NCBI GenBank assembly: GCA_963820525.1
Contig: CAWGAA010000001.1
Location: forward strand, 1,664,001-1,728,000
Direction: 5' to 3'
Origin: an uncultured Spirochaetota bacterium
GTDB lineage: Bacteria; Spirochaetota; Spirochaetia; SZUA-6; Fen-1364
Length of the DNA stretch: 64,000 nt
The notes under the pieces are model-generated. The model saw only the letters and a program-made list of their open reading frames with translations. It did not search any database and had not been told where the DNA came from. Shown piece by piece: positions 1-64,000 of this stretch (within the stretch, counting starts at the first letter, position 1; each line of letters begins with the position of its first letter). A program made the position numbers and the translations under genes.

Positions 1-689
1 GTGACCCTCGCGATCTCCTTCACGCTCCCGATCCTCCCGTAGAACAGCTTCCAGTCCAGATTGGCCGGCACCTGCACGGTGAGCTTCAAGCGCACCGAGT
101 TCTCCTCGAAGGACTTGGATATATCCACGGTGCGGACACGGATTCCGCAGTCCTTCAGGATGGGGAAGATCTCCTCCGTGCTCGCGTCCAGGCCGCTCAA
201 GCCGATCTCCATGATTCGAAGGTTCACGTCGGGGAAGAAGCGCTTCTCCACGGAGGCCAGGGCGAACAGGACGAAAATCACGATGCCCACGGTGATCACC
301 CCCCCCGCGTACATTCCCGCGCCCACGGCCATTCCGATTCCCGCCGCCGCCCATATCGACGCCGCGGTGGTGAGCCCCCGCACATTTGCGCCCAACCGGA
401 AGATGGCGCCGCCCCCCAGAAAGCCGATTCCCGACACGATCTGGGCAGCAATCCTGCCGGGGTCTCCCATCTGGAAATGAGTGAAGGTCTGGGGAATGTA
501 GATGGACAGGAGCGTGAGGAGGGTGGAGCCGACGCTGATCACGATGTGGGTCCGAAGGCCCGCGGACTGGTTGTGCCACTCCCGCTCGATTCCGATGAGG
601 CCGCCCAGGACGAAGCTCAAGAGGAGCCGGAAGAGGGTGACGGGAAGGTCCACCCTGGTCCGGCCGAGAAACTCAACAATCGCTTCCAT
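1..689 (-). CDS. MgtC/SapB family membrane protein (3' end runs off the window)
   Basis: Hand translation from ATG at 689: MEAIVEFLG...LGGLIGIERE...AGLRTHIVISVGS...GDPGRIAAQIVSGIGFLGGGAI...VRGLTTAASIW. These are the MgtC signature motifs. Not in the ORF track because it is truncated. Confidence 0.92.
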   Translation of the reverse strand, partial: MEAIVEFLGRTRVDLPVTLFRLLLSFVLGGLIGIEREWHNQSAGLRTHIVISVGSTLLTLLSIYIPQTFTHFQMGDPGRIAAQIVSGIGFLGGGAIFRLGANVRGLTTAASIWAAAGIGMAVGAGMYAGGVITVGIVIFVLFALASVEKRFFPDVNLRIMEIGLSGLDASTEEIFPILKDCGIRVRTVDISKSFEENSVRLKLTVQVPANLDWKLFYGRIGSVKEIARV

Positions 690-714
690 GCTCTGATGAT
701 CGGAAAAAGAGCGC

Positions 715-1479
715 TTACATGGAAGCGGATCGCCACCACTCGTAGTACCTGGTCTGAAGGTCCTTCTCGGAGGGCATCGGGTAGTAAACCAGGGATCCAT
801 GCTCGCCGAGGAAGAACCCGTTCAGCATGGTTCTGTAGGGGAACTCCTCGGGCGCGATCCTATCCACCGTCTTGGTGCTCTTCTCCCGGGTCTTTCGAAG
901 CTGCATGAGGCAGTCGCGAAGATGCTCGATGTTGGTGTAGGGGAGATTGCGCACGCTGCCTTTCTCCGGATCCGCCGCCAGCTCGTCGAGGCGCAGCTCT
1001 CCGAAGACGATCTTGGGGACATGGATGCTGCGCTTGGGATCCGTCATGAAAGCAGCGAACTCCTTGGGGTCGAGGCTGCTCACAACCCGTGGGTGCACGG
1101 GGGAGATCTCCTGGTAGAGGTGATAGGTCTGCGGGAAAGAGGGCACGTCCTTCCTCGGCTCCACCTCCAGGACGCGGCCGTCCTGGGTGGTGAGGTAGAG
1201 GTTGCCGAAGGCGCTCATGGGGACGTGCTCCAGCGCGCGGTACACGGAAAGGTACACCGAGTGCTTCGGCTCTCCGTTGGCGTGCGGCACGCATCGGCTG
1301 TCGATCTCCGACAGGGGGAAGTAGTCGCTTGTGAACTTGCGGTCGACGGCGAAGTACTTCGCCTGGCCGCGAGCCCGTTTTTCGGTTCCCACGGCGAGGT
1401 ACACCCCGAACTCCATCGGGGGAAGCATTGAGGCGATCAGGGCTTCGGGAAGCATGTTCAGGTAAAGGTACACTGCCAT
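715..1479 (-). CDS. Hypothetical protein, 254 aa, function unknown
   Basis: Clean ORF with GGAGG RBS and protein-like composition, co-oriented with its neighbours. No motif I can assign. Confidence 0.8.
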   Translation of the reverse strand: MAVYLYLNMLPEALIASMLPPMEFGVYLAVGTEKRARGQAKYFAVDRKFTSDYFPLSEIDSRCVPHANGEPKHSVYLSVYRALEHVPMSAFGNLYLTTQDGRVLEVEPRKDVPSFPQTYHLYQEISPVHPRVVSSLDPKEFAAFMTDPKRSIHVPKIVFGELRLDELAADPEKGSVRNLPYTNIEHLRDCLMQLRKTREKSTKTVDRIAPEEFPYRTMLNGFFLGEHGSLVYYPMPSEKDLQTRYYEWWRSASM

Positions 1480-1555
1480 ACTGTCGTCCTCCTCTCATCT
1501 CCAAAGATACCGAACGCCCCCACCGGCGGCAATCAAAGCATTGTTTGACGGCCGG

Positions 1556-2764
1556 TCATGCACCGGGAACCGCCGCCGGTCCCGCTTTGCGCACGGTGCG
1601 CGCCGCGATGACGCTCGCCAGGAGCACGGCGGCGGCCGCGAAGAAGGCGGAAGCGTAGCCGAAGGCGGCTGAAAGGAGAGAGCCGACCATCGGCCCCACC
1701 GCGGCGCCCGCATTGTTCATGCTCGACGTGAGGCCGAACACGGTGCCCTGGCGGCTTTTCGGCGTGCGCAAGGCGATCATGGCGTTCACGGAAGGCTCGG
1801 AGCCGCCGATCATGGCCCCGCCCAGGATCCGCAGGACCAGGAGCTGGAAGGGGGTTCGGACAAAGGCCTGGGGGAGGAAGATGAGGAAGGCGCCTGTAAG
1901 GCAGGCCAGGAGGGTCCGCTCGTAGCCGAAGCGGTAGCTCACCCTGCCCAGGGCCGCGGCGGCGAGCGCCGCCGAAACGGCTGAGAGGCCGAAAATGAGG
2001 CCGGTATACGTGCCGACGCGCTGCGCAGAGGGGGCAATGGCCATGATGAAGAGGGGAAGGATGGGAGACACGGTGGATATGGCAACCTGCAGGGCGGCGG
2101 AAACAAGAAGAAGGATGACGAGACCCGATGAGCCGCCCAGAATCGAAAAGTCGGGCAGCGCCTGCTTCCAGAAGGGACCGGCCCGCGCTCCGACGGCGGG
2201 ATCGGCTCCCACGAAGCGCAGCACGATCACGGCCGCCAGGAGCAGAAGAGCGGCCGTGATGAAGAAGTTGGCACGGAACCCGAGGAGATCCGAGAGCACG
2301 CCTCCCAGGGCCGGGCCCAGCGAAGCGCCGACGTAGACCCCGGTCTGCAGGAGACCGAGGGTGAAGCCGAGCTCCTCGGTGGGGCTGATGGTGGCCACGA
2401 GCACGGTTGCGGCCGCCACCGTTCCCGAAAGCGCCCCCTGGACGGCGCGAAGCGCCAGAAGCTGCCATGGGTGGTTGACAATGCCCATGAGCCCCACGAC
2501 AACCGCTCCGCCCAGCATCGCGCGAAGGAGCATGGCGCGTTTTCCGACGCTGTCGGCGAGCCGGCCCCAGATCGGGGAGAACACGGAAAGCGTTACAGCA
2601 ACGACGGTGGCGCACGCTCCGTTCCAGAGATTGAGCGCCACGGGATCCGTCACGCCGAGGGACTGGAGGTAGAGGGGAAGAATGGGGTTGGAGGTCGTGA
2701 AGCCGGTGACCGCCAGCACCTCGCCCGCAAGGATGGCGAAGAAGCTCCTGCGCCAGCCCGTCAC
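1556..2764 (-). CDS. MFS transporter (DHA1/MdtG-like)
   Basis: About 12 hydrophobic helices, motif A WGRLADSVGKR, and GASLGPALGG. Confidence 0.9.
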   Translation of the reverse strand: MTGWRRSFFAILAGEVLAVTGFTTSNPILPLYLQSLGVTDPVALNLWNGACATVVAVTLSVFSPIWGRLADSVGKRAMLLRAMLGGAVVVGLMGIVNHPWQLLALRAVQGALSGTVAAATVLVATISPTEELGFTLGLLQTGVYVGASLGPALGGVLSDLLGFRANFFITAALLLLAAVIVLRFVGADPAVGARAGPFWKQALPDFSILGGSSGLVILLLVSAALQVAISTVSPILPLFIMAIAPSAQRVGTYTGLIFGLSAVSAALAAAALGRVSYRFGYERTLLACLTGAFLIFLPQAFVRTPFQLLVLRILGGAMIGGSEPSVNAMIALRTPKSRQGTVFGLTSSMNNAGAAVGPMVGSLLSAAFGYASAFFAAAAVLLASVIAARTVRKAGPAAVPGA

Positions 2765-2767
2765 GGG

Positions 2768-5062
2768 CTACTCAAGAACCGTGAGGGCGATCTCCTCGCC
2801 CTTCACGTCGGCGATGACCTTCCCTCCACGGGTGAGCTTGCCAAAGAGAATCTCGTCAACGAAGAAGTTCTTGATCTTGTCAGCCACGAGGCGCGCGATC
2901 TGGCGGGCGCCGAACTCCCGGGAATAACCCGCGCGGGCAAGCCACTCACGGGCGGCATCAGTGGCCTCAAGACTCACCCCCTTCTTGGAGAGCTCCGCCT
3001 GGAACTCGCGGATGGCCTTGTCCACCACTTGAAGCACGATGCCGTGGGCAAGGTCGTTGAACTGCACCGTCGCGTCCAGCCTGTTTCGAAACTCCGGGGA
3101 GAAGATGCGCTCCACCGCGTCGGATACCGCATCCTCGCGCACGGAGCGCTCGCCGAACCCGACAAGAGGCTTTCCGATCTCCCGGGCGCCGGCATTGGAT
3201 GTCATGATGAGAACGATGTTCCTGAAGTCCGCCTTCTTGCCGTTGTTGTCGGTAAGGGTGGCGTAGTCCATGATTTGCAGGAGCATGTTGAAGATGTCGG
3301 GATGGGCCTTCTCGATCTCGTCGAGGAGGAGCACCGCGTGAGGGGTCTTTCGAACGGCGTCCGTGAGAAGCCCGCCCTCGTCGTAGCCCACGTATCCCGG
3401 GGGGGCTCCAATGAGGCGCGAGACGGTGTGCCGCTCCTGGTACTCGCTCATGTCGAAGCGCAGGAGGTTCACGCCGAGGATCTCGGCGAGCTGGCGGGCG
3501 AGCTCGGTCTTTCCCACTCCCGTGGGACCGACGAACAAAAGCGAGGCGACCGGCTTGTCCCTCTCTCCGAAGCCCGCGCGGGACTTCTTGATTGCCTTGA
3601 CCACGAGCTCGATGGCCTTGTCCTGGCCGAAGATCCTTCCCTTCAGCTCCCCCTCCAGGCCCTTCAGGCGGGAAAGCTCGTCCGAGGAAACGCTCGCCTC
3701 GGGGATCTTGGCGATGCGGGCCACCACCTTCTCGATGGCCCCGGTGTCCACCGCGTGCCTGCCGTCCTCCATAGGCGCCGTATCCTGCCCATAGACCCGC
3801 ACCCACGAGCCGGCCTCGTCGATAACGTCGATTGCCTTGTCCGGCAGGTGGCGATCGTTGATGAACTTGGCCGAAAGCTCGGCCGCGGCGCGCAGGGCGT
3901 CTTCGGTGTAGTGCACGTCGTGGTACGACTCGTATTTTTCCCTCAAGCCCAGGAGGATCTTGTACGTCTCTTCCGTACTCGGCTCCGAGACCTCGATCTT
4001 CTGGAAGCGCCGGGAAAGGGCGCGATCCTTGTCGAAGTATTTCTTGTACTCCTCATAGGTGGTGGAGCCGATGCAGCGCATCTTTCCCGAGCTGAGAACG
4101 GGCTTCAAGATGTTGGAGGCGTCCATGGAGCCGCCCGACACGGACCCGGCCCCAACCACCGTATGGATCTCGTCAATGAAGAGGATGGCCTTCTCCTGCT
4201 TTTCAAGCTCCTTGATGACCCTCTTCATCCGCTCCTCGAAGTCCCCGCGGAACTTTGTCCCCGCCAGGAGCGCCCCCATATCCAGGGCATAGATGCGGAA
4301 TCCGCGGAGCGCCCGCGGGACCTTTTCGTCCACGATGAGCTGGGCCAGCCCCTCGGTTATGGCAGTCTTACCCACGCCGGCCTCGCCCACATGGATGGGA
4401 TTGTTCTTCAGCCTCCGGCAGAGGACCTGGATGGTGCGCTGGAGGATGTCTTCCCTGCCGATGAGCGGATCGATTCCGCCTTCGCGCGCCTTCCTGGTGA
4501 GCTCCACCGTGTAGGATTCCAGGGCGCGCGCGCTCTTGCGCCGGCCGCGGGCGGCGGGCTGCCCGGCGCCCTCTTCGGCCTGCTCCTCCTCGGCCTCATC
4601 CCCTTCCCCGTCGCCCGGCTCGGAATCCCGCTCGGGGAAGACGGTGACCCCATGGGAGATGTAGGTGAGCAGGGCCAGCCTGTCGATTCCCTGCCGGGCC
4701 AGGAAGTGGGCGGCGAATGATTCCTTCTCGTCGAAGATCGAGACCAGGATGTCGTCGATCTCCACGGTCTGCTTTTCAGCCGAGGCCGTGTGGAGGATTG
4801 CCCTCTCCATGACGGACTGGAAGCCGGCGGATTGGATGGGCTTGGAGCTCTCCGAGGTGGGAACGTGCCCCATGAAGTATTCCTCGATGTCGCGGGTGAG
4901 GGAGCGAACGTCGCCCCCGCATTGGGAGATGATCTCGCGCCCGCGGTCGAAGAAAAGGGAAGCGTACAGGACGTGCTCCGGGGTCAGGTACTCGTGGCTT
5001 CGGGATTCGGCTTCACGGTAGGCGGCGATGATGATCTGATTCAGCTCGTTACTGATGTCCAT
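2768..5062 (-). CDS. clpA: ATP-dependent Clp protease ATP-binding subunit ClpA
   Basis: Clp N domain (HEYLTPEH), two Walker A motifs (GEAGVGKT, GPTGVGKT), DMSEY, no ClpB middle domain, and directly downstream of clpS. Confidence 0.96.
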   Translation of the reverse strand: MDISNELNQIIIAAYREAESRSHEYLTPEHVLYASLFFDRGREIISQCGGDVRSLTRDIEEYFMGHVPTSESSKPIQSAGFQSVMERAILHTASAEKQTVEIDDILVSIFDEKESFAAHFLARQGIDRLALLTYISHGVTVFPERDSEPGDGEGDEAEEEQAEEGAGQPAARGRRKSARALESYTVELTRKAREGGIDPLIGREDILQRTIQVLCRRLKNNPIHVGEAGVGKTAITEGLAQLIVDEKVPRALRGFRIYALDMGALLAGTKFRGDFEERMKRVIKELEKQEKAILFIDEIHTVVGAGSVSGGSMDASNILKPVLSSGKMRCIGSTTYEEYKKYFDKDRALSRRFQKIEVSEPSTEETYKILLGLREKYESYHDVHYTEDALRAAAELSAKFINDRHLPDKAIDVIDEAGSWVRVYGQDTAPMEDGRHAVDTGAIEKVVARIAKIPEASVSSDELSRLKGLEGELKGRIFGQDKAIELVVKAIKKSRAGFGERDKPVASLLFVGPTGVGKTELARQLAEILGVNLLRFDMSEYQERHTVSRLIGAPPGYVGYDEGGLLTDAVRKTPHAVLLLDEIEKAHPDIFNMLLQIMDYATLTDNNGKKADFRNIVLIMTSNAGAREIGKPLVGFGERSVREDAVSDAVERIFSPEFRNRLDATVQFNDLAHGIVLQVVDKAIREFQAELSKKGVSLEATDAAREWLARAGYSREFGARQIARLVADKIKNFFVDEILFGKLTRGGKVIADVKGEEIALTVLE

Positions 5063-5377
5063 TCACGCTTCCTCCGAGGTCGCCTTCAGGGGAAACTCGT
5101 TCTGCCGGGCCATCTCGTGAACCTGGGAAACCTTGGTGGCCGCGATATCGAAGGTATACACTCCCACGACTCCCCTGCCCTTCTTGTGCACATCGAGCAT
5201 GATCTTTGTCGCCTCCGCCGCGGGCTTGTGGAAGACGGCCATGACGACCTGCACGACGAAATCCATCGTGGTGTAGTCGTCGTTGTGCAGGACGACGCGG
5301 TAGAGTTTCGGCTCCTGGAGCCGGGGTTTCTGGCGGACCCCGGTGTCCGCTTCGAAGCTGTCGCGCGTCTTGGCCAT
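5063..5377 (-). CDS. clpS: Clp protease adaptor ClpS
   Basis: YRVVLHNDDYTTMDFVV...MLDVHKKG...EFPL signature. ATG at 5377 has an AAGGA RBS. Confidence 0.96.
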   Translation of the reverse strand: MAKTRDSFEADTGVRQKPRLQEPKLYRVVLHNDDYTTMDFVVQVVMAVFHKPAAEATKIMLDVHKKGRGVVGVYTFDIAATKVSQVHEMARQNEFPLKATSEEA

Positions 5378-5495
5378 GAATGTTTCCTTCATTCAATAAT
5401 ACCAGTTTCGCGCCCCGAGAAACAAGCGGGACGGCCGGTTTTCCCCTGAATTTCGTGGAAATAACGCTCATTTTGATTATACTTTGAGAGAGACC

Positions 5496-6851
5496 ATGGC
5501 GCTTTTATCGAAGTACCTTACTTCTCGACGTGTCGTGTTTCTGCGCAGCCGCAGCAAGGATGGCGCCATCCGGGAGCTCGTGCACGCGCTCTGCGCCACG
5601 ATTCCGGACCTCGACAGCATGCAGATCATCCGCGCCATCCAGGAACGGGAGAGGATGGTGAGCTCGTGGATAGCCCCGGGCGTCGCCATTCCCCACGCGC
5701 GCCTGTCCGGCTGGAACGGGATCGCCGTCGCCGTGGGCAGGAGCCGCAAGGGAATCGCCTTCGACTCCAGCGACGGCAACCCCGTCAACCTCCTCATCCT
5801 CATCGTGAGCGACGACCGCGACCCGGATCAGCATATCCAGCTCCTGGCCGAGATCGCCAGAACGCTTCGGGACCTCGCCCTCAAGCAGCTGGTTCTCACG
5901 GCGCGCACCAGCGACGAGGTGTATCGGCTGCTCATAACGCACGGCTATGGAGAGCCGCGGGGCAAGGCCAAGACGTCACCCAAGGCGCGGGTCTCGCGCC
6001 TGCTCTTCGCGCACGCCCTCTCGGTGGCCGAGGAGGTAAAGGCCAACGCCGTCATGCTGCACTGCGACGCGGTGGGCAGCCTCCGCTTCATGGAGGACAT
6101 TCCCTCGCCCATCCAGCTCATCCTGGTGACCTCGGACCGCGCCACCGTGAAGGAGAACCGGAAGCCGGCTCCCCAGATCCTCCAGGTGCCCTTCCCCAGC
6201 CTGAACCGCTCCAACCAGATGGAGCTTTCCCTCCTCTTTGCGGTCTCGCGCGGCCTTCTTTCCCGCGGCGACACGGTTGTCCATATTTCGGGGGTTCCCA
6301 ACTCGGGGCTTCTCGACACGCTCCTGGTAATCGATGTCGGCCGCGAGTTCCCCTCCATCTTCACCCAGCACACCCCGACTCCCATTGGAGACGTGGAGCC
6401 TCAGGTGCTGGAGAAGATCCTCCAGATCGCAATGGACATCTCCCGGGAAGGAAGGGAGGGAAGGCCGGTCGGAACGCTGTTCGTGATCGGAGATTACGAG
6501 AAGGTCTTGAAGTATTGCCGGCAGATGGTGATCAATCCCTTCCGCGGCTACCGCGAGGAGGAGAAGAACGTCCTGGACCCGAGCCTGGGAGAAACGCTCA
6601 AGGAGTTCTCCACCATCGACGGCGCCTTCATCGTGCGGGGAGATGGAGTGATCATGTCGGCCGGCACGTTCCTCAGGCCCGAGAAAACGACGGTGAACCT
6701 CCCCTCGGGGCTGGGAGCGCGGCACGCTGCGGCCGCCGCCTTGACCGCCATCACGGGCTCGATCGCCGTGGTTGTATCCCAGTCCACGGGCACGCTGAGC
6801 CTCTTCAAGGCAGGGGGCCTCGTCATGGCGCTGGAGCGGCCGAAGATGTAG
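5496..6851 (+). CDS. PTS EIIA (Fru/Ntr-type) domain fused to a CdaZ/DacZ-like diadenylate cyclase
   Basis: N-terminal GVAIPHARL (EIIA phospho-His motif). C-terminal DAC domain with EGREGRPVGTLF, NPF, FSTIDGAFIV (DGA motif), GLGARHAAA and VVSQSTG. Confidence 0.88.
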   Translation: MALLSKYLTSRRVVFLRSRSKDGAIRELVHALCATIPDLDSMQIIRAIQERERMVSSWIAPGVAIPHARLSGWNGIAVAVGRSRKGIAFDSSDGNPVNLLILIVSDDRDPDQHIQLLAEIARTLRDLALKQLVLTARTSDEVYRLLITHGYGEPRGKAKTSPKARVSRLLFAHALSVAEEVKANAVMLHCDAVGSLRFMEDIPSPIQLILVTSDRATVKENRKPAPQILQVPFPSLNRSNQMELSLLFAVSRGLLSRGDTVVHISGVPNSGLLDTLLVIDVGREFPSIFTQHTPTPIGDVEPQVLEKILQIAMDISREGREGRPVGTLFVIGDYEKVLKYCRQMVINPFRGYREEEKNVLDPSLGETLKEFSTIDGAFIVRGDGVIMSAGTFLRPEKTTVNLPSGLGARHAAAAALTAITGSIAVVVSQSTGTLSLFKAGGLVMALERPKM

Positions 6852-7819
6852 GCTTTTGCCCCCTCCCGATACGCGGGCCCGCGGCCTTCCCCGTTGGGAT
6901 GCTGCTCCGCGGTCGGGATATCCGACGGTCCTGAATACCCCAGGAATGCCAGGACCAGGAGGGCCGTTTCGTGAGGCTTTTCGACGGTCGGCATGTGGCC
7001 GCAGCCCTGGATCAATTTTAGATCGGCGTCAGGAAGGAGATCCCGAAACTTCAGGCTCCAGGAGGCCGGAAGCACGCCGTCTTCGACACCCCAGAGGATC
7101 AGCGTTCGCGCAGCGAGGGTTGGCAGGATCTCGCCAACGGGGTCGGTTCCCACCACCTCGCGCGCCATGCGCGCCACCGCCCTGCGCGATTCTTCATGAG
7201 AGAGAGTCCGGACCACCGAATCGACAAATTCCTCCGTGATCTTGGAAGGATCGAAAAAAACGCTTGACTTCAGTATCCAGCCGATCAGGGGCCTGGTGGA
7301 GAGCGCCAGGCCCGCGTCCACCAGAACCCCCAGCCTCGACAGGGCCAGCAGCCCGCCCTCCTCGCCGGCCAGGCCGTCGGGAGAGATGAGGATGAGCCGC
7401 CGGACGGATTCGGGATGAAGCGCGGCGAAGTGCACCGCCACGAGCCCTCCCAGGGAGTGCCCGGCAAGGGTGAAAGCGTCCAGGCCGAGGGCCTGGGAGA
7501 ACGAGAAGAGAAACGCGGTGAGGGAGCCGACGCTGTAGTGGATGTCGGGCTTTGCCGAGTCCCCGCACCCGGGAAGATCCACCGCGATCGAGCGCACGCG
7601 CGGCGGCATGATCCTGAGAAGGGGGAGGAAGTCCTCCGCGCTCCCGCACCAGCCGTGCACGAAGAGGATCGTCTGCTCAGGCGGCGAAGCGCTCGCCGTC
7701 TCCAGGTAGCGGATGTCAACGCCGTTTATCGAAACGTGGCGGGAGAAGGGGGAATCCTCCGCGCCGGAGAGGATAAGGGGGAAAGCGATAAACAACTGCA
7801 GAAGGAGCGCGCGCCGCAT
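6548..7819 (-). CDS. Secreted alpha/beta-fold hydrolase. The fold ends near 6930 but the ORF runs on antisense into the DAC gene.
   Basis: Signal-peptide-like N-terminus, FVHGW oxyanion motif, GHSLGG nucleophile elbow, WGVEDG acid residue and GHMP His. Confidence 0.85.
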   Translation of the reverse strand: MRRALLLQLFIAFPLILSGAEDSPFSRHVSINGVDIRYLETASASPPEQTILFVHGWCGSAEDFLPLLRIMPPRVRSIAVDLPGCGDSAKPDIHYSVGSLTAFLFSFSQALGLDAFTLAGHSLGGLVAVHFAALHPESVRRLILISPDGLAGEEGGLLALSRLGVLVDAGLALSTRPLIGWILKSSVFFDPSKITEEFVDSVVRTLSHEESRRAVARMAREVVGTDPVGEILPTLAARTLILWGVEDGVLPASWSLKFRDLLPDADLKLIQGCGHMPTVEKPHETALLVLAFLGYSGPSDIPTAEQHPNGEGRGPAYREGAKAYIFGRSSAMTRPPALKRLSVPVDWDTTTAIEPVMAVKAAAAACRAPSPEGRFTVVFSGLRNVPADMITPSPRTMKAPSMVENSLSVSPRLGSRTFFSSSR

Positions 7820-7867
7820 AGAGCTCGAATACTACTCCGCCGCCTCCAAATTGAATATAGTGAATAC

Positions 7868-10300
7868 GTGGCCGACAGGGGTTATATCGTCCATCCCGTC
7901 GAACGGCAGCGCGGCGGCAGAACTGAGCTCGACTTCATCGGGAGGCTTGAAGGCGGGGAAACCTTCGCCGTGGTTGAGAGGCGCCGCGCGCCCTTTTTCA
8001 ACCTGCGCGAGGACGACCTGCCGGCCGCCCGGGCCGTGTTGGCTCGGGAGGGCCTTTCTCCCACCGTTTCCCAAAGCCCCCGGCGCACCATGGACGGGGC
8101 CCCGACGGCGAGAATAGAGGCGGCCTCATCCGCCGAGGTGCGGCGGCTTCGCGACGCGCTTCACCGCGAGGGGGTGAGGACCTACGAGGCCGACGTGAAG
8201 CTTTCCTCCCAGCACCTCATGGACCTGCGCATCCGCGGGACCGTGGAGATCCGGGGGGCATGGCGCGCGGGAAGACGCCTGGCGCGGATCTACGAGAACC
8301 CGGACCTGTCCCCCGCCGTGTTCACGCCGAGGCTGTCCGTGCTCTCCTTCGACATCGAAACCGATGCCAAGGCGCAGAGCGTGTACGCCGTGGCCTTCGC
8401 GTTCCGCCCCGTGGACGGGCGGGAAACGCCGGCAGAGGTGATGGTGCACTCGGCGGGAGCCGTCGAGGGCGCGCGGTCCTTCGCCACGGAAAAGGAGCTT
8501 CTCGCCGGGGTCCGAAAACGCATCCTGGAGCTGGATCCCGACATCATCACGGGGTGGAACGTCATCGATTTCGATATCCGGGTGCTCTCCCGCCGCTTCG
8601 CCGCCCTTGGCGTCCCCTTCGACATCGGCCGCTCCGAGTCCCCGGCGCGGTTCCTCGACCGCGAAGGCACCGACGAGGTCGGCATCCGCTGGAGGAGAAG
8701 CAGGGCGATCGTCGACGGTCGCCAGGTCCTCGACGGAATGTGGCTGGCGAGGATGGCGGGCCTCGCCCTGGAAGACTATCGGCTGGAGACGGTGGCCCGG
8801 GCGATTCTGGGAAGGGGAAAACGTTTGGACAAGCTCGCGGGCGAGTCGGCAACCCAGGCCATCGAGCGCCTCTTTCGGGCCGATCCTTCGAGCCTTTGCG
8901 CGTACTGCCTCGAGGACGCGCGGCTCGCCCTCGAGATCCTGGACAGGGAAAGCCTCATCGATATCGCCCTGGCCAAGAGCCTCCTCATCGGCACTCCGCT
9001 GGATCAGACATGGGCAAGCGTGGCCTCCTTCGAGCTTCTCTACATGGAAAACCTTCACGCCCGCGGGTTCGTGGCCCCCACTTTAGGGATAGACCAGGGC
9101 CCTCTCGACAGGGCTCCCGGAGGCGGCATCATCACGCCTCGCGCCGGGCTGTACGAGAATGTGCTCGTCTTCGATTTCAAGAGCCTCTACCCCTCCCTCA
9201 TGCGCACCTTCAACATCGACCCATTGAGCCGCCTCGCGCCCGGCTCCCATCCCGCGCCGGGCGCCTTCATCACGGCACCCAACGGGGAACGTTTCGCCAG
9301 GGAACCCGGAATCATTCCGCAGATCCTCGACCGCTTCTTCGAGAGCAGGGAGCGTGCCAAGAAGGAGGGAAACCGCGCCGCGTCCTTTGCCTTCAAGATC
9401 GTGATGAACAGCTTCTACGGCGTTTTGGGTACCGACGGCTGCAGGTTCGCCTCATCCGGCCTTGCAGGGGCCGTGACCACCTTCGGCAGACATATCCTCT
9501 ACCGCACACGCGACCGCGTGCGCGCGTTGGGCTATGAGGTGATCTACGGGGACACCGACTCGCTTTTCGTGCTCTCCGGCCTGCCCCGCAGAGCGCGGGC
9601 CGGCGAGCTTGCCGCGCTGGGCGAATCCCAGTGCGCCAAGCTCAACGAGGAGCTCGCCTCCCATATCCAGGAGACCTATGGAGTCGATTCGAGACTGGAG
9701 CTGGAGTTCGAGGGAGTCTACCGGCGGTTCTTCCTGCCTCCAATGCGGACAGTCTCCACCCGATCCGACGCCGAGGAGGCCTCGGGCAGGGCGAAGGGCT
9801 ACGCGGGCGTGCGCGTATCTCTGGCGGACGGGGTCGAGCGCGAGGCCCTGGACATCGTCGGGATGGAGGCCGTGCGGCACGACTGGACAGAGCTCGCCCA
9901 GGAGCTCCAGCGGGACCTTCTGGGATGGGTATTCGCCGATACTCCCGCCTCCGCCATCGAGGAGAGGATTCGAAGCCTCATGAAACGGCTCCCCTCGGGA
10001 GCCCTCGACGACAAGCTCGTCTACCGCAAGCTCCTTCGAAAGCCGGTGGAGGCGTACACCAAGGCTTCTCCGCCGCACGCCCGTGCGGCGGCCATGCTCC
10101 CGCGCGAGGAGAGAAGCGGCCTCATCCGCTACCTCTGGACGCGGGACGGTCCCCAGCCCGAGTCGAGGCTGAGCTCCCCGATCGACTACGATCACTACGT
10201 GCAGAAGCAGATCCGCCCCATCGTGGAATCGGTGGCCCCGTTCGCCGGGCTCGCCGTGGACGGGATCTTCAGCCCGGGGGGCCAAATGGAGCTGTTCTAG
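7868..10300 (+). CDS. polB: DNA polymerase II (family B)
   Basis: Exo motifs SFDIET, GWNVIDFD and YCLED. Polymerase motifs DFKSLYPS, KIVMNSFYG and YGDTDS. C-terminal QMELF clamp-binding-like motif. GTG start at 7868 chosen because the upstream part of the ORF overlaps the hydrolase. Confidence 0.93.
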   Translation: MADRGYIVHPVERQRGGRTELDFIGRLEGGETFAVVERRRAPFFNLREDDLPAARAVLAREGLSPTVSQSPRRTMDGAPTARIEAASSAEVRRLRDALHREGVRTYEADVKLSSQHLMDLRIRGTVEIRGAWRAGRRLARIYENPDLSPAVFTPRLSVLSFDIETDAKAQSVYAVAFAFRPVDGRETPAEVMVHSAGAVEGARSFATEKELLAGVRKRILELDPDIITGWNVIDFDIRVLSRRFAALGVPFDIGRSESPARFLDREGTDEVGIRWRRSRAIVDGRQVLDGMWLARMAGLALEDYRLETVARAILGRGKRLDKLAGESATQAIERLFRADPSSLCAYCLEDARLALEILDRESLIDIALAKSLLIGTPLDQTWASVASFELLYMENLHARGFVAPTLGIDQGPLDRAPGGGIITPRAGLYENVLVFDFKSLYPSLMRTFNIDPLSRLAPGSHPAPGAFITAPNGERFAREPGIIPQILDRFFESRERAKKEGNRAASFAFKIVMNSFYGVLGTDGCRFASSGLAGAVTTFGRHILYRTRDRVRALGYEVIYGDTDSLFVLSGLPRRARAGELAALGESQCAKLNEELASHIQETYGVDSRLELEFEGVYRRFFLPPMRTVSTRSDAEEASGRAKGYAGVRVSLADGVEREALDIVGMEAVRHDWTELAQELQRDLLGWVFADTPASAIEERIRSLMKRLPSGALDDKLVYRKLLRKPVEAYTKASPPHARAAAMLPREERSGLIRYLWTRDGPQPESRLSSPIDYDHYVQKQIRPIVESVAPFAGLAVDGIFSPGGQMELF

Positions 10301-10623
10301 AAAATGCGCTCCACGGTCATTCGAAACCAGCGGATGTTCTCAGCGTCCAGCCAGTAGCAGGTTGCCGGACCCTCGGCCTCCGCGGAGACCCACCCCGCGT
10401 CGCGAAGGGCCCGCAGGTGCTGCGAGACCGTGGCCTGCGCGATGGGGAGGGCCTTCACGACGTCCGCCGTGATGGAGCCGGGGTGCGATGCGAGAAACTG
10501 GATGATGCGGAAGCGCATGGGGTTTCCCAGGGCCTTGAACATCGTGATGAGACGCCTGCGTTCCGGCTCCCGGATGTCGAGGGAAGGCTCCGGCTCGGCG
10601 GAAAAGGACTCCCGGACTTTCAT
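10297..10623 (-). CDS. ArsR/SmtB family transcriptional regulator
   Basis: FKALGNPMRFRII...IAQATVSQHLRALRDAG winged HTH, with TCYW near the C-terminus. Confidence 0.9.
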   Translation of the reverse strand: MKVRESFSAEPEPSLDIREPERRRLITMFKALGNPMRFRIIQFLASHPGSITADVVKALPIAQATVSQHLRALRDAGWVSAEAEGPATCYWLDAENIRWFRMTVERIF

Positions 10624-10666
10624 CGTTTGTCTGCGATATTGTGGGATGTTCCCGACCGGCCGTCAA
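10622..10666 (-). promoter_or_regulatory. sigma70-type promoter and candidate ArsR operator for the arsR gene
   Basis: Minus strand TTGACG-17bp-CACAAT. An ATCG-N8-CGAT palindrome (10622-10637) overlaps the start codon. Confidence 0.55.
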
Positions 10667-11654
10667 GGGGAGGAAACCTGATGGAGCGCAGCGAGGACCT
10701 CGTCCAAGCCGCGTGGTCACCCGCGACTATTTCAACCAGCCGGTGCCCCAGGAGGGCACGGGATCGGGATTCGTCTATGACGGTCAGGGGCATATCGTCA
10801 CCAACTTCCACGTGGTTGAAAACGCCCAGTCGATTTCGATCACGCTTTCCAGCGGCAAGCTCTACAAGGCCGCCGTGGTAGGGTCCGACCCGTCGAACGA
10901 CCTCGCCGTTCTTTTGGCCGGCCCATCCAGCCTGCCCGCCCCCCTCCCCCTGGGGGATTCTTCGAGCCTCAAAGTCGGGCAGTTCGTGGTGGCGCTGGGA
11001 AACCCTTTCGGCCTTCAGGGCACCCTCACCCTGGGTGTCATCAGCGCGCTGGGCAGGATCATCCAGAGCCCCGACGGCAGGTTCATCGGGGAGGCGATTC
11101 AGACCGACACCCCGATCAACCCGGGAAACTCGGGAGGCCCGCTTCTCGATCTGCAGGGCCGGGTTGTGGGAATCAACTCCCAGATCCTGAGCCCCAGCGG
11201 GGCAAGCTCGGGCATCGGCTTCGCCGTTTCTTCAAAGACGATTCAGAGGGTGGTGCCCCAGCTCATCTCGAAGGGCCGCTATCCCCACACCTATCTCGGC
11301 GTGCGCGGGGTTGACTTGAGCGCGGACTTGACCAAAACGCTTCGAGACGCCGGCGCCCAGATTTCCTCCGACAAAGGCCTGCTCGTGGTGGAGATCGTCC
11401 CCGACAGCCCGGCGGACAAGGCCGGCATCCGGGGCGCGGGCACCAGTGTTGTGCAGATAGGCAATGCCGAGGTCCCCGTGGGAGGAGACGTGATCGTCGC
11501 CATCAACGGAACCCCGATCAACGGCTTCCAGGATCTCACCGTCATGCTCGAGACCCAGACCCGCGTGGGAGATGCCGTGACGATCTCCGTGGTCAGGGCA
11601 GGCAGGAAGACGGACCTCAAGACCACGCTTACCGAGCGGCCCGCAAAGTACTAG
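10641..11654 (+). CDS. HtrA/DegP-like serine protease (trypsin + PDZ), apparently lacking its N-terminal export region
   Basis: GSGF, TNFHVV, DLAVL and INPGNSGGPL catalytic motifs plus one PDZ domain. Homology-like sequence starts only near 10713. Confidence 0.85.
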   Translation: MGCSRPAVKGRKPDGAQRGPRPSRVVTRDYFNQPVPQEGTGSGFVYDGQGHIVTNFHVVENAQSISITLSSGKLYKAAVVGSDPSNDLAVLLAGPSSLPAPLPLGDSSSLKVGQFVVALGNPFGLQGTLTLGVISALGRIIQSPDGRFIGEAIQTDTPINPGNSGGPLLDLQGRVVGINSQILSPSGASSGIGFAVSSKTIQRVVPQLISKGRYPHTYLGVRGVDLSADLTKTLRDAGAQISSDKGLLVVEIVPDSPADKAGIRGAGTSVVQIGNAEVPVGGDVIVAINGTPINGFQDLTVMLETQTRVGDAVTISVVRAGRKTDLKTTLTERPAKY

Positions 11655-11676
11655 GCCGGTCCCCCTCAGCTCCTAG

Positions 11677-13189
11677 GAGCCTGTCGGGCTTTGGCGACGA
11701 TTTGCGCGGGCGTTCAGCGGCCAGGATCGGCCAGCGGCTCTCTGGGTTGGTGACAGAGAGCGTTCGTCTGCCCTGCGCCACCTCCCCGTGATCCTACCGT
11801 ACTGCTTCATGCTCTCGACAAGCCCCAAAGGCGTTTCACGTTGTAGGCAAGACAAACCAAGTCCCACTCGGTATGCACTTTATCCAGGCCCCGCAGGAGG
11901 AACTGGCGGAACCCCATCGCAGCTTTAATGATCCCGAATACCGGCTCCACCGTCGAAGCCCGCCGCGCGTAGATGCGTTTGCCATCCTTTTGTGCAAGCT
12001 TCTCGCGCATCGCCACAAGCCGCGGATCGGTGACCTTCTTCAAGGGCCGCGAGGAAGGCGGGCGGAAATCATAGCGACGCTCGTTATGATCTTCTCGTGT
12101 GATTGCCACGTATAGCTCAACGCCCTGCTGCTGCAGAGTGTCAAAGGAATCGGCGTTGGCATATCCACCATCAGCAAGAGCGCGTTGAACCATGCCGATC
12201 GAAGGGTCTACACTTTGCACCGCAGGCTCAAGTTGGTTGGCATCGCTGGGGGTTCGGATCACATCCGTGCTCAGTACCAGCTGGCTGCCTTCGGCATCCA
12301 CGACCGCTTGTGCGTTGTAGGCCTGCTCGTAGCTGTCGCGTTTGCTCTTGCGCATCAAGGCGCTGTCAGGATCGCTGAGGTTGATCTGCTGGGAGTCCTT
12401 CGGTCGCCCAGGGCTTGCACCCCCCGCCTTTGGCCCCTGACCCTTGTCTTCTTCCTCCTGCTCGACATCCTCGTTTTGGGCTCGCTTCTCAAGTTCCTGA
12501 CGCGCCCAAAGCATCTTTTCCAGAAGCGCTTCGCGTCGCGCGATCTCCGGTGGCAGCTTTTGATCATCTCCCGTCGCCTCGGTGTCGCTTTTCTCGGCAC
12601 GGGCCAACAGCTCTTCTATATCTTTACGTAGCAACTTTTCCAACTCGCCTGCCCGATCATAGCGCACACTCTTGTGTTTAGAGGCATTGGCCTTGATATG
12701 AGTTCCATCAACGCTCACCGTGCCCACCCGCAACAGCCCCATCTCCCGTGCCAGACGCAGCACTTCAACGAACGCCTGCTTTACTGCCTCCCCGTTCTCT
12801 CGGCGAAACGCGCAAATGGTGTCATGATCCGGATGGGTATCACCTGTCAGGTAGCGTACTGCCACGTCGCGATAGGTCGCCCGCTCGATACGCCGCGAGC
12901 TGAAAAGCCCGTTTGCATAGCAATAAATCACCAGCGCCAGCATCATCCGCGGAGGGTATTGCTTGCTGCCGCTGCCACGATGATTTACCGCGAGGGCTGA
13001 CATATTCATCATCTCGACAGCGTTGACAACGAAGTGCACCAGATCGTCCTCCGGTACCCACTGGCGCAAATCCACCGGCAACAGCATCGGCGTCTCTCGA
13101 TCTACATTTACCAGCCGTTCAGCCATGTCCAAAGCTTATCACGCCTCAGCCTTTTACGGAAACACCGGTCGCTAAAGTCCGACAGGCTC
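11677..13189 (-). mobile_element. IS1182-family insertion sequence, 1513 bp, flanked by CTAG direct repeats
   Basis: Terminal IRs GAGCCTGTCGG(G/A)CTTT(G/A)GCGAC match at 20/22. CTAG lies at 11673-11676 and 13190-13193. Single transposase ORF. Confidence 0.93.
11807..13132 (-). CDS. IS1182-family DDE transposase
   Basis: YPPRMML...SSRRIE...PDHDTICAFR, VDGTHIKANAS, SDPDSALM, AYNAQAVVD, ADGGY and RRASTVEPVFGIIK motifs. Confidence 0.95.
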   Translation of the reverse strand: MDMAERLVNVDRETPMLLPVDLRQWVPEDDLVHFVVNAVEMMNMSALAVNHRGSGSKQYPPRMMLALVIYCYANGLFSSRRIERATYRDVAVRYLTGDTHPDHDTICAFRRENGEAVKQAFVEVLRLAREMGLLRVGTVSVDGTHIKANASKHKSVRYDRAGELEKLLRKDIEELLARAEKSDTEATGDDQKLPPEIARREALLEKMLWARQELEKRAQNEDVEQEEEDKGQGPKAGGASPGRPKDSQQINLSDPDSALMRKSKRDSYEQAYNAQAVVDAEGSQLVLSTDVIRTPSDANQLEPAVQSVDPSIGMVQRALADGGYANADSFDTLQQQGVELYVAITREDHNERRYDFRPPSSRPLKKVTDPRLVAMREKLAQKDGKRIYARRASTVEPVFGIIKAAMGFRQFLLRGLDKVHTEWDLVCLAYNVKRLWGLSRA

Positions 13190-13699
13190 CTAGATCGCGT
13201 AATTGGGCGCCGGGCGGCTGATCTCCTGCGCCTGACGTGCGAGCTCCGCCAGGGTGAAGGAAGACAGCGACCTTTCGATATCTTCGGAAAGCTTCCTCCA
13301 CACACTTCGCGCGACGCAGGAGACTGCCCGCGGGCAGCCCTCCGACTGCCGCCGGGACGGGCGCGGAAGCGGGGCCGGCCGCGGATCGCCCTCTTCGTCG
13401 CAAGAGCCGTCCTCGACGCACGAGACCACGGCGATCCGGCCCTCGATGGCCTCTACAACGTCCTTGACGGTGATCTCCTCCGGCGGGCGCGCCAGGGAGT
13501 AGCCTCCATGCGAGCCGCGCTGGGAAACCACCATTCCCGCGCTTTTCAGGGGGATGATGATCTGGCCGAGGTACTTTTCAGAGATCCCCTCGCTTCGCGA
13601 CACGTCGCGAAGGAGGGTGATCCCATTGCCGTAGCTCATGGAGAGTGAAACCATGAGACGGACCCCGTAGCGGCTGCGGGTCGACATGCGAAGCGCCAT
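13190..13699 (-). CDS. Rrf2 family regulator (CymR/IscR-like)
   Basis: STRSRYG, ISEKYLGQI, SQRGSHGGYSLA and C-terminal Cys residues. Last gene of the metY-cysK operon. Confidence 0.92.
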   Translation of the reverse strand: MALRMSTRSRYGVRLMVSLSMSYGNGITLLRDVSRSEGISEKYLGQIIIPLKSAGMVVSQRGSHGGYSLARPPEEITVKDVVEAIEGRIAVVSCVEDGSCDEEGDPRPAPLPRPSRRQSEGCPRAVSCVARSVWRKLSEDIERSLSSFTLAELARQAQEISRPAPNYAI

Positions 13700-13703
13700 G
13701 CCC

Positions 13704-14630
13704 TCAGGTCTCCTCGAACAGCCAGGTGCTGAGGTAGCGCTCTCCCGTGTCGGGCAGGATCACGACGATGAGCTTGCCCGTGTTCTCCCTGCGCGCGGCC
13801 ACCTGCAGGGCCGCCCAGGCGGCGGCGCCCGAAGAGATCCCGACAAGAAGCCCTTCCTCCCGGGCCAGCCGCCGGGCGGTGGCGCCCGCGTCTTCCTCTT
13901 CCACGGGGATGATTTCGTCGATGATTGTGCGGTTGAGGACGGCGGGCACGAAGTTCGCCCCGATGCCCTGGATCCTGTGGGGGGCAGGCGAGCCTCCCGA
14001 GAGAATGGGGGATTTCTTGGGCTCCACGGCGATGGCCTTGAATCCCGGCTTCCTCTTCTTGATCACCTCCGCCACTCCCGTGATGGTGCCGCCCGTTCCA
14101 ATACCGCTCACCAGGATGTCCACGTGCCCATCCGTGTCGCGCCAGATCTCCTCCGCCGTGGTCCGACGGTGCACCTCCGGATTGGCCGGGTTCTCGAACT
14201 GCTGGGGCATGAACGCCCCCGGGGTCTCCTTCACGATCTCCCGGGCCTTGTCCACGGCGGCCTGCATGCCGCCGGCCGCGGGGGTCAGCACGAGCTCCGC
14301 CCCGAAGACCTTCAGGAGCTTCCGCCGCTCCACGCTGAAGCTCTCCGGCATCGTGAGGATGCAGCGGTATCCCTTCACCGCGGCGATATACGCCAGGCCG
14401 ATCCCTGTGTTGCCGCTGGTGGGCTCCACGATGACGTCGCCCTTTTTCAGGCGGCCCGTCTTCTCCGCGTCCTCGATCATGGCGAGGGCGATCCTGTCCT
14501 TGACGCTGGCCAGGGGGTTTCTGGACTCCAGTTTTGCGGCGACTGTGGCGGCAAGCCCCACCGCCACCCTGTTGAGCTTCACAAGCGGCGTGCCGCCCAC
14601 AAGCTCCAGAACGCTCGATTTTATATCCAT
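13704..14630 (-). CDS. cysK: Cysteine synthase A
   Basis: SVKDRIA (PLP Lys), [20 protein letters not shown] and [18 protein letters not shown] before ATG 14630. Confidence 0.96.
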
Positions 14631-14690
14631 GACGATCTCCTTATCACCTGTTTCTTGCGCGCCGTCTCTCACGCGAGGCGGCCGTCGTTA

Positions 14691-15989
14691 TCACTCGACC
14701 CCTTTGAGGGCCTGGTCGATGTCGGCCGTGATGTCGTCGATGTGCTCCAGGCCGACCGAAAGGCGGACCAGCTCCGGCGTCAGCCCGCTCTCCCTCTGCT
14801 GCTCCTCGCTGAGCTGGGAATGGGATGTGCTCGAGGGGTGCAGGGCGAGGCTCTTCGCGTCTCCCACGTTCGCCAGATGGGAGAAGAGCTTCAGGCCGTT
14901 GATGAACTTCTCTCCCGCGGCGCGGCCGCCCGCGACGCCGAATACCACCATGCCGCCGAAGCCCTTTTTCAGGTATCTCGAGGCCAGGGGGTAGGCCGGA
15001 TCCTCGGCAAGCCCCGGGTAGCGCACCCACTTCACCTTGGGGTGCTTTTTCAGGAACTTGGCCACCGCCATTGCGTTCGAGCAGATCCTCTCCATCCTCA
15101 CGGAAAGGGTCTCGATTCCCTGGAGAAAGAGCCACGCGTTGTCCGGCGAGACGCAGGCGCCGAGGTTGCGCAGCGGTACGGTGCGAAGACGCAGGGCATA
15201 CGAGATGGGAGAAAGCTCCGCGGGAAGGTCTCGCGCCCACTTGAGGCCGTGGTAGTTGGGATCCGGCTCGTTGAAGAGGGCGAACTTCGAGTCCCGCCAG
15301 TCGAACCTGCCGGAATCCGTGACGATCCCGCCGATGGCCGTCCCGTGGCCGCCGAGCCACTTGGTGAGGGAGTTGACCACGATGTCCGCCCCATGATCGA
15401 TGGTGCGCAGAAGGTACGGCGTGGTGAAAGTTGCATCCACGATGAGGGGAAGCCCGTTGGCGTGCGCCACCTTCGCCACCGCCTCCACGTCCGTGAAGTC
15501 GAGCACGGGATTTCCGATCGTCTCGATGAAGAGCGCCCGCGTCCGGGACGTGATGGCCTTCTGGAAGTTGGCTGGATTATCGGGCTTGACCAGCTTCACG
15601 GTGATTCCCAGCTGGGGCAGGATCGCGTCGAACATCGTGTAGGTTCCCCCGTAGAGGTTGTTGGCGGACACGATCTCGTCTCCCGCGCGGGCGAGATTGA
15701 TGATGGCGTAGAAAACGGCGGTGGTTCCCGAGGCCAGGGCCACCGAAGCGGCCCCTCCCTCCAGAAGTGAGACTCTCTGCTCCAGAACGTCGTGCGTGGG
15801 GTTTCCCAGCCGGGTGTAGATGTAACCCAGCTCCTTCAGGGCGAAGAGGTTTGCTGCGCGCTCCGTGCTGGGAAACACGAAGGAGCTCGTCCTGTACACG
15901 GGAACCGCTCGTGAAGTAGTGGCGGGATCCGGCTGCTGGCCGCCATGCAGTGCCAGGGTCTCGAAACGGAAGGCCTGCTGTTCGCTCAT
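14691..15989 (-). CDS. metY: O-acetylhomoserine aminocarboxypropyltransferase / sulfhydrylase
   Basis: IYTRLGNPT, SLTKWLGGHG, HLANVGDAKSL and HSQLS. Confidence 0.93.
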   Translation of the reverse strand: MSEQQAFRFETLALHGGQQPDPATTSRAVPVYRTSSFVFPSTERAANLFALKELGYIYTRLGNPTHDVLEQRVSLLEGGAASVALASGTTAVFYAIINLARAGDEIVSANNLYGGTYTMFDAILPQLGITVKLVKPDNPANFQKAITSRTRALFIETIGNPVLDFTDVEAVAKVAHANGLPLIVDATFTTPYLLRTIDHGADIVVNSLTKWLGGHGTAIGGIVTDSGRFDWRDSKFALFNEPDPNYHGLKWARDLPAELSPISYALRLRTVPLRNLGACVSPDNAWLFLQGIETLSVRMERICSNAMAVAKFLKKHPKVKWVRYPGLAEDPAYPLASRYLKKGFGGMVVFGVAGGRAAGEKFINGLKLFSHLANVGDAKSLALHPSSTSHSQLSEEQQRESGLTPELVRLSVGLEHIDDITADIDQALKGVE

Positions 15990-16047
15990 CTCGATCTCCT
16001 TTTATTCTCCGAAAAAGTCGATCTATAGGATCAATTCAATATAATTC

Positions 16048-16101
16048 ACTACTAATCCTATAGTTTTAGTAGTATTTAGATGAAAAATGGAAGATTGTCA
16101 A
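16048..16101 (-). promoter_or_regulatory. Candidate Rrf2 operator and promoter of metY-cysK-rrf2
   Basis: Palindrome ACTACTAA-tc-CTATAG-tt-TTAGTAGT (16048-16073) lies just downstream of a minus-strand TTGACA (16096-16101), in an AT-rich island. Confidence 0.7.
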
Positions 16102-16125
16102 GCGATTTCTAGGAATGAGAGCCTA

Positions 16126-16452
16126 TTATTTCTTTTTCATTGTGCAGCAATCGAGCCGCTCATGGCCGAAGGTTTTTTCATTGTTTTCTATCATCCGGGA
16201 AAGAAAGCGGGTGAAGGGATTGCGTGAGGGTTTCAGCAGCGGCACCCGATAGCCGAGGGTTTCTATCATCCGGGTAACGCTTTCAAGGCTTGTCGCCGCA
16301 GGGTAGTAGCCAAATGAGACTCTGCCAATCTCCACATCAAGGTTCTCGAGGCCTTGAATCCCGGTGAGCGCAGTCTTGACTGTTTCCACGCACCCTTCGC
16401 ACTTCATTCCAAGGACCTGCAGACTTGCACGCTCGAGCTCATTCTCTACCAT
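16126..16452 (-). CDS. CopZ-like HMA-domain protein with a C-terminal LDCC-motif extension
   Basis: GMKCEGC HMA motif, then FLSRMIENNEKTFGHERLDCC. Confidence 0.88.
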   Translation of the reverse strand: MVENELERASLQVLGMKCEGCVETVKTALTGIQGLENLDVEIGRVSFGYYPAATSLESVTRMIETLGYRVPLLKPSRNPFTRFLSRMIENNEKTFGHERLDCCTMKKK

Positions 16453-16490
16453 ATCTAACCTCCCACGCAGGTTGCATGAACACCTCTCGA

Positions 16491-16550
16491 TACCCCCCCA
16501 CCCCCGGGGTGTACCTTCCTTAATTTAGCCCCTATTCTTCTAGACGTCAA
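16491..16550 (-). promoter_or_regulatory. Promoter and CsoR-type G/C-tract operator
   Basis: Minus strand TTGACG-17bp-TAAATT followed by TACACCCCGGGGGTGGGGGGGTA. It shares the exact core CCCCGGGGGTGGGG with the copA upstream site. Confidence 0.75.
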
Positions 16551-16598
16551 CCCTCCTACACTGACAAAAAAAGAAAACGATTGTAGAATGAGAAAGCC

Positions 16599-16979
16599 AT
16601 GCTCGTGGAAGTAACCGACGTCCAGCAGGTCCCCGGGGATCCTCGCCGGCGCTGGTTCATGGATGAGTACTTTGACCTCATAGTCTGGTATGCGGGAGAA
16701 TCCATAAGCGGGTTTCAGCTCTGCTACGACAAGACAATAAAGGAGAGGGCGTTGACGTGGCACGGAGTCAAAGGTTTCAGCCATGAAAGGATTGACGACG
16801 GGGAGATTCCCGGACGATACAAGATGACGCCGGTCCTGGTCCCCGACGGACAGTTCGATTCAGAGCAGATCGCCTCGCGGTTTCGACGCGAAAGCTCTGC
16901 AATAGATCCCGGGGTGGCGCGGTTCGTGCTGGAGGTTCTTTCGCAATACCCCGGAGCGCGGGGCCGGCCGAAGAGCTAG
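16599..16979 (+). CDS. Hypothetical protein, 126 aa
   Basis: Protein-like ORF (RRWFMDEYFDLIVW, GFQLCYDK). Its TAG stop lies inside the CTAG flanking the MITE. Confidence 0.75.
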   Translation: MLVEVTDVQQVPGDPRRRWFMDEYFDLIVWYAGESISGFQLCYDKTIKERALTWHGVKGFSHERIDDGEIPGRYKMTPVLVPDGQFDSEQIASRFRRESSAIDPGVARFVLEVLSQYPGARGRPKS

Positions 16980-17107
16980 GAGCCTGTCGGACTTTGGCCG
17001 TTTCCTGCATAAAAATTCAGCAGACAGGCCGCCGGTGTATGTTTATGCAGGTTTCCTCGGGTTGTTGTGCATGAACATACACAAAAGCAGGCAAGTCCGA
17101 CAGGCTC
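16980..17107. mobile_element. 128-bp MITE with IS1182-like ends, flanked by CTAG direct repeats
   Basis: Perfect 15-bp terminal IR GAGCCTGTCGGACTT, identical to the IS1182 right end. CTAG at 16976-16979 and 17108-17111. No coding capacity. Confidence 0.9.
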
Positions 17108-17758
17108 CTAGATCAACCCTGAAGCCCAGAGGATCCCCTTTTCGAGAAACCCAAGATACGCGGGATGCGAAAGCACCTCCGCCCTGTGCCCGGGAGTGAA
17201 GCAGAACACGCGCCCCGCTCCCGAAGCATGGGCCCAGGCCGCGGCCGAGCTTCCGAAATCTGCCGACGCGGTCTCGAGCAGGCGGATGGTGCGCGCCGAG
17301 TCGACGCGCACGAAATACATCTCGTCCTGGATTTCGAACTGCTGGAAGCCTTCGAGGATCGGGTGGGATTCTTCCGATCTCCGCAGGCTGAACCGGGGAT
17401 GCTCCTCGGGGTGAAAGATAAACCCGCCCCGCACGGTCTTGAAGTAAGGTCCCCCTCGGCCATAGGAGGCGAGGCCGGCATGCAGCGCCACCAGCCCTCC
17501 CCCTGCCTCGACGAACGTCTGGATTGCGTGCTCAAGCCTCTCGTCGATCCAGACGGCCGCCGATTCGGCCGGCGCCAGGCGGGCTTCGCGGGCGATGATG
17601 AGCGTCGAGTAGCGATGAAGATCATCCCAGGGAAGGAGCGCCGGGTCCGTGTAGGAATCGAGGCTCGCCGCGCCGGCGGCGCTCGTGAGCGCCGTCACCA
17701 TCGACTCCGGCTTGTGATAATAGTCTCCCACCAGGGCGGCGATCCTTGCCTCTTTCAT
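17108..17758 (-). CDS. ThuA-like domain protein
   Basis: GDYYH, FVEAGGGLVALHAG, FHPE, DEMY and GRVFCFTPGH. Confidence 0.85.
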   Translation of the reverse strand: MKEARIAALVGDYYHKPESMVTALTSAAGAASLDSYTDPALLPWDDLHRYSTLIIAREARLAPAESAAVWIDERLEHAIQTFVEAGGGLVALHAGLASYGRGGPYFKTVRGGFIFHPEEHPRFSLRRSEESHPILEGFQQFEIQDEMYFVRVDSARTIRLLETASADFGSSAAAWAHASGAGRVFCFTPGHRAEVLSHPAYLGFLEKGILWASGLI

Positions 17759-18228
17759 TCCTGATGGGCCTCGCCGGGATCGTTTTCAAGCAGCTCGACA
17801 ACCGTTTTCAGGGTCCGCACGGTGTCGATGTAGGCATAACGGCCGCCCGTGTACTCGCCCTTTTGAAGCAGCGGATGTCCGCCCTTCTCCAGCTCCTGCA
17901 GGCAACCCTTCATCCCCTGTACCACGAACGCCACGTGGTGGATTCCTTCCCCGTTCTTGTCCAGGAACTCCCTCCACGTGCTGGGCTCTCCATCCGGCTC
18001 GATGAGCTCCACCTCGAGATTCCCCAGCTCCAGGAACGCCAGCTTGGCGCGGGCCTTTGAAGGCTTTCCTCGATACTCGGTCTTCGCCTTCTCCACGCCG
18101 TCCGTCCAGAACCAGGAAGGAACGGGAAGGCCGAAGAGCGCAGCGCATTCCCTGCAGGAGCGCTCGATGTCCCGAACAATGATCCCGATCTGGGTGACAA
18201 CATCGGTGCCGAGAAGTCCTCTTTCCAT
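17755..18228 (-). CDS. VOC (glyoxalase / methylmalonyl-CoA epimerase-like) protein
   Basis: QIGIIVRD, VELIEP, GEGIHHVAF and VELLE. Confidence 0.9.
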   Translation of the reverse strand: MERGLLGTDVVTQIGIIVRDIERSCRECAALFGLPVPSWFWTDGVEKAKTEYRGKPSKARAKLAFLELGNLEVELIEPDGEPSTWREFLDKNGEGIHHVAFVVQGMKGCLQELEKGGHPLLQKGEYTGGRYAYIDTVRTLKTVVELLENDPGEAHQE

Positions 18229-18448
18229 GACAACCTCCAGGGGAATCGATCAGGATGGCGCATCCCCACGCCCGCCGGGCGCGCAGTCGACGTGGGCGCG
18301 TCGCGAGCTTCTACCGGTATTTGGAGCGTGAAATCTCTTTCAATGCAAGTGGCCGATAACACCTCCGGGGAAATGTTCCCTCGCGCCGCAAATATCAGTA
18401 GATTTTGCTTTGGTTACGATCGCGGGAAAGTGTTTGAAAGGAGAAAGC

Positions 18449-20216
18449 ATGCCTGTCCGTTCCAGCCAGCCCGAAGTGCTCTCCTATGACATCGTTATCG
18501 TGGGGAGCGGTCTGGCGGGGATGCGCGCGGCGCTCCAGGCCGCGGCCATCTCCGATGGCAAGCTGAGGATCGCGCTCGTATCAAAGCTCCACGCCATGAG
18601 GAGCCATTCGGTATCCGCCGAGGGAGGCATCTCAGGGGTCCTGTACCCGGGCCAGGCCGACGACTCGGAGGAACTGCACGCCTTCGACACGGTGAAGGGC
18701 GGAGACTACCTGGGAGACCAGCCCGCCATCGAGATGCTCGCCTCCGAGGCGCCCAAGGAGATCAGGTTCCTCGACCACCTGGGAACGCCCTGGAACCGGG
18801 ACACGGACGGCAAGGTGGTCCTGCGCGCCTTCGGCGGAATGACGGTTCCCCGGACCGTTTTCGCCGCCGACAAGACGGGCTTTTTCATGCTGCACGCGCT
18901 CTACGACACGCTCCTGCGCTTCGGCAACCTCGATATTTTCCACGAGCACTACGTCACGGACCTGATCCTGAAGGGCTCCCGCTTCATGGGCTTCCTCGCG
19001 CTGGAGCTTGCCACGGGAGAGCCGCGGTTTTTCGCCGCGAAGTCCGGCATCATCGCAACCGGCGGATTCGGCCGGATGTACGGGTTTGCCACGACCGCGT
19101 ACTCCAGCACGGGAGACGGCATCGCCCTGGCCTACCGCGCCGGGCTGCCTCTCAAGGACATGGAGTTCGTGCAGTTCCACCCCACGGGGCTCATCCCCAC
19201 CGGCGTCCTCATCACGGAAGCGGCCAGGGGCGAGGGCGGCTACCTCCTGAACTCCGACAATGCCCGCTTCATGGAGAGATACGCCAGGGGCAAGATGGAG
19301 CTTGCCCCGCGGGACATCGTGTCGCGCGCCATGACCACGGAGATGAACCAGGGGCGGGGTCTCATCCACGAGGTTTCCGGAATGACCCACCTCCTCCTGG
19401 ACATGCGCCACCTGGGAGAGGAGAAGATCGACGAGCGGCTCCCCATGATCAAGGAAATCTCGATGAAGCTGCTGGGCATCAACCCGGCGCACCATCCGCT
19501 TCCCGTGCGGCCGGCCACGCACTACACCATGGGCGGCATCCACGAGAACATCCAGGGCCAGGTGATGGCGGACGACTCCTCCACGCCGGTTGCCGGGCTG
19601 TGGGCAGCCGGGGAATGCGGATGCGTGAGCGTCCACGGCGCAAACAGGCTGGGGAGCAACTCCTTGAGCCACTGCGTGATCTGGGGAAGGCTCACGGGAG
19701 ACGCGGCAGCGCGCCACGCCCTTTCCACGGCGGGCCTCCCCTCGCACGCCGACGTCGGGGAAGAGCTTTCCGCCGCATTGGAGCGTCTCGCCGTCCTGAG
19801 CTCCCGCAGGGACGGAGAAGACCCCTACCAGCTGCGCCGGGAAGCTCGGCGAGACGCTGGATGCCTTCGTGCACATCTATCGCGACACGGCGAATCTGGA
19901 AAAGGCGCGGGAGAAGATCGCCGAGCTGCGGCAGAGATCCGCCAGGATCGGGCTTGCAGACCAGGGGGATGTTTACAACACAAACCGTCGCGACGCGCTG
20001 GAGATCAGGAACATGATCGAGCTCGCCCAGACCGTGGTGGCGGGCGCACTGCTTCGAAAGGAGTCCCGCGGCTCGCACGCCATGATCGAATATCCGACGC
20101 GTGACGACGCGAACTTCCTCAAGCACACCATCGCCTACAGGACCGAGGGGCAGCCGAGGATCTCCTACGCCCCCGTGGCCATCACCCGGTGGCAGCCGAT
20201 GGAAAGGAAGTATTGA
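18449..20216 (+). pseudogene. sdhA: Succinate dehydrogenase/fumarate reductase flavoprotein subunit, with a +1 frameshift near 19839-19844
   Basis: GSGLAG, RSHSVSAEGG (covalent FAD His), QFHPTG, TEAARGEGG, HYTMGG and HGANRLGSNSL. The C-terminus (RKESRGSH...ERKY) continues in another frame. Confidence 0.88.
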
Positions 20217-20635
20217 TGGAGAGCAGGAAGAAGCTTTTCGATCTTCGCGGGCCCCAGGGCAGGATCGGGCGCCTCGCCTCCTTCTATCTGGAGGGGTACG
20301 TGCACATGCTCTTCTACCGGATCATGGTGCCCCTGGCCATCGTCTACGGCGCTTTCATAGCCGCGTACCTCCTCTTTCCCGGGCTGGGAGCGGCGCTGAA
20401 GATCTTCACGGCGGCGGTCTGGATCCTGTGGACGCCTCAATTCATCGAAGTGGCGAAGGGCCTGTCGCTTGCATGGTCCCGCGGCATGGCCTACGGCCGC
20501 CTGAACAGGGAGTTTGCCGCGCTGTACAGGAAGCGGTACTCCACGAGGTCCGGGGGGTACGTGGCGTTTCCCATTATCGTCACCATTCTCTGGACCGTCG
20601 GATTCATCGTCATGCTCGTGAGGTGGCATCCATGA
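20216..20635 (+). CDS. Small membrane protein (about 3 TM), putative atypical Sdh/Frd anchor subunit
   Basis: TGATG overlap with the sdhA stop, three hydrophobic segments, 139 aa. Confidence 0.72.
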   Translation: MESRKKLFDLRGPQGRIGRLASFYLEGYVHMLFYRIMVPLAIVYGAFIAAYLLFPGLGAALKIFTAAVWILWTPQFIEVAKGLSLAWSRGMAYGRLNREFAALYRKRYSTRSGGYVAFPIIVTILWTVGFIVMLVRWHP

Positions 20636-20856
20636 AGGCTTCCCCCATCATGTTCTTCGAGTACCTCGGGATGATCGGAGTCCCTGTTCTCCTGCTTCTC
20701 CTCGCGCTGGCGGCACTTTTGTCCGCCGGCGCCCTGGTCATGGAGGTCCTGCTCGCCCTTATCGCGGCGGGCTGCGTCATCTACGGCGCAATCGGGATAC
20801 GAGAAGCGTTCGTTCACGGAGGGAAAAAGCGTGAGACAGCTGTTCGGAAAGGATAG
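20632..20856 (+). CDS. Small membrane protein (about 2 TM, 74 aa), putative second anchor subunit
   Basis: ATGA overlap with the previous gene. MKASPIMFFEYLGMIGVPVLLLLLALAALL...YGAIGIREAF. Overlaps the sdhB start. Confidence 0.68.
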   Translation: MKASPIMFFEYLGMIGVPVLLLLLALAALLSAGALVMEVLLALIAAGCVIYGAIGIREAFVHGGKKRETAVRKG

Positions 20857-21601
20857 GAAGGCCATCCGGCTTACCGTAAAGAAATTCGACCCCGAAACGC
20901 GCCGCTTCACGGAGGCGGGATACGAGGTCCAGGCGGACAAGTTCACGGCTGTCCTCGACCTCTTGATTGCCGTCAAGGAGCGGCAGGATCACACCCTCTC
21001 CATGCGCTACAGCTGCAACATGGGCATCTGCGGCTCCTGCGGCATGGTGATCAACGGCAAACCCCGCCTTGCCTGCGAGACGAACGTCTTCTCCCTGGGG
21101 ACGGACGCCATCCGCGTCGGACCCATGGAGGCGCACCCGCTTCTCAAGCACCTCGTCACAGACTTCGACGATTTCTTCGCCAAGCACAAGAGCGTGAAGC
21201 CGTGGCTCGTCAGGAAGGACATTGCGGAGCAGCGCGCCGCGGAAAAGGAATATTCCCAGACCAGGAGCCAGGTCGACTACTTTCTCGATTTCGCCCACTG
21301 CATCAAGTGCGGGCTGTGCGTGGATGCCTGTCCCGTCAACAACACAAACCCCCACTTCGTGGGGCCACAGGCCCTCTCCCAGGCCTACCGGTATAACTGC
21401 GACTCCCGCGACGAGGGCGAACGGGAGAGGCTCGATCTCATCGACCGCATGGAAGGGCTCTGGGGCTGCGAGTATGCCGGGGCCTGCTCCCACGTCTGTC
21501 CCAAGGGCGTTGATCCCGCCCTCACCATCCAGCTCCTGAAGCTGGACGTGCTGCGCTACCGGTTCATGGGCAGGACGAACACGAACAAAAGGGCGAAGTA
21601 G
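20831..21601 (+). CDS. sdhB: Succinate dehydrogenase/fumarate reductase iron-sulfur subunit
   Basis: SCNMGICGSC...LAC (2Fe-2S), CIKCGLCVDACP (4Fe-4S) and CEYAGACSHVCP (3Fe-4S). Confidence 0.95.
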   Translation: MRQLFGKDRKAIRLTVKKFDPETRRFTEAGYEVQADKFTAVLDLLIAVKERQDHTLSMRYSCNMGICGSCGMVINGKPRLACETNVFSLGTDAIRVGPMEAHPLLKHLVTDFDDFFAKHKSVKPWLVRKDIAEQRAAEKEYSQTRSQVDYFLDFAHCIKCGLCVDACPVNNTNPHFVGPQALSQAYRYNCDSRDEGERERLDLIDRMEGLWGCEYAGACSHVCPKGVDPALTIQLLKLDVLRYRFMGRTNTNKRAK

Positions 21602-21612
21602 GTGGAGGTACG

Positions 21613-22251
21613 ATGCGCGCGTCGTTGATCACAACCCTGCTGGCCGTCGCAAGCGCGCTGCACGCGCAACCCCCATCGGCCGGCGTCGATGCAGTCTCAA
21701 GCCCGGCGCCCACGGCGGCGCGGGATCTGGCCCGCCTCGGCGCAGAGGCTCTCGAGAAGCAGGATCCGGCCGACGCGGTGGAATACTTCGCGCGCGCTCT
21801 GGCCCAGCTGCCGAACAATCCAGATCTCAAAGCGGCAAAGGGGAAGGCGCTCGCTCAGGCAGGCCGCGGGGAAGAAGCGGAAGAGGTCCTCATACAGTCC
21901 GTCTACCTGGGCACTGAAGACCCTTTCCCCTTCTATTGGCTCGGCACCGAGCGCAAGAGCCGTCCCCTGCTCCTCCTGGCGGCGGGGAAAGCGGCCCAGC
22001 TTTCCAGCTCGCGGAAGACATCCCCAGACAATAAGGATGGCAAGGGCGTAGAATCGCAGCTTGCCAAGATGCCGCTCCTGTCAGGCGCGGAGGACGTGCG
22101 GAAAACTCTTGACTCCGCGATTGGCGCGCTTCGCCTCATAGACGGCGACAATGACTTCGAACAAGACCTCCACACCCTTATCTCATGGTATCCACAGAGC
22201 GCGGAACTGGCGGCGGCCGCCGACAGTTTCCTCCACAAAGCAGGAAATTAG
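21613..22251 (+). CDS. Secreted TPR-like protein
   Basis: Signal peptide, TPR pattern AVEYFARALAQLPNNP...KGKALAQAGRGEEA, and GGAGG RBS. Confidence 0.72.
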   Translation: MRASLITTLLAVASALHAQPPSAGVDAVSSPAPTAARDLARLGAEALEKQDPADAVEYFARALAQLPNNPDLKAAKGKALAQAGRGEEAEEVLIQSVYLGTEDPFPFYWLGTERKSRPLLLLAAGKAAQLSSSRKTSPDNKDGKGVESQLAKMPLLSGAEDVRKTLDSAIGALRLIDGDNDFEQDLHTLISWYPQSAELAAAADSFLHKAGN

Positions 22252-22276
22252 ACGGCCGCCGCCACAAAACAGATCT

Positions 22277-22849
22277 TTAGCTCTTGATCAGCACCCGCGG
22301 GGAGCTCACGTCCGCGGAAACATCGAACTCGTCCCACATTCCGGCTTTGTCGTGGCCCGGCACGCCGCAGACCAGGGCGTACTGGCCCGCCTTGTCCGCC
22401 GTGAAGGTGAAGACTTCAGCGGGCTGTCCTCTGCCGATTCCGACCTTGTAATCGGCCGGCTCTGAGCCGGTGAAGGCGGGCTCCAGATTGGAGGAAGTCC
22501 GCTGGTCCCACGGCACGATGAGCGCGCTGTGCTTGATGCCCGCATCGACCTTCAGATCCACCGTCACGGTCCAGCCCACCGGAACCTGGATCAGCATCGC
22601 CCCGTTTTTGTACCCTTCGAAGTTCAGCCCGGTGGACACAAGGTCAACGGTCACCGTCTTCTCATCCTGGTTCACCGAGAGTATCTTGTCCGAGCCCGGG
22701 TAGGTCGAATAGCCCGCGGGCAAGCCGGGGCTGGATGAAGGTCCGCTCATGCTCTGGCTCCATGCCGCGTTCCCCGCCAGGAGCCCTATGAAAATCACCG
22801 CCGCTGCGGTGGCGCTTCGAACGAGAAAAACTAAAGATTTTCGACTCAT
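22277..22849 (-). CDS. Sulfocyanin (SoxE)-like blue copper protein
   Basis: Signal peptide, LNFEGY..G...VPVGWTV, His in KHSALI, and type-1 Cu loop CGVPGHDKAGMW. Confidence 0.85.
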   Translation of the reverse strand: MSRKSLVFLVRSATAAAVIFIGLLAGNAAWSQSMSGPSSSPGLPAGYSTYPGSDKILSVNQDEKTVTVDLVSTGLNFEGYKNGAMLIQVPVGWTVTVDLKVDAGIKHSALIVPWDQRTSSNLEPAFTGSEPADYKVGIGRGQPAEVFTFTADKAGQYALVCGVPGHDKAGMWDEFDVSADVSSPRVLIKS

Positions 22850-22996
22850 TGTCAAATCCCCCTTCGTAAGCATTCTCTACGTATGGCGCACTTTTTTGGA
22901 TTTGTGGCTCAAAGGTACTACCGGAGCAGGCGTCGGGGGCAAGCGTTTTTTTTCCGAGTCGCGCGGCGGTGCGCCGCCTCAGAGGCGGCGCCGCTT

Positions 22997-25576
22997 TCAG
23001 CCCATCTGCGAGCGTGAGCGCTCCGCGGCCCCTCGGCGCCGCAGAAGCTTGACGGCCTCGAACCACGCCACGCTCACCGCGCCGGCGCCGAGGGAGAGCG
23101 CCACGTCGATGATGTGCATGGGTGCGAAGTGAAAAAGGTCGCGCAGCCCCGGGGTATACACCACCGCAGCGAGGAAACCGACGGCTCCGACGACGACCCA
23201 CGTGAGCGCCGGGTTCGGCACGCCGAGGGAGTACACCATGGTGCGCGACCAGCTCCTGTTGGTGAGGATCATGCAGAGGTTGGAGACGATCAGGGTGATG
23301 AACGCCAGCGAGCGCGCCTCGGCGAAGCTCTGCCCGAGGGAGAGGGCGATGCGGTAGACGGCGATCACGACCGCGAAGGCCACGATTCCCTGCAGGAGCG
23401 CTACCGCCAGGCTCCTTTTTCCGAAAAGGCGCGCCCGCGGGCTTCGCGGCTTCCGGGCCATGATGTCGGGGTCCTCGGGCTCGGCCTCGAAGACCACGGA
23501 ACAGGCGGGATCTATGATGAGCTCGAGGAACACGATGTGCACGGGGTAGAGGATCATCTCCTTCCATTGGAGGAGGACCGGCACCAGGGAGGCGAGGGCG
23601 ATGGGGATGTGCACGCTGATGATGTACGCCATCGCCTTTTTCAGGTTGTCGAATATCCTCCGCCCCATCCTGACGGCGGCCACGATGGAGGAGAAGTCGT
23701 CGTCCAGGAGGACGAGGTCCGACGCCTCGCGGGCAACGTCGGTTCCGCGGCCGCCCATGGCCACTCCGATGTGGGCAGACTTGAGCGCGGGGGCGTCGTT
23801 CACCCCGTCTCCCGTCATGGCCACCACTTCTCCGCTCTCCTTCATCGCCTTCACGATTGCGAGCTTCTGCTCCGGCACCACCCGGGCAAAGATGGTCACG
23901 TCACGGATTCCCCGGGTGAGCTCCTCGGGGCTCATTCGGTCGAGCTCCGGTCCCGTGATGACCCTTTCGGGATTCGGCAGGCCGATCTGGCGGGCGATCT
24001 TCTGGGCGGTCCCGGGATAATCCCCCGTGATCATCACGACGCGGATTCCCGCCTGCCGGCATTCGGCAATCGCGGCGGGGACCGCGGGCCGGATGGGGTC
24101 CTCCAATCCAAGGAGGCCGATGAGCTGGAAGGGAAAATCGTGCTGGATATAGGGAAGGCTCCGCTCGGCGAAGCGGGCCTTGGCCACGCCGATCACGCGC
24201 AGGCCCTCACCCGCCATCTCGTGCACCGCCTCCATGAGGGAGTTCGCCGCGCCCTGCTCTAAATGGCAGAGGTCCGCGATGGCTTCCGGGGCTCCCTTGG
24301 TGGCCACCACGTAATCGTCGCTTGAGGCGGATTTCCATACGTGAGAGAGGGCCAGAAGATCGCGCGAGAGCGGGTACTGCTGCACGAGGGTCCAGGTGGA
24401 ATGCAGGTGCTCCGTGTCCTCCAGCGAGGAGAAGCCGGCTTCCACGATGGCCTTTTCCATCGGGTCGAAAGGATCCTCCTGGCTGGCGAGGATCCCGAAC
24501 TCCAGAAGCTCGTGGAATTCCTCGGGGAGGTGGTCGGATGGGCTGGAAGCAATGTCGTGGAACCTGCCCGCGGCGTGGAGCTTCTTGATCTTCATCCTGT
24601 TCTGGGTGAGCGTTCCCGTCTTGTCCACGCACAGAACGGCGGCGGCGCCCAGCGTCTCCACGGCGGCCATCTTGCGCGCGAGGACCTGTTTCTGGGATAT
24701 CCGCCACGCTCCCAGAGCCAGGAAGATCGTGAGCACAACCGGGAACTCTTCGGGGAGCGTGGCCATGGCGAGGGTGAGGCCGGAGAGGAGCCCCTGGAGC
24801 CAGTCTCCGCGGGTCACGCCGTAAACGACCACCACGATCGCGAAGAGCGCGAGCGCGAAGAGGAAAACCGTCTTGACCACGGAACGGGTCTCTCTCTGCA
24901 GGGGCGTCTGTTCCTGCTCGACCGTCTGGAGTGCCTTGCCGATCTTTCCGATCTCGGAAAGGCTGCCGGTCGCCTTGACCAGCGCCACGCCCTGGCCGTG
25001 AACCACGAGGGTGCCGGAATAGACGAAGGGAAGGTCATCCCCTCCCGGCCTGCCCATCTCCATCTCTCCGTCTGCGGGGGACTTGCGGACGGCGACGGAT
25101 TCCCCGGTGAGCAGCGACTCGTCCACCGAGAGGTTGATGCCCCACGCCAAAAGCGAATCGGCGGGAACCCTGTCGCCCTCCGCGAGGATGATGAAGTCCC
25201 CGCGCACGACTTCTCTTCCCGGGATCCTCCTGCGCTCTCCATCCCTGACCACGAGAGCGCGGGGGCTGGAAAGATCTCGCAGCGCCTCCAGGGTCCTCTC
25301 GGTCTTTCCCTCCTGGTAGATGGTGATCCCCATGATCACGAAGACGAAACCCAGGAGCATGATGGCCTCCTGGACGTCTCCCAGGAGGAGATAGAGAACG
25401 CCGATTGCGACCAGGAGGAGGAACATCGGCTCCTTGAAGACTTCGAGGACGATCCCCAGGATGCCTCTCCTCCTGGCGGATGGAAGCTCGTTGGGACCGT
25501 CCGCGCGCAGGATTTCACCGGCTTGTTCTTCGGTGAGACCGACAAGGCGCTTGACCTGCTCATCTGAGAGGGCCAT
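22997..25576 (-). CDS. Cation-transporting P-type ATPase (P2, Ca2+-type)
   Basis: TGES, PEEFP, DKTGTLT, KGAPE and GDGVNDAP. Confidence 0.94.
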   Translation of the reverse strand: MALSDEQVKRLVGLTEEQAGEILRADGPNELPSARRRGILGIVLEVFKEPMFLLLVAIGVLYLLLGDVQEAIMLLGFVFVIMGITIYQEGKTERTLEALRDLSSPRALVVRDGERRRIPGREVVRGDFIILAEGDRVPADSLLAWGINLSVDESLLTGESVAVRKSPADGEMEMGRPGGDDLPFVYSGTLVVHGQGVALVKATGSLSEIGKIGKALQTVEQEQTPLQRETRSVVKTVFLFALALFAIVVVVYGVTRGDWLQGLLSGLTLAMATLPEEFPVVLTIFLALGAWRISQKQVLARKMAAVETLGAAAVLCVDKTGTLTQNRMKIKKLHAAGRFHDIASSPSDHLPEEFHELLEFGILASQEDPFDPMEKAIVEAGFSSLEDTEHLHSTWTLVQQYPLSRDLLALSHVWKSASSDDYVVATKGAPEAIADLCHLEQGAANSLMEAVHEMAGEGLRVIGVAKARFAERSLPYIQHDFPFQLIGLLGLEDPIRPAVPAAIAECRQAGIRVVMITGDYPGTAQKIARQIGLPNPERVITGPELDRMSPEELTRGIRDVTIFARVVPEQKLAIVKAMKESGEVVAMTGDGVNDAPALKSAHIGVAMGGRGTDVAREASDLVLLDDDFSSIVAAVRMGRRIFDNLKKAMAYIISVHIPIALASLVPVLLQWKEMILYPVHIVFLELIIDPACSVVFEAEPEDPDIMARKPRSPRARLFGKRSLAVALLQGIVAFAVVIAVYRIALSLGQSFAEARSLAFITLIVSNLCMILTNRSWSRTMVYSLGVPNPALTWVVVGAVGFLAAVVYTPGLRDLFHFAPMHIIDVALSLGAGAVSVAWFEAVKLLRRRGAAERSRSQMG

Positions 25577-25714
25577 TCATTCTCCTTACCAGAAACAGAC
25601 GGATATGAATCGATTGGCTGCCGACGAGTCGTGCGCCTAGAGTAGATGCCGGGGCGTGGTCAGTGTCAATGCGGCGCGCCGCGAGGTTTTACCGTTTATT
25701 GGACCCTGCGCGTG

Positions 25715-26533
25715 TCAGGGATGGTAATCGACATCCAGGGGAACGAAGAACCGTCCGTAGCGGCTGCTGCACGCGATGGTTCCCCCGACCGAAAAGTCCG
25801 GAATGCGCGGCTGGGCGAGATTGAGCATCATGCCGAGGGTCTTTCCCGGGCTCATGTCCAGGCGAAGCACGATGGGCTGGGCCTCTGCGGGCCGGAGGTC
25901 GGCGGGCTCCGTGCTGCGCAGGAGCCTGTACCTCTTCCCGTTGAGCTGGATGTACGAGTCTATCGAATCCACCGTGATGCTGAACGAGTTGGTGTTCTTC
26001 ACCAGAAGGGTGACGGTGAAGGAGCTTCCCAATGGCGCCCCTTCGGCCTGCATGAAGCTGACTTCGGGCACCCGGGGGATGGGGACCTGGATCGATTTGG
26101 CGAACGGAATGGCATCGAAATCGAACGAGCCGACGGGGTAGACCTCGCCGTGAAAGGTGACTCGGAGGACATCGGCGGTAAGCACGTCCGGGGCAAGATC
26201 CAGGATGTCCTTCATCGCGATCTGGAAGGGGAAGGTGACGGTTTCGTTTCCCCCGCCGCTGGTGCGCTTCATTGCGGTAAAGGAGTCGGAAAAAAGAGGC
26301 GTATCGAACAGATCCACGCCCCAATCGGTGCGGGAATATTCCAGGCTGACCGGCATGTTGTTCTGGATGAAGATCTTGGCCTCGAATCTGACAACCTGGG
26401 GGTCAATCGAAACCGGAATGAGCTGTATGACGCTGACGGAGGGCGGCTTGGGAACCACGGGTCCCTGGCTGGCACACCCGAGAGCGATGGAGACAGTGGC
26501 GATTGCCAAAAGATACCGCAGAGACCTGATCAT
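25715..26533 (-). CDS. LEA type 2 (WHy) domain lipoprotein
   Basis: Lipobox ALGC, KPPSVS, and two WHy-like repeats (IQNNMP, VKNTNSF). Confidence 0.75.
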
Positions 26534-26642
26534 GCGCGCCTCCCGTTCAATGGTGCACGCGCCGTCGCGCAATCGTCAAGGAGAGGCAGGGAAGGGTGCG
26601 GGGCGCTGGACACGGCACCCCGCCTTCCGGCACCATGACGCG

Positions 26643-27080
26643 ATGACGGTCAGGCAGTACCAGTTCACCCTGAGGTCCAGGCCGCGGGGATTCCACCTGG
26701 TCACGGACGAGGTGGTCTCGCACCTCGAGGACCTCGCCGGCTTCTCCGCGGGGCTCTGCCACATCTTCATCCGCCATACCAGCGCTTCCCTCAGTCTCAA
26801 CGAGAACGCCGATCCCACCGTGAGGGTTGACTTCGAGGCCCACCTCCGCCGCATGGTGCCCGATGCTGCCCCCTACTATCGGCACGATTACGAGGGAGAC
26901 GACGATATGTCGGCGCATATCAAGGCGAGCCTCTTCGGCTCCGGGCTCACGATCCCGGTCTCCGGCGGCAGGCTTGCGCTGGGCACGTGGCAGGGCATCT
27001 ATCTCTGCGAGCACAGGGAGCACGGCGGGCCGCGCGAGATCGTGGCGACGCTCATTGGGGAGCTCAATACAAAGGATTGA
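26643..27080 (+). CDS. yjbQ: YjbQ / UPF0047 protein
   Basis: [22 protein letters not shown] and [12 protein letters not shown]. Confidence 0.93.
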
Positions 27081-27175
27081 CGCAGCATGATCGAAGGCAT
27101 CCTTGAACGTTTCTGCACTCCTCCATTCGCCGATGAAAGCGATTTCGATCGAAAGGCCATGGAGGGCCGTCTCGC

Positions 27176-29632
27176 TTAAACCCCCGCCCGCACGCGGCGT
27201 TCGAGCTCGATCGCGCTCTGCTCGGTTTCCGGGACGTGACCGGACAGGGGGAGCAGCCGCTCGTGCACGGCATCCACGATCCACTCCTTCTGAGGGAAGA
27301 AGAGCTCTTCCATCTCCGCGGCCGGAGTGATCCAGTTTCTGCTTCCCACAACGGCCACCGGAGCGTCCAGCAAGTCGAAGGCGAGCTGTGAGACGTTCGA
27401 GGCCACTGTATGGAGAAAAGACCCGCGCTCGCAGGCATCGCTTGCCAGGAGCAGGCGGCCCGTCTTCTTCACGGACTCCAGGAGAGTCTCGTAGTTCAGG
27501 GGGGTGATGAAGCGCAGGTCCATGACCTCGGCGTCCACCCCGTATCTGTCCTTCAGAACCGCGGCCGCCTCCATCGCGCGATAGAGGGTGGCGCCGATAG
27601 TGGCGATGGTGAGGTCTTTCCCCGTTCTTCGGACTTCCGGCACACCCTCGGGAACCTCATAGTACCCCTCGGGAACGCCGCCGGCATGGAACTGCTCGCC
27701 CACGTCGTAGATGAGCTGGCTCTCGAAGAAGACGACGGGGTCGGTGCCGCGGAGCGCCAGGTTGAGCATGCCCTTCGCGTCGTAAGGGGTGGCGGGGAAA
27801 TATGCCTTGAGGCCGGGGATGTGTCCCACGAAGGCGGACCAGTCCTGGCTGTGCTGGGCCCCGTACTTGTTGCCTACCGAGACGCGGATTACCAGAGGCA
27901 TCGACAGGAGGCCCGCCGACATTGCCTGCCACTTGGAAGCCTGGTTGAAAAGCTCGTCGCCCGCCCTGCCCATGAAATCGCAGTACATGAGCTCCACCAC
28001 GGCTCTTCCGCCTGCCAGGGCGTAACCCACCCCGGTGCCCACGATGGCCCCTTCCGATATGGAGGCGTTGAAGAGCCGGTGGTAGGGCAGAGCTTCGGTG
28101 AGGCCGCGGTACACGGCAAAGGCTCCGCCCCAGTCGCGGTTCTCCTCGCCCCAGGCGGCCATGGTCGGGTCTCTGGAGAAGCGGTGGATCATCGCCTCGA
28201 AAAGCCCGTCGCGGTACTGGAACAGCTTGTTCTTCGCCACCGGCTTTCCTTCGGCATCGAAGGCGAAGCGGGCCTTGCCGGCGATCGCCTTTACCCGCGG
28301 GTTGTCCTTGAGATCTCCAAGCATCTCGGAAGGCCTCTCCTCGCGCTTCTCCACGCTGCCGTTTGAGAGCATGACGGACTCGATCAGCCGCCCATCCGCC
28401 CGGGGGCTCGCCTCCTCGTCCGCGGCAAGCCGCAATACCGCCGACAGCTTCTCTACCACGGCGCTTCGCAGCGTATCAAGCTCGCCCTTGCCGGCGATCT
28501 TGTTCTGCACGAGGTACTGGGCGTAGCTGTCGATTGGATCCACTCCCTGCCAGAGGGCCACCTCTTCCTTGGAGCGGTAGCTGGAGGCATCGGAGGGCGA
28601 GTGGCCCGACACGCGATAGGTCACCGTGTCCAGCAGCACGGGGCCTCTGCCTTCGAGGAGGATCCTCTTCTTTCGCGCCACCGCATCCGCGACGGCCAGG
28701 GGATTGTAGCCGTCGACGCGCTCGGCGTGCATGTTCTCCGGATTGACTCCCGCGCCCACCCGGGCCAGCACCTTGAAGCCCATGGTCTCGCCGTCGGTCT
28801 GCCCGCCCATCCCGTAGAAGTTGTTGAAGAAGTTGAAGAGGATGGGGGGAGCGCCTCCGATCTCCTTCGGCCAAAGCGTCCTGTACTGGTCCATGGCGGC
28901 GATGCAGATCGCCTCCCAGACCGGACCGCAGCCCATCGAGGCGTCTCCGATGTTGGCCACCACGATGCCGGGCTTCCTGTTTATCCGCTTGAAGAGCGCG
29001 GCGCCGGTGGCGATGTCGGCAGAGCCGCCCACGATGGCATTGTTCGGCATGGAGCCGAAGGGAGTGAAGAAGGCGTGCATGGAGCCGCCCAGCCCCCTGT
29101 TGAATCCGGCCTTTCGGGCAAAGATCTCGGCAAGGGTGCCGTAGAGGATGAACGCCTCGGAGAGCCCGTCGATGCCTTCATGGGGAATCTTTTCCGCCAT
29201 GCGCAGGGTATCTCCGCCGAGATATCCTTCCATGATCGAGGAGAGGGCGCCCTCGTCGATTCGGCGCGCGGCGGAGAAGCACTTCGCCAGGATCTCCCCA
29301 TGGCTCCTGTGGGAGCCGAATATGAAGTCTTCGGGCTCGAGGCTCGCGCACTGGCCAACCGCGGCCGCTTCCTGCCCGATGGACAAGTGGGCGGGGCCCT
29401 TGTGGTTGTAGCTGATCCCGTTCCAGGATCCCATCGTCTTTATCGCGTTGAGCATGGACTCGAACTCGCGGATCCGCACCATGTCGATCCAGATTGCTTT
29501 CAGGCCGTCGGCGCCGAAGCGCGCAAGCTCCGCTTTGAAGTCGTTCTTGTACGCGTTCACCGGGATGGGCTGGATCTGGATCTTTCCCGGCACGCGAACC
29601 GCGGAAGGGTCGACCAGCAGGCTTTTAGGCAT
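27176..29632 (-). CDS. Fused E1 alpha/beta 2-oxoacid (acetoin/pyruvate-type) dehydrogenase
   Basis: [16 protein letters not shown] ThDP motif and YRVSGHS (alpha). ISEGAI and GAQHSQ (beta). Confidence 0.9.
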
Positions 29633-29726
29633 GGAAATCTCCTCTTCGATCGAGAAGGCCGCATCGCGGAGGCTTCCGCGAGGCGGCCGGGTGAATGGAT
29701 ATACGCTCCCTCACCGTCATTGCCGC

Positions 29727-31073
29727 TCACCTCACGACATGGAGATCGCTGTCCGCGATCGCCGCGGACAGCGCTTCCAGGAATCGGGCAGCGGGGGCGC
29801 CATCGATTGCCTGGTGGTCGAAGGTGAGCGAAAGTCCGAGCCGGGGCTCCAGGATGACGGCACCGTTCGGGCCTGAGGCGGGGGCTTGAGTGATCGAGCA
29901 CACGCCGAGGATGCCGACCTCGGGAGAGTTGAGAACCGGGGTGAAGCTTTCCACCCCGAATCCCCCGAGGTTGGTCACGCTGAAAGTGGAGCCGGAAAGC
30001 TCGTCGGGGAGTATCGTGCCCGCTCTGCAGGCGGCGGCAAGCCGCTTGGCTTCGGCGGAGAGCCCCATGAGGGAGAGGCCGTCCGCGCCGCGGATCACGG
30101 GCACCATGAGGCCGCGCGGCGTGTCCACGGCGAGACCGAGGTGGATGCGCGAGTAGCTTCGAATAACGCCTCCCTGCAGGCGCGCGTTCATGGCGGGGAA
30201 CCGGGGAAGCACGTGCGAGACCGCGTACAGGACCAGATCCCCGACGGTCACCTCGGAAAGGCCCAGCGACGGGTCGCTCGCCTTGAAGCGCGCGCGAAGC
30301 TCCAGAAGACGGGCGGCCGGCGCCGATGCGTTCAAGGTGAGCTGCGCATGGGAAGCAAGCGATGCGCGCATGCGCTCCGCAATGAGCTTTCGCACTCCCT
30401 GGATCGGCGCGTCGGAATAAGGGCCGGGGAAGTCAGTGAGGGGCGCAGTGACGGCGGCGCGCGCCGTCGGGGCCGCCGTCGGAGCGGCGGCGGGCGCGGG
30501 CGCGACAGCGACGCGCGCGGCCGTTGCGGTCCCGCGCATGGGCATGCCCGCGGCGGCGGAGGCGACATCGCGCTCTATCACGCGGCCGCCGGGGCCGGTT
30601 CCCGCCAGGGTTTCCGGGTCAATGCCCCTGGACGCCGCGAGGCGCCTCGCGCGCGGGCTGACTCTCGCCCTTTCGGCGCGCGGGCGCGCGGACCCATCCT
30701 TGACCTCGGCTGAAATGCCGCCGGCAACCTGGGGCGCTTCTTGCACGCGCGCCTGCGTGGCCGCATCCAGTCCGGCACCCGCTTCGCTCCCGGCAGAGGT
30801 CGGGCCCGCGCCCACCGCCGCTCTCCAGTCTTCGCCCGGCGCGCCGATCACGGCGATGGGCTGCAGAACCGGAACGTCGTCGCCAGCGGGGTGGAGGATC
30901 TTCAGAAGCGTACCCGATACGCCGGCGGGCACATCGAAGCTGGCCTTGTCGGTTTCAACCTCGCAGACGATGTCCGCCGGAGAAAGGCTTTGCCCCTCGG
31001 CAGCTCTCCAGCGTACGATGATGCAGGATTCGACCGTATTACCCTGACGGGGCATGATCAAAAGATGCGCCAA
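29727..31073 (-). CDS. Dihydrolipoamide acyltransferase (E2)
   Basis: Lipoyl domain ETDKAS, E3-binding SPRARRLA...GTGPGGRV, and catalytic DHQAIDG. Confidence 0.94.
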   Translation of the reverse strand: MAHLLIMPRQGNTVESCIIVRWRAAEGQSLSPADIVCEVETDKASFDVPAGVSGTLLKILHPAGDDVPVLQPIAVIGAPGEDWRAAVGAGPTSAGSEAGAGLDAATQARVQEAPQVAGGISAEVKDGSARPRAERARVSPRARRLAASRGIDPETLAGTGPGGRVIERDVASAAAGMPMRGTATAARVAVAPAPAAAPTAAPTARAAVTAPLTDFPGPYSDAPIQGVRKLIAERMRASLASHAQLTLNASAPAARLLELRARFKASDPSLGLSEVTVGDLVLYAVSHVLPRFPAMNARLQGGVIRSYSRIHLGLAVDTPRGLMVPVIRGADGLSLMGLSAEAKRLAAACRAGTILPDELSGSTFSVTNLGGFGVESFTPVLNSPEVGILGVCSITQAPASGPNGAVILEPRLGLSLTFDHQAIDGAPAARFLEALSAAIADSDLHVVR

Positions 31074-31116
31074 CTGAAAAACCCTCCTTCAGCCCGGCTG
31101 TGCCGTCACGGCGGCC

Positions 31117-31872
31117 TTAAACGGCCCTCACCTTGATCGACGCGTCGGAAAGCTCCCGCATGGCGTCAGGCTGGAGCCCAGAATCGGTAATAATGCCGTC
31201 CACTTCCGACAGGGAGAGGACGCTCACGAATCCCGATTTTCCGTACTTGGAAGAATCCGCAACCAGATAGGTGGTTTCGGCCTGCCGCCGTACGGCCTTC
31301 ACGATCTCGGCGCCCTCGACCAGCTGGGTGGTCATTCCCCGCTTGAGGGAGAAGCCGTCGGTTCCGACAAAAGCGATCCGGACATTGAAGCCGCAGATCG
31401 TCCTGAGCGCCACCGGCCCCACCATGGACTCGGTTGCGAAGCGGAACTCGCCGCCCGTCATGGTAATGCTCACGGCGGGGTTGCGGCGCGCGTATGAGAA
31501 GGCGAGGGTCGAGTTGGTAACAATGTGCAGGTCGCGCTTTCCCAGCAGGTATCTCACGATGAGGGCTGTAGTCGTGCCGGCCTCGATCATGACCGAGTCG
31601 CCGTCCCGAACCAGCTCGGCCGCCGCCCTCGCGATTCTGTTCTTCTCTTCGATGAATAAGCGCTGGCGCTCGAGGATGCTGGGATGGAATGCGGGGAACG
31701 CGCCTCCCCAGGTGCGGTTGAGCAGGCCGCGCTCTTCGAGAACCTTGAGGTCGGACCTGACCGTTACATCCGAAACGCCAAGCTCCCGAGCGAGCAGGCT
31801 TACGGAGAGAGAGCCTCGCTCAGAGAGAATATCGAGAATCTTTCTTTCCCGCTCCTGGAGCTCTTCGGTCAT
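31117..31872 (-). CDS. DeoR/GlpR family regulator
   Basis: VSDVTVRSDL HTH, EKNRIA, AGTTT and ADSSKYG. Confidence 0.93.
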   Translation of the reverse strand: MTEELQERERKILDILSERGSLSVSLLARELGVSDVTVRSDLKVLEERGLLNRTWGGAFPAFHPSILERQRLFIEEKNRIARAAAELVRDGDSVMIEAGTTTALIVRYLLGKRDLHIVTNSTLAFSYARRNPAVSITMTGGEFRFATESMVGPVALRTICGFNVRIAFVGTDGFSLKRGMTTQLVEGAEIVKAVRRQAETTYLVADSSKYGKSGFVSVLSLSEVDGIITDSGLQPDAMRELSDASIKVRAV

Positions 31873-31997
31873 TTCCAATACCTTTCAAGTTACTTTTGCT
31901 TTCTTTATGATTATAGCTTATTTCGCAAGGAATTGCAAGTATTGAACAAGAAAATAGGTAATTTGGGCCTATTATGCCAGATGAGGGAGCAAATCCC

Positions 31998-32059
31998 TTG
32001 ACAGATCGATTTCGAGGGGCTACATTCGATTTACACCCCTCCCCGGGGGTGGGGTGTTA
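31998..32059 (+). promoter_or_regulatory. copA promoter and CsoR-type operator
   Basis: TTGACA-17bp-TACATT followed by the G/C-tract pseudo-palindrome ACACCCC-TCCCCGGGGGT-GGGGTGT. Confidence 0.8.
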
Positions 32060-32087
32060 CGGCAAAGGGGACAAGGAGTAGGGTTCC

Positions 32088-34559
32088 ATGAAGACGGACA
32101 ATCTGACAATAACCGGAATGACATGCGCCTCCTGCGCTGCGCGAATAGAAAAGGTGGTAGGAAAATTGGATGGCGTGAAGACTGCCAGCGTCAATCTGGC
32201 AACAGAGAAGCTTCACATCGAGTTCGACGAAGGCAAGCTCACCGAGGATGTGGTGAAAAAAGCCGTTGAAGAGGCGGGCTATGGAATCGCTCAGGCGGAA
32301 ACGGCGAAGCGGGTCGTGATGCCGATCGAAGGCATGACGTGCGCCTCCTGCGTTGCTCACATCGAAAAAGCCGTGGGCAAGCTTGTGGGGGTCAAGACCG
32401 TGTCCGTGAACCTGGCCACCGAGAAAGCAGACATCCTCTACGAGCCTTCCATGGTCAGGCTCTCGGCCATCAAGAAAGCCATCACGGATGCCGGCTATGC
32501 TCCCCGAGAGGTCGACGCGTCCGAGGCTGTCGACCATGACGCAGAGCGCAAGGAGCGGGAGATCCGCTCCCTGTGGAAGAAGTTCATTGTGGCGGCTGCG
32601 GCCTCGGTGCCCCTTCTCTACCTTGCCATGGGGCACATGATAGCGTCGGCCCGCCTTCCCCTGCCCGCGTTCCTGACCCCCATGGAGCATCCCCTGTGGT
32701 ATGCCCTGGCCCAGGTCCTGCTGGTCATCCCCGCCATCCTCGCGGGAAACCGCTTCTACCGCAACGGATCCAAGGCACTCTGGCACCTGGCGCCCAACAT
32801 GGATTCCCTGATCGCCATTGGAACGGCGGCGGCGGTGCTCTACAGTCTCTACTCCACCGTTCGCATCGCCCTGGGGAACGCCGAGGCCGTCCAGAACCTC
32901 TATTTCGAGACGGCGGCCGTCATCATCGCCTTGATCCTCCTGGGAAAATCCCTCGAAGCCATGTCCAAGGGCAAGACCTCCCAGGCCATCAAGAAGTTGA
33001 TGGGCCTGGCGCCGAAGACCGCCACCGTGCTGCACGACGGGGCCGAGATGGAGATCCCCATTGGCGAGGTGGAGGTCGGAGACCTGGTGCGCGTGAGGCC
33101 GGGAGAGAAGATCCCGGTGGACGGCGTCGTGAGTGAAGGCTACACCTCGGTGGACGAGTCGATGCTCACGGGAGAGCCGATTCCCGTCGAGAAGAAGCCG
33201 GGAGATCAGGTCACGGGGGCGAGCATCAACAAGAACGGCTCCATCGTATTCCGCGCCACGCGGGTTGGAGCCGACACTGCCCTGGCCCAGATCATCAAGC
33301 TCGTGGAGGAGGCTCAGGGATCCAAGGCGCCCATCGCGCAGCTTGCCGATGTCGTATCGGGATACTTCGTTCCCATAGTCATGGCAATAGCGCTCCTGGC
33401 GGCGGCGGCGTGGCTGGTGTCGGGCCAGAGCGCAGTATTCAGCCTCACCATCTTCACATCGGTGCTCGTCATCGCCTGCCCCTGCGCACTCGGGCTTGCC
33501 ACGCCCACCGCCATCATGGTAGGGACGGGAAAGGGAGCCGAGAGCGGAATCCTCATCAAGAGCGGGGGGGCGCTCGAAGGCACCCACAGGATAGAAACCG
33601 TCATCCTGGACAAGACGGGGACAATCACCGAGGGAAAGCCGGTGGTCACGGACGTTGTGGCGTTCGACGGCGTTTCCCCCGATACGCTCTTGAGCCTCGC
33701 CGCTTCAGCTGAGAAGGGTTCCGAGCATCCCCTGGGAGACGCCATCGTGCACGGCGCCGATGAGAAGGGGCTCGCGGTCCCGGCCGCGGAGAGCTTCCGG
33801 GCCATGCCCGGCCGCGGGGTGGAAGCGCGGATCGACGGCAAGTCCGTGCTCCTGGGAAACGAAAAGCTCATGGAGGAGCGGGGCATCGCATTGGGCGGGC
33901 TTTCCGCGAGATCGGCCGAGCTTGCCGCCCAGGGCAAAACCCCCATGTTCATCTCCCTCGACGGCGTTCCCGCCGGGATTGTCGCGGTGGCGGATGTCCC
34001 CAAGGAATCGAGCAAGCGCGCCGTCGCCGAGCTTCGCCGCATGGGCCTCGAGGTTGTCATGATCACGGGAGACAACGAACGCACGGCGCGCGCCGTGGCC
34101 CGAGAGGTGGGCGTGGACAGGGTCATGGCCGAGGTGCTTCCCCACCAGAAGGCCGAGGCGGTCAAGAAGATTCAGGAGAAAAAGCGCATGGTGGCCATGG
34201 TTGGAGACGGCATCAACGACGCGGCCGCCCTGGCGCAGGCCGACATCGGAATCGCCATCGGCTCGGGCACCGACGTGGCAATCGAGAGCGCCGACATCGT
34301 GCTCATGCGCGGTGACCTGATGGACGTGCCGGCCGTGATCCGCCTCTCCAAGGCCACCATCAGGACGATCAAGCAGAACCTTTTCTGGGCTTTCTGCTAT
34401 AATGTGCTGGGCATTCCCATCGCGGCGGGGCTTCTGCACGTGTTCGGCGGGCCGCTGTTGAGCCCCATCTTCGCGGCCGCAGCCATGAGCTTCAGCTCGG
34501 TTTCCGTGGTGAGCAACGCCCTGAGGCTTCGAAGGTTCACGCCCGCCCGGGCGAATTGA
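32088..34559 (+). CDS. copA: Copper-exporting P1B-1 ATPase
   Basis: Two GMTCASC domains, [23 protein letters not shown] and MSFSS. Confidence 0.96.
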
Positions 34560-34568
34560 TGGAGGAAA

Positions 34569-34850
34569 ATGGTAATGGATCATTCAAGTCACGACTCAAA
34601 GGACGCCCTGGGACTCCTCAAAACCGTGCGGGGACAGATTGACGGAATCATCAGGATGGTGGAGGAGGACCGTTACTGCATCGACGTGTCGAAGCAGGTC
34701 CTCGCCTCGGTGGCCCTCTTGAAGAAGGCGAACCTCGTCATCCTCAAACAGCACATGAACACCTGCGTGAAGGACGCCATCCAGACGAACAAGGGCGCGG
34801 AGAAGATCGACGAGATCACGATGATCCTGGAAAAGTACCTGGAGCGGTAG
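34569..34850 (+). CDS. csoR: Copper-sensing repressor CsoR
   Basis: GQIDGI..M...RYCIDV...QHMNTCV, giving the C-H-C ligand set. Follows copA. Confidence 0.92.
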   Translation: MVMDHSSHDSKDALGLLKTVRGQIDGIIRMVEEDRYCIDVSKQVLASVALLKKANLVILKQHMNTCVKDAIQTNKGAEKIDEITMILEKYLER

Positions 34851-34968
34851 CGGGGGCAGGGACCCCCAGGTCTCGTCTTTCCTTACGGGTTTGGAGAGTT
34901 TTCCCTATGCTGAAAGCCCGCAGAACGTTCCAAAAAAGTAGCCGTCCGATTCTTGGTACGCGATAGCA

Positions 34969-35850
34969 ATGGGCAATTCCGACGCCGCTTTAGTACTTCT
35001 CGGCACCACCGGCCTCCGCGTCCGCCCCCTCGGCATAGGGACCAACAGGTGGGGCCCCGGCAGGGGCTCCGGCAGGGCTGCCCGCCCGGAGCTCAAGCCT
35101 GTGTTCGACGAGGCTCTTTCATTCGGCCTCACCTTCTTCGACACGGCCGAAGTGTACGGGATGGGCGGATCCGAGCGCACGCTTGGGTACTGCCTAAAAG
35201 CCGCGGGCGGCGATCGAGCTCTCGCCCCCGTGATCGCCACCAAGTTCTTCCCCATGCCGCCCGTCTCCATAGAGACCTGGGCAGACGCACTGGCGGACAC
35301 GGTTGATGCCGGCCTGACGCGCGCCGTGGGGGTTTCGAACCACAATCCTGCCGAGATGCGCAGGGCTCACGCGGCCCTTGCGGCGCGCGGTGTCCCCCTG
35401 GCGTGCAACGAGGTAGAGTACAGCCTGCTCAAGCGGGACGTGGAGAGAAACGGCCTTCTGGCGGCATGCCGGGAGCTTGGCGTGACGCTCATCGCCTATA
35501 GGCCGCTCGCCCTCGGGCTGCTTCCGGGAAAGCACACGTCGGCCAACCCGCCGTCGGGGTGGCGCGGGATGGCCTTCCGCCGGCTGTATCCGCCGGGGAT
35601 CGAACCTCTCGCGGCGCTTCTCACGCGCATTGGCGAGCAGCACGGCGGGAAAACGGTGACGCAGGTCGCCCTCAACTGGGTTATCTGCAAGGGGGCCTTG
35701 CCCATTCCAGGCGCTACCCGAGTTGATCACGTCCGGGAGAACGCCGGAGCCCTCGGCTGGCGGCTGACGGATGAGGAAATCGCCGCTCTCGACGCGGCCG
35801 AGGAACGGCTTCGCGCTTCTATTCGCGACAAGGAGAATCCCGATGCGTAG
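34969..35850 (+). pseudogene. Aldo/keto reductase with an apparent in-frame internal deletion
   Basis: FDTAEVYG, IATK, GVSN, YSLL and PIPG are present. The SLxRLxxDxxDLxxxH segment expected after IATK is missing. Confidence 0.7.
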
Positions 35851-36736
35851 AAATGTCCTGATCCCTGCCCTGGTTTGGGTCCTCGTGCTCGTCGCCACGG
35901 CGAGCGGGCTCTTCTATCGCACGAACGAGCCGCGAATCGGGCACCTGACCGTGCGGGGAGAGCACGCCGTCTTCCAGGGAAGCGGGCTATACCGCTTCGA
36001 TCCGGCCGTTCTCGCCCGTGAAGGGATAATCTGGGACGTGATCAACCTCGCGATCGGCCTGCCCCTGCTCGCCGCCGCAATCTATCTGAGCGCCCGCGGC
36101 TCGCTGCGGGGAAGGCTGCTCCTGGCGGGTCTCCTCTCCTACTTCTTCTACGTCTACCTCATGTATGCAACAATGATGGCGTTCAACCCGCTTTTCATTG
36201 TGTACGTGGCAATCTTCGCCCTGAGCGGGGTCGGCTTTTTCATCAACCTTTCGAGTATCGATGTTGCAGGCCTTCCACAGAAGATGGGCCCCCGCTTTCC
36301 CCGCCGGGTCTTCGCCGTTTTTTCGCTTGTCGTCGGGGCCATGCTGGTCTTCCTATGGATGGGACGGATCGTCCCCATGACCATCTCCAACGCCTTTCCT
36401 CCCGAGCTGGCGGGATTGAGCACCCTCGAGCCCCAGGCACTCGACCTGGGCCTGCTCGTCCCGCTTGCCCTCGCATCGGGGATCCTCCTTCTCCGCCGTT
36501 CACCGTGGGGATACTTCCTTATTGCAGTCATGATCACCCACGGCTTCATGATGTTTATCTCGGTTCCCAGCTGGATCGTCGTGCCGCTGATCCAGGATGG
36601 CGCCGTCAACGCATTCGAAGCGAGCCCATTTCTCCTGGTGAGCCTCCTGGGGCTTTTCCTGACGGTCTGGTTCTACAGAAATGTGCCGGGCAGGTCAGCC
36701 GCCGCGGCGGCGCAGCCGGAGCAACGCAGGATTTGA
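35843..36736 (+). CDS. Hypothetical polytopic membrane protein (about 8 TM)
   Basis: AAGGAG RBS, multiple hydrophobic helices, and QALDLG. Confidence 0.8.
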   Translation: MRRNVLIPALVWVLVLVATASGLFYRTNEPRIGHLTVRGEHAVFQGSGLYRFDPAVLAREGIIWDVINLAIGLPLLAAAIYLSARGSLRGRLLLAGLLSYFFYVYLMYATMMAFNPLFIVYVAIFALSGVGFFINLSSIDVAGLPQKMGPRFPRRVFAVFSLVVGAMLVFLWMGRIVPMTISNAFPPELAGLSTLEPQALDLGLLVPLALASGILLLRRSPWGYFLIAVMITHGFMMFISVPSWIVVPLIQDGAVNAFEASPFLLVSLLGLFLTVWFYRNVPGRSAAAAAQPEQRRI

Positions 36737-36743
36737 ACCGTTC

Positions 36744-37253
36744 CTACGCGATGATCGGTGAGCCGCCCATATAGGGAGGAAGACCTTCGGGGTATCTCCT
36801 GACGAAGCGCTCGTAGTTTGCCTTGTACAGGGGCGTATGCTCGACCCTTTCCAGCCAGAGGATTGCGGCCTCGACGACATCCTCGATGAATACCCGAACG
36901 TCGACGTTCAGGATGTCGAAGATCTTGTTGTTGTGCGGCACGATCCCCGCCATGCCCGGCTCTATGAAGATCACGCGCGACAGCCCGCCGGCTGGAAGAT
37001 GAGTGGTCGCCTGGTGGAGCATCTTGCACCTGACGCGATAGAGATCCCAGCCCGCGAGCAGCGGGGTGCCGCGCACGGAGTACCGCGCGCCGACGTTCTT
37101 GTCGAACCACGCCGCGTATTTTTTGCCGTCCGCTTCGCCGTTGGATGACTCGAGCGCCCCGCAGATATCGGGGACGCAGAGAGCGGAAAACAGCGCAACG
37201 TAGTACAGCCCGGAACGGTTTGCCGCCTGAATCTGGTCCAGCAGGTCTTGCAT
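36744..37253 (-). CDS. Hypothetical protein with HEPN-like Rx4H motif
   Basis: Helical-looking 169-aa protein with ALCVPDICG and LYRVRCKMLHQ. Start site uncertain. Confidence 0.65.
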   Translation of the reverse strand: MQDLLDQIQAANRSGLYYVALFSALCVPDICGALESSNGEADGKKYAAWFDKNVGARYSVRGTPLLAGWDLYRVRCKMLHQATTHLPAGGLSRVIFIEPGMAGIVPHNNKIFDILNVDVRVFIEDVVEAAILWLERVEHTPLYKANYERFVRRYPEGLPPYMGGSPIIA

Positions 37254-37356
37254 CGCGTGCTCGATCCGCGGCCGGGCGCTCGTTGGCATGCCGCCCGGTC
37301 CGGTCAACCCGATTATCGGCAGATCAGGGATAACCTGCTGGCCTTTGCCGGATATT

Positions 37357-38901
37357 TCACGGGGTGGGGATCGGGTACCCCCGTCTGGCAAGCTCGAGGC
37401 GCGCGTGCGCGGTCAGCTGCTTCAAGCCCGATGCCCGGATGAATGCGATGTCCGCCTGGCCCTTCTGGCTGCATCGCTCGAACGAGAGCGCGGCGGAAAC
37501 AAGCCCCTCGCCCGCCCGGGCTTCCTCTCCCCTCGCCTCAGCAAGATCGGCCAGCGCCAGATAGTCGCGCGCGGCCGCTGCATTCTTCGAGAATACCGCT
37601 TCGGGCACGGCCGAGGCCACGGAAGCCCTGTTCATGAGGGCGATCTCCCGCTCGTCGTCCGTCTTTGCCGCGGCGACGGCACGGTCCAGGAGAGCGAAGG
37701 CATCGTTTACAAACATCACGGCAGAGGCCGGCGATCCGGCCCTGCCCCCCTTCATCGCAGTGATCGAGCCAAGGTAGGCAAGCGCGGCAGGGTTCTCCGG
37801 CTCGCGGACCAGCACGCCCCTGAATGTCTTTTCAGCTTCTTCAAGCCTTTCCAGCGAGAAGAGCCCCGCTCCGGCTCGAAGAGGATCCGCCGATGCCGCG
37901 TCAGCCTGAGCGCGTGAACGTGCCGCCGCTTTTTCCACTTCGGCCTGTTTTTTTGCCTCTGCTTCAAGCTTTTCCAGGTCCACCGTTCCTGCCCCGAGAG
38001 CCGGGGTTCCGGGCAGGATAGTCACCGGGCGCAGGGTGGCATACCTGAACGAGGCTTCGTCGTAGGAGCCGAGCTGCGCCTGCTGATCTTCCGCTCTCGG
38101 CGCCAAAACATCGAAAACGCGCGGGGTCAGAGTCGAACGCGCGCCTCCGGCTGAATCGGGTGTGGCGCGGCCATTCACCCGCATGACGTTGTCCACGGCC
38201 AGGGGGTCATACCCGCAGACGAGCACGTAGTGTCTCGTTGGCCTTCCGTCCAGGATGCGCGTGACCTGGGGGACATCCATCGGCAGGCGAACGTAAACGG
38301 TCCTCTGGTCGGGGACCGCAATGATCGGCACGGGACGCTGGATCTTGCCGTCGGCCGTGCGCATGATCGCGCTCGCGTGCCAGCCGTCGATCTCTACCAT
38401 GACGTCCCAGGGCGCCGCCGGATCGAAGGATGCGAGCTCCGCCCTGGGGACCGCCGTCTCCGTGGATCCTGAGCCGCCGCCCGTATCGATATAGATGCGG
38501 ATCGAGCACAGCGAGAAGCCGTTCGGGGCCTGGTGTGGGTTTTCGAACCGCAAGAGCGTCACGGCAAGCTGCCAGAACTGGCGCTGGTCGGACCATGCGG
38601 CGTCGAGCTCGGGCTGGAATACCGTGTATTTGACAAGGTCGAAAATTCCGTGGGCCTGGAACAACGGTCCCCGGGGATAGCCGAGCCGTCCGTCACCGTT
38701 ATCGTCTCCCGTCGGATCATATACCCGCGCCATCTCGGTCCCGCCGTTGAACCTCGGATCCACCTTGAGCTTGAGGAGCGCTTGAAGGCCAGCCGTGATC
38801 GCGGAGCCCGAGAAGATGAATCCGATGGGGATCGAAAAAAAGGAAACGATGGCAATCGCCTTGAGCACTATGTCCATGATCGTTTTCATACTCGACCTCA
38901 T
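37357..38901 (-). CDS. Membrane-anchored glucodextranase-type DOMON domain + TPR protein
   Basis: N-terminal TM helix, DPTGDDNGDG..YP...FDL...NP...PNGFSL..I.IYID DOMON-like pattern, and C-terminal TPRs. ATGA overlap with the upstream gene. Confidence 0.75.
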   Translation of the reverse strand: MRSSMKTIMDIVLKAIAIVSFFSIPIGFIFSGSAITAGLQALLKLKVDPRFNGGTEMARVYDPTGDDNGDGRLGYPRGPLFQAHGIFDLVKYTVFQPELDAAWSDQRQFWQLAVTLLRFENPHQAPNGFSLCSIRIYIDTGGGSGSTETAVPRAELASFDPAAPWDVMVEIDGWHASAIMRTADGKIQRPVPIIAVPDQRTVYVRLPMDVPQVTRILDGRPTRHYVLVCGYDPLAVDNVMRVNGRATPDSAGGARSTLTPRVFDVLAPRAEDQQAQLGSYDEASFRYATLRPVTILPGTPALGAGTVDLEKLEAEAKKQAEVEKAAARSRAQADAASADPLRAGAGLFSLERLEEAEKTFRGVLVREPENPAALAYLGSITAMKGGRAGSPASAVMFVNDAFALLDRAVAAAKTDDEREIALMNRASVASAVPEAVFSKNAAAARDYLALADLAEARGEEARAGEGLVSAALSFERCSQKGQADIAFIRASGLKQLTAHARLELARRGYPIPTP

Positions 38902-40127
38902 ACAAAGAGAAAGGAGCCGGTGGTCAGCAGGTGGAGAAACCGCGCCACGGTTTCCACGGAGAAGGATCCGCAGATGATCATTCCGATGGTGAAGCCGCTT
39001 GTTGTCATGAGGGCTCGAGGCGAGAGCAGCTCCTCGAGTGCCCTGGCAAGCCCGGGGAGGAGCCCGCGCGTCTTTCCGGCGCCGGCCAGTCGCTGACGCC
39101 AGCGGGCGGCCAGCCCCCGCGGCGAGCCGCAGGCGCGCGACCAGGAGAAACGGTAGCCCGCCGCCCCCGTGGGACAGGCGGTGACGCACTCGCCGCATTT
39201 GGTGCAGGTGCGGAGAATCCGCGGGGGATCGGCGGCCATGACGGGGCATTCCTTGGCGCATTTACCGCAGCGCGTGCACAACTTCTCATCGATTCCGACG
39301 CGGTAGGGAGAGACCACGTCAACGAGGGACTGGAACGCGCCAAAGGGGCAGAAGCTCATGCACTGCGTGCGCCGGCGGGTGACGATGGGAAGGATGATCG
39401 CCATTGAAAAGAAAGCGAGCACGAAAAGGATGAAGGCGAAGAAGGTGATGGCGTTCGTCACCTCGGCGTACTCGGTAACGATCTTGAACGGGCACAGCCA
39501 GGTGCAGTACACGCTGGTCATTGTGGCCATGCCGGCCAGGGCCACAAACGCAAGCATGGCGAAGCTGAAGTACCTGACCCTCTTGTTCGGGGCCCGTATC
39601 TCCACCTTCGCGCGCGATGCCAGCCGAGAGGCTCCATCGTCCCACCCGCCGTAGAAGCAGACCCACGAGCACCAGCCGCGGCCGATGGTCAGCGTGGCGA
39701 TGAGCCAGATGGCGATCATGCCGTAGATGGAGGCGAAGTAGTTGGTGAGCTGCCCGGGAAACACGACGACGCCCGAAAGAAGGTACGGGATGATGGCCTG
39801 GGGAATGACGATGTGGCAGAAGGGAGTCTGGCTGAGGAAAGTCTCCGCTTGGGTCAACACCATGGATCCCCGGCTCTCCACAAGCCGCGCGATGAAAGCC
39901 GGTGCGAAGAGCAGGGCCGAGCTTACGAAGAAGATCCTTCGAAACGTGGAGACTCTGCCCGTTCGCTGCAAGGCGACAAACAGGGCCAGAAGAGCCCCGG
40001 CAACGATCCACGCGGCAATCCGCTGTCCGCCGTTGGACATGCCGATGAGAAAAAAGTACTCGAAGAGCGCCATGATGCCGCAGAGCACGACCACGGTCGC
40101 GACTGAAAAACCATCCGTTCGCTTCAC
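38898..40127 (-). CDS. Membrane polyferredoxin (NapH/YccM-like 4Fe-4S binding protein)
   Basis: GRGWCSWVC, YCTWLCP and CMSFCPFG motifs, two ferredoxin motifs (CTRCGKCAKECP, CTKCGECVTACP), and TM helices. Confidence 0.88.
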   Translation of the reverse strand: MKRTDGFSVATVVVLCGIMALFEYFFLIGMSNGGQRIAAWIVAGALLALFVALQRTGRVSTFRRIFFVSSALLFAPAFIARLVESRGSMVLTQAETFLSQTPFCHIVIPQAIIPYLLSGVVVFPGQLTNYFASIYGMIAIWLIATLTIGRGWCSWVCFYGGWDDGASRLASRAKVEIRAPNKRVRYFSFAMLAFVALAGMATMTSVYCTWLCPFKIVTEYAEVTNAITFFAFILFVLAFFSMAIILPIVTRRRTQCMSFCPFGAFQSLVDVVSPYRVGIDEKLCTRCGKCAKECPVMAADPPRILRTCTKCGECVTACPTGAAGYRFSWSRACGSPRGLAARWRQRLAGAGKTRGLLPGLARALEELLSPRALMTTSGFTIGMIICGSFSVETVARFLHLLTTGSFLFV

Positions 40128-40137
40128 GTTTCCCCCC

Positions 40138-40767
40138 TTATGCCGCGCCGGCAAGCCCGATGACCAGCAGGAAATACAGGCCGAGCAGGGTCATCGCGGA
40201 GCGCGCGACAAATCTGAAAACCTCGGATCGGCGCAGCACCGCGGGAAGCCCCAGGAGGGGAACCAGCCAGACGCTCGTTCCGATGAAAAAGAAGATGAAG
40301 TAGCCGGCGCCTGAAAGCGGGCTTGACCCGGCAAACACCCGTGCGGCGGCGGCGAAGAAAGGCGGGCAGATCGACGCCCCGGTGACCAGGCCGAAGAGAA
40401 ACGCGCTCATTCCCGGCCGCCAGAGCCTGCGGGCAATCTCGCATGCCTTGACCCGGGGGAAGGCTTCGGACAGCCCTGCAACGATCATGACGGCCCCGGC
40501 AAGCGAGTAGGAAATCCGCGTCAGGAGGCGCGAGAAGCCGGGATCCACGTACCGCGCAGAATAGGCCCCGATGGCGCCGAGGGCGGCGCCAACCGCGATG
40601 TAGGCGAGGAGACGGCCACCAAGGAAAAGGGCCACCAGGATACCGTTGGCCCGGAACGGCTTTCCGGCTCGCGCCTGCGAGGAGAGGAAAGGGAGGGCCA
40701 CCGGCGCGCACGCCACGGCGCAATACGTCCCAGAGGAAAGCCCAAGGAGAAACGCTTCAATCGGCAT
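40138..40767 (-). CDS. DsbD_2 / TauE-SafE-like membrane protein
   Basis: About 6 TM helices with CAVACAP, GRLLAY, CPPF and FFIGT. Confidence 0.8.
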   Translation of the reverse strand: MPIEAFLLGLSSGTYCAVACAPVALPFLSSQARAGKPFRANGILVALFLGGRLLAYIAVGAALGAIGAYSARYVDPGFSRLLTRISYSLAGAVMIVAGLSEAFPRVKACEIARRLWRPGMSAFLFGLVTGASICPPFFAAAARVFAGSSPLSGAGYFIFFFIGTSVWLVPLLGLPAVLRRSEVFRFVARSAMTLLGLYFLLVIGLAGAA

Positions 40768-40777
40768 TGCAGTCCCC

Positions 40778-41488
40778 CTACTCTTCGAAGTCTTTTAGAA
40801 TCCGCCGCGCCGCGGCTGCCGCCCGGGATTCGGGGGCCGCGCGGATGGCCGCCTCGCACCTGCGCATCGCCTCTGAAGCATCTCCCTTTCCCAGGGCTAC
40901 GCGCGCCTTGAGCAGCTCGACCGAGGCGCGCTCCCCGGCGGAAAGCCGCGCCCTCGATTTCTCTAGCAATGCGAGGTCTTCCGCGGCGACATCCCAGCGC
41001 TTCAACGGAGACTTCGCGCTCACGGACACGGAGTTTTCAGCCCGAAGGAAGCGGAGAACTACCGATTCGGGCGCCAGGTCAACGGCCTCGTCCAGTTTGC
41101 GGGCGCCCTCGTCAAGCTCGACGGCCGCCTGCGCGCCCGCCCCTGTTTGTGCAAGCAGACCGGCATGGAGCATGAGCGCGCTTCCATAATAGGCAAGCGC
41201 CATCGGCTCCTTTCGGGACGCGAGCGGCTTCAGAATAGAGAGCGAGGCCTGCACCCAGCGGCCGGGATCCGACACGGCGAGGTTATGCCGGACGATTCCT
41301 GTGACAAGCGGAAGCAAAGCCGGCGCCTCACGCTCGGCCTTTTGGATCAACTCCTCAGCCTCGGCTTGCGTCCAGCATCCGCCTGCCAGAGCGATGAGGG
41401 CGGATTGATCCAGCGCGCGGTCCTGCGCGCCAGCAAGCGCCGCGCCGAGGCAGCCCAACGCAACAATTATAGATACTCTTATGTTCAT
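40778..41488 (-). CDS. Secreted TPR-like protein
   Basis: Signal peptide, LAYYGSA...LDEAVDLAPE...RFLRA helical repeats, and GGAGG RBS. Confidence 0.75.
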   Translation of the reverse strand: MNIRVSIIVALGCLGAALAGAQDRALDQSALIALAGGCWTQAEAEELIQKAEREAPALLPLVTGIVRHNLAVSDPGRWVQASLSILKPLASRKEPMALAYYGSALMLHAGLLAQTGAGAQAAVELDEGARKLDEAVDLAPESVVLRFLRAENSVSVSAKSPLKRWDVAAEDLALLEKSRARLSAGERASVELLKARVALGKGDASEAMRRCEAAIRAAPESRAAAAARRILKDFEE

Positions 41489-42819
41489 CTGTTCCTCCCG
41501 TTCAAATCGAGCCGCGGGAAATCCGTCACGCTCGTGAAAACGAGCCGGCCGGAGCCCCGCGGATTCCATCCATAGGAAAGAGAGAAGAAAGCGAAGACAG
41601 GGTTGTCGAAGGAGATCTTCAGCCCTATCCCAAAGGCTTCGAGATCCCGCAGCTCTGCGCCGGGAAGAGTCTGGGCAACCGCGGCATCTGCGAAAAGAAA
41701 GGGGGCAAAGGCCAGGGAAATAAAGGAAAACATTCGAAGCGGAGGCAGGACAAAGCCAATCTCAGTGCTCGCCAGGGCAAAGCCCGATACGAACAGATCC
41801 ATGGGTGCGTAGCCGGATCGAACGGAGCGATCGGCCTTTCCCGCAAGGTCGAACAGGCCGTACGCGGGAAGGCCGCCCTTGACGGGAAGCAGGCCGCCAT
41901 AGGAAAGCCTCGCCGCGGCAAACGGCCCGCAGTCATCCGGGGATGAAAGGCGAGTCCAGCCCGAACCTTCAAAGGTCGCGTACGCGCCGCCATCGATAGA
42001 TAGAGAGATGCCCGCTGTATTTTCGGAATACGCCATGAAGCGAAGGGCACGGGAGCGAGACAGGCTTTGCGCGGCCAGGCCGATCCTGGGAACCCACTGA
42101 AGGCCGCCCGTCGTGTCCGGATACTCACCGAGAGCGTGGGACGAGTCGGGCAGGAGCCATCGATACGACAAACGAGAGTCGACAAAGACCAGGATGTCGG
42201 GGCTTATAGAGAAGCCGGCCGCCAAATCCGCGTCGATATCGTGAAAATCCAGAAAACCAGTACCGATCGCATTTGAATAGAAAGCATCGACACGATACGA
42301 AAAAGGCCCTCCCTCAAGAGAATCGTCTTCCCAGGCTAGGCCCGCCAGGTTGTACCCTGCGGTGATGCTCCACGATTCTCTCCGGCCGTCAACATTGTCC
42401 TTGCCCACAGACGCAAAATAGGGGCCGCCGCCGAACCTCCAGAGAAAGCCTTCCTCGAGGCGAACCGTCACCAGCCTGCCGTCAGGCGCGCCCGCAAGGG
42501 GGGTCACGAACACCTCGGCGCTGTAGAAGAAGCCGGAAGCAGCGAGCCTTTCCTGCGCCGCCGCCCTCCTGCCTTCCAGATCCGCGGCGCTCATCGAGTC
42601 GCCGGGAGAGATTCCGAGAAGCGATATTATGGTTTGTGGAGCGGTTATGCCCTCGACCGCGCGAGGGGGAACGGCGGAGCCGCTCGTCCAATCGTAGCGC
42701 AGCTCGCCCACGATCATGCGCACCTTGATCACCATGACGCGCTCCCCCGCGTCTCCCCATGCCGCGGCAGGCGCGATCAGCTTGAGAACCATGGCGATGA
42801 CGAGGATCCTGCGATCCAC
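41485..42819 (-). CDS. Omp85 (BamA/TamA-like) outer-membrane protein with a single POTRA-like domain
   Basis: Signal peptide, POTRA-like RLAASGFFYSAEV...VTVRLEEG, SVRSGY loop motif, and terminal strands FLFAD...AFGIGLKI...LSYGW. Confidence 0.68.
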   Translation of the reverse strand: MDRRILVIAMVLKLIAPAAAWGDAGERVMVIKVRMIVGELRYDWTSGSAVPPRAVEGITAPQTIISLLGISPGDSMSAADLEGRRAAAQERLAASGFFYSAEVFVTPLAGAPDGRLVTVRLEEGFLWRFGGGPYFASVGKDNVDGRRESWSITAGYNLAGLAWEDDSLEGGPFSYRVDAFYSNAIGTGFLDFHDIDADLAAGFSISPDILVFVDSRLSYRWLLPDSSHALGEYPDTTGGLQWVPRIGLAAQSLSRSRALRFMAYSENTAGISLSIDGGAYATFEGSGWTRLSSPDDCGPFAAARLSYGGLLPVKGGLPAYGLFDLAGKADRSVRSGYAPMDLFVSGFALASTEIGFVLPPLRMFSFISLAFAPFLFADAAVAQTLPGAELRDLEAFGIGLKISFDNPVFAFFSLSYGWNPRGSGRLVFTSVTDFPRLDLNGRNR

Positions 42820-42911
42820 GAAAACCCCCTCTGCGCGGAAGATTCGGCGATCCGCCGGTCCGCTTGGGTATCTAACCCCAGGGGGCTCTCGCTGTCTGTC
42901 GGGAGATAGGT

Positions 42912-43870
42912 CTATTTCGAGTCAGCAGGTGTCGGGAAATCGGTTGACAGCGGGCGCGCGGCGAGCATCCGGCCCAATTCGATCTTGTTTCCCGCACCGG
43001 TTTTATCGTAGATGCGGTTCACATGGGTCTTCACGGTGGCCATGGAAACGGAAAGCCTGTCCGCGATCTCCTTGTAGGAAAAGCCCTCCAGGAGAAGAGA
43101 CGCCACTTCACGCTCGCGGGGAGAAAGCTCGAAGCGATCGAAATCCCACTCCCCCTCGGCGGCGGCGGCGGTGTGTCTGAAATATAAAGGAAGAGTATTG
43201 AGGATGTAGATCAGGTTCCAGAGGAGATAGAAGACGGGAAAAGCCCGGAGGGACTTCGGCAATCGATCCGAGAGGGAGGGAAGAAGCTGCGGAAAGAAGT
43301 CGATCAACACGAAAAAAGGGATGAAAGCGGTCGTCAATACCGTGGCTGAGCGCATGATTCGATGCCAGCGGCTCGTTTCCGCCGGCGTGAGATCCCTCCG
43401 CGGCCAAACGCGGAGGAAGATGTTGCCCGCCACAACGGCATACACGATAACGGCGGTCAGAAGGCCGAACTCCACGTTGGCCAGCCATAGGGGGGGGAAC
43501 CCAGGCCGGCCAGGATCACCATGGCATAGGAGGCGAGGCCCAGAGCTGCGAAGATGCGGTTGAGAATCCGCTCGAAACTGAGCGCGGCCATGCTATGAAT
43601 GAAGCGGGGGAGAACCGCGATCATCAGCGACATGCCGGCAAGCTCCACAAAGGAGCTGATCAGGATCATGTTCCCCGCCCAGACTCCCGCGTTCCCCGTG
43701 TACACGTCGAAGGAATTGGAGACCAGGATGATCGTGAAGCTCGCCATGAAGGCGGCATAGCGCCGGTCGATCATGCTCTTTGCAAGAGCGCCCGTCAGAA
43801 CGGCGAAGAGAACCCCGATCCCTCCCACGGAGTAGCAGATGATTTCATAGAGGAAGATCACATGATTCAT
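42912..43870 (-). pseudogene. Membrane-integral LuxR-family regulator split by a frameshift at a C8 tract (43490-43497)
   Basis: An N-terminal TM ORF (43457-43870) and a C-terminal TM+HTH ORF (LSPREREVA...SYKEIA...TVKTHV) join in frame if C8 becomes C9 or C6. Confidence 0.82.
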
Positions 43871-43955
43871 GGCGGCGCAACCTCACCAGTATGCGAGGGG
43901 AATAAAGCGGCGTCAAGCAAAAGACCGGCCAGGCGGGACGCGTTCGCCGGCATGG

Positions 43956-46406
43956 TCATTCGTACGTATTGCGCAGGTGGTGGAACGTGAGCGATCCTCG
44001 CAAGTCCTCCAGGCTCACTTTCCGCCGTGGGGTGAAGAAAAGGGAACGCGGCGCCCCATCAAGGAGGGTGAAGCAGTTGTCGTCAAACTCGCCGGGGATT
44101 GCCCCAGTGTCAAGGGAAACGAAGAAGGCCGGCTTGTCCGTCGTAAGACGGACCGTAAACCCGTCCCCGCATTCCTCTGCCTCGACCCGGATCTCGGCTT
44201 TTTCGATTGCGCATCGCTTGTAATCCGCGAAGAAATGCTCGTTGCTGAAGACCTTGCCCTTCTCCGGCGTGTGCTTGAGGAAGAGGAACTCCCTCTCGGG
44301 GGTAGAGGTAAGCTCCTCCTGAGAGAGAACACCGACCAGCTTGGACGACCCGGCGGGAACGCGAGCGCGCAGGCTCCCGCTCGATCCGCGCGACCCGTCG
44401 AAGCCGATCACAGACCACTCCACCGTGCCTTTGGTCTCCTGAAGCGTGTCGTTCACCAGCCATATCTCGATCCCGGCATCCGTGGGGGAGGCTGCCAGGA
44501 GCACGGGGGCGTAGAACCTGGCGGCCGCGTAATGGACCAGCTTCCATTTTCCCCCGTACTCGATGGAGGACCAGGAGCAGACCGGCCAGTTGTCGTTCAG
44601 CTGCCAGTAGAGGGTGCCCATGCACAGCGGCCTGAGATGCCGCCAATGCTCCACGGCAATCTTCATGGCAAGCGCCTGCTGAACCTGGCTTAAATACAGG
44701 AAGCTCTCGAAGCCGCGGGGGAAGCGGAAATAGCGCGTCATCATCTCCGTGATCCGGGCGTTTCCTCCGGGATGGCGCTGGTGGTGCTCCATGATCGGTG
44801 AGCTGATGCTCAGGGAATCTTCCCCGGCGTAGGATTTCACTGTTTCCAAGGAGGGGAAGGACTGGTAGCCGAACTCCGAGCAGAAGCGGGGCGAAACCTC
44901 GCGGTATGCCTGGAAAGGCTTGCCCTCGTGCCAGACGCTCCAGAAGTGCATGTCACCCCGCCTGTCGTCGTGCCAGTTGTCCGAGTAATTGCTGCGCCCG
45001 CCCGACGGCGAGCTTGGCCAGAAGGCGCGCGTTGGGTCGCACTCGTCCACGGCCTTGCCGATGACGCCTTCGTACAGCCTGTCGTAGTCCGCGATGTAGC
45101 GATCCCGGTCCTGCTTGGATTCCGCGTACCAGGACAGGGCCCCGAAGTTCTCGTTGTTTCCGCACCACAGGGCGATGGATGGGTGATCCCTCAGCCTCTT
45201 GATCTGGTGGCGCGCTTCAGCGTCCACCCGGGCAAGGAAATCGGGGACCGCGGGGTACAAGGCGCAGGCGAACATCATATCCTGCCACACGAGCAGGCCC
45301 TTCTCGTCACAGAGGTCGTAGAAGTCCTCGGATTCGTACTGCCCGCCTCCCCAGACGCGCAGCATGTTCATGTGAACCTTCACGCAACTTGAAAGCAGAT
45401 GCTCCACCCGCTCGCGGGTCTGGCGCTGGGGAAGGGCGTCGCAGGGAATCCAGTTGGCCCCCTTGCAGAAGATGTCGATGCCGTTCACCCGAAAGACCAT
45501 GGATGCGCCCACTCTGTCCGTTCGGGTAACCAGCTCGAGCGTTCGAAGCCCGATCCTCTTCGTCACCGAGTGGCCGCTAAGACGGACCTCCAAGTCGTAG
45601 AGAGGCTGTTCACCGAATCCATTGGGCCACCAGAGCCGCGGGTTTTCCACGGTAATGTCCACTGACAGCCGGCGTGGACCGGCGTCGAGCTTCACTTTTT
45701 TTTCGACCTTCTGTCCGCAGAAGCTCACGGAAAGCTCATACTCAGAGGAGCGGAATGCCCGGCACTCGACAAAGACCCGCATGCGGCAGCGGCCCGCCGC
45801 ATGCTTCTGCTCCGTGTACACGTATTCAATGCGCACGGCGGATGTGGCCTCGAGGCGGATGCCGCCATAGATCCCCGCCACCATGAGGCAGGGGCCCCAG
45901 TCCCAACCCGAATGGCATTGGACCTTGCGCACGAGGTTCCTGTGTGGGGAGTCCACGGGAAATCGCGTATGCGGAACCGGATAGGGCAGGCCGCCTGCCG
46001 CTTTCGCCGCTTCCCGTTCAGCGGAATGAAAGAGAATGCGTATGGCGTTTTTACCCGGCCGGAGGTGCGGCTTGGCGTCGAAGCAAAAGCGGGTAAACAT
46101 ATTGTCAGCGCGGCCCAGGAGCTTTCCATTGAAGAAGACCTCCGCCACGGTGTCCAGTGAATCGCAGACCAGGAGGACCGCATCCTGGGAGAGGATCTCA
46201 TCCTCGACCATAAAGTCGCGCTCCCAGGCCCAATCCTCCCTGCCGACCCACTGCACGGCGAGCTCATTCGTTCCCCCGAACGGGTCTGGAATCACCCCCG
46301 CGGCGAGCAGGGCCGAATGGGTATCTCCGGGCACGCGGGCGGGCACGGTATCCCCCGTGGCGATGCGGACCAGCCGCCAATCTCCCCGCAGATCAAGGAT
46401 TTTCAA
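43956..46406 (-). CDS. Beta-mannosidase (GH2)
   Basis: GWDWGP, KGANWIP, NMLRVWGGG, WCGNNE and FCSEFGYQS. Confidence 0.94.
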   Translation of the reverse strand: MKILDLRGDWRLVRIATGDTVPARVPGDTHSALLAAGVIPDPFGGTNELAVQWVGREDWAWERDFMVEDEILSQDAVLLVCDSLDTVAEVFFNGKLLGRADNMFTRFCFDAKPHLRPGKNAIRILFHSAEREAAKAAGGLPYPVPHTRFPVDSPHRNLVRKVQCHSGWDWGPCLMVAGIYGGIRLEATSAVRIEYVYTEQKHAAGRCRMRVFVECRAFRSSEYELSVSFCGQKVEKKVKLDAGPRRLSVDITVENPRLWWPNGFGEQPLYDLEVRLSGHSVTKRIGLRTLELVTRTDRVGASMVFRVNGIDIFCKGANWIPCDALPQRQTRERVEHLLSSCVKVHMNMLRVWGGGQYESEDFYDLCDEKGLLVWQDMMFACALYPAVPDFLARVDAEARHQIKRLRDHPSIALWCGNNENFGALSWYAESKQDRDRYIADYDRLYEGVIGKAVDECDPTRAFWPSSPSGGRSNYSDNWHDDRRGDMHFWSVWHEGKPFQAYREVSPRFCSEFGYQSFPSLETVKSYAGEDSLSISSPIMEHHQRHPGGNARITEMMTRYFRFPRGFESFLYLSQVQQALAMKIAVEHWRHLRPLCMGTLYWQLNDNWPVCSWSSIEYGGKWKLVHYAAARFYAPVLLAASPTDAGIEIWLVNDTLQETKGTVEWSVIGFDGSRGSSGSLRARVPAGSSKLVGVLSQEELTSTPEREFLFLKHTPEKGKVFSNEHFFADYKRCAIEKAEIRVEAEECGDGFTVRLTTDKPAFFVSLDTGAIPGEFDDNCFTLLDGAPRSLFFTPRRKVSLEDLRGSLTFHHLRNTYE

Positions 46407-46525
46407 ATTCGGGCCTCGCTGAAGCTGGCGGGGACGTAGCTCGCGTCCGTCTTCCTGAGCGCGTACGTCGCATCAGCCCGCTTTTCAGGGGCTTCATCCA
46501 GCATGCGCAGAACGGTACGCTTCAT
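46403..46525 (-). other. 40-aa small ORF coupled to the mannosidase start, possibly the N-terminal remnant of an acyl-CoA synthetase
   Basis: Hand translation MKRTVLRMLDEAPEKRADATYALRKTDASYVPASFSEARI*. Its TGA overlaps the TTG start (TTGA). Confidence 0.45.
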
Positions 46526-46576
46526 CGGCTTTTACGGTACCACGGCTCGGGCCGGGATGCCAACCAGGGAAGGGGA

Positions 46577-46621
46577 TTGACGCCTCGTTCAGCGCGTGAT
46601 ATAGTTAGTTTATTCTAACTA
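46577..46621 (+). promoter_or_regulatory. marR promoter and operator
   Basis: TTGACG-17bp-TATAGT with an extended -10 TG, overlapped by the palindrome TAGTTAG-N6-CTAACTA. Confidence 0.75.
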
Positions 46622-46636
46622 ATCAGAAGGCAGGAT

Positions 46637-47092
46637 ATGCCGTTGGACCTGAGCCGGCTTGAGCAAGGATTGGCAGTCATCACAAATGCGATCGGGGATG
46701 CGGAGGAGGCTTTCCTGAAGGATGCAGCGGCCTCGGGCCTCACGCCCCGCCAGATGCACCACCTGGACACCCTCTCCTCCCTGGGAAGCCCCTCCCCCAG
46801 CGAGATCGCCGTCGCGTTGCAGCTCAGAAAGCCATCTATCACGGCGCTCGTCTCCCAGCTCAGCGCTCTGGGCTTCATCCGGAAGGTGACATCCGACATG
46901 GACCGCAGGGGATACCACGTGCATGTCACGAAGAAGGGCATGAAGCTGATCCATGAGCATTCGGCGCTTCACCGGCGGCTCGCCCAATCCTTCGCGGCAG
47001 CCCTTCCGCCGAAAGAGCTCGCCGCTCTGTGCACCCTGCTCGAGAAGGTCGCCCGGAAAATCGGGAAAGACCACGGACTTCCCCGGGCCTGA
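46637..47092 (+). CDS. MarR family regulator
   Basis: GLTPRQ, KPSITALV..L...G and DRRGYHVHVT.KG. Confidence 0.92.
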   Translation: MPLDLSRLEQGLAVITNAIGDAEEAFLKDAAASGLTPRQMHHLDTLSSLGSPSPSEIAVALQLRKPSITALVSQLSALGFIRKVTSDMDRRGYHVHVTKKGMKLIHEHSALHRRLAQSFAAALPPKELAALCTLLEKVARKIGKDHGLPRA

Positions 47093-47160
47093 CCCGACAC
47101 GGGATGTGAGGGCGGGCGCGGGGAAGGGGGCGCCGCATGGCGGTGTCCCGTCGCATATAT

Positions 47161-47182
47161 TGTTAGTTCAGTAAAACTAACA
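47161..47182. promoter_or_regulatory. Second candidate MarR operator
   Basis: TGTTAGTT-N6-AACTAACA palindrome with the same GTTAG/CTAAC half-sites, just before the next RBS. Confidence 0.6.
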
Positions 47183-47195
47183 GAGGAGGACGCGA

Positions 47196-48272
47196 ATGGG
47201 CTTTTTCGGCTGGTTCTCGCTTCTGGCCGCCGCTGCTTTTTTTTCGCTCTTCTCCGGCAGGACCCTGTTCCTCGCCGCAAAGGGAATCCCGGCTTTCACC
47301 CTGGGGAAGGGCAAGCGCGGCGTGCGGGTTTTCATCGAGCTCGGCGGGGGGGCTCTCTTCTGGCTCATCCTGGCCTTCTCCATAAGCCAGGCCTTTCATC
47401 CGGCGTTTCTCCCGGGAGTGCTCGACCGGCCCCTCTTTGCCTCTGTACCCGCGCAGGTTGCGGGTACCGTCCTGGCAGCAGCAGGCCTCGCGCTTTTTGC
47501 GGCAGCTCTCGCGTCTTTCGGAGAATCGTGGAGAATCGGCATCGACAAAGAGAACCCGGGAAGCCTGGTCACGGGCGGCGTATTCGGCCTGACCCGAAAC
47601 CCCGTTTTCCTGTCCATGGACCTGTTCTTCCTCGGGATGTCGCTCATCCATCCGACATGGCCGATCATGACCCTGACCGCGGTGTTTGTCATCGGTGTGC
47701 ACTTCCACATCCTCGAGGAGGAGCGGTTCCTCGCCACGCATTACGGGAAGGCCTACCGCGAGTATAGCCGGCGGGTCTCGCGGTACATGCCGACGGGATT
47801 CAGCGGCACGGCGGCCGAGATAAAGACCCGGATCCATGTGCCCGGGCTTCGGGGCATGAAGGTCACTGATTTTCTCTTGAACCCGACGGACGAGCGCTAT
47901 CGGCAGTGGTGGCCGGGTATGCACCTTGAGTTCCATATCCTGAAGCCTTCTCCAGACCATGTCGGAGACGTCGTCTGGATGGATGAGCTCGTAGGCAAGC
48001 GCAGGCTGCGGATGAAGGGGATCGTAGAAGAGGCGATCCCGGGCAGGCGAATCGTCTGGCGGATGAAGAAGCTCCTCAGGCTGCCCGTGCTGCTCGCCCT
48101 GGACCTGGAGGATGATGCGCACGGGGTGAAACTCACCCATGCGCTCAGCGCCGGATCGTGGGGAATCGGGAGGGTGCTCAATCCCTTCATCCGGGCTTTC
48201 TTCTCGAAAAATTTCGCGAAAGCCATGGACGAACATGCGAAGATTGAATTCCACAAGCTGAAGCATCTCTGA
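47196..48272 (+). CDS. ICMT/PEMT-family membrane methyltransferase-like protein fused to an SRPBCC-like domain
   Basis: SWRIGID...LVTGGVF..TRNPVF...EEERFL...YG..Y.EY...V.RY, then a soluble domain of about 160 aa (YRQWWPG.H). Confidence 0.75.
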   Translation: MGFFGWFSLLAAAAFFSLFSGRTLFLAAKGIPAFTLGKGKRGVRVFIELGGGALFWLILAFSISQAFHPAFLPGVLDRPLFASVPAQVAGTVLAAAGLALFAAALASFGESWRIGIDKENPGSLVTGGVFGLTRNPVFLSMDLFFLGMSLIHPTWPIMTLTAVFVIGVHFHILEEERFLATHYGKAYREYSRRVSRYMPTGFSGTAAEIKTRIHVPGLRGMKVTDFLLNPTDERYRQWWPGMHLEFHILKPSPDHVGDVVWMDELVGKRRLRMKGIVEEAIPGRRIVWRMKKLLRLPVLLALDLEDDAHGVKLTHALSAGSWGIGRVLNPFIRAFFSKNFAKAMDEHAKIEFHKLKHL

Positions 48273-48385
48273 AAGCCGCCCCTTGGAGCGGCCCGGAGGG
48301 GCTGATAACCCCGTCCACCTCCAGGGCGTCGAGGCGAGCGGCCCCGGATCAAGGCGGCGACCGCGGCGGCCCGGTGCCCGCTTGC

Positions 48386-49426
48386 TCAGCGTATCTCCGT
48401 TCCGTCGGGAAGGGGCGAGCCGAAGTCCGGGGTCCCGTCCGTCCGCCACGCAAACGGCTGGACCCGCGTGTGCCGGTTCGGGTCCAGGATCGCCGGGTCG
48501 CTCACCCAGTCACTGGAGCGCGCATGATAGACGAGGTAGTCAATAGTCCCATCCGCAGAGGTCGTGAAGCTATTGTGTCCCGGTCCCCAGATTCCCACGG
48601 TTGGGTCACTGTTAAAAACCGGTGCTTCGCTCTTGGTCCAGGAGGAAGGATCGAGGAGATTCGAAAGGGTGGAGGCCGTCAGCATTCCCATGCAATAGCT
48701 CGCATCGACGTAGTTGGCGGAGTACGTAAGGAAGACCCGGCCGTTGCGCTGAAGGACTGCCGGGCCCTCATTGGTATGCCGTTTCCTCAATTCCCATTCA
48801 CGGTCAGCCGTCGATATCCTCACCTGAGCGCCCGTGATGGTCCAGGGGTTGGACATGGGCGCGATGTAGAGATCGAGCGGACCGCTCATGTCCCGGGTTT
48901 CCCGCTGCGCCCAGACAAGGTACCTGACACCCGCGCAGGAAAACGTCGTCGCGTCCAGAGTGATGGTGTCCCAGTTCGTGCGGATGCGGCCCTTCTCCGT
49001 CCAGGCGCCCATCAGCGGGTCCGCAGAGCGGTTCTCCAGCACGTACGGACGCACGTCATAGGGCGCAGAAGTTGAGCCCGCCGCGAAATACAGGTACCAG
49101 ACGCCGTCGATGAAGTGAAGCTCGGGCGCCCAAATGTTGGCGGCCATCTCTCCGAGGGGATGCTTTTTCCAGACCGTGACCGGCCGCGCGGATGCGAGTC
49201 CTGCTATCGTGGCGCTCTTTCGAAGCTCGATCCTGTCGTATTCAGGCACCGTGGAGCTGAAATAGTAAAAACCGTCCGAATGCCGGTATATCCAGGGGTC
49301 CGCATGGCGCGGCAGCAGGGGATTGACGAAGGATACGTTGGGCTGCGCTGCCAGCCGGACGTCCGGGATGCCGAAGAAACAGATCGCCAAAGATACGAAG
49401 AGAACAGCCCGCAATTTCAGTTGCAT
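48386..49426 (-). CDS. Secreted GH43 alpha-L-arabinofuranosidase-like enzyme
   Basis: ADPWI, IWAPELH, LDATTF, NEGP and GPGHNSF, with signal peptide and AAGGAG RBS. Confidence 0.93.
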   Translation of the reverse strand: MQLKLRAVLFVSLAICFFGIPDVRLAAQPNVSFVNPLLPRHADPWIYRHSDGFYYFSSTVPEYDRIELRKSATIAGLASARPVTVWKKHPLGEMAANIWAPELHFIDGVWYLYFAAGSTSAPYDVRPYVLENRSADPLMGAWTEKGRIRTNWDTITLDATTFSCAGVRYLVWAQRETRDMSGPLDLYIAPMSNPWTITGAQVRISTADREWELRKRHTNEGPAVLQRNGRVFLTYSANYVDASYCMGMLTASTLSNLLDPSSWTKSEAPVFNSDPTVGIWGPGHNSFTTSADGTIDYLVYHARSSDWVSDPAILDPNRHTRVQPFAWRTDGTPDFGSPLPDGTEIR

Positions 49427-49636
49427 TTGACGTCTCCTTGCACGCCGCGCTTGAAAAAAACAGGCCGCGGCAAAGCGTGGTTTTTCGATTGTAACCGCCT
49501 CAAGGATAGGAGTCTTTGGCGGAAACGGCTTTTTTTTGCACAAATCGAACCTGTTGAATGGGGTGCGACGCCGCATATCACGGCCGATCTCGGCCTGGAT
49601 CGCGCCCGGCCAAGCCGAACGGAGGCCCGCGCCGCT

Positions 49637-51034
49637 TTACCGTGGAATGGCTGCGATGAAACGCGAGCCTTTGCCCGCCTCGCTCTCGGCGCGGATTGTT
49701 CCCCCGTGAGCCTCGACTATCGCCTTCGCGATTGCAAGCCCGATGCCCGAGCCTCCCGTCGAGCGGGTGCGTGAAGAGTCGGCCCTGTAGAACCTCTCGA
49801 AGACGAGGGGAAGGTCTTCCGGGGAGATCCCGCAGCCGGTATCAGACACTGTGATCCGGGCCGTTTGCGGGGCTTCATCAACGCCAACCTCAACCGATCC
49901 TCCCGACGGGGTGAACTTCAGCGCGTTGGAAAGGAGATTGATTACTGCCTGGCTTATCTTGTCGGCGTCGATGGAGGAGGCAGCCGCGGGACCGCTGCGG
50001 GAGAGGCTCATCCGCAACTCCACACCTTTTGATCTGAATTGCGGCTGGTGGTTTTCCACGATACGCTCAACAAGCCGCGGGAGATCGACGCCGCGTCTTT
50101 CCAGCGTCAGCGAGTCGCTCTCGTAGCGGGCCAGGTTCTCCACGTCCACCACCATCCGGTTTATCCTGAGGATCTCCTCGTAGAGGCCCTGGAGGCGCCG
50201 CTCGTCGGGGGCCCAAACCCCGTCGATCAGGGCCTCGAGGTGGCTCTGGAGGGTGGCGAGCGGAGTGCGAAGCTCATGGGCCATGTCCGCGGTAAGCCTC
50301 TTTCGAAGCGTTTCCTGAGTCTTCAAGGCGCGTGAGAGATCGTTCACGGCCGCTGCGATTTCGTCGATCTCGCGCAGGCGCGATTTCCTGGGAAGGAGAA
50401 CATCGAGGTTTCCCCCGGCGATCTGCTGAGTGGCGGCCACCACTTGGGCCAGAGGGGCGCTGATCCCCCGCGCCATGAGGAGACCCACTCCCACGGCGAG
50501 CCCCAGGGCGATGAGCATGACCCGCATGAGGAGCCTGTTGAGGGTATTGATGAAGGCGAGCTCTTCGTCGTTGAGGAAGAAGGGCCCGTAGTAGCCGATC
50601 GAGACGCTGCCCACCTCCTGGAAGTTGCTCAGGAGGGGATAGCGGTTCTCCGTGAAAGCCCCCTTCCAGTTGGGGTATCGGCTGGCCATGTTGGCGGCGA
50701 TATGGGAGAGCATCTCCTGGCAGAGGCCGTTGTTGTGCTGCGTGGCGTCCCACACGACGCGGCCCGACGGATCGGAGACCCGAACGATGACCCCTTCCCC
50801 CAGGACGTTCAGCCCGATCGCCGCCACCCCTTCCTCGTCCCAGGTGCCGTCGGACCGCAGCTGCTCGCTCATGAGCTGTGCGATCCGCCGATGCCGGGTC
50901 TCCTGCACTTCCCGCACGTATCTGCGGAACCGGTCTTCCAGGACGCCGTTTGCCAGGGCGCTCACCAGGAGAACGCACAGAAACGCCACGAACACGTAGG
51001 AGAGGGTAAGTCTGGTGCGCAGGCTGGTGCTCAC
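49637..51034 (-). CDS. Sensor histidine kinase (BaeS/CopS-like)
   Basis: Two TM helices, HAMP, AHELRTP, NLLSNALKFT, DTGCGI and GSGIGL. The periplasmic loop has His/Cys/Met residues (HNNGLCQEMLSH). Confidence 0.94.
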   Translation of the reverse strand: MSTSLRTRLTLSYVFVAFLCVLLVSALANGVLEDRFRRYVREVQETRHRRIAQLMSEQLRSDGTWDEEGVAAIGLNVLGEGVIVRVSDPSGRVVWDATQHNNGLCQEMLSHIAANMASRYPNWKGAFTENRYPLLSNFQEVGSVSIGYYGPFFLNDEELAFINTLNRLLMRVMLIALGLAVGVGLLMARGISAPLAQVVAATQQIAGGNLDVLLPRKSRLREIDEIAAAVNDLSRALKTQETLRKRLTADMAHELRTPLATLQSHLEALIDGVWAPDERRLQGLYEEILRINRMVVDVENLARYESDSLTLERRGVDLPRLVERIVENHQPQFRSKGVELRMSLSRSGPAAASSIDADKISQAVINLLSNALKFTPSGGSVEVGVDEAPQTARITVSDTGCGISPEDLPLVFERFYRADSSRTRSTGGSGIGLAIAKAIVEAHGGTIRAESEAGKGSRFIAAIPR

Positions 51035-51038
51035 GGTG

Positions 51039-51746
51039 CTACTCTCCGTGAAAGCGATAGCCGATGCCGTGGACCGTCATGATGAAGCGGGGGTTTCGAG
51101 GATCCGCCTCGATCTTCTGCCGGAGGTTCTTCACGTGGGCGTCTATCGTCCTGTCGAATCCGTCGAAATCGCTTCCCAGGGCGAGGCTGATGAGCTGGTC
51201 CCGTGTGAGGACCCTGCCGGGGTTCGCGGCGAGGGCGCAGAGGATGCGATACTCGCTGGGGGTCAGACTAACAGCCTCCCCGCGACTCTTTACCTCCTGC
51301 CGCTGGGTGTCGATGCACAGCTCCTCGAAGCAGTAGGTGAGCTCGCGCGCCAGAGCGCCGGAGTCACCCGATGCGCGCCGCAGCACGGCCTCCACCCTCG
51401 CCATGAGCTGGCGCGGGCTGAAGGGCTTGGTTACGTAGTCGTCCGCCCCCAATTCCAGGCCCTTCACGGCGTCTTGGTCTTCCACCTTGGCGGTAAGCAT
51501 GATAATGGGGATGCGCGAGCGGGCCCGAAGCCTCCTGCACACTTCCTCCCCGGATATGTCGGGGAGCATCAGGTCGAGGATGACCAGGCAGGGCTGCTCC
51601 TTCTCGAAGAGCTCCAGGGCGCGGATTCCGTTTTCAGCGGCCAGCGGGACAAAGCCATCCCTCTCGAGGTAGGAACCGACCACCTCCGCGATCTTCGGCT
51701 CGTCGTCGACGACAAGGACTTTCCGGATCAGTCTTTCCTTGCTCAC
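51039..51746 (-). CDS. OmpR-family response regulator (CopR-like)
   Basis: VVDDE, LDLMLP, GADDYVTKPF and RTIDAHVKNLRQK. Confidence 0.95.
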   Translation of the reverse strand: MSKERLIRKVLVVDDEPKIAEVVGSYLERDGFVPLAAENGIRALELFEKEQPCLVILDLMLPDISGEEVCRRLRARSRIPIIMLTAKVEDQDAVKGLELGADDYVTKPFSPRQLMARVEAVLRRASGDSGALARELTYCFEELCIDTQRQEVKSRGEAVSLTPSEYRILCALAANPGRVLTRDQLISLALGSDFDGFDRTIDAHVKNLRQKIEADPRNPRFIMTVHGIGYRFHGE

Positions 51747-51955
51747 TTCACGGTGTAGCCCTGATCCTCAATCGCCGCCTTGATGGAATCCAGGCTGACA
51801 AACCCCGGATCGAAATCAACGGTGACGAGCTTGTCGGCGAGGCTCACCTCTACCCCGCCAACCCCCGCCAGGCCGCCCACGGCGCTTTTTACGGCATGCA
51901 CACAGTGCTGGCAGGACATTCCTTCAACATTGAGAGCCTGCTTTTGCTTGCTCAT
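51743..51955 (-). CDS. copZ: Copper chaperone CopZ
   Basis: VEGMSCQHC...IEDQGY, 70 aa. Confidence 0.92.
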   Translation of the reverse strand: MSKQKQALNVEGMSCQHCVHAVKSAVGGLAGVGGVEVSLADKLVTVDFDPGFVSLDSIKAAIEDQGYTVK

Positions 51956-52016
51956 GAGAACTCCTCTTTGCGAATATGCCATCAAACCCTATGGCGGTCC
52001 AGAGCGATGTGCCCGT

Positions 52017-52137
52017 GGCGCCCGCGCCCGACCCGGCCCACGGTCGGATGCGACCCGGCCCAGTCGGCGCCCGCGCCCGACCCGGCCCACGGTCGGATGC
52101 GACCCGGCCCAGTCGGTGCCCGCGCCCGACCCGGCCC
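52017..52137. repeat. Intergenic 49-bp tandem repeat, about 2.4 copies, containing five CGACCCGGCCC sub-repeats
   Basis: Unit GCCCGCGCCCGACCCGGCCCACGGTCGGATGCGACCCGGCCCAGTCGG(C/T) starts at 52020, 52069 and 52118. Confidence 0.9.
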
Positions 52138-52185
52138 GCAGCGCTCAGGCGCAACGCGGCCTCTGGCCCGGCAAAAAGCCGCCCT

Positions 52186-54276
52186 TCAGTTGCCGCAGCA
52201 GCCGCCCCCGCCCCGGGAAGCCGGCTTATACGCGGCAACCGTTTTTCTCACCTCACCAAGGTCCACCTTCGTGATATCGTCCACCACCTTCACATAGCCG
52301 TGGAGCATGCCCATCCCGCATTGAAATGTGAAGTCCTGGCTGATTTCGAGGTACGGGGTGGCACGCCTCCCCCCGGCCAGGCTGAGCTGGCCCTGGTACT
52401 CCGGAAACACCACCGTGGAGTTGCACCCGGAGAGCTTCTCCGGCACGAACCTGATCTTCGCCTTCAGCCCGCGCTGCAGGACGAGAACGGCGGGGGTATA
52501 GCCGGCGTCGTTCACGCGGACATCCACCACCTGGCCTTCCTCATCGCGCTGCGCAATGCCGATGGCATCCGTGGGGACCTTGCCGCCTGCGAACGCAGGA
52601 GGCGTCACTCCGCAGCAGCCTCCTGCCAGACCGCCTGAGCCGGTCCCGCCCGGGAACGCCGAGGCGATGCTTCCCTGGCCCGGCTGCTTCGGGTCAGCTG
52701 TCGAGGCTTTCGAGAGATCCGACACGACCGAAATAGTGCTTGAGATCATTCCCATCCAGCAGGTGTAGGTGATGGTTCCCTCCCGCTCGGGGGTGAACTC
52801 GATCAGGTTGTCTCCCGGCACCAGCTGCTTTCGGATTCCATACTGGGGAACTGTGAGGGGATTGTTGCATCCGTTCAGGTCTTCGGCCTTTGCCGTCACG
52901 GTCCAGCGGACGGGGATGCCCTTCTGTACAACCAGAGGGTAGTACCTGCCCGAATCCAACCGGGTAGAAACATTCTGAACGCCATTGCGTATGCTGGCCA
53001 CGGAGACGGAAGAGGAGCCGGCGCGGCCCGGGATGGTCACCCCGACGCCGAAGAGGTTCATTCCGCGCGTGAACATCACAAGGCCGAGCACCGCCACCAG
53101 GACCCCGCTCGCCTTGAGCATTCCCCGATTGAACCGGGCGGAGAGGAAGCTGCTCACGGCGCCGAACCCGAACATCAGCGGAACGGTGCCGAGGCTGAAG
53201 AGGAACATGGAGAGGGCGCCGGCGAGCATGCTCCCCGTGCCCAGGGCATAGACCTGCATCGTCTGCAGGGGTCCGCAGGGCATCAGGCCGTTGGCCAGGC
53301 CGACGAAGAAGGGGCTTCGGCTCGAGCGCGTCCGGTGCAGAGCGACGGAGGCTGACTGCGGCTCTTTGCGCATAGCGCATGAAGCCCCTCCTGGATCGCC
53401 GTCCGCCGCTCCATGACCGGTGGCCGCGCCGGGTCTTCCGCCCCATGGCAGCCGCACGCGCAGCCGTGAAAGCCAGGGAAAAACTCCCAGCATCCGAACG
53501 CCAAGGAACAGCATGAACGCGCCGGCTGCAATCGGCATCACGCCCTTGAGCCGAGAGGAGAGACTGAAAACAGAGCCCAGGGCGCCGGCCGCCGCGCCGA
53601 CGATGGTGTAGGAAATGACACGTCCCCCATTGTAGAGGATGCTGGGGAAGAATCTCGAGGTCCGGAAAATGGCCGCGGGGGCCGCCTGCGAACCTTGGGG
53701 AGGAAGGCCGGACGTTGCGCCTGGCGAGGCCGCGCCTTCCTCCCGAGCGATTGTCTGTGAAAGGTTTATTCCTCCGCACATCGCGATGCAGTGAAGCGAC
53801 GTGAGAAGGCCGACAAGCAGGATGAGCCCGTATCCCATGGATTGGCTTACGGATGGAACAAAGGAGAATCCGACCGTATAGCGGATGATGAAATACAGGG
53901 CGGCAATTATCGCCAGAAGACCGAGGACCTGGGTGATGCTCATTTTCCCCGATCGGCCCCGAGGTTCTTTTGCGGCCGCATCCGGTTTTGCCGCTGCCGG
54001 GCCCTTCACGCGCGAAGCCGGCTGGCCTTCCGGTGCGATCGCCGTATCCGCGTAAGGCTCCCGTACCGAGTAACCGACGCCCCGAATGGCGTCATGGATG
54101 CGCTCCAGGGAGATCAGTCGCGGGTCAAAGGAAACGATGACCTCGGCCAGGGGCGCGCTGGCCCTTGCCTTCCCGACTCCCGTCATGCGCTCCAGCGCGG
54201 ACTCGATCCTCCTTTCGCAGCTCGAGCAGCTCATCCCATCCACGGCAATCTTGGCTGTTTCCAGCATCCCAGACAT
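52186..54276 (-). CDS. Multidomain HMA + DsbD_2/TauE-like + two cupredoxin-like domain membrane protein
   Basis: GMSCSSC, HCIAMCG and MPCGPLQ, GCN...YTCWMGMI, GCN...FQCGMGML, and GGCC motifs. Confidence 0.88.
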   Translation of the reverse strand: MSGMLETAKIAVDGMSCSSCERRIESALERMTGVGKARASAPLAEVIVSFDPRLISLERIHDAIRGVGYSVREPYADTAIAPEGQPASRVKGPAAAKPDAAAKEPRGRSGKMSITQVLGLLAIIAALYFIIRYTVGFSFVPSVSQSMGYGLILLVGLLTSLHCIAMCGGINLSQTIAREEGAASPGATSGLPPQGSQAAPAAIFRTSRFFPSILYNGGRVISYTIVGAAAGALGSVFSLSSRLKGVMPIAAGAFMLFLGVRMLGVFPWLSRLRVRLPWGGRPGAATGHGAADGDPGGASCAMRKEPQSASVALHRTRSSRSPFFVGLANGLMPCGPLQTMQVYALGTGSMLAGALSMFLFSLGTVPLMFGFGAVSSFLSARFNRGMLKASGVLVAVLGLVMFTRGMNLFGVGVTIPGRAGSSSVSVASIRNGVQNVSTRLDSGRYYPLVVQKGIPVRWTVTAKAEDLNGCNNPLTVPQYGIRKQLVPGDNLIEFTPEREGTITYTCWMGMISSTISVVSDLSKASTADPKQPGQGSIASAFPGGTGSGGLAGGCCGVTPPAFAGGKVPTDAIGIAQRDEEGQVVDVRVNDAGYTPAVLVLQRGLKAKIRFVPEKLSGCNSTVVFPEYQGQLSLAGGRRATPYLEISQDFTFQCGMGMLHGYVKVVDDITKVDLGEVRKTVAAYKPASRGGGGCCGN

Positions 54277-54309
54277 GAAGCCTCCCTCCGATATTTGCGT
54301 GAGGACGGC

Positions 54310-54795
54310 TCACAGAGTACCTCCAGCCCATGAAGAAAGTGTGAAGAAAGACCTTTTTACATGCACCGAAAGCCAATCCCGCGCGGAGGGCGGCTCAAGG
54401 TTCCGCCTGATATCGATCCTGAGAACGAGAGCGGCAGCGAGCACGGTTGCCGCTGCCTGCGGGAGGATTATCTCGAGGGTAGCGGGAAGATCGCCTTGCG
54501 CCGCTTTCACGAAGATCTCAACCGAGGCATAGAGGGCAAACCCTGCCACGAACTGGGAAGCGACATATCCATATCTTCGGAGCCTCCACAGTCCCACGGA
54601 CGCCAAGATGCAGGCAGGGGCATTTACGAAGATGTCGGCAACGGGGAAGCTCAAGTCCGCGCCTTTGGGGAACGACAGGATGAAGCCTTGACCCCAGAGG
54701 AAGAGCGAGCCGAAGAGGGCGAAAAAACCGAAAAGAAAGAGAATGATCGAGAGAACCCTGACATGAAGTGGTGCTTTTATCCGCGAGTTCGCCAT
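54310..54795 (-). CDS. Hypothetical membrane protein (about 4 TM)
   Basis: GGAGG RBS and hydrophobic helices. Confidence 0.7.
   Translation of the reverse strand: MANSRIKAPLHVRVLSIILFLFGFFALFGSLFLWGQGFILSFPKGADLSFPVADIFVNAPACILASVGLWRLRRYGYVASQFVAGFALYASVEIFVKAAQGDLPATLEIILPQAAATVLAAALVLRIDIRRNLEPPSARDWLSVHVKRSFFTLSSWAGGTL
54331..54350 (-). promoter_or_regulatory. Candidate CopR-type direct-repeat box
   Basis: TGAAGAAAG repeated with an 11-bp period, 55 bp upstream of the operon that encodes the response regulator. Confidence 0.65.
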
Positions 54796-54805
54796 GATGC
54801 CCTCC

Positions 54806-55174
54806 TCAATCTCCCGTGGGATTCACCGTCGCGCCTTCGATCATCAACAGGACCGTACGCTCAGGCGCCCGGGTGCGGTGCCTGACGCCCCTCGGCACGG
54901 TGATGCCTTGCTGGGGGGCAAGCTCCACGGTCCGGCCTTCGAGATCCACGAACAGACGGCCTTCCACGACAAAGAAGAACTCATCCTCCCTGTCATGCTT
55001 GTGCCAGTGAAAATCTCCCTTGATGACTCCGAGACGCACAACACAGTCGTTCACCCTGCTCAACGACTGGTTGTACCAGGGCTGCCGGGACTCTTGAAGG
55101 TTGCGCACGTCGATCAGCTCTAATGGACCGAACATCGGATCGTTATTGATCGAGTATTTCTGTTCTTGAGCCAT
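54806..55174 (-). CDS. Cupin domain protein
   Basis: GDFHWHKHDREDEFF and VPRGVRHR. Confidence 0.92.
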   Translation of the reverse strand: MAQEQKYSINNDPMFGPLELIDVRNLQESRQPWYNQSLSRVNDCVVRLGVIKGDFHWHKHDREDEFFFVVEGRLFVDLEGRTVELAPQQGITVPRGVRHRTRAPERTVLLMIEGATVNPTGD

Positions 55175-55243
55175 CTGTCACCCCCTAGAATAATAGAGAG
55201 AATAACACCCTGCCCAATCGTTGAACAAGCATTGCCCGGGTCG

Positions 55244-55261
55244 TCTTCATAGAATCTTCAC
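55244..55261 (+). promoter_or_regulatory. Second candidate CopR-type box
   Basis: TCTTCA-N5-TCTTCA (11-bp period), in the same orientation relative to its gene as the 54331 site. Confidence 0.6.
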
Positions 55262-55283
55262 GACGTTGTGCAAGGTTTCTGGA

Positions 55284-55745
55284 ATGAAAAGCTGGAAGAC
55301 ATTCGCAATCGCCTTTGCTTTATCGGGGCTGATCTCGGTACAAGCCTCATTCGCGGGCGGCGCCTCACTCACACCCGCCGGAGATCTCAAGATCTCCAAG
55401 GCCGAGATCACCGCCAAGGCGAAGTTCTACTCTTTTAAGTCGGGAAAAATCACCATGGAAGTCCTCGCGCTCCGCGCTCCTGACGGAACCGTCCGAACGG
55501 CGTTCAACACGTGCCAGGTCTGCTATTCCTCGGGGAGGGGCTACTATGTCCAGGAGGGGGATGTGCTGGTCTGCCAAAACTGCGGAAACCGCTTCAAGGC
55601 AAGCCAGGTGGAGCTGATCAAGGGAGGCTGCAATCCCGTCCCCATCACCAAGGATCTGAAGACTGAGGACGCAAACTCCATCGTGATTTCCAAGGACCTG
55701 ATGGAAAAGGCGGCGTTTCTCTTCGCCAATTGGAAGAAGAGGTAG
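55284..55745 (+). CDS. DUF2318 (FtrD-like Cys-rich) exported protein
   Basis: Signal peptide and AFNTCQVC...GYYVQEG...CQNCG.RF...GGCNPVP. Confidence 0.85.
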   Translation: MKSWKTFAIAFALSGLISVQASFAGGASLTPAGDLKISKAEITAKAKFYSFKSGKITMEVLALRAPDGTVRTAFNTCQVCYSSGRGYYVQEGDVLVCQNCGNRFKASQVELIKGGCNPVPITKDLKTEDANSIVISKDLMEKAAFLFANWKKR

Positions 55746-55814
55746 CGGCGGAGGTCCCCGCGGCGGGACGCGAGATGCGTAACCTCAAAGGCCTACGCGG
55801 CGAGCCGACCCGCC

Positions 55815-56719
55815 TCATGACATCTCGAGCATCCGGTTTATCGCTCCAAGCGCTCTTTTTCTGAGGGACTCATCCACGCGCACCGCATGGTCCTCGCGCT
55901 CCAGCACGTCGAGGAGCTTCCGCGGCGTCGCCTTCTTCATGTTGGGGCATACGGCGAGCTTCGTCACGGGGGAGAAGGTCTTGCCGGGATTGTCGTTGCC
56001 GAGGCGATAGAGTAGCCCGTTCTCCGAGGCGACGATGAACTCCCTAGCCTTGGACTCGGCGGCATAGGACTGGATCTGCCCCGTGGAGCCGATGAAGTCG
56101 GCGAACGCCAGAACGTCGGGGGTGCACTCGGGGTGCGCCAGGACCAGGGCTTCGGGATGCGCGGCCTTGGCCTCGCTCACCTGTTCCGCGATCATCCTGT
56201 GATGGGTGGGGCAGTATCCCGGCCAGAGGATGAGCTCCTTCTCCGGGCCTGGGACCCCACGTACGCGCCCAGCGAGCGGTCCGGGATGAAGATGATCTTC
56301 CCCGCGGGAAGGCGGCGGACGATCTTCACGGCGTTTGAAGAGGTGACGCACACGTCGGACTCGGCCTTTACTTCCACCGTGGAGTTCACGTAGCAGACAA
56401 CCATGGCGCCCGGATGCTCGGCGCGAAGGGCGCGGACATCGGCTGCGCTCACCATGGAGGCCATTGGGCAGCCGGCATCCGGGTCAGGTACAAGAACTTT
56501 CTTGCGCGGAGAAAGGATCGCTGCTGTCTCAGCCATGAAACGCACGCCGCAGAACACGATGATGCGGCAGCCTGAGCCGAGCGCCGCCGCCTTCTGGCTC
56601 AGGCCGAGGGAGTCGCCCACGTAGTCCGCGATATCCTGCACAGCGGGAAGCGTGTAGACATGGGCGAGTATCACCGCCTGCTTCTCGCGGCGAAGCTCAT
56701 CGATTCGTTCATGGATCAC
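55815..56719 (-). pseudogene. nadA: Quinolinate synthase A, with a -1 frameshift near 56244-56248
   Basis: ILAH.Y, GDSL, FCGVRFMAE, GCPMA and YVNS lie in one frame, and CPTH, AHPEC, GST and CPNMK in another. The GTG start overlaps the iscS TGA. Confidence 0.9.
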
Positions 56720-57909
56720 AGGGCCCTCGTCCTTTCCACGGCACGCGGAAGCTTTTCCAGCAGGAAGTCCACGTCGGATTCCGTCGTGTCTCTTCCCATG
56801 CTGATCCTGATTGCAGCCCGCGCCTGCTCGGGGCGAAGGCCAATGGCCGGGAGCACGGCCGACGGCTCCCCCGTCCTCGATTCGCACGCCGAGCCTGTCG
56901 ACACCTGGATCCCTTCCCGGTCCAGGCGAAGCGCAAGCCCCTCCCCTTCGAGCCCGGCGAAGGACACGTTTACCGTCCCCGCCAGGCAATCCGTCGGGTG
57001 TCCGTTGAAGCTCGCTCCCGGTATTTTCTCTAAAATGCCTTCACGGAGCTTCTTCGATAGCGAGCGCAGGCGGGCCTGGCTTGGCCCCATCTCCTCGGCT
57101 GCCGCCTCCAATGCGGCGGCGAATCCGACGATGCCAACGGTATTGAGGGTGCCGGCGCGGCGGCCCTCCTCCTGCTCTCCTCCGGGCACGAAGGAAAGGA
57201 ACGCGGAGCCCTCCCGGATGTAGAGCGCTCCCACTCCCTTGGGTCCATAGATCTTATGGGCCGAGATGCTGGCGAAATCCACGCCGAGCCTCGCCAGATC
57301 CTGGGGGATCTTCCCCGCGGCCTGCACGGCATCGGTATGAACGAGCGCGCACCGCTCATGGGCCAGCCGGCATATCTCCTGGACATCCTGGATGGTCCCG
57401 ATCTCATTGTTGGCGGCCATGACGGAAACGAGCAGAGTGGGCTTTGCCAGCGCATCCTCGAGGTCGCTCATCTCGAGCTTCCCCGAGCGGTCCACGCGGA
57501 TGAAGCGCGCGGGAAAGCCGAGCCTGCAGAGCCTGAGCGCGGCCTCCCGCACGCTGGGGTGTTCTACCGCGCTCACGAGAACCTGGGCGCGCCCGTCTTT
57601 GGCTCCCTGGCCGCCTTCGCCTCTGCGGACGCCGCGTCCCCTTTCTTCCAGGCGCCGAAGCAGAATGGAGTTGAACACGGCCGCGTTCGATTCGCTTCCA
57701 CCGCTCGTGAACACGATCTCCCCCGCGGCCGCTCCGAAGAAGGATGCGACCCTCTCCCTGGCCTCCTCCACAGCCTCCGACGCGGCCTGTCCTGCGCTGT
57801 GGATGCTCGCCGGATTCGCGAAGAGCGCGGCGCATGAGTCCATGGCTTCTCTTACGCGCGGGTGAAGCGGGGTTGTGGCATTGTAGTCGAGGTAGACGGT
57901 CCGGCTCAT
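56716..57909 (-). CDS. iscS: Cysteine desulfurase (IscS/NifS class I)
   Basis: YLDYNATTP, HTDAVQ, SAHKIYGPKG and STGSAC. Confidence 0.93.
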   Translation of the reverse strand: MSRTVYLDYNATTPLHPRVREAMDSCAALFANPASIHSAGQAASEAVEEARERVASFFGAAAGEIVFTSGGSESNAAVFNSILLRRLEERGRGVRRGEGGQGAKDGRAQVLVSAVEHPSVREAALRLCRLGFPARFIRVDRSGKLEMSDLEDALAKPTLLVSVMAANNEIGTIQDVQEICRLAHERCALVHTDAVQAAGKIPQDLARLGVDFASISAHKIYGPKGVGALYIREGSAFLSFVPGGEQEEGRRAGTLNTVGIVGFAAALEAAAEEMGPSQARLRSLSKKLREGILEKIPGASFNGHPTDCLAGTVNVSFAGLEGEGLALRLDREGIQVSTGSACESRTGEPSAVLPAIGLRPEQARAAIRISMGRDTTESDVDFLLEKLPRAVERTRAL

Positions 57910-57910
57910 C

Positions 57911-59005
57911 CTACCAGCTCCGCTCGATCACCCCGCCCCCGAGGAGGAGATCGCCGTGGTAAAACACGGCCCACTGGCCGGCGGCGATGGATTTCTGCGG
58001 CTCGTCGAAGAGCACGATCGCCGAGCCGTCTCCCTGTGGGGTCACCAGGGCAGGTGCTTCCCGATGCTGATAGCGGATGCGCACGGCCGCGCGCAGCGGC
58101 TCATCGGCGACGGCCACGCTCGCCCAGTTGATCCGCGAGGCGAGGAGGTTTCTCCTGGAGAGCTCTCCGGCGGGACCGGCGAATACCGTGTTCGACTCCT
58201 TGTCGATAGCCGTGACATAAAGCGGCTCTCCGCCCCCGATGCCCAGCCCCCGCCTCTGGCCCACCGTATAGCCCCCTATCCCCCTGTGGCTGCCCAGGAC
58301 CTTCCCCTGGGAATCCTTGATCGGTCCCTCCGCCGCTGCGCCCACCGCATCCTGTCCCAGCATGTCACGGTAATCCCCGGAGGCGAAGTTCTGGCTGTCC
58401 GGCTTGTCGTGGGTGCAAAGGCCCCTCTCCCGCGCGATGCGCCGGACCTCGCTCTTGGAAAGCCCGCCCAGGGGAAACCATGCCCGACGGAGCTGGTCCT
58501 GGGAGAGCATGCAGAGAAAGTAGGATTGGTCCTTCGCGGGGTCAGACGCTTTGCGCAGGGTGTACCGCCCCAGCCGCTCGTCGAACGATATCTTCGCGTA
58601 ATGACCGGTGGCGAACAGGTCGAACTCCGTGCCGGACCGCCCCGCGAGCTTTTCGACGAGCATGCCGAACTTGACGAGCTGGTTGCAGCGGATGCAGGGG
58701 TTGGGGGTCCTGCCGGAGAGGTACTCGTCCCTGAAGTACGTGAGCACATGGCGGCTGTACTCTTCCCTCAGGTCCACGACGCGATGGGGAATGCCGAGTG
58801 CGGCGCACACGGCGCGGGCATCCTCCACGTCCTTCTCCTCGTCGGGACCGTAGCAGGCGTTTGAGGCCGCGTCTTTGTCCAGGCCTCCCCCGTAGATGGT
58901 CATGGTCACGCCCTCAACCTTGTGCCCCGCCTCGATTGCCAAAAGCGCGGCCACGGATGAATCGACACCGCCGCTCATCCCCACCGCGACTCGTCTCGGC
59001 GCCAC
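57911..59005 (-). CDS. mnmA: tRNA 2-thiouridine(34) synthase
   Basis: MSGGVDSS, TPNPCIRCN, ATGHYA, KDQSYFL and TVGQRRGLG. Confidence 0.95.
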   Translation of the reverse strand: MAPRRVAVGMSGGVDSSVAALLAIEAGHKVEGVTMTIYGGGLDKDAASNACYGPDEEKDVEDARAVCAALGIPHRVVDLREEYSRHVLTYFRDEYLSGRTPNPCIRCNQLVKFGMLVEKLAGRSGTEFDLFATGHYAKISFDERLGRYTLRKASDPAKDQSYFLCMLSQDQLRRAWFPLGGLSKSEVRRIARERGLCTHDKPDSQNFASGDYRDMLGQDAVGAAAEGPIKDSQGKVLGSHRGIGGYTVGQRRGLGIGGGEPLYVTAIDKESNTVFAGPAGELSRRNLLASRINWASVAVADEPLRAAVRIRYQHREAPALVTPQGDGSAIVLFDEPQKSIAAGQWAVFYHGDLLLGGGVIERSW

Positions 59006-59015
59006 GATGCTCCCC

Positions 59016-61106
59016 CTACCTCATCGCCCGCGCGGCATTGAGGACCGCGATCAGGGTGACCCCCATGTCCGCAATGACCGCTTCCCACATGCTGGCGAGG
59101 CCGGCTCCGCCCAAAAGCAGAAAGACCGCCTTCACCCCCAGGGCGAAGGCTATATTCTGGATGACGATACGCCGCGTACGCCGGGCGCGCCGGATCGCTT
59201 CCGCGACCCTCGATGGGCTGTCCGTCATGAGGACCACGTCCGCCGTTTCCACCGCGGCGTCGGATCCTGACTGCCCCATCGCGATCCCCACGTCGGACCG
59301 CGCCAGGACCGGCGCGTCGTTGATTCCATCCCCGACAAACGCCGTCTTTCCCCTTCCGGCGTCCGCCATTATCCGCTCGAGGTGCGCCACCTTGTCCGCG
59401 GGAAGGAGCCCTCCATAGTATTCGCCGATGCCCAGCCCGCCGGCCACGAGAGCCGCCACCTCGTGCGAGTCTCCCGTGAGAAGCGCCACGCGGCGGACCC
59501 CGAGACCCCGGAGGTCCCGAACGGCGTTTCGCGCATCCTCCTTCAATTCGTCTCCGATGGCAAGATACCCCGCGTAGGCGCCGTCCACCGCGACGTGAAC
59601 GGCCGTCCCGCCGATGTCGCATCTCGCGTGATCGATGCCTTCGCGGTGCATCAGCCGGTCGTTTCCCACGAGCACGTTCCGCCCATCCACCCTGGCCGCC
59701 ACTCCGTACCCGCCGATCTCCCGCGCGTTCTCCACGGTGGACTCGTCCACCGCGACGCCATGCGCTTTGCGGATCGACTCGGCAATGGGATGGTTGGAAT
59801 GCGCCTCCGCAGATGCCGCCAGCCGCAAAAGCTCGGATGAGCCCGCGCCGTCCGAGGGCTGAACGTCGGTGACGCGGAAAACGCCCTTGGTGAGAGTTCC
59901 CGTCTTGTCGAAGACGACGGTCCTCGCCGATGCCAGGGCATCGAAGTGCCGCGCACCCTTGACGAGGATCCCATGGCGCGAAGCGCCGCCCAAACCGCCG
60001 AAGTAGCCCAGGGGGATGCTCACCACCAGAGCGCAGGGACAGGAGATGACGAGCATCGTGAGGGCCCGGTATATCCAGACATCGAACGAGGCCCCGGCGA
60101 AGAGAAGCGGCGGAAGAAAAGCCAGCAGGGCGGCTGCCGCCACCACGATCGGCGTGTACACGCGGGCGAATCGCGTGATGAAGAGCTCCGTCCTGGCCTT
60201 GGCGTGGGTCGCCCCCTCGACGAGCTGGATGATCTTGGCGGCCCCGGACTCCCCCGCCGTCCTGGTCACCCGCACCGTGAGCGAACCGTCGGTGTTGATA
60301 TAGCCCGCCAGCACCTGCCCGCCCTGCTCCACCCTGCGCGGCACCGCCTCCCCTGTCATGGCGGAGGTATCCACGAAGCCTGAGCCAGAGATCACGGTGC
60401 CGTCCAGGGGAACGCGCTCGCCCGGCCTGACGGAGACTTCCTCTCCAACCGCCACCTCCTCGGGCTTCACGTCCACCAAGCCGCCGGCCCTCCTCACCCG
60501 CGCCGAATCGGGCCGAAGCTCGAGCAGCTTCCTGATCGAAGAGCGGCTTCTCTCAACCGCAAGCTCCTGTAATATCTCCCCGATTTTATAGAAGATCATG
60601 ACGCCCGCAGCTTCGCTCACGGCGTGGATGGCGAAGGCTCCGCCCGTTGCAACGGTCATGAGGAAGTGCTCGTTGAAGACCCGACCGCGGATGATGCTTC
60701 GAGCGGCCGAGGCGAGCACGTTCCACCCGGCGAGGAGGTACGCGCCCCCGAACACGATGTACTCCAGCCAGGCGTAGCCGCTCCGGTGCACAAGGCCCTC
60801 CGTGAGGAGCCCCGCGGCGAAGAGAACGAGCCCCGCCGCGAGGATGGCGAGCTCGCGGATAAGCTGGAAGGGCTTTTCCACTTCATGGTCAGCATCGTCA
60901 TGCACGGTCTCTTTCACGACGCGCACCGCGGGCTCGAGCGAGCCGATCTTTCGCACGACATTTCCCATGTCCTCGGCGTCGATTCGCATCGAAAGGGTGG
61001 CGAAATCCACAGAAACGCAGCGGACGCCCGGGCAGGCACGCACCCCGCTTTCGATCTTCCGCGCGCAGTCGGCGCAATCCAGGTTTTCAAGCTTGTAGAT
61101 TTCCAT
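59016..61106 (-). CDS. cadA: Zn/Cd/Pb-exporting P1B-2 ATPase
   Basis: LDCADC, SCPCAL, DKTGTLT, SNHP, and TM Lys (GVK) plus ADMG. Confidence 0.93.
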   Translation of the reverse strand: MEIYKLENLDCADCARKIESGVRACPGVRCVSVDFATLSMRIDAEDMGNVVRKIGSLEPAVRVVKETVHDDADHEVEKPFQLIRELAILAAGLVLFAAGLLTEGLVHRSGYAWLEYIVFGGAYLLAGWNVLASAARSIIRGRVFNEHFLMTVATGGAFAIHAVSEAAGVMIFYKIGEILQELAVERSRSSIRKLLELRPDSARVRRAGGLVDVKPEEVAVGEEVSVRPGERVPLDGTVISGSGFVDTSAMTGEAVPRRVEQGGQVLAGYINTDGSLTVRVTRTAGESGAAKIIQLVEGATHAKARTELFITRFARVYTPIVVAAAALLAFLPPLLFAGASFDVWIYRALTMLVISCPCALVVSIPLGYFGGLGGASRHGILVKGARHFDALASARTVVFDKTGTLTKGVFRVTDVQPSDGAGSSELLRLAASAEAHSNHPIAESIRKAHGVAVDESTVENAREIGGYGVAARVDGRNVLVGNDRLMHREGIDHARCDIGGTAVHVAVDGAYAGYLAIGDELKEDARNAVRDLRGLGVRRVALLTGDSHEVAALVAGGLGIGEYYGGLLPADKVAHLERIMADAGRGKTAFVGDGINDAPVLARSDVGIAMGQSGSDAAVETADVVLMTDSPSRVAEAIRRARRTRRIVIQNIAFALGVKAVFLLLGGAGLASMWEAVIADMGVTLIAVLNAARAMR

Positions 61107-61119
61107 GTCTCGTCTCCGC

Positions 61120-61467
61120 TCACTCGGCGAGGTGCACCCGCATCGACTCCAGGAGGTCCCTCACGTGATCGTCGCTCAAGGAATAGTAGACGACCTTTCC
61201 GTCCCGTCGGTGGCTCACCAGGCGGCCCTGCTTCAGCACGGCCAGCTGATGGCTCACGGCGGAGACGCTCATCGACAGAACGACGCTCAGGTCGCAGACG
61301 CACAACTCCTCACGCGAGAGGGCGTGCAGGATCTTCAGGCGCGTCTGATCTCCCAGGACCTTGAAGAACTCGCCCATCTCGGCAAGCTCGTGAGGCTCCG
61401 GCATCCCTCCCCGGGCATCCTCGACGGCCCGGGGGTGGATGACGCGTTCGCTGCAGGAAGCGGTCAT
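61120..61467 (-). CDS. SmtB/CadC-type metal-sensing repressor
   Basis: ELCVCDL, SAVSHQL and DDHV...HLAE alpha5 site. Confidence 0.93.
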   Translation of the reverse strand: MTASCSERVIHPRAVEDARGGMPEPHELAEMGEFFKVLGDQTRLKILHALSREELCVCDLSVVLSMSVSAVSHQLAVLKQGRLVSHRRDGKVVYYSLSDDHVRDLLESMRVHLAE

Positions 61468-61482
61468 ACGATCTCCTTCAAT

Positions 61483-61504
61483 CACTTGAACAAACGTTCA
61501 AGTG
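61483..61504. promoter_or_regulatory. SmtB/CadC operator
   Basis: Perfect palindrome CACTTGAAC-N4-GTTCAAGTG between a minus-strand TTGACG (61530-61535) promoter and the RBS. Confidence 0.85.
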
Positions 61505-61604
61505 TAAAATAGCAGGAATGAAGCGGTCGCGTCAAGTGTGGCCATAGAGCGCCCTTTCCTCGCAAAGGGTGCAGCCGGATCGCCGCCGAGCCGCGCCTAT
61601 GCTT

Positions 61605-62065
61605 TCAGCGCACAGACTCCAGCGTGTCCCTCTGCGGATCGAAACGGATGAACCGCTTGAACGAGGGCAGGAAGATCAAGGGGAACGCGCAAATCATGGC
61701 GATGATGAAGCTGGCGCTGATGATGATCCCGGCGGCAAACACCATCCAGACCTGAAGCGTTCCCAGCAGTGCCTCAACGGCAACCAGGACCACGGCGAGG
61801 CCCCGGATGACGTCCATCCAGATGAGAAGCAGCCGGCGGTCGCTCCTGTCGACAACCACCCCCGCCATGGGAGACACGGCGACTCGCGGGAGCGTCGACG
61901 CGGCCATGAGCCCGCCCATGAGAGCCGTGGATCCCGTTACGGCGAGAACCCAGAATCCCAGCGCGATCCCGTAGACACATCCCCCAGGATGGACACCAGC
62001 TGCCCCTGCCACAGGAGGAAGAAGGTGAGCGTCCAGACTTTTTCGGGCTTCCCTTTCGTTTCCAT
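61605..62065 (-). pseudogene. Degraded MFS transporter (DHA3-like): frameshift near 61977 and a large internal deletion near 61720
   Basis: FFLLWQGQLVSILGD, then a frame change, then motif A GVVVDRSDRR, then a jump to a C-terminal helix. Total about 150 aa versus about 400 expected. Confidence 0.8.
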
Positions 62066-62082
62066 GGCGGCCGCTTTTTCGC

Positions 62083-62715
62083 CTAATCGATCAGCCCATG
62101 CTCGAGGGCGTAGCGGACCAGCTCAGCAGCGGAGGAAAGACCCAGCTTTTCAAGCAGGCGGGCACGGTAGGTCGACACAGTGGGCACGCTCAAGCAGAGC
62201 TCGTGCGCGATCTCCTTTGCCCTTTTGCCGGAGGCCAGAAGGCAGAGCACCTGATACTCCCTGTCCGAAAGCAGCTCGTGAGGGGCCTTCTCGCGATTCC
62301 CTTCCAGCTCAACGGCCAGGCGTTCCGCCAGCGAGGCGGTGACATACTTGCCTCCCTTGGCAATCGTGCGGATCGCGCTCACCAGCTCTTCGGGCGGGCT
62401 TTCCTTCTGGAGATATCCGGCCGCTCCAGCCTTGAGAACCCTCCGCGCGTAATGCTCTTCGGGGTGCATGCTGAGTATGAGAACGCCGGCCCTGATTCCC
62501 GATGCCCGCAGCGCCTTCAGGACATCGAGACCGTTCATGTCAGGGAGAGCGATGTCGAGGATGATGACATCGAAATGCTTTGCTGCGGCCGCCTGCAGGA
62601 GATCAGCGCCGCTGCCCACCTCGCTCTCCACCCGGATATCCGGCTGTTCCAGGAGAATTCGTCTCAAACCCTCGCGGAATATTGGGTGATCGTCACACAA
62701 TGCAATCTTCAGCAT
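62083..62715 (-). CDS. NarL/UvrY-family response regulator (no adjacent kinase)
   Basis: DDHPIFR, LDIALP, HELLSDRE and TVSTYRAR. Confidence 0.94.
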   Translation of the reverse strand: MLKIALCDDHPIFREGLRRILLEQPDIRVESEVGSGADLLQAAAAKHFDVIILDIALPDMNGLDVLKALRASGIRAGVLILSMHPEEHYARRVLKAGAAGYLQKESPPEELVSAIRTIAKGGKYVTASLAERLAVELEGNREKAPHELLSDREYQVLCLLASGKRAKEIAHELCLSVPTVSTYRARLLEKLGLSSAAELVRYALEHGLID

Positions 62716-62848
62716 TTCTCGGCTCTCCCTCCGAGACGAATTGTCATCATGCCCCCCGGATTGCCGCCGTCCTGCGCCGAATTATTATGATGCAATTGAA
62801 CGCTCTTGGGTAGGGGGCTCACCCGTCTGCTCCCCATAGGAGTGCTCC

Positions 62849-62884
62849 AAAACAGAAACGGCCCCGGGGCAACGCCTCGGGGCC
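62849..62884 (-). terminator. Intrinsic terminator after the OmpA gene
   Basis: Minus-strand stem GGCCCCGAGGC/GCCCCGGGGCC followed by GTTTCTGTTTT. Confidence 0.65.
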
Positions 62885-62920
62885 AAGAAAAAGGAGGATA
62901 TGAAGAGAGCAATGCCCGCC

Positions 62921-64000
62921 CTATTCTTTTTCCAGGAAAAGCGCGACCCTGCGGTTCTGCCACCGGTCCTTGTAATTGCTGTCGGGGACCAGCTGGTCCG
63001 AGGCGCCGACACCCTCCGTGGCGAATCTCGCTTCCTCGAGGCCGCGCTCGACAAGAGCAGCCTTCACAGCATCGGCCCTCGCCTTGGAAAGCGGTATCAG
63101 GACCTGCGCCTGCTCAGCCTTTCCCAGCTTCGGGTTGTCCCAGTGGATCATGACCGCGTGCCCAACGATTCGAATGTTGTAGCCGGGGAACTTGCCGAGC
63201 TTGTTCGCCAGCGCGTCCAGCCGACTCATGTTCTGCTGCGCCAGGTCGGCAGGCACGTTCTTGTAGTCCGCGGTGAACGCCTTGAAGAAGATGCGGGATG
63301 CGAGTATCCGATACCCGTTGCCCCTCTTTTCCACCAGGATGTCGATGGGTACCACGGCCTTCACCGTGCCCGTGTTGCCGTACTGGTCACGTATCTTGGC
63401 GACGACGGGGTAGTCTTCCGCCGACTGGACAAAGTCCCCGTTCGCTCCCTTGCCGTCCCACACCGCCGTATTCGCAGGCCACTTGCCGGAGAAGCTGCGG
63501 AAGAGGTTTCCTCCCGGATCATAGATATCCATTGTCCAGCTGTCGATTTTCGCCGATGGCGAGCTTGCGGCGAGCGTAAGGGTCATCGTGTCGGAAGCCT
63601 CCAGAGGAGAGAAAAGAGTGGAAGAGAGCCTGATCGATCCTGTCGGCGGCGTGACATCGAGCTCGAAGGGCGTGCTGGTTGCCGAGGCCGGCGCAAAGAC
63701 CGTACCGTAGTCGATGCTGAGCGTTGCCGTGTAGGTGCCTTCCGGTGCGATGGCCCCCTTGTCCGTTTTCCCGTCCCAGCTCAGCGTCTTGGGAAGGCTG
63801 GCCCGATCGCCCGTGAACGTGTATTGCACGCCCATCCCCGCTTCCGAAATCGCCACCTTCCATGAAACAACAGCCGCGGGCTGGCCGAACGAGAGCGCCA
63901 GCTGCATCGTGTCCGCAACCTGGTCGCCGTTGGGAGAGAACCCTGCTGTCGCGGGGACGATCGCCACCGCGCCTTGAACGGCAGGCAGCTCGCCGGTGGC
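62921..64000 (-). CDS. OmpA-family protein with repeated Ig-like (FlgD-type) domains (5' end outside the window)
   Basis: FSPNGD and WDG repeats. C-terminal I.GHA...LSKARADAVK..L...NRRV OmpA domain. Confidence 0.9.
   Translation of the reverse strand, partial: ATGELPAVQGAVAIVPATAGFSPNGDQVADTMQLALSFGQPAAVVSWKVAISEAGMGVQYTFTGDRASLPKTLSWDGKTDKGAIAPEGTYTATLSIDYGTVFAPASATSTPFELDVTPPTGSIRLSSTLFSPLEASDTMTLTLAASSPSAKIDSWTMDIYDPGGNLFRSFSGKWPANTAVWDGKGANGDFVQSAEDYPVVAKIRDQYGNTGTVKAVVPIDILVEKRGNGYRILASRIFFKAFTADYKNVPADLAQQNMSRLDALANKLGKFPGYNIRIVGHAVMIHWDNPKLGKAEQAQVLIPLSKARADAVKAALVERGLEEARFATEGVGASDQLVPDSNYKDRWQNRRVALFLEKE

Follow-up and report, generated by a model that had tools for sequence, protein, structure and literature searches.

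A conserved envelope gene set of scattered spirochaetes that pairs a membrane polyferredoxin with a DsbD_2-family protein and may deliver reductant across the inner membrane

Five tightly packed genes on the minus strand of the window (the whole stretch of 64,000 nucleotides that was analysed) encode an Omp85-superfamily barrel, a small TPR protein, a DsbD_2-family membrane protein, a polyferredoxin and a DOMON-TPR protein, and a LuxR-type regulator gene lies upstream of them. The combination is conserved in scattered spirochaetes and, as an earlier note on this DNA had suspected, lacks a description: NCBIfam, solved structures (profile searches of PDB sequences) and the literature searched yielded no match to a characterised system. 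Its invariant core is the pair of polyferredoxin and DsbD_2 protein. The best reading is that of a self-contained envelope module, found here in spirochaetes only, in which an iron-sulfur/cysteine relay would deliver reductant, or a thiophilic substrate in reduced form, across the inner membrane and would be scaffolded towards a dedicated Omp85 barrel; we put the probability of this reading at roughly 0.4.

In the direction of transcription the genes follow each other as barrel (41485..42819), small TPR protein (40778..41488), DsbD_2 protein (40138..40767), polyferredoxin (38898..40127) and DOMON-TPR protein (37357..38889). Their junctions, read from the sequence, consist of a 4-nt overlap and gaps of 10, 10 and 8 nt, which bears out the earlier description of co-oriented genes with overlaps or 10-bp gaps behind a membrane LuxR regulator. 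The barrel stop codon and the small-TPR start share an ATGA (41485-41488), and the small TPR gene is separated from the DsbD_2 gene by 10 nt. The same spacing between the DsbD_2 and polyferredoxin genes holds if the latter starts at GTG 40127, the likely start codon, which is preceded by GGGGGGA; the frame is also readable from TTG 40154, and this alternative start would give a 17-nt overlap with the DsbD_2 gene. The 8-nt gap precedes the ATG of the DOMON gene at 38889, and a longer ORF of 634 amino acids (37357-39261) was rejected as over-extended. This translational packing is counted as support for the scaffold part of the best reading. The regulator (42912..43870, minus strand) is a multi-pass membrane protein with a GerE helix-turn-helix (E 2.7e-15) and hydrophobic segments. 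A 1-nt frameshift that adjoins a G8 run (43490-43497) breaks its gene in the assembly into two ORFs, 43457-43870 and, with the helix-turn-helix match, 42912-43475; in contigs of two other runs an additional base stands behind 43497, and the gene reads as a single ORF of 319 amino acids. Its orthologues, which adjoin the operon in five of the ten fetched loci, are unbroken single ORFs of 297-347 amino acids, and the LuxR-type proteins of the window and of these loci contain about six helices.

An orthologue of the DOMON-TPR protein occurs in 11 of 401 Spirochaetota genomes. Ten orthologous loci were fetched, with G+C contents of 24 to 62% and unrelated flanks (PolA, AspRS, fucose isomerase and others), and the neighbourhood comparison confirmed the co-occurrence of the genes: seven loci contain all five in the same order, one contains four, and two contain the three inner-membrane genes. 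The order of barrel, small TPR and inner-membrane genes is kept in these seven across G+C contents of 25 to 62% (window included), and the small TPR gene is present in eight of the ten loci. A close polyferredoxin (E<=1e-158) is encoded in 14 of the 401 genomes; a DsbD_2 gene adjoins it in 13 of the 14 loci, the remaining locus ending at a contig edge, and the DOMON gene likewise in 13 of 14. All four distant polyferredoxin homologues that were fetched adjoin a DsbD_2 gene as well, in four other gene contexts. NapG, NapA or another catalytic subunit was found in none of the loci, in agreement with the earlier remark that no catalytic oxidoreductase subunit is encoded, which holds for the window locus and for the ten orthologous ones. 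Neither a thioredoxin-like protein, a metallochaperone, a P-type ATPase nor a metal-sensing regulator was found at any locus, and no conserved cargo gene was found near the barrel; both absences count against the best reading.

The polyferredoxin begins with a helical bundle and ends in a helix, and it carries three CX3C motifs, two CxxCxxCxxxC [4Fe-4S] motifs and an invariant P-x-C-H. Pfam detects Fer4 in it (E 2.7e-12) and Fer4_5 at three places; 15 cysteines and the P-x-C-H are invariant over the close and distant sets. Its best named families are NapH/MauN and NapH (NCBIfam TIGR02163, NF007013; E 1e-15), far under their cut-offs (57.9 versus 213 bits for TIGR02163, 55.8 versus 234 bits for the other NapH model), and the CcoG model TIGR02745 scores 29 bits against a cut-off of 316.7. 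The NapH-like 4Fe-4S membrane protein of the earlier note is retained as a NapH/CcoG-like integral-membrane protein. Solved chains match its ferredoxin part only. For the helices ahead of the first CX3C, simple counts of hydropathy and positive-inside residues contradict each other on the topology, a point against the best reading. Membership of the neighbouring protein in the DsbD_2 family is clear (PF13386, E 1.5e-18, 67.9 bits versus a cut-off of 24.9). Of its four cysteines, two form C16-x3-C20-x-P in helix one, and the others are C109 and the cysteine of C134-P-P. They are invariant among 11 orthologues, with C109 kept in 10 of the 11; all four are also invariant in a set of eight sequences that includes four distant pairs. 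A profile search of PDB sequences found no solved relative.

The bitopic inner-membrane DOMON-TPR protein, which had been described as a membrane-anchored glucodextranase-type DOMON protein with TPRs, is confirmed as such: it comprises an N-terminal anchor helix, a Glucodextran_C (DOMON-like) beta-sandwich at about residues 42-293 (PF09985, E 2.6e-39) and a TPR domain at about 305-502, in an AF2 model with pLDDT 93.8 and pTM 0.87. By VIA-align the sandwich superimposes on glucodextranase 1ulv_A 744-1020 (Z 24.9, rmsd 2.6 A, 224 aligned residues), and residues 320-510 match TPR proteins at Z about 13. The small TPR protein has a signal peptide, with an N-terminal hydrophobic segment, and about 215 mature residues. 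It has no Pfam match; its last repeat matches consensus TPR chains (E 3.9e-9), and hhalign pairs the protein with the C-terminal TPR domain of the DOMON-TPR protein (probability 96.5%, E 8.6e-10, 179 columns). It is a paralogue of that domain, which both sustains its identification as a TPR protein and is taken as support for a scaffold role. Neither the periplasmic proteins nor the barrel showed a conserved cysteine or a Cys/His/Met-rich motif to which electrons or metal could pass, a point against the best reading.

By Pfam the window barrel shows a sub-threshold POTRA match alone (E 8.6e-4); among 14 family members scanned, POTRA was detected in 11 and Omp85 weakly in three, and PF01103 was not reached. 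The Omp85-like call holds by structure: the AF2 model (pLDDT 85.0, pTM 0.80) has one POTRA domain and 16 strands, and Foldseek returns 117 PDB matches at E<=0.001, the best being BamA and TamA (E 1.3e-13 to 2.7e-13), which are also the closest named atlas clusters. The protein carries a signal peptide, a VRSGY motif in the long loop preceding strand 12 and, in the family alignment, an invariant R334. Its gene is absent from three of the ten loci, lying elsewhere and unlinked in one of these genomes (G049) and not being found in the other two (G178, G300), and is disrupted in two of the seven loci that have it. The dispensability of the barrel in some lineages is a point against the best reading, and the role assigned to the barrel is its weakest part. 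Of the earlier proposal of one module spanning both membranes, the conserved gene set stands, while the single machine is a conjecture to be weighed against these losses. Since the genes co-occur in other genomes, the barrel assignment holds and no characterised system matches, the earlier interpretation is nonetheless the best reading, partly supported, in the form of a conserved envelope module with an inner-membrane part that would deliver reductant.

The working core of such a module would be the two-protein inner-membrane unit. The polyferredoxin would take electrons on the cytoplasmic side through its two [4Fe-4S] clusters, probably from a soluble donor such as ferredoxin; MenA was over its cut-off in none of five system-bearing genomes, which makes a quinol donor, as for NapH, unlikely. 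Electrons would then pass to the membrane-proximal cysteine sites (the three CX3C and the P-x-C-H), and the four-cysteine DsbD_2 protein would supply the trans-membrane path. It may do so as a CcdA-like thiol/disulfide shuttle for reducing equivalents, or as a carrier of a thiophilic ion in its reduced state, on the model put forward for HMA-DsbD_2 copper proteins fed by a CcoG-like reductase; within the relay reading we give the soft-metal variant a slight edge over the disulfide one. The earlier note had cast the DsbD-like protein as an electron mover; its family stands, but the electron role is not required and metal transport is equally possible, because PMC4938975 places proteins that combine HMA with DsbD_2 in the copper-responsive CsoR regulon of gut Firmicutes. 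Beside the core, the anchored DOMON-TPR protein would act as a scaffold, its beta-sandwich perhaps holding a glycan or a partner protein and its TPRs forming a platform, and in most lineages the soluble TPR paralogue and the one-POTRA barrel would extend the module to the outer membrane. Expression of the module would be controlled by a membrane-embedded regulator, here of the LuxR type. Gene content and order, conservation, folds and invariant residues are observed; the direction in which electrons flow, contacts among the proteins and the substrate belong to the proposal.

The operon might instead house two separate functions, a polyferredoxin/DsbD_2/DOMON unit and a BamA/BamD-like pair of barrel and TPR protein, with no trans-envelope complex, which is unlikely. 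The g24 loci lack both the barrel and the small TPR genes; G049 has its barrel gene unlinked, and that of G226 (a frameshift) and G321 (three in-frame stops) is broken while the other four genes are intact. The redox pair stands elsewhere in wholly different contexts, and an Omp85 protein and a TPR partner (BamA/BamD) form the core of the general BAM machine. However, the order of overlapping or near-abutting genes is kept in most loci. The paralogy of the small TPR protein to the anchored TPR domain is specific, and the protein is no relative of BamD/YfiO (3qky, E 0.92). A profile search of 5.8 billion protein clusters, word-indexed and thus missing distant relatives, gave only 10 barrel matches, the sole named one from a spirochaete, and the closest unnamed atlas clusters are most frequent in Spirochaetota; so rare and patchy a family is not the housekeeping BAM. 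Distinctly unlikely is a reading along the lines of the earlier note, in which a glycan or glycosylated surface component is sensed, exported or modified. The DOMON domain would bind sugar, the TPRs and barrel would serve for export in the manner of synthase-dependent secretion of polysaccharides, and the redox pair would modify or gate the process. The closeness of the beta-sandwich to the glucodextranase C-terminal domain speaks for this, as do the PilF and PilW among the TPR matches, both associated with secretion, the other Glucodextran_C proteins of this genome and its relatives, which are about 1,000 residues long, and a GH2 mannosidase upstream of the operon (43956-46406, by Pfam domain matches). 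That GH2 gene is absent from all ten orthologous loci, glycosyltransferases, polymerases, flippases and other sugar enzymes are not conserved at any locus, and the invariant redox pair also occurs without the DOMON protein. To our knowledge, none of the known polysaccharide porins is an Omp85 barrel. Kinetic data in PMC10074034 suggest that a domain of the Glucodextran_C type aids alpha-glucan recognition, but the same source states that sugar binding by such domains is not yet demonstrated.

A purely sensory role, in which the module is a sensor of redox or envelope stress whose Fe-S/cysteine pair tells the neighbouring membrane regulator of the redox state of cytoplasm or periplasm, with the periplasmic parts as inputs, is highly unlikely. 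Membrane-embedded or envelope-linked regulators do adjoin the module in many loci: besides the LuxR type, LytTR with DUF3021 occurs in L067 (confirmed by Pfam), ORFs that match these two in size lie downstream of the DOMON gene in L041, and a histidine kinase with a sigma-54 regulator lies near the module in L069. Yet the type of regulator varies by lineage while the structural genes stay constant, as befits a regulated effector rather than a sensor; no adjacent regulator was found within the fetched range at four loci (L036, L037, L038, L040), and an outer-membrane barrel is unexpected in a sensor. A NapH-type quinol dehydrogenase, or a conduit to a periplasmic b-type cytochrome with a haem DOMON, serving anaerobic respiration or extracellular electron transfer, seems extremely unlikely. 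Cellobiose dehydrogenase and ethylbenzene dehydrogenase contain DOMON-superfamily domains that bind haem b, NapH models are the best named matches of the polyferredoxin, and H220 of the DOMON protein does not vary among 17 sequences and hardly varies among 73. However, those models stay well below their cut-offs, catalytic partners are missing from every locus, and neither comparison shows a conserved methionine or lysine that could serve as second axial ligand. The lack of a MenA above its cut-off in the five hosts argues against a quinol-driven system, and a haem DOMON is opposed by the finding of HemH in none of the five system-bearing genomes and by Foldseek, in which the non-haem glucodextranase 1ug9 (E 1e-11) is the only match of the beta-sandwich at E<=0.001.

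The proposed relay shares parts with several known systems. With BamA and TamA the barrel has in common 16 strands, a POTRA domain at the N-terminus, a loop motif that resembles VRGY, an aromatic residue at the C-terminus of most members and a gene that adjoins one for a TPR protein. Five POTRA domains are found in E. coli BamA and three in TamA, whereas this family has a single one in 433-491 residues, and its TPR partner differs from BamD in sequence and has a membrane-anchored paralogue. The DOMON domain shares with the C-terminal domain of glucodextranase (1ulv/1ug9) the fold, 25% identity and a D-x3-DD-x-G-x-G motif region, but stands outside any glycoside hydrolase, is fused to TPRs and has an N-terminal helix as its anchor in the inner membrane. 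The DsbD_2 protein is small and of the same Pfam family as CcdA/DsbD and HMA-DsbD_2, and like CcdA/DsbD it has Cys followed by Pro in helices one and four (C20-x-P, C134-P-P). CcdA has two cysteines, in contrast to the four invariant ones here; no periplasmic thioredoxin-like acceptor, HMA domain or chaperone lies nearby, and the presumed donor is a membrane polyferredoxin instead of a cytoplasmic thioredoxin. Residues 138-336 of the polyferredoxin align to NapH 61-252, covering CX3C and both ferredoxin motifs, but unlike in NapGH neither NapG nor NapAB is near. The primary paper on the cupric reductase CcoG is said to be Marckmann et al. 2019. The review PMC7558416 describes CcoG as a NapH-like membrane protein with two [4Fe-4S] clusters and two Cu sites that reduces Cu(II), and with a periplasmic Ig-like domain to which it assigns no function. 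Like CcoG (FixG/RdxA) and YccM, the polyferredoxin has helix-adjoining CX3C-type motifs (Fer4_5) and a two-[4Fe-4S] ferredoxin domain and lacks a catalytic partner subunit, and as in CcoG the membrane Fe-S part goes with a periplasmic beta-sandwich domain. It differs from CcoG in its three CX3C, its extra N-terminal bundle with the invariant P-x-C-H and its C-terminal helix, in that the beta-sandwich is a separate gene product of another fold family (Glucodextran_C with TPR), and in its constant pairing with a DsbD_2 protein in hosts that are anaerobic-type spirochaetes.

The genes between positions 37357 and 43870 of the window most probably form a real and conserved functional unit (probability about 0.9). 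Every real gene in this stretch lies on the minus strand. Transcription order begins with a membrane LuxR-type regulator (43870-42912; GerE HTH, E 2.7e-15), which is followed, past a spacer of 92 nt, by the genes for an Omp85-like barrel (42819-41485), a small exported helical-repeat (TPR) protein (41488-40778), a DsbD_2 protein (40767-40138), a polyferredoxin with Fer4 and three Fer4_5 stretches (40127-38898), and a DOMON protein (38889-37357) that starts with an anchor helix, continues with a Glucodextran_C domain (E 2.6e-39) and has a helical C-terminal half (DOMON-TPR). As read from the sequence, the junctions within the operon are, in order, an ATGA overlap and gaps of 10, 10, and 8 nt, with a G-rich stretch resembling a ribosome-binding site ahead of each. 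The G+C content of the locus (0.58-0.65) is that of its surroundings. Simple scans of promoters and terminators stayed at chance level (2 against 1.4 expected and 9 against 7.9, respectively), and an Rfam search of the window gave no match. An ORF of 634 aa (37357-39261) was discarded as an over-extension into the polyferredoxin gene, since both the anchor helix and a comparison with orthologues put the start of the DOMON gene at the ATG at 38889. Downstream lie an ORF on the same strand (36744-37391; 215 aa, no Pfam family), for which no orthologous locus holds a counterpart, and a convergent ORF on the plus strand (35771-36736) encoding a 321-aa multi-pass membrane protein with a weak LNT_N match.

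The DOMON-TPR protein is rare. Among 5.8 billion clusters a word-indexed search returned 13 matches, and a HMMER profile found 139 at E<=1e-30 among 1.84 billion representatives; about 60 of the 150 HMMER matches listed, as counted from the table, cover the protein without a break, from its anchor through its TPR domain. The 40 nearest relatives of the genome hold no DOMON-TPR orthologue, only partial matches to the Glucodextran_C domain, and contig searches of genomes and metagenomes with the DOMON-TPR alignment yielded, among the matches listed, only distant Glucodextran_C domains without the partner genes. Of 401 evenly sampled Spirochaetota genomes, 11 from at least six families have an orthologue (E<=1e-30; the window's own genome included). 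The ten foreign loci were mapped by tblastn and ORF calling. The earlier note had proposed a trans-envelope system and asked whether its genes co-occur in other genomes, and they do: all five genes stand together, in the order seen in the window, in seven of the ten loci (L032-L038). An eighth locus (L039) holds four genes, with the barrel gene elsewhere in that genome, and the last two (L040, L041) retain only the DsbD_2, polyferredoxin, and DOMON genes, no barrel being found in either genome. The orthologues are 25-52% identical to the window proteins, the loci have a G+C content of 24-54% compared to 62% here, and the flanking genes are unrelated housekeeping genes. The GH2 mannosidase gene just upstream, which the note had mentioned alongside the system, has no counterpart in any of the ten loci and was dropped from it.

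Of the eleven DOMON-TPR genomes, five have no intact barrel gene linked to the other genes: it was not found in G178 and G300, is unlinked in G049, is frameshifted in G226 (L033 5579-6873), and carries three in-frame stops, two TAG and one TAA, in G321 (G321:C14:113341-114666; L034/L050), the other four genes being intact in both of the latter. A second barrel relative of 412 aa is encoded on contig 9 of G321. Kinship and similarity disagree across these genomes, since the closest match comes from a genome of the 'same phylum' (G140) whereas the f9 genomes, of the 'same class', are the least similar; those f9 genomes that have the three-gene form may be Treponema-like. This disagreement and the patchy distribution point to transfer or repeated loss. 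The operon proteins have few named relatives, and these carry the labels Spirochaetia or Spirochaetota.

The core of the module is the pair of polyferredoxin and DsbD_2 protein, which recurs well beyond the five-gene loci. The polyferredoxin profile matched 19 of the 401 Spirochaetota genomes at E<=1e-40, 14 of them at E<=1e-158. Next to these close homologues a DsbD_2 gene was found in 13 of 14 loci, the remaining locus (L072) ending at a contig edge, and the DOMON gene likewise adjoins in 13 of 14; in the exception (L066) the DOMON gene was not found and the polyferredoxin gene contains a stop codon. More distant homologues (E 1e-58 to 1e-114) are present in five further genomes and at a second place in G321, and in all four distant loci fetched the DsbD_2 gene is again adjacent, amid other genes. 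In two of these (L070 4661-11199 in G256; L071 4396-10935 on contig 5 of G321) the pair is flanked on one side by a Memo-AMMECR1 fusion gene and on the other by genes for a spermine-synthase-like membrane protein and a radical SAM enzyme, a set that we take to resemble 'AmmeMemoRadiSam'. In the other two the pair comes after a hemerythrin gene (L068) or stands alongside a DOMON gene and a regulator pair (L069). In the three low-G+C loci of genus g68, the DsbD_2 and polyferredoxin genes are separated by one that encodes an Rce1-like (CPBP) intramembrane protease (L035 6891-7724; L036 7266-8090; L037 5896-6717). Two phyla, Spirochaetota and that of an Ignavibacteria MAG, were sampled for the pair; among 251 genomes of the second, the polyferredoxin profile found nothing at E<=1e-35, which is weak evidence, as the search had no positive control.

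Both partners have strictly conserved cysteines. The DsbD_2 protein matches PF13386 over residues 5-180 (67.9 bits; gathering threshold 24.9), and its four cysteines, arranged as C16-x3-C20-x-P, C109, and C134-P-P, are invariant across the close and distant sets. The same holds for 15 cysteines of the polyferredoxin, located in a P-x-C-H motif, in three CX3C pairs (C162/C166, C217/C221, and C265/C269, numbered from the TTG start), and in two CxxCxxCxxxC [4Fe-4S] motifs, in addition to which Fer4_5 is matched in three stretches. The best named families of the polyferredoxin are NapH/MauN, followed by CcoG, and the curated cut-offs of all of them are missed (TIGR02163, 57.9 bits against 213.05; NF007013, 55.8 against 234; CcoG TIGR02745, 29 against 316.7). 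Neither the window's locus nor the ten orthologous loci hold a gene for NapG or a periplasmic reductase, and no fetched locus holds a gene for a thioredoxin-like protein. Longer, fused forms of DsbD_2 were also sought and none was found, which counts as weak evidence.

The outer-membrane component belongs to the Omp85 superfamily, as a divergent member with a single POTRA domain. Modeled by AF2 from 14 family members, it obtains confident scores (pLDDT 85.0, pTM 0.80); behind a signal-peptide helix the model has one POTRA unit (beta-alpha-alpha-beta-beta; about residues 40-123) and, between residues 127 and 431, 16 strands by DSSP. A Foldseek search with this model gave 117 PDB matches at E<=0.001 with BamA and TamA at the top (E 1.3e-13 to 2.7e-13; probability 1.0, query-normalized TM 0.49-0.62 for the best of them), which bears out the earlier call of an Omp85-like barrel, and the neighbors of the protein in a protein atlas are BamA/TamA clusters. 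The Pfam POTRA model is matched by 11 of the 14 members (best E 4.2e-5), the window barrel falling just short of the cut-off (E 8.6e-4). The conserved motif of loop 6 in Omp85 proteins is (V/I)RG(F/Y); the present barrels have VRSGY or VRxxx, with R334 invariant in 14 sequences, within a long loop (model residues 315-345) before strand 12, and most members end in G-F. The Omp85 barrel family PF01103 itself stayed below threshold, with weak matches in three of the 14 members (best E 0.0053) and none for the window barrel, and the family profile reached no solved chain among PDB sequences (BamA, E 0.79), so that the assignment rests on fold and motifs.

Between the two membranes, the DOMON protein and the small TPR protein are predicted to share a helical-repeat domain. 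The AF2 model of the DOMON protein (73 sequences; pLDDT 93.8, pTM 0.87) consists of a long N-terminal helix, a beta-sandwich, and eleven helices. The sandwich matches Glucodextran_C PF09985 at 135.5 bits (cut-off 22) and superimposes, over residues 42-293, on the C-terminal part of Arthrobacter glucodextranase (1ulv_A 744-1020; Z 24.9, rmsd 2.6 Å over 224 residues, 25% identity), which is also its sole Foldseek match at E<=0.001 (E 1e-11). The helices (residues 305-502) match TPR chains, among them PilF, PilW, and YfgM, at Z 10-13, a level common for helical repeats, and the consensus TPR profile matches this anchored domain with E-values as low as 2.9e-4 and the last repeat of the small TPR protein at E 3.9e-9. 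In a profile alignment the small TPR protein and the DOMON helical half agree over 179 columns (hhalign probability 96.5%, E 8.6e-10) and have the motifs AYxGS and R/N...VP/SP...F.K/R...D in common, which marks the small protein as a paralogue of that half. Identity with BamD was rejected (E 0.92). The C-terminus of the small protein is always E-E or E-D, and we may speculate that this acidic tail docks into a TPR groove. Other Glucodextran_C domains, in the window's genome (G000:C3:527128-527529; L002) and in relatives (L003-L009), are part of open frames about 1,000-1,080 aa long that may encode large glycoside hydrolases. Glucodextran_C domains resemble CBM9 and may aid in the recognition of alpha-glucans, although, according to the same paper, sugar binding has not been demonstrated (PMC10074034).

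The regulator next to the module differs in type between lineages. The regulator of the window carries a C-terminal GerE HTH (PF00196, 56.1 bits; cut-off 23.5) behind an N-terminal part of hydrophobic helices, with no receiver or autoinducer domain, and a member of this membrane-LuxR family adjoins the operon, upstream or downstream, in five of the ten loci. In another locus (L067 4983-5859) a three-gene form of the module is followed by genes for a LytTR regulator and a DUF3021 membrane protein (Pfam), and at L041 11011-11887 the DOMON gene is followed by two ORFs that equal these in size (145 and 149 aa); in L069 the adjacent genes encode a histidine kinase and a sigma-54 regulator. In the window itself, the regulator gene (42912-43870) is split by a 1-nt frameshift at 43457-43500, by a run of eight G (43490-43497, plus strand). 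Contigs from two other wetland sequencing runs (X2 and X5; about 98-99% alike) have an extra A behind 43497 and with it a single 319-aa ORF like that of the orthologues. The frameshift therefore reflects either an assembly mistake at the homopolymer or a lesion specific to this strain; no contig of the run most like the window (X1) spans 43342-43583, and none of the runs on record as RNA contains the regulator stretch.

For the way in which the module works, the reading that we put forward, tentatively and at somewhat below even odds, is that of an iron-sulfur/cysteine relay which exports reductant or a reduced ion and is scaffolded to the barrel. Proteins of the CcdA type shuttle reducing equivalents through two membrane cysteines. 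The membrane protein CcoG, which is NapH-like and has two copper sites besides its two [4Fe-4S] clusters, reduces Cu(II) (PMC7558416), and proteins combining HMA and DsbD_2 domains belong to a copper CsoR regulon in gut Firmicutes (PMC4938975). In the light of these three precedents, the polyferredoxin and the DsbD_2 protein are read as one unit. Electrons would enter through the cytoplasmic ferredoxin domain and pass to membrane-proximal cysteine sites, from where they would leave either along a thiol/disulfide relay through the DsbD_2 protein or in the form of a reduced thiophilic ion that this protein transports. The scaffold to the outer membrane would consist of the DOMON-TPR protein, its soluble TPR paralogue, and the barrel. 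Within this relay mechanism, metal is favored over disulfide by a slight degree. Several observations weaken the mechanism: the periplasmic proteins contain no acceptor motif, the loci encode no chaperone, thioredoxin, or metal sensor nearby, and five of the DOMON-TPR genomes have the barrel missing, unlinked, or broken. Conserved cysteines are absent from the DOMON protein, from the small TPR protein, and from the barrel.

Other readings of the same parts differ in the electron donor, the cofactor, or the purpose of the relay. The likeness of the polyferredoxin to NapH and of the sandwich to DOMON domains would permit a quinol-fed NapH or a DOMON protein with haem b. Haem-binding DOMON domains and EB_dh cytochromes hold their haem by an axial ligand pair of Met/His or Met/Lys; the present protein has a nearly invariant H220 and no invariant Met or Lys, and haem DOMON structures are absent from the structural matches listed for it, though families beyond that list may include one. 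In the five system-bearing genomes examined (G000, G140, G131, G345, and G178) MenA was never over its cut-off, compared to nine of 14 known genomes in the control, and HemH was never found, compared to eight of 14; these are single-marker searches in genomes that are 89-99% complete, which makes them suggestive rather than proof, and the window's own genome has a UbiA-type match below the MenA threshold (94.7 bits against 102.15). On these results both readings are unlikely and were set aside. A bolder version of the relay is a redox-driven trans-envelope machine, in which the inner-membrane pair would power or gate a dedicated Omp85 translocon via the two paralogous TPR domains. Electrons would then energize a process at the outer membrane, where TonB and Tol draw on the proton gradient and Lpt and Lol on ATP. 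We consider such a machine improbable; if it were real, the presence of the pair inside Memo-AMMECR1-radical SAM clusters would make the pair a general and hitherto unrecognized 'reductant socket' in the membranes of anaerobes.

Little is understood of the envelopes of spirochaetes, and partners are known for few of their outer-membrane systems. The present operon gives a rare Omp85 barrel a genetic link to TPR scaffolds and to an iron-sulfur/cysteine membrane pair. Should these components act jointly, they would provide a new route by which reducing power or a reduced metal reaches the envelope of anaerobes without quinones and haem or, at the bold end, a new way to energize an outer-membrane machine with electrons. 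The modest result is useful as well, as a conserved pair recurs in several contexts, including the unexplained Memo/AMMECR1/radical SAM system, which makes it a testable partner for those orphan families.

All parts of the operon fall in known superfamilies, namely Omp85, TPR, DsbD_2, NapH-like polyferredoxin, DOMON-like, and LuxR. There is no NCBIfam model for four of the five operon proteins, the matches to solved chains among the three membrane proteins are confined to the ferredoxin motifs of the polyferredoxin, and no description of the gene set was found in the open-access literature; we regard the module as a previously undescribed type of system, with a putative function. In CcdA and DsbD, two symmetry-related helices carry one redox cysteine apiece, and a thioredoxin-fold protein in the periplasm is the acceptor; C20-x-P and C134-P-P of the DsbD_2 protein may correspond to these cysteines, and two further cysteines are invariant here. 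NapH and MauN have CX3CP motifs by the membrane helices and two C-terminal [4Fe-4S] motifs, to which the three CX3C and the two CxxCxxCxxxC motifs of the polyferredoxin correspond. CcoG carries a periplasmic Ig-like domain, the role of which is given as unknown, and its relative YccM is without that domain (PMC7558416). The polyferredoxin differs from CcoG in that its ferredoxin domain is followed by one last helix and by no Ig-like domain; where CcoG has its periplasmic domain on the same chain, the present system has a periplasmic beta-sandwich encoded by the next gene.
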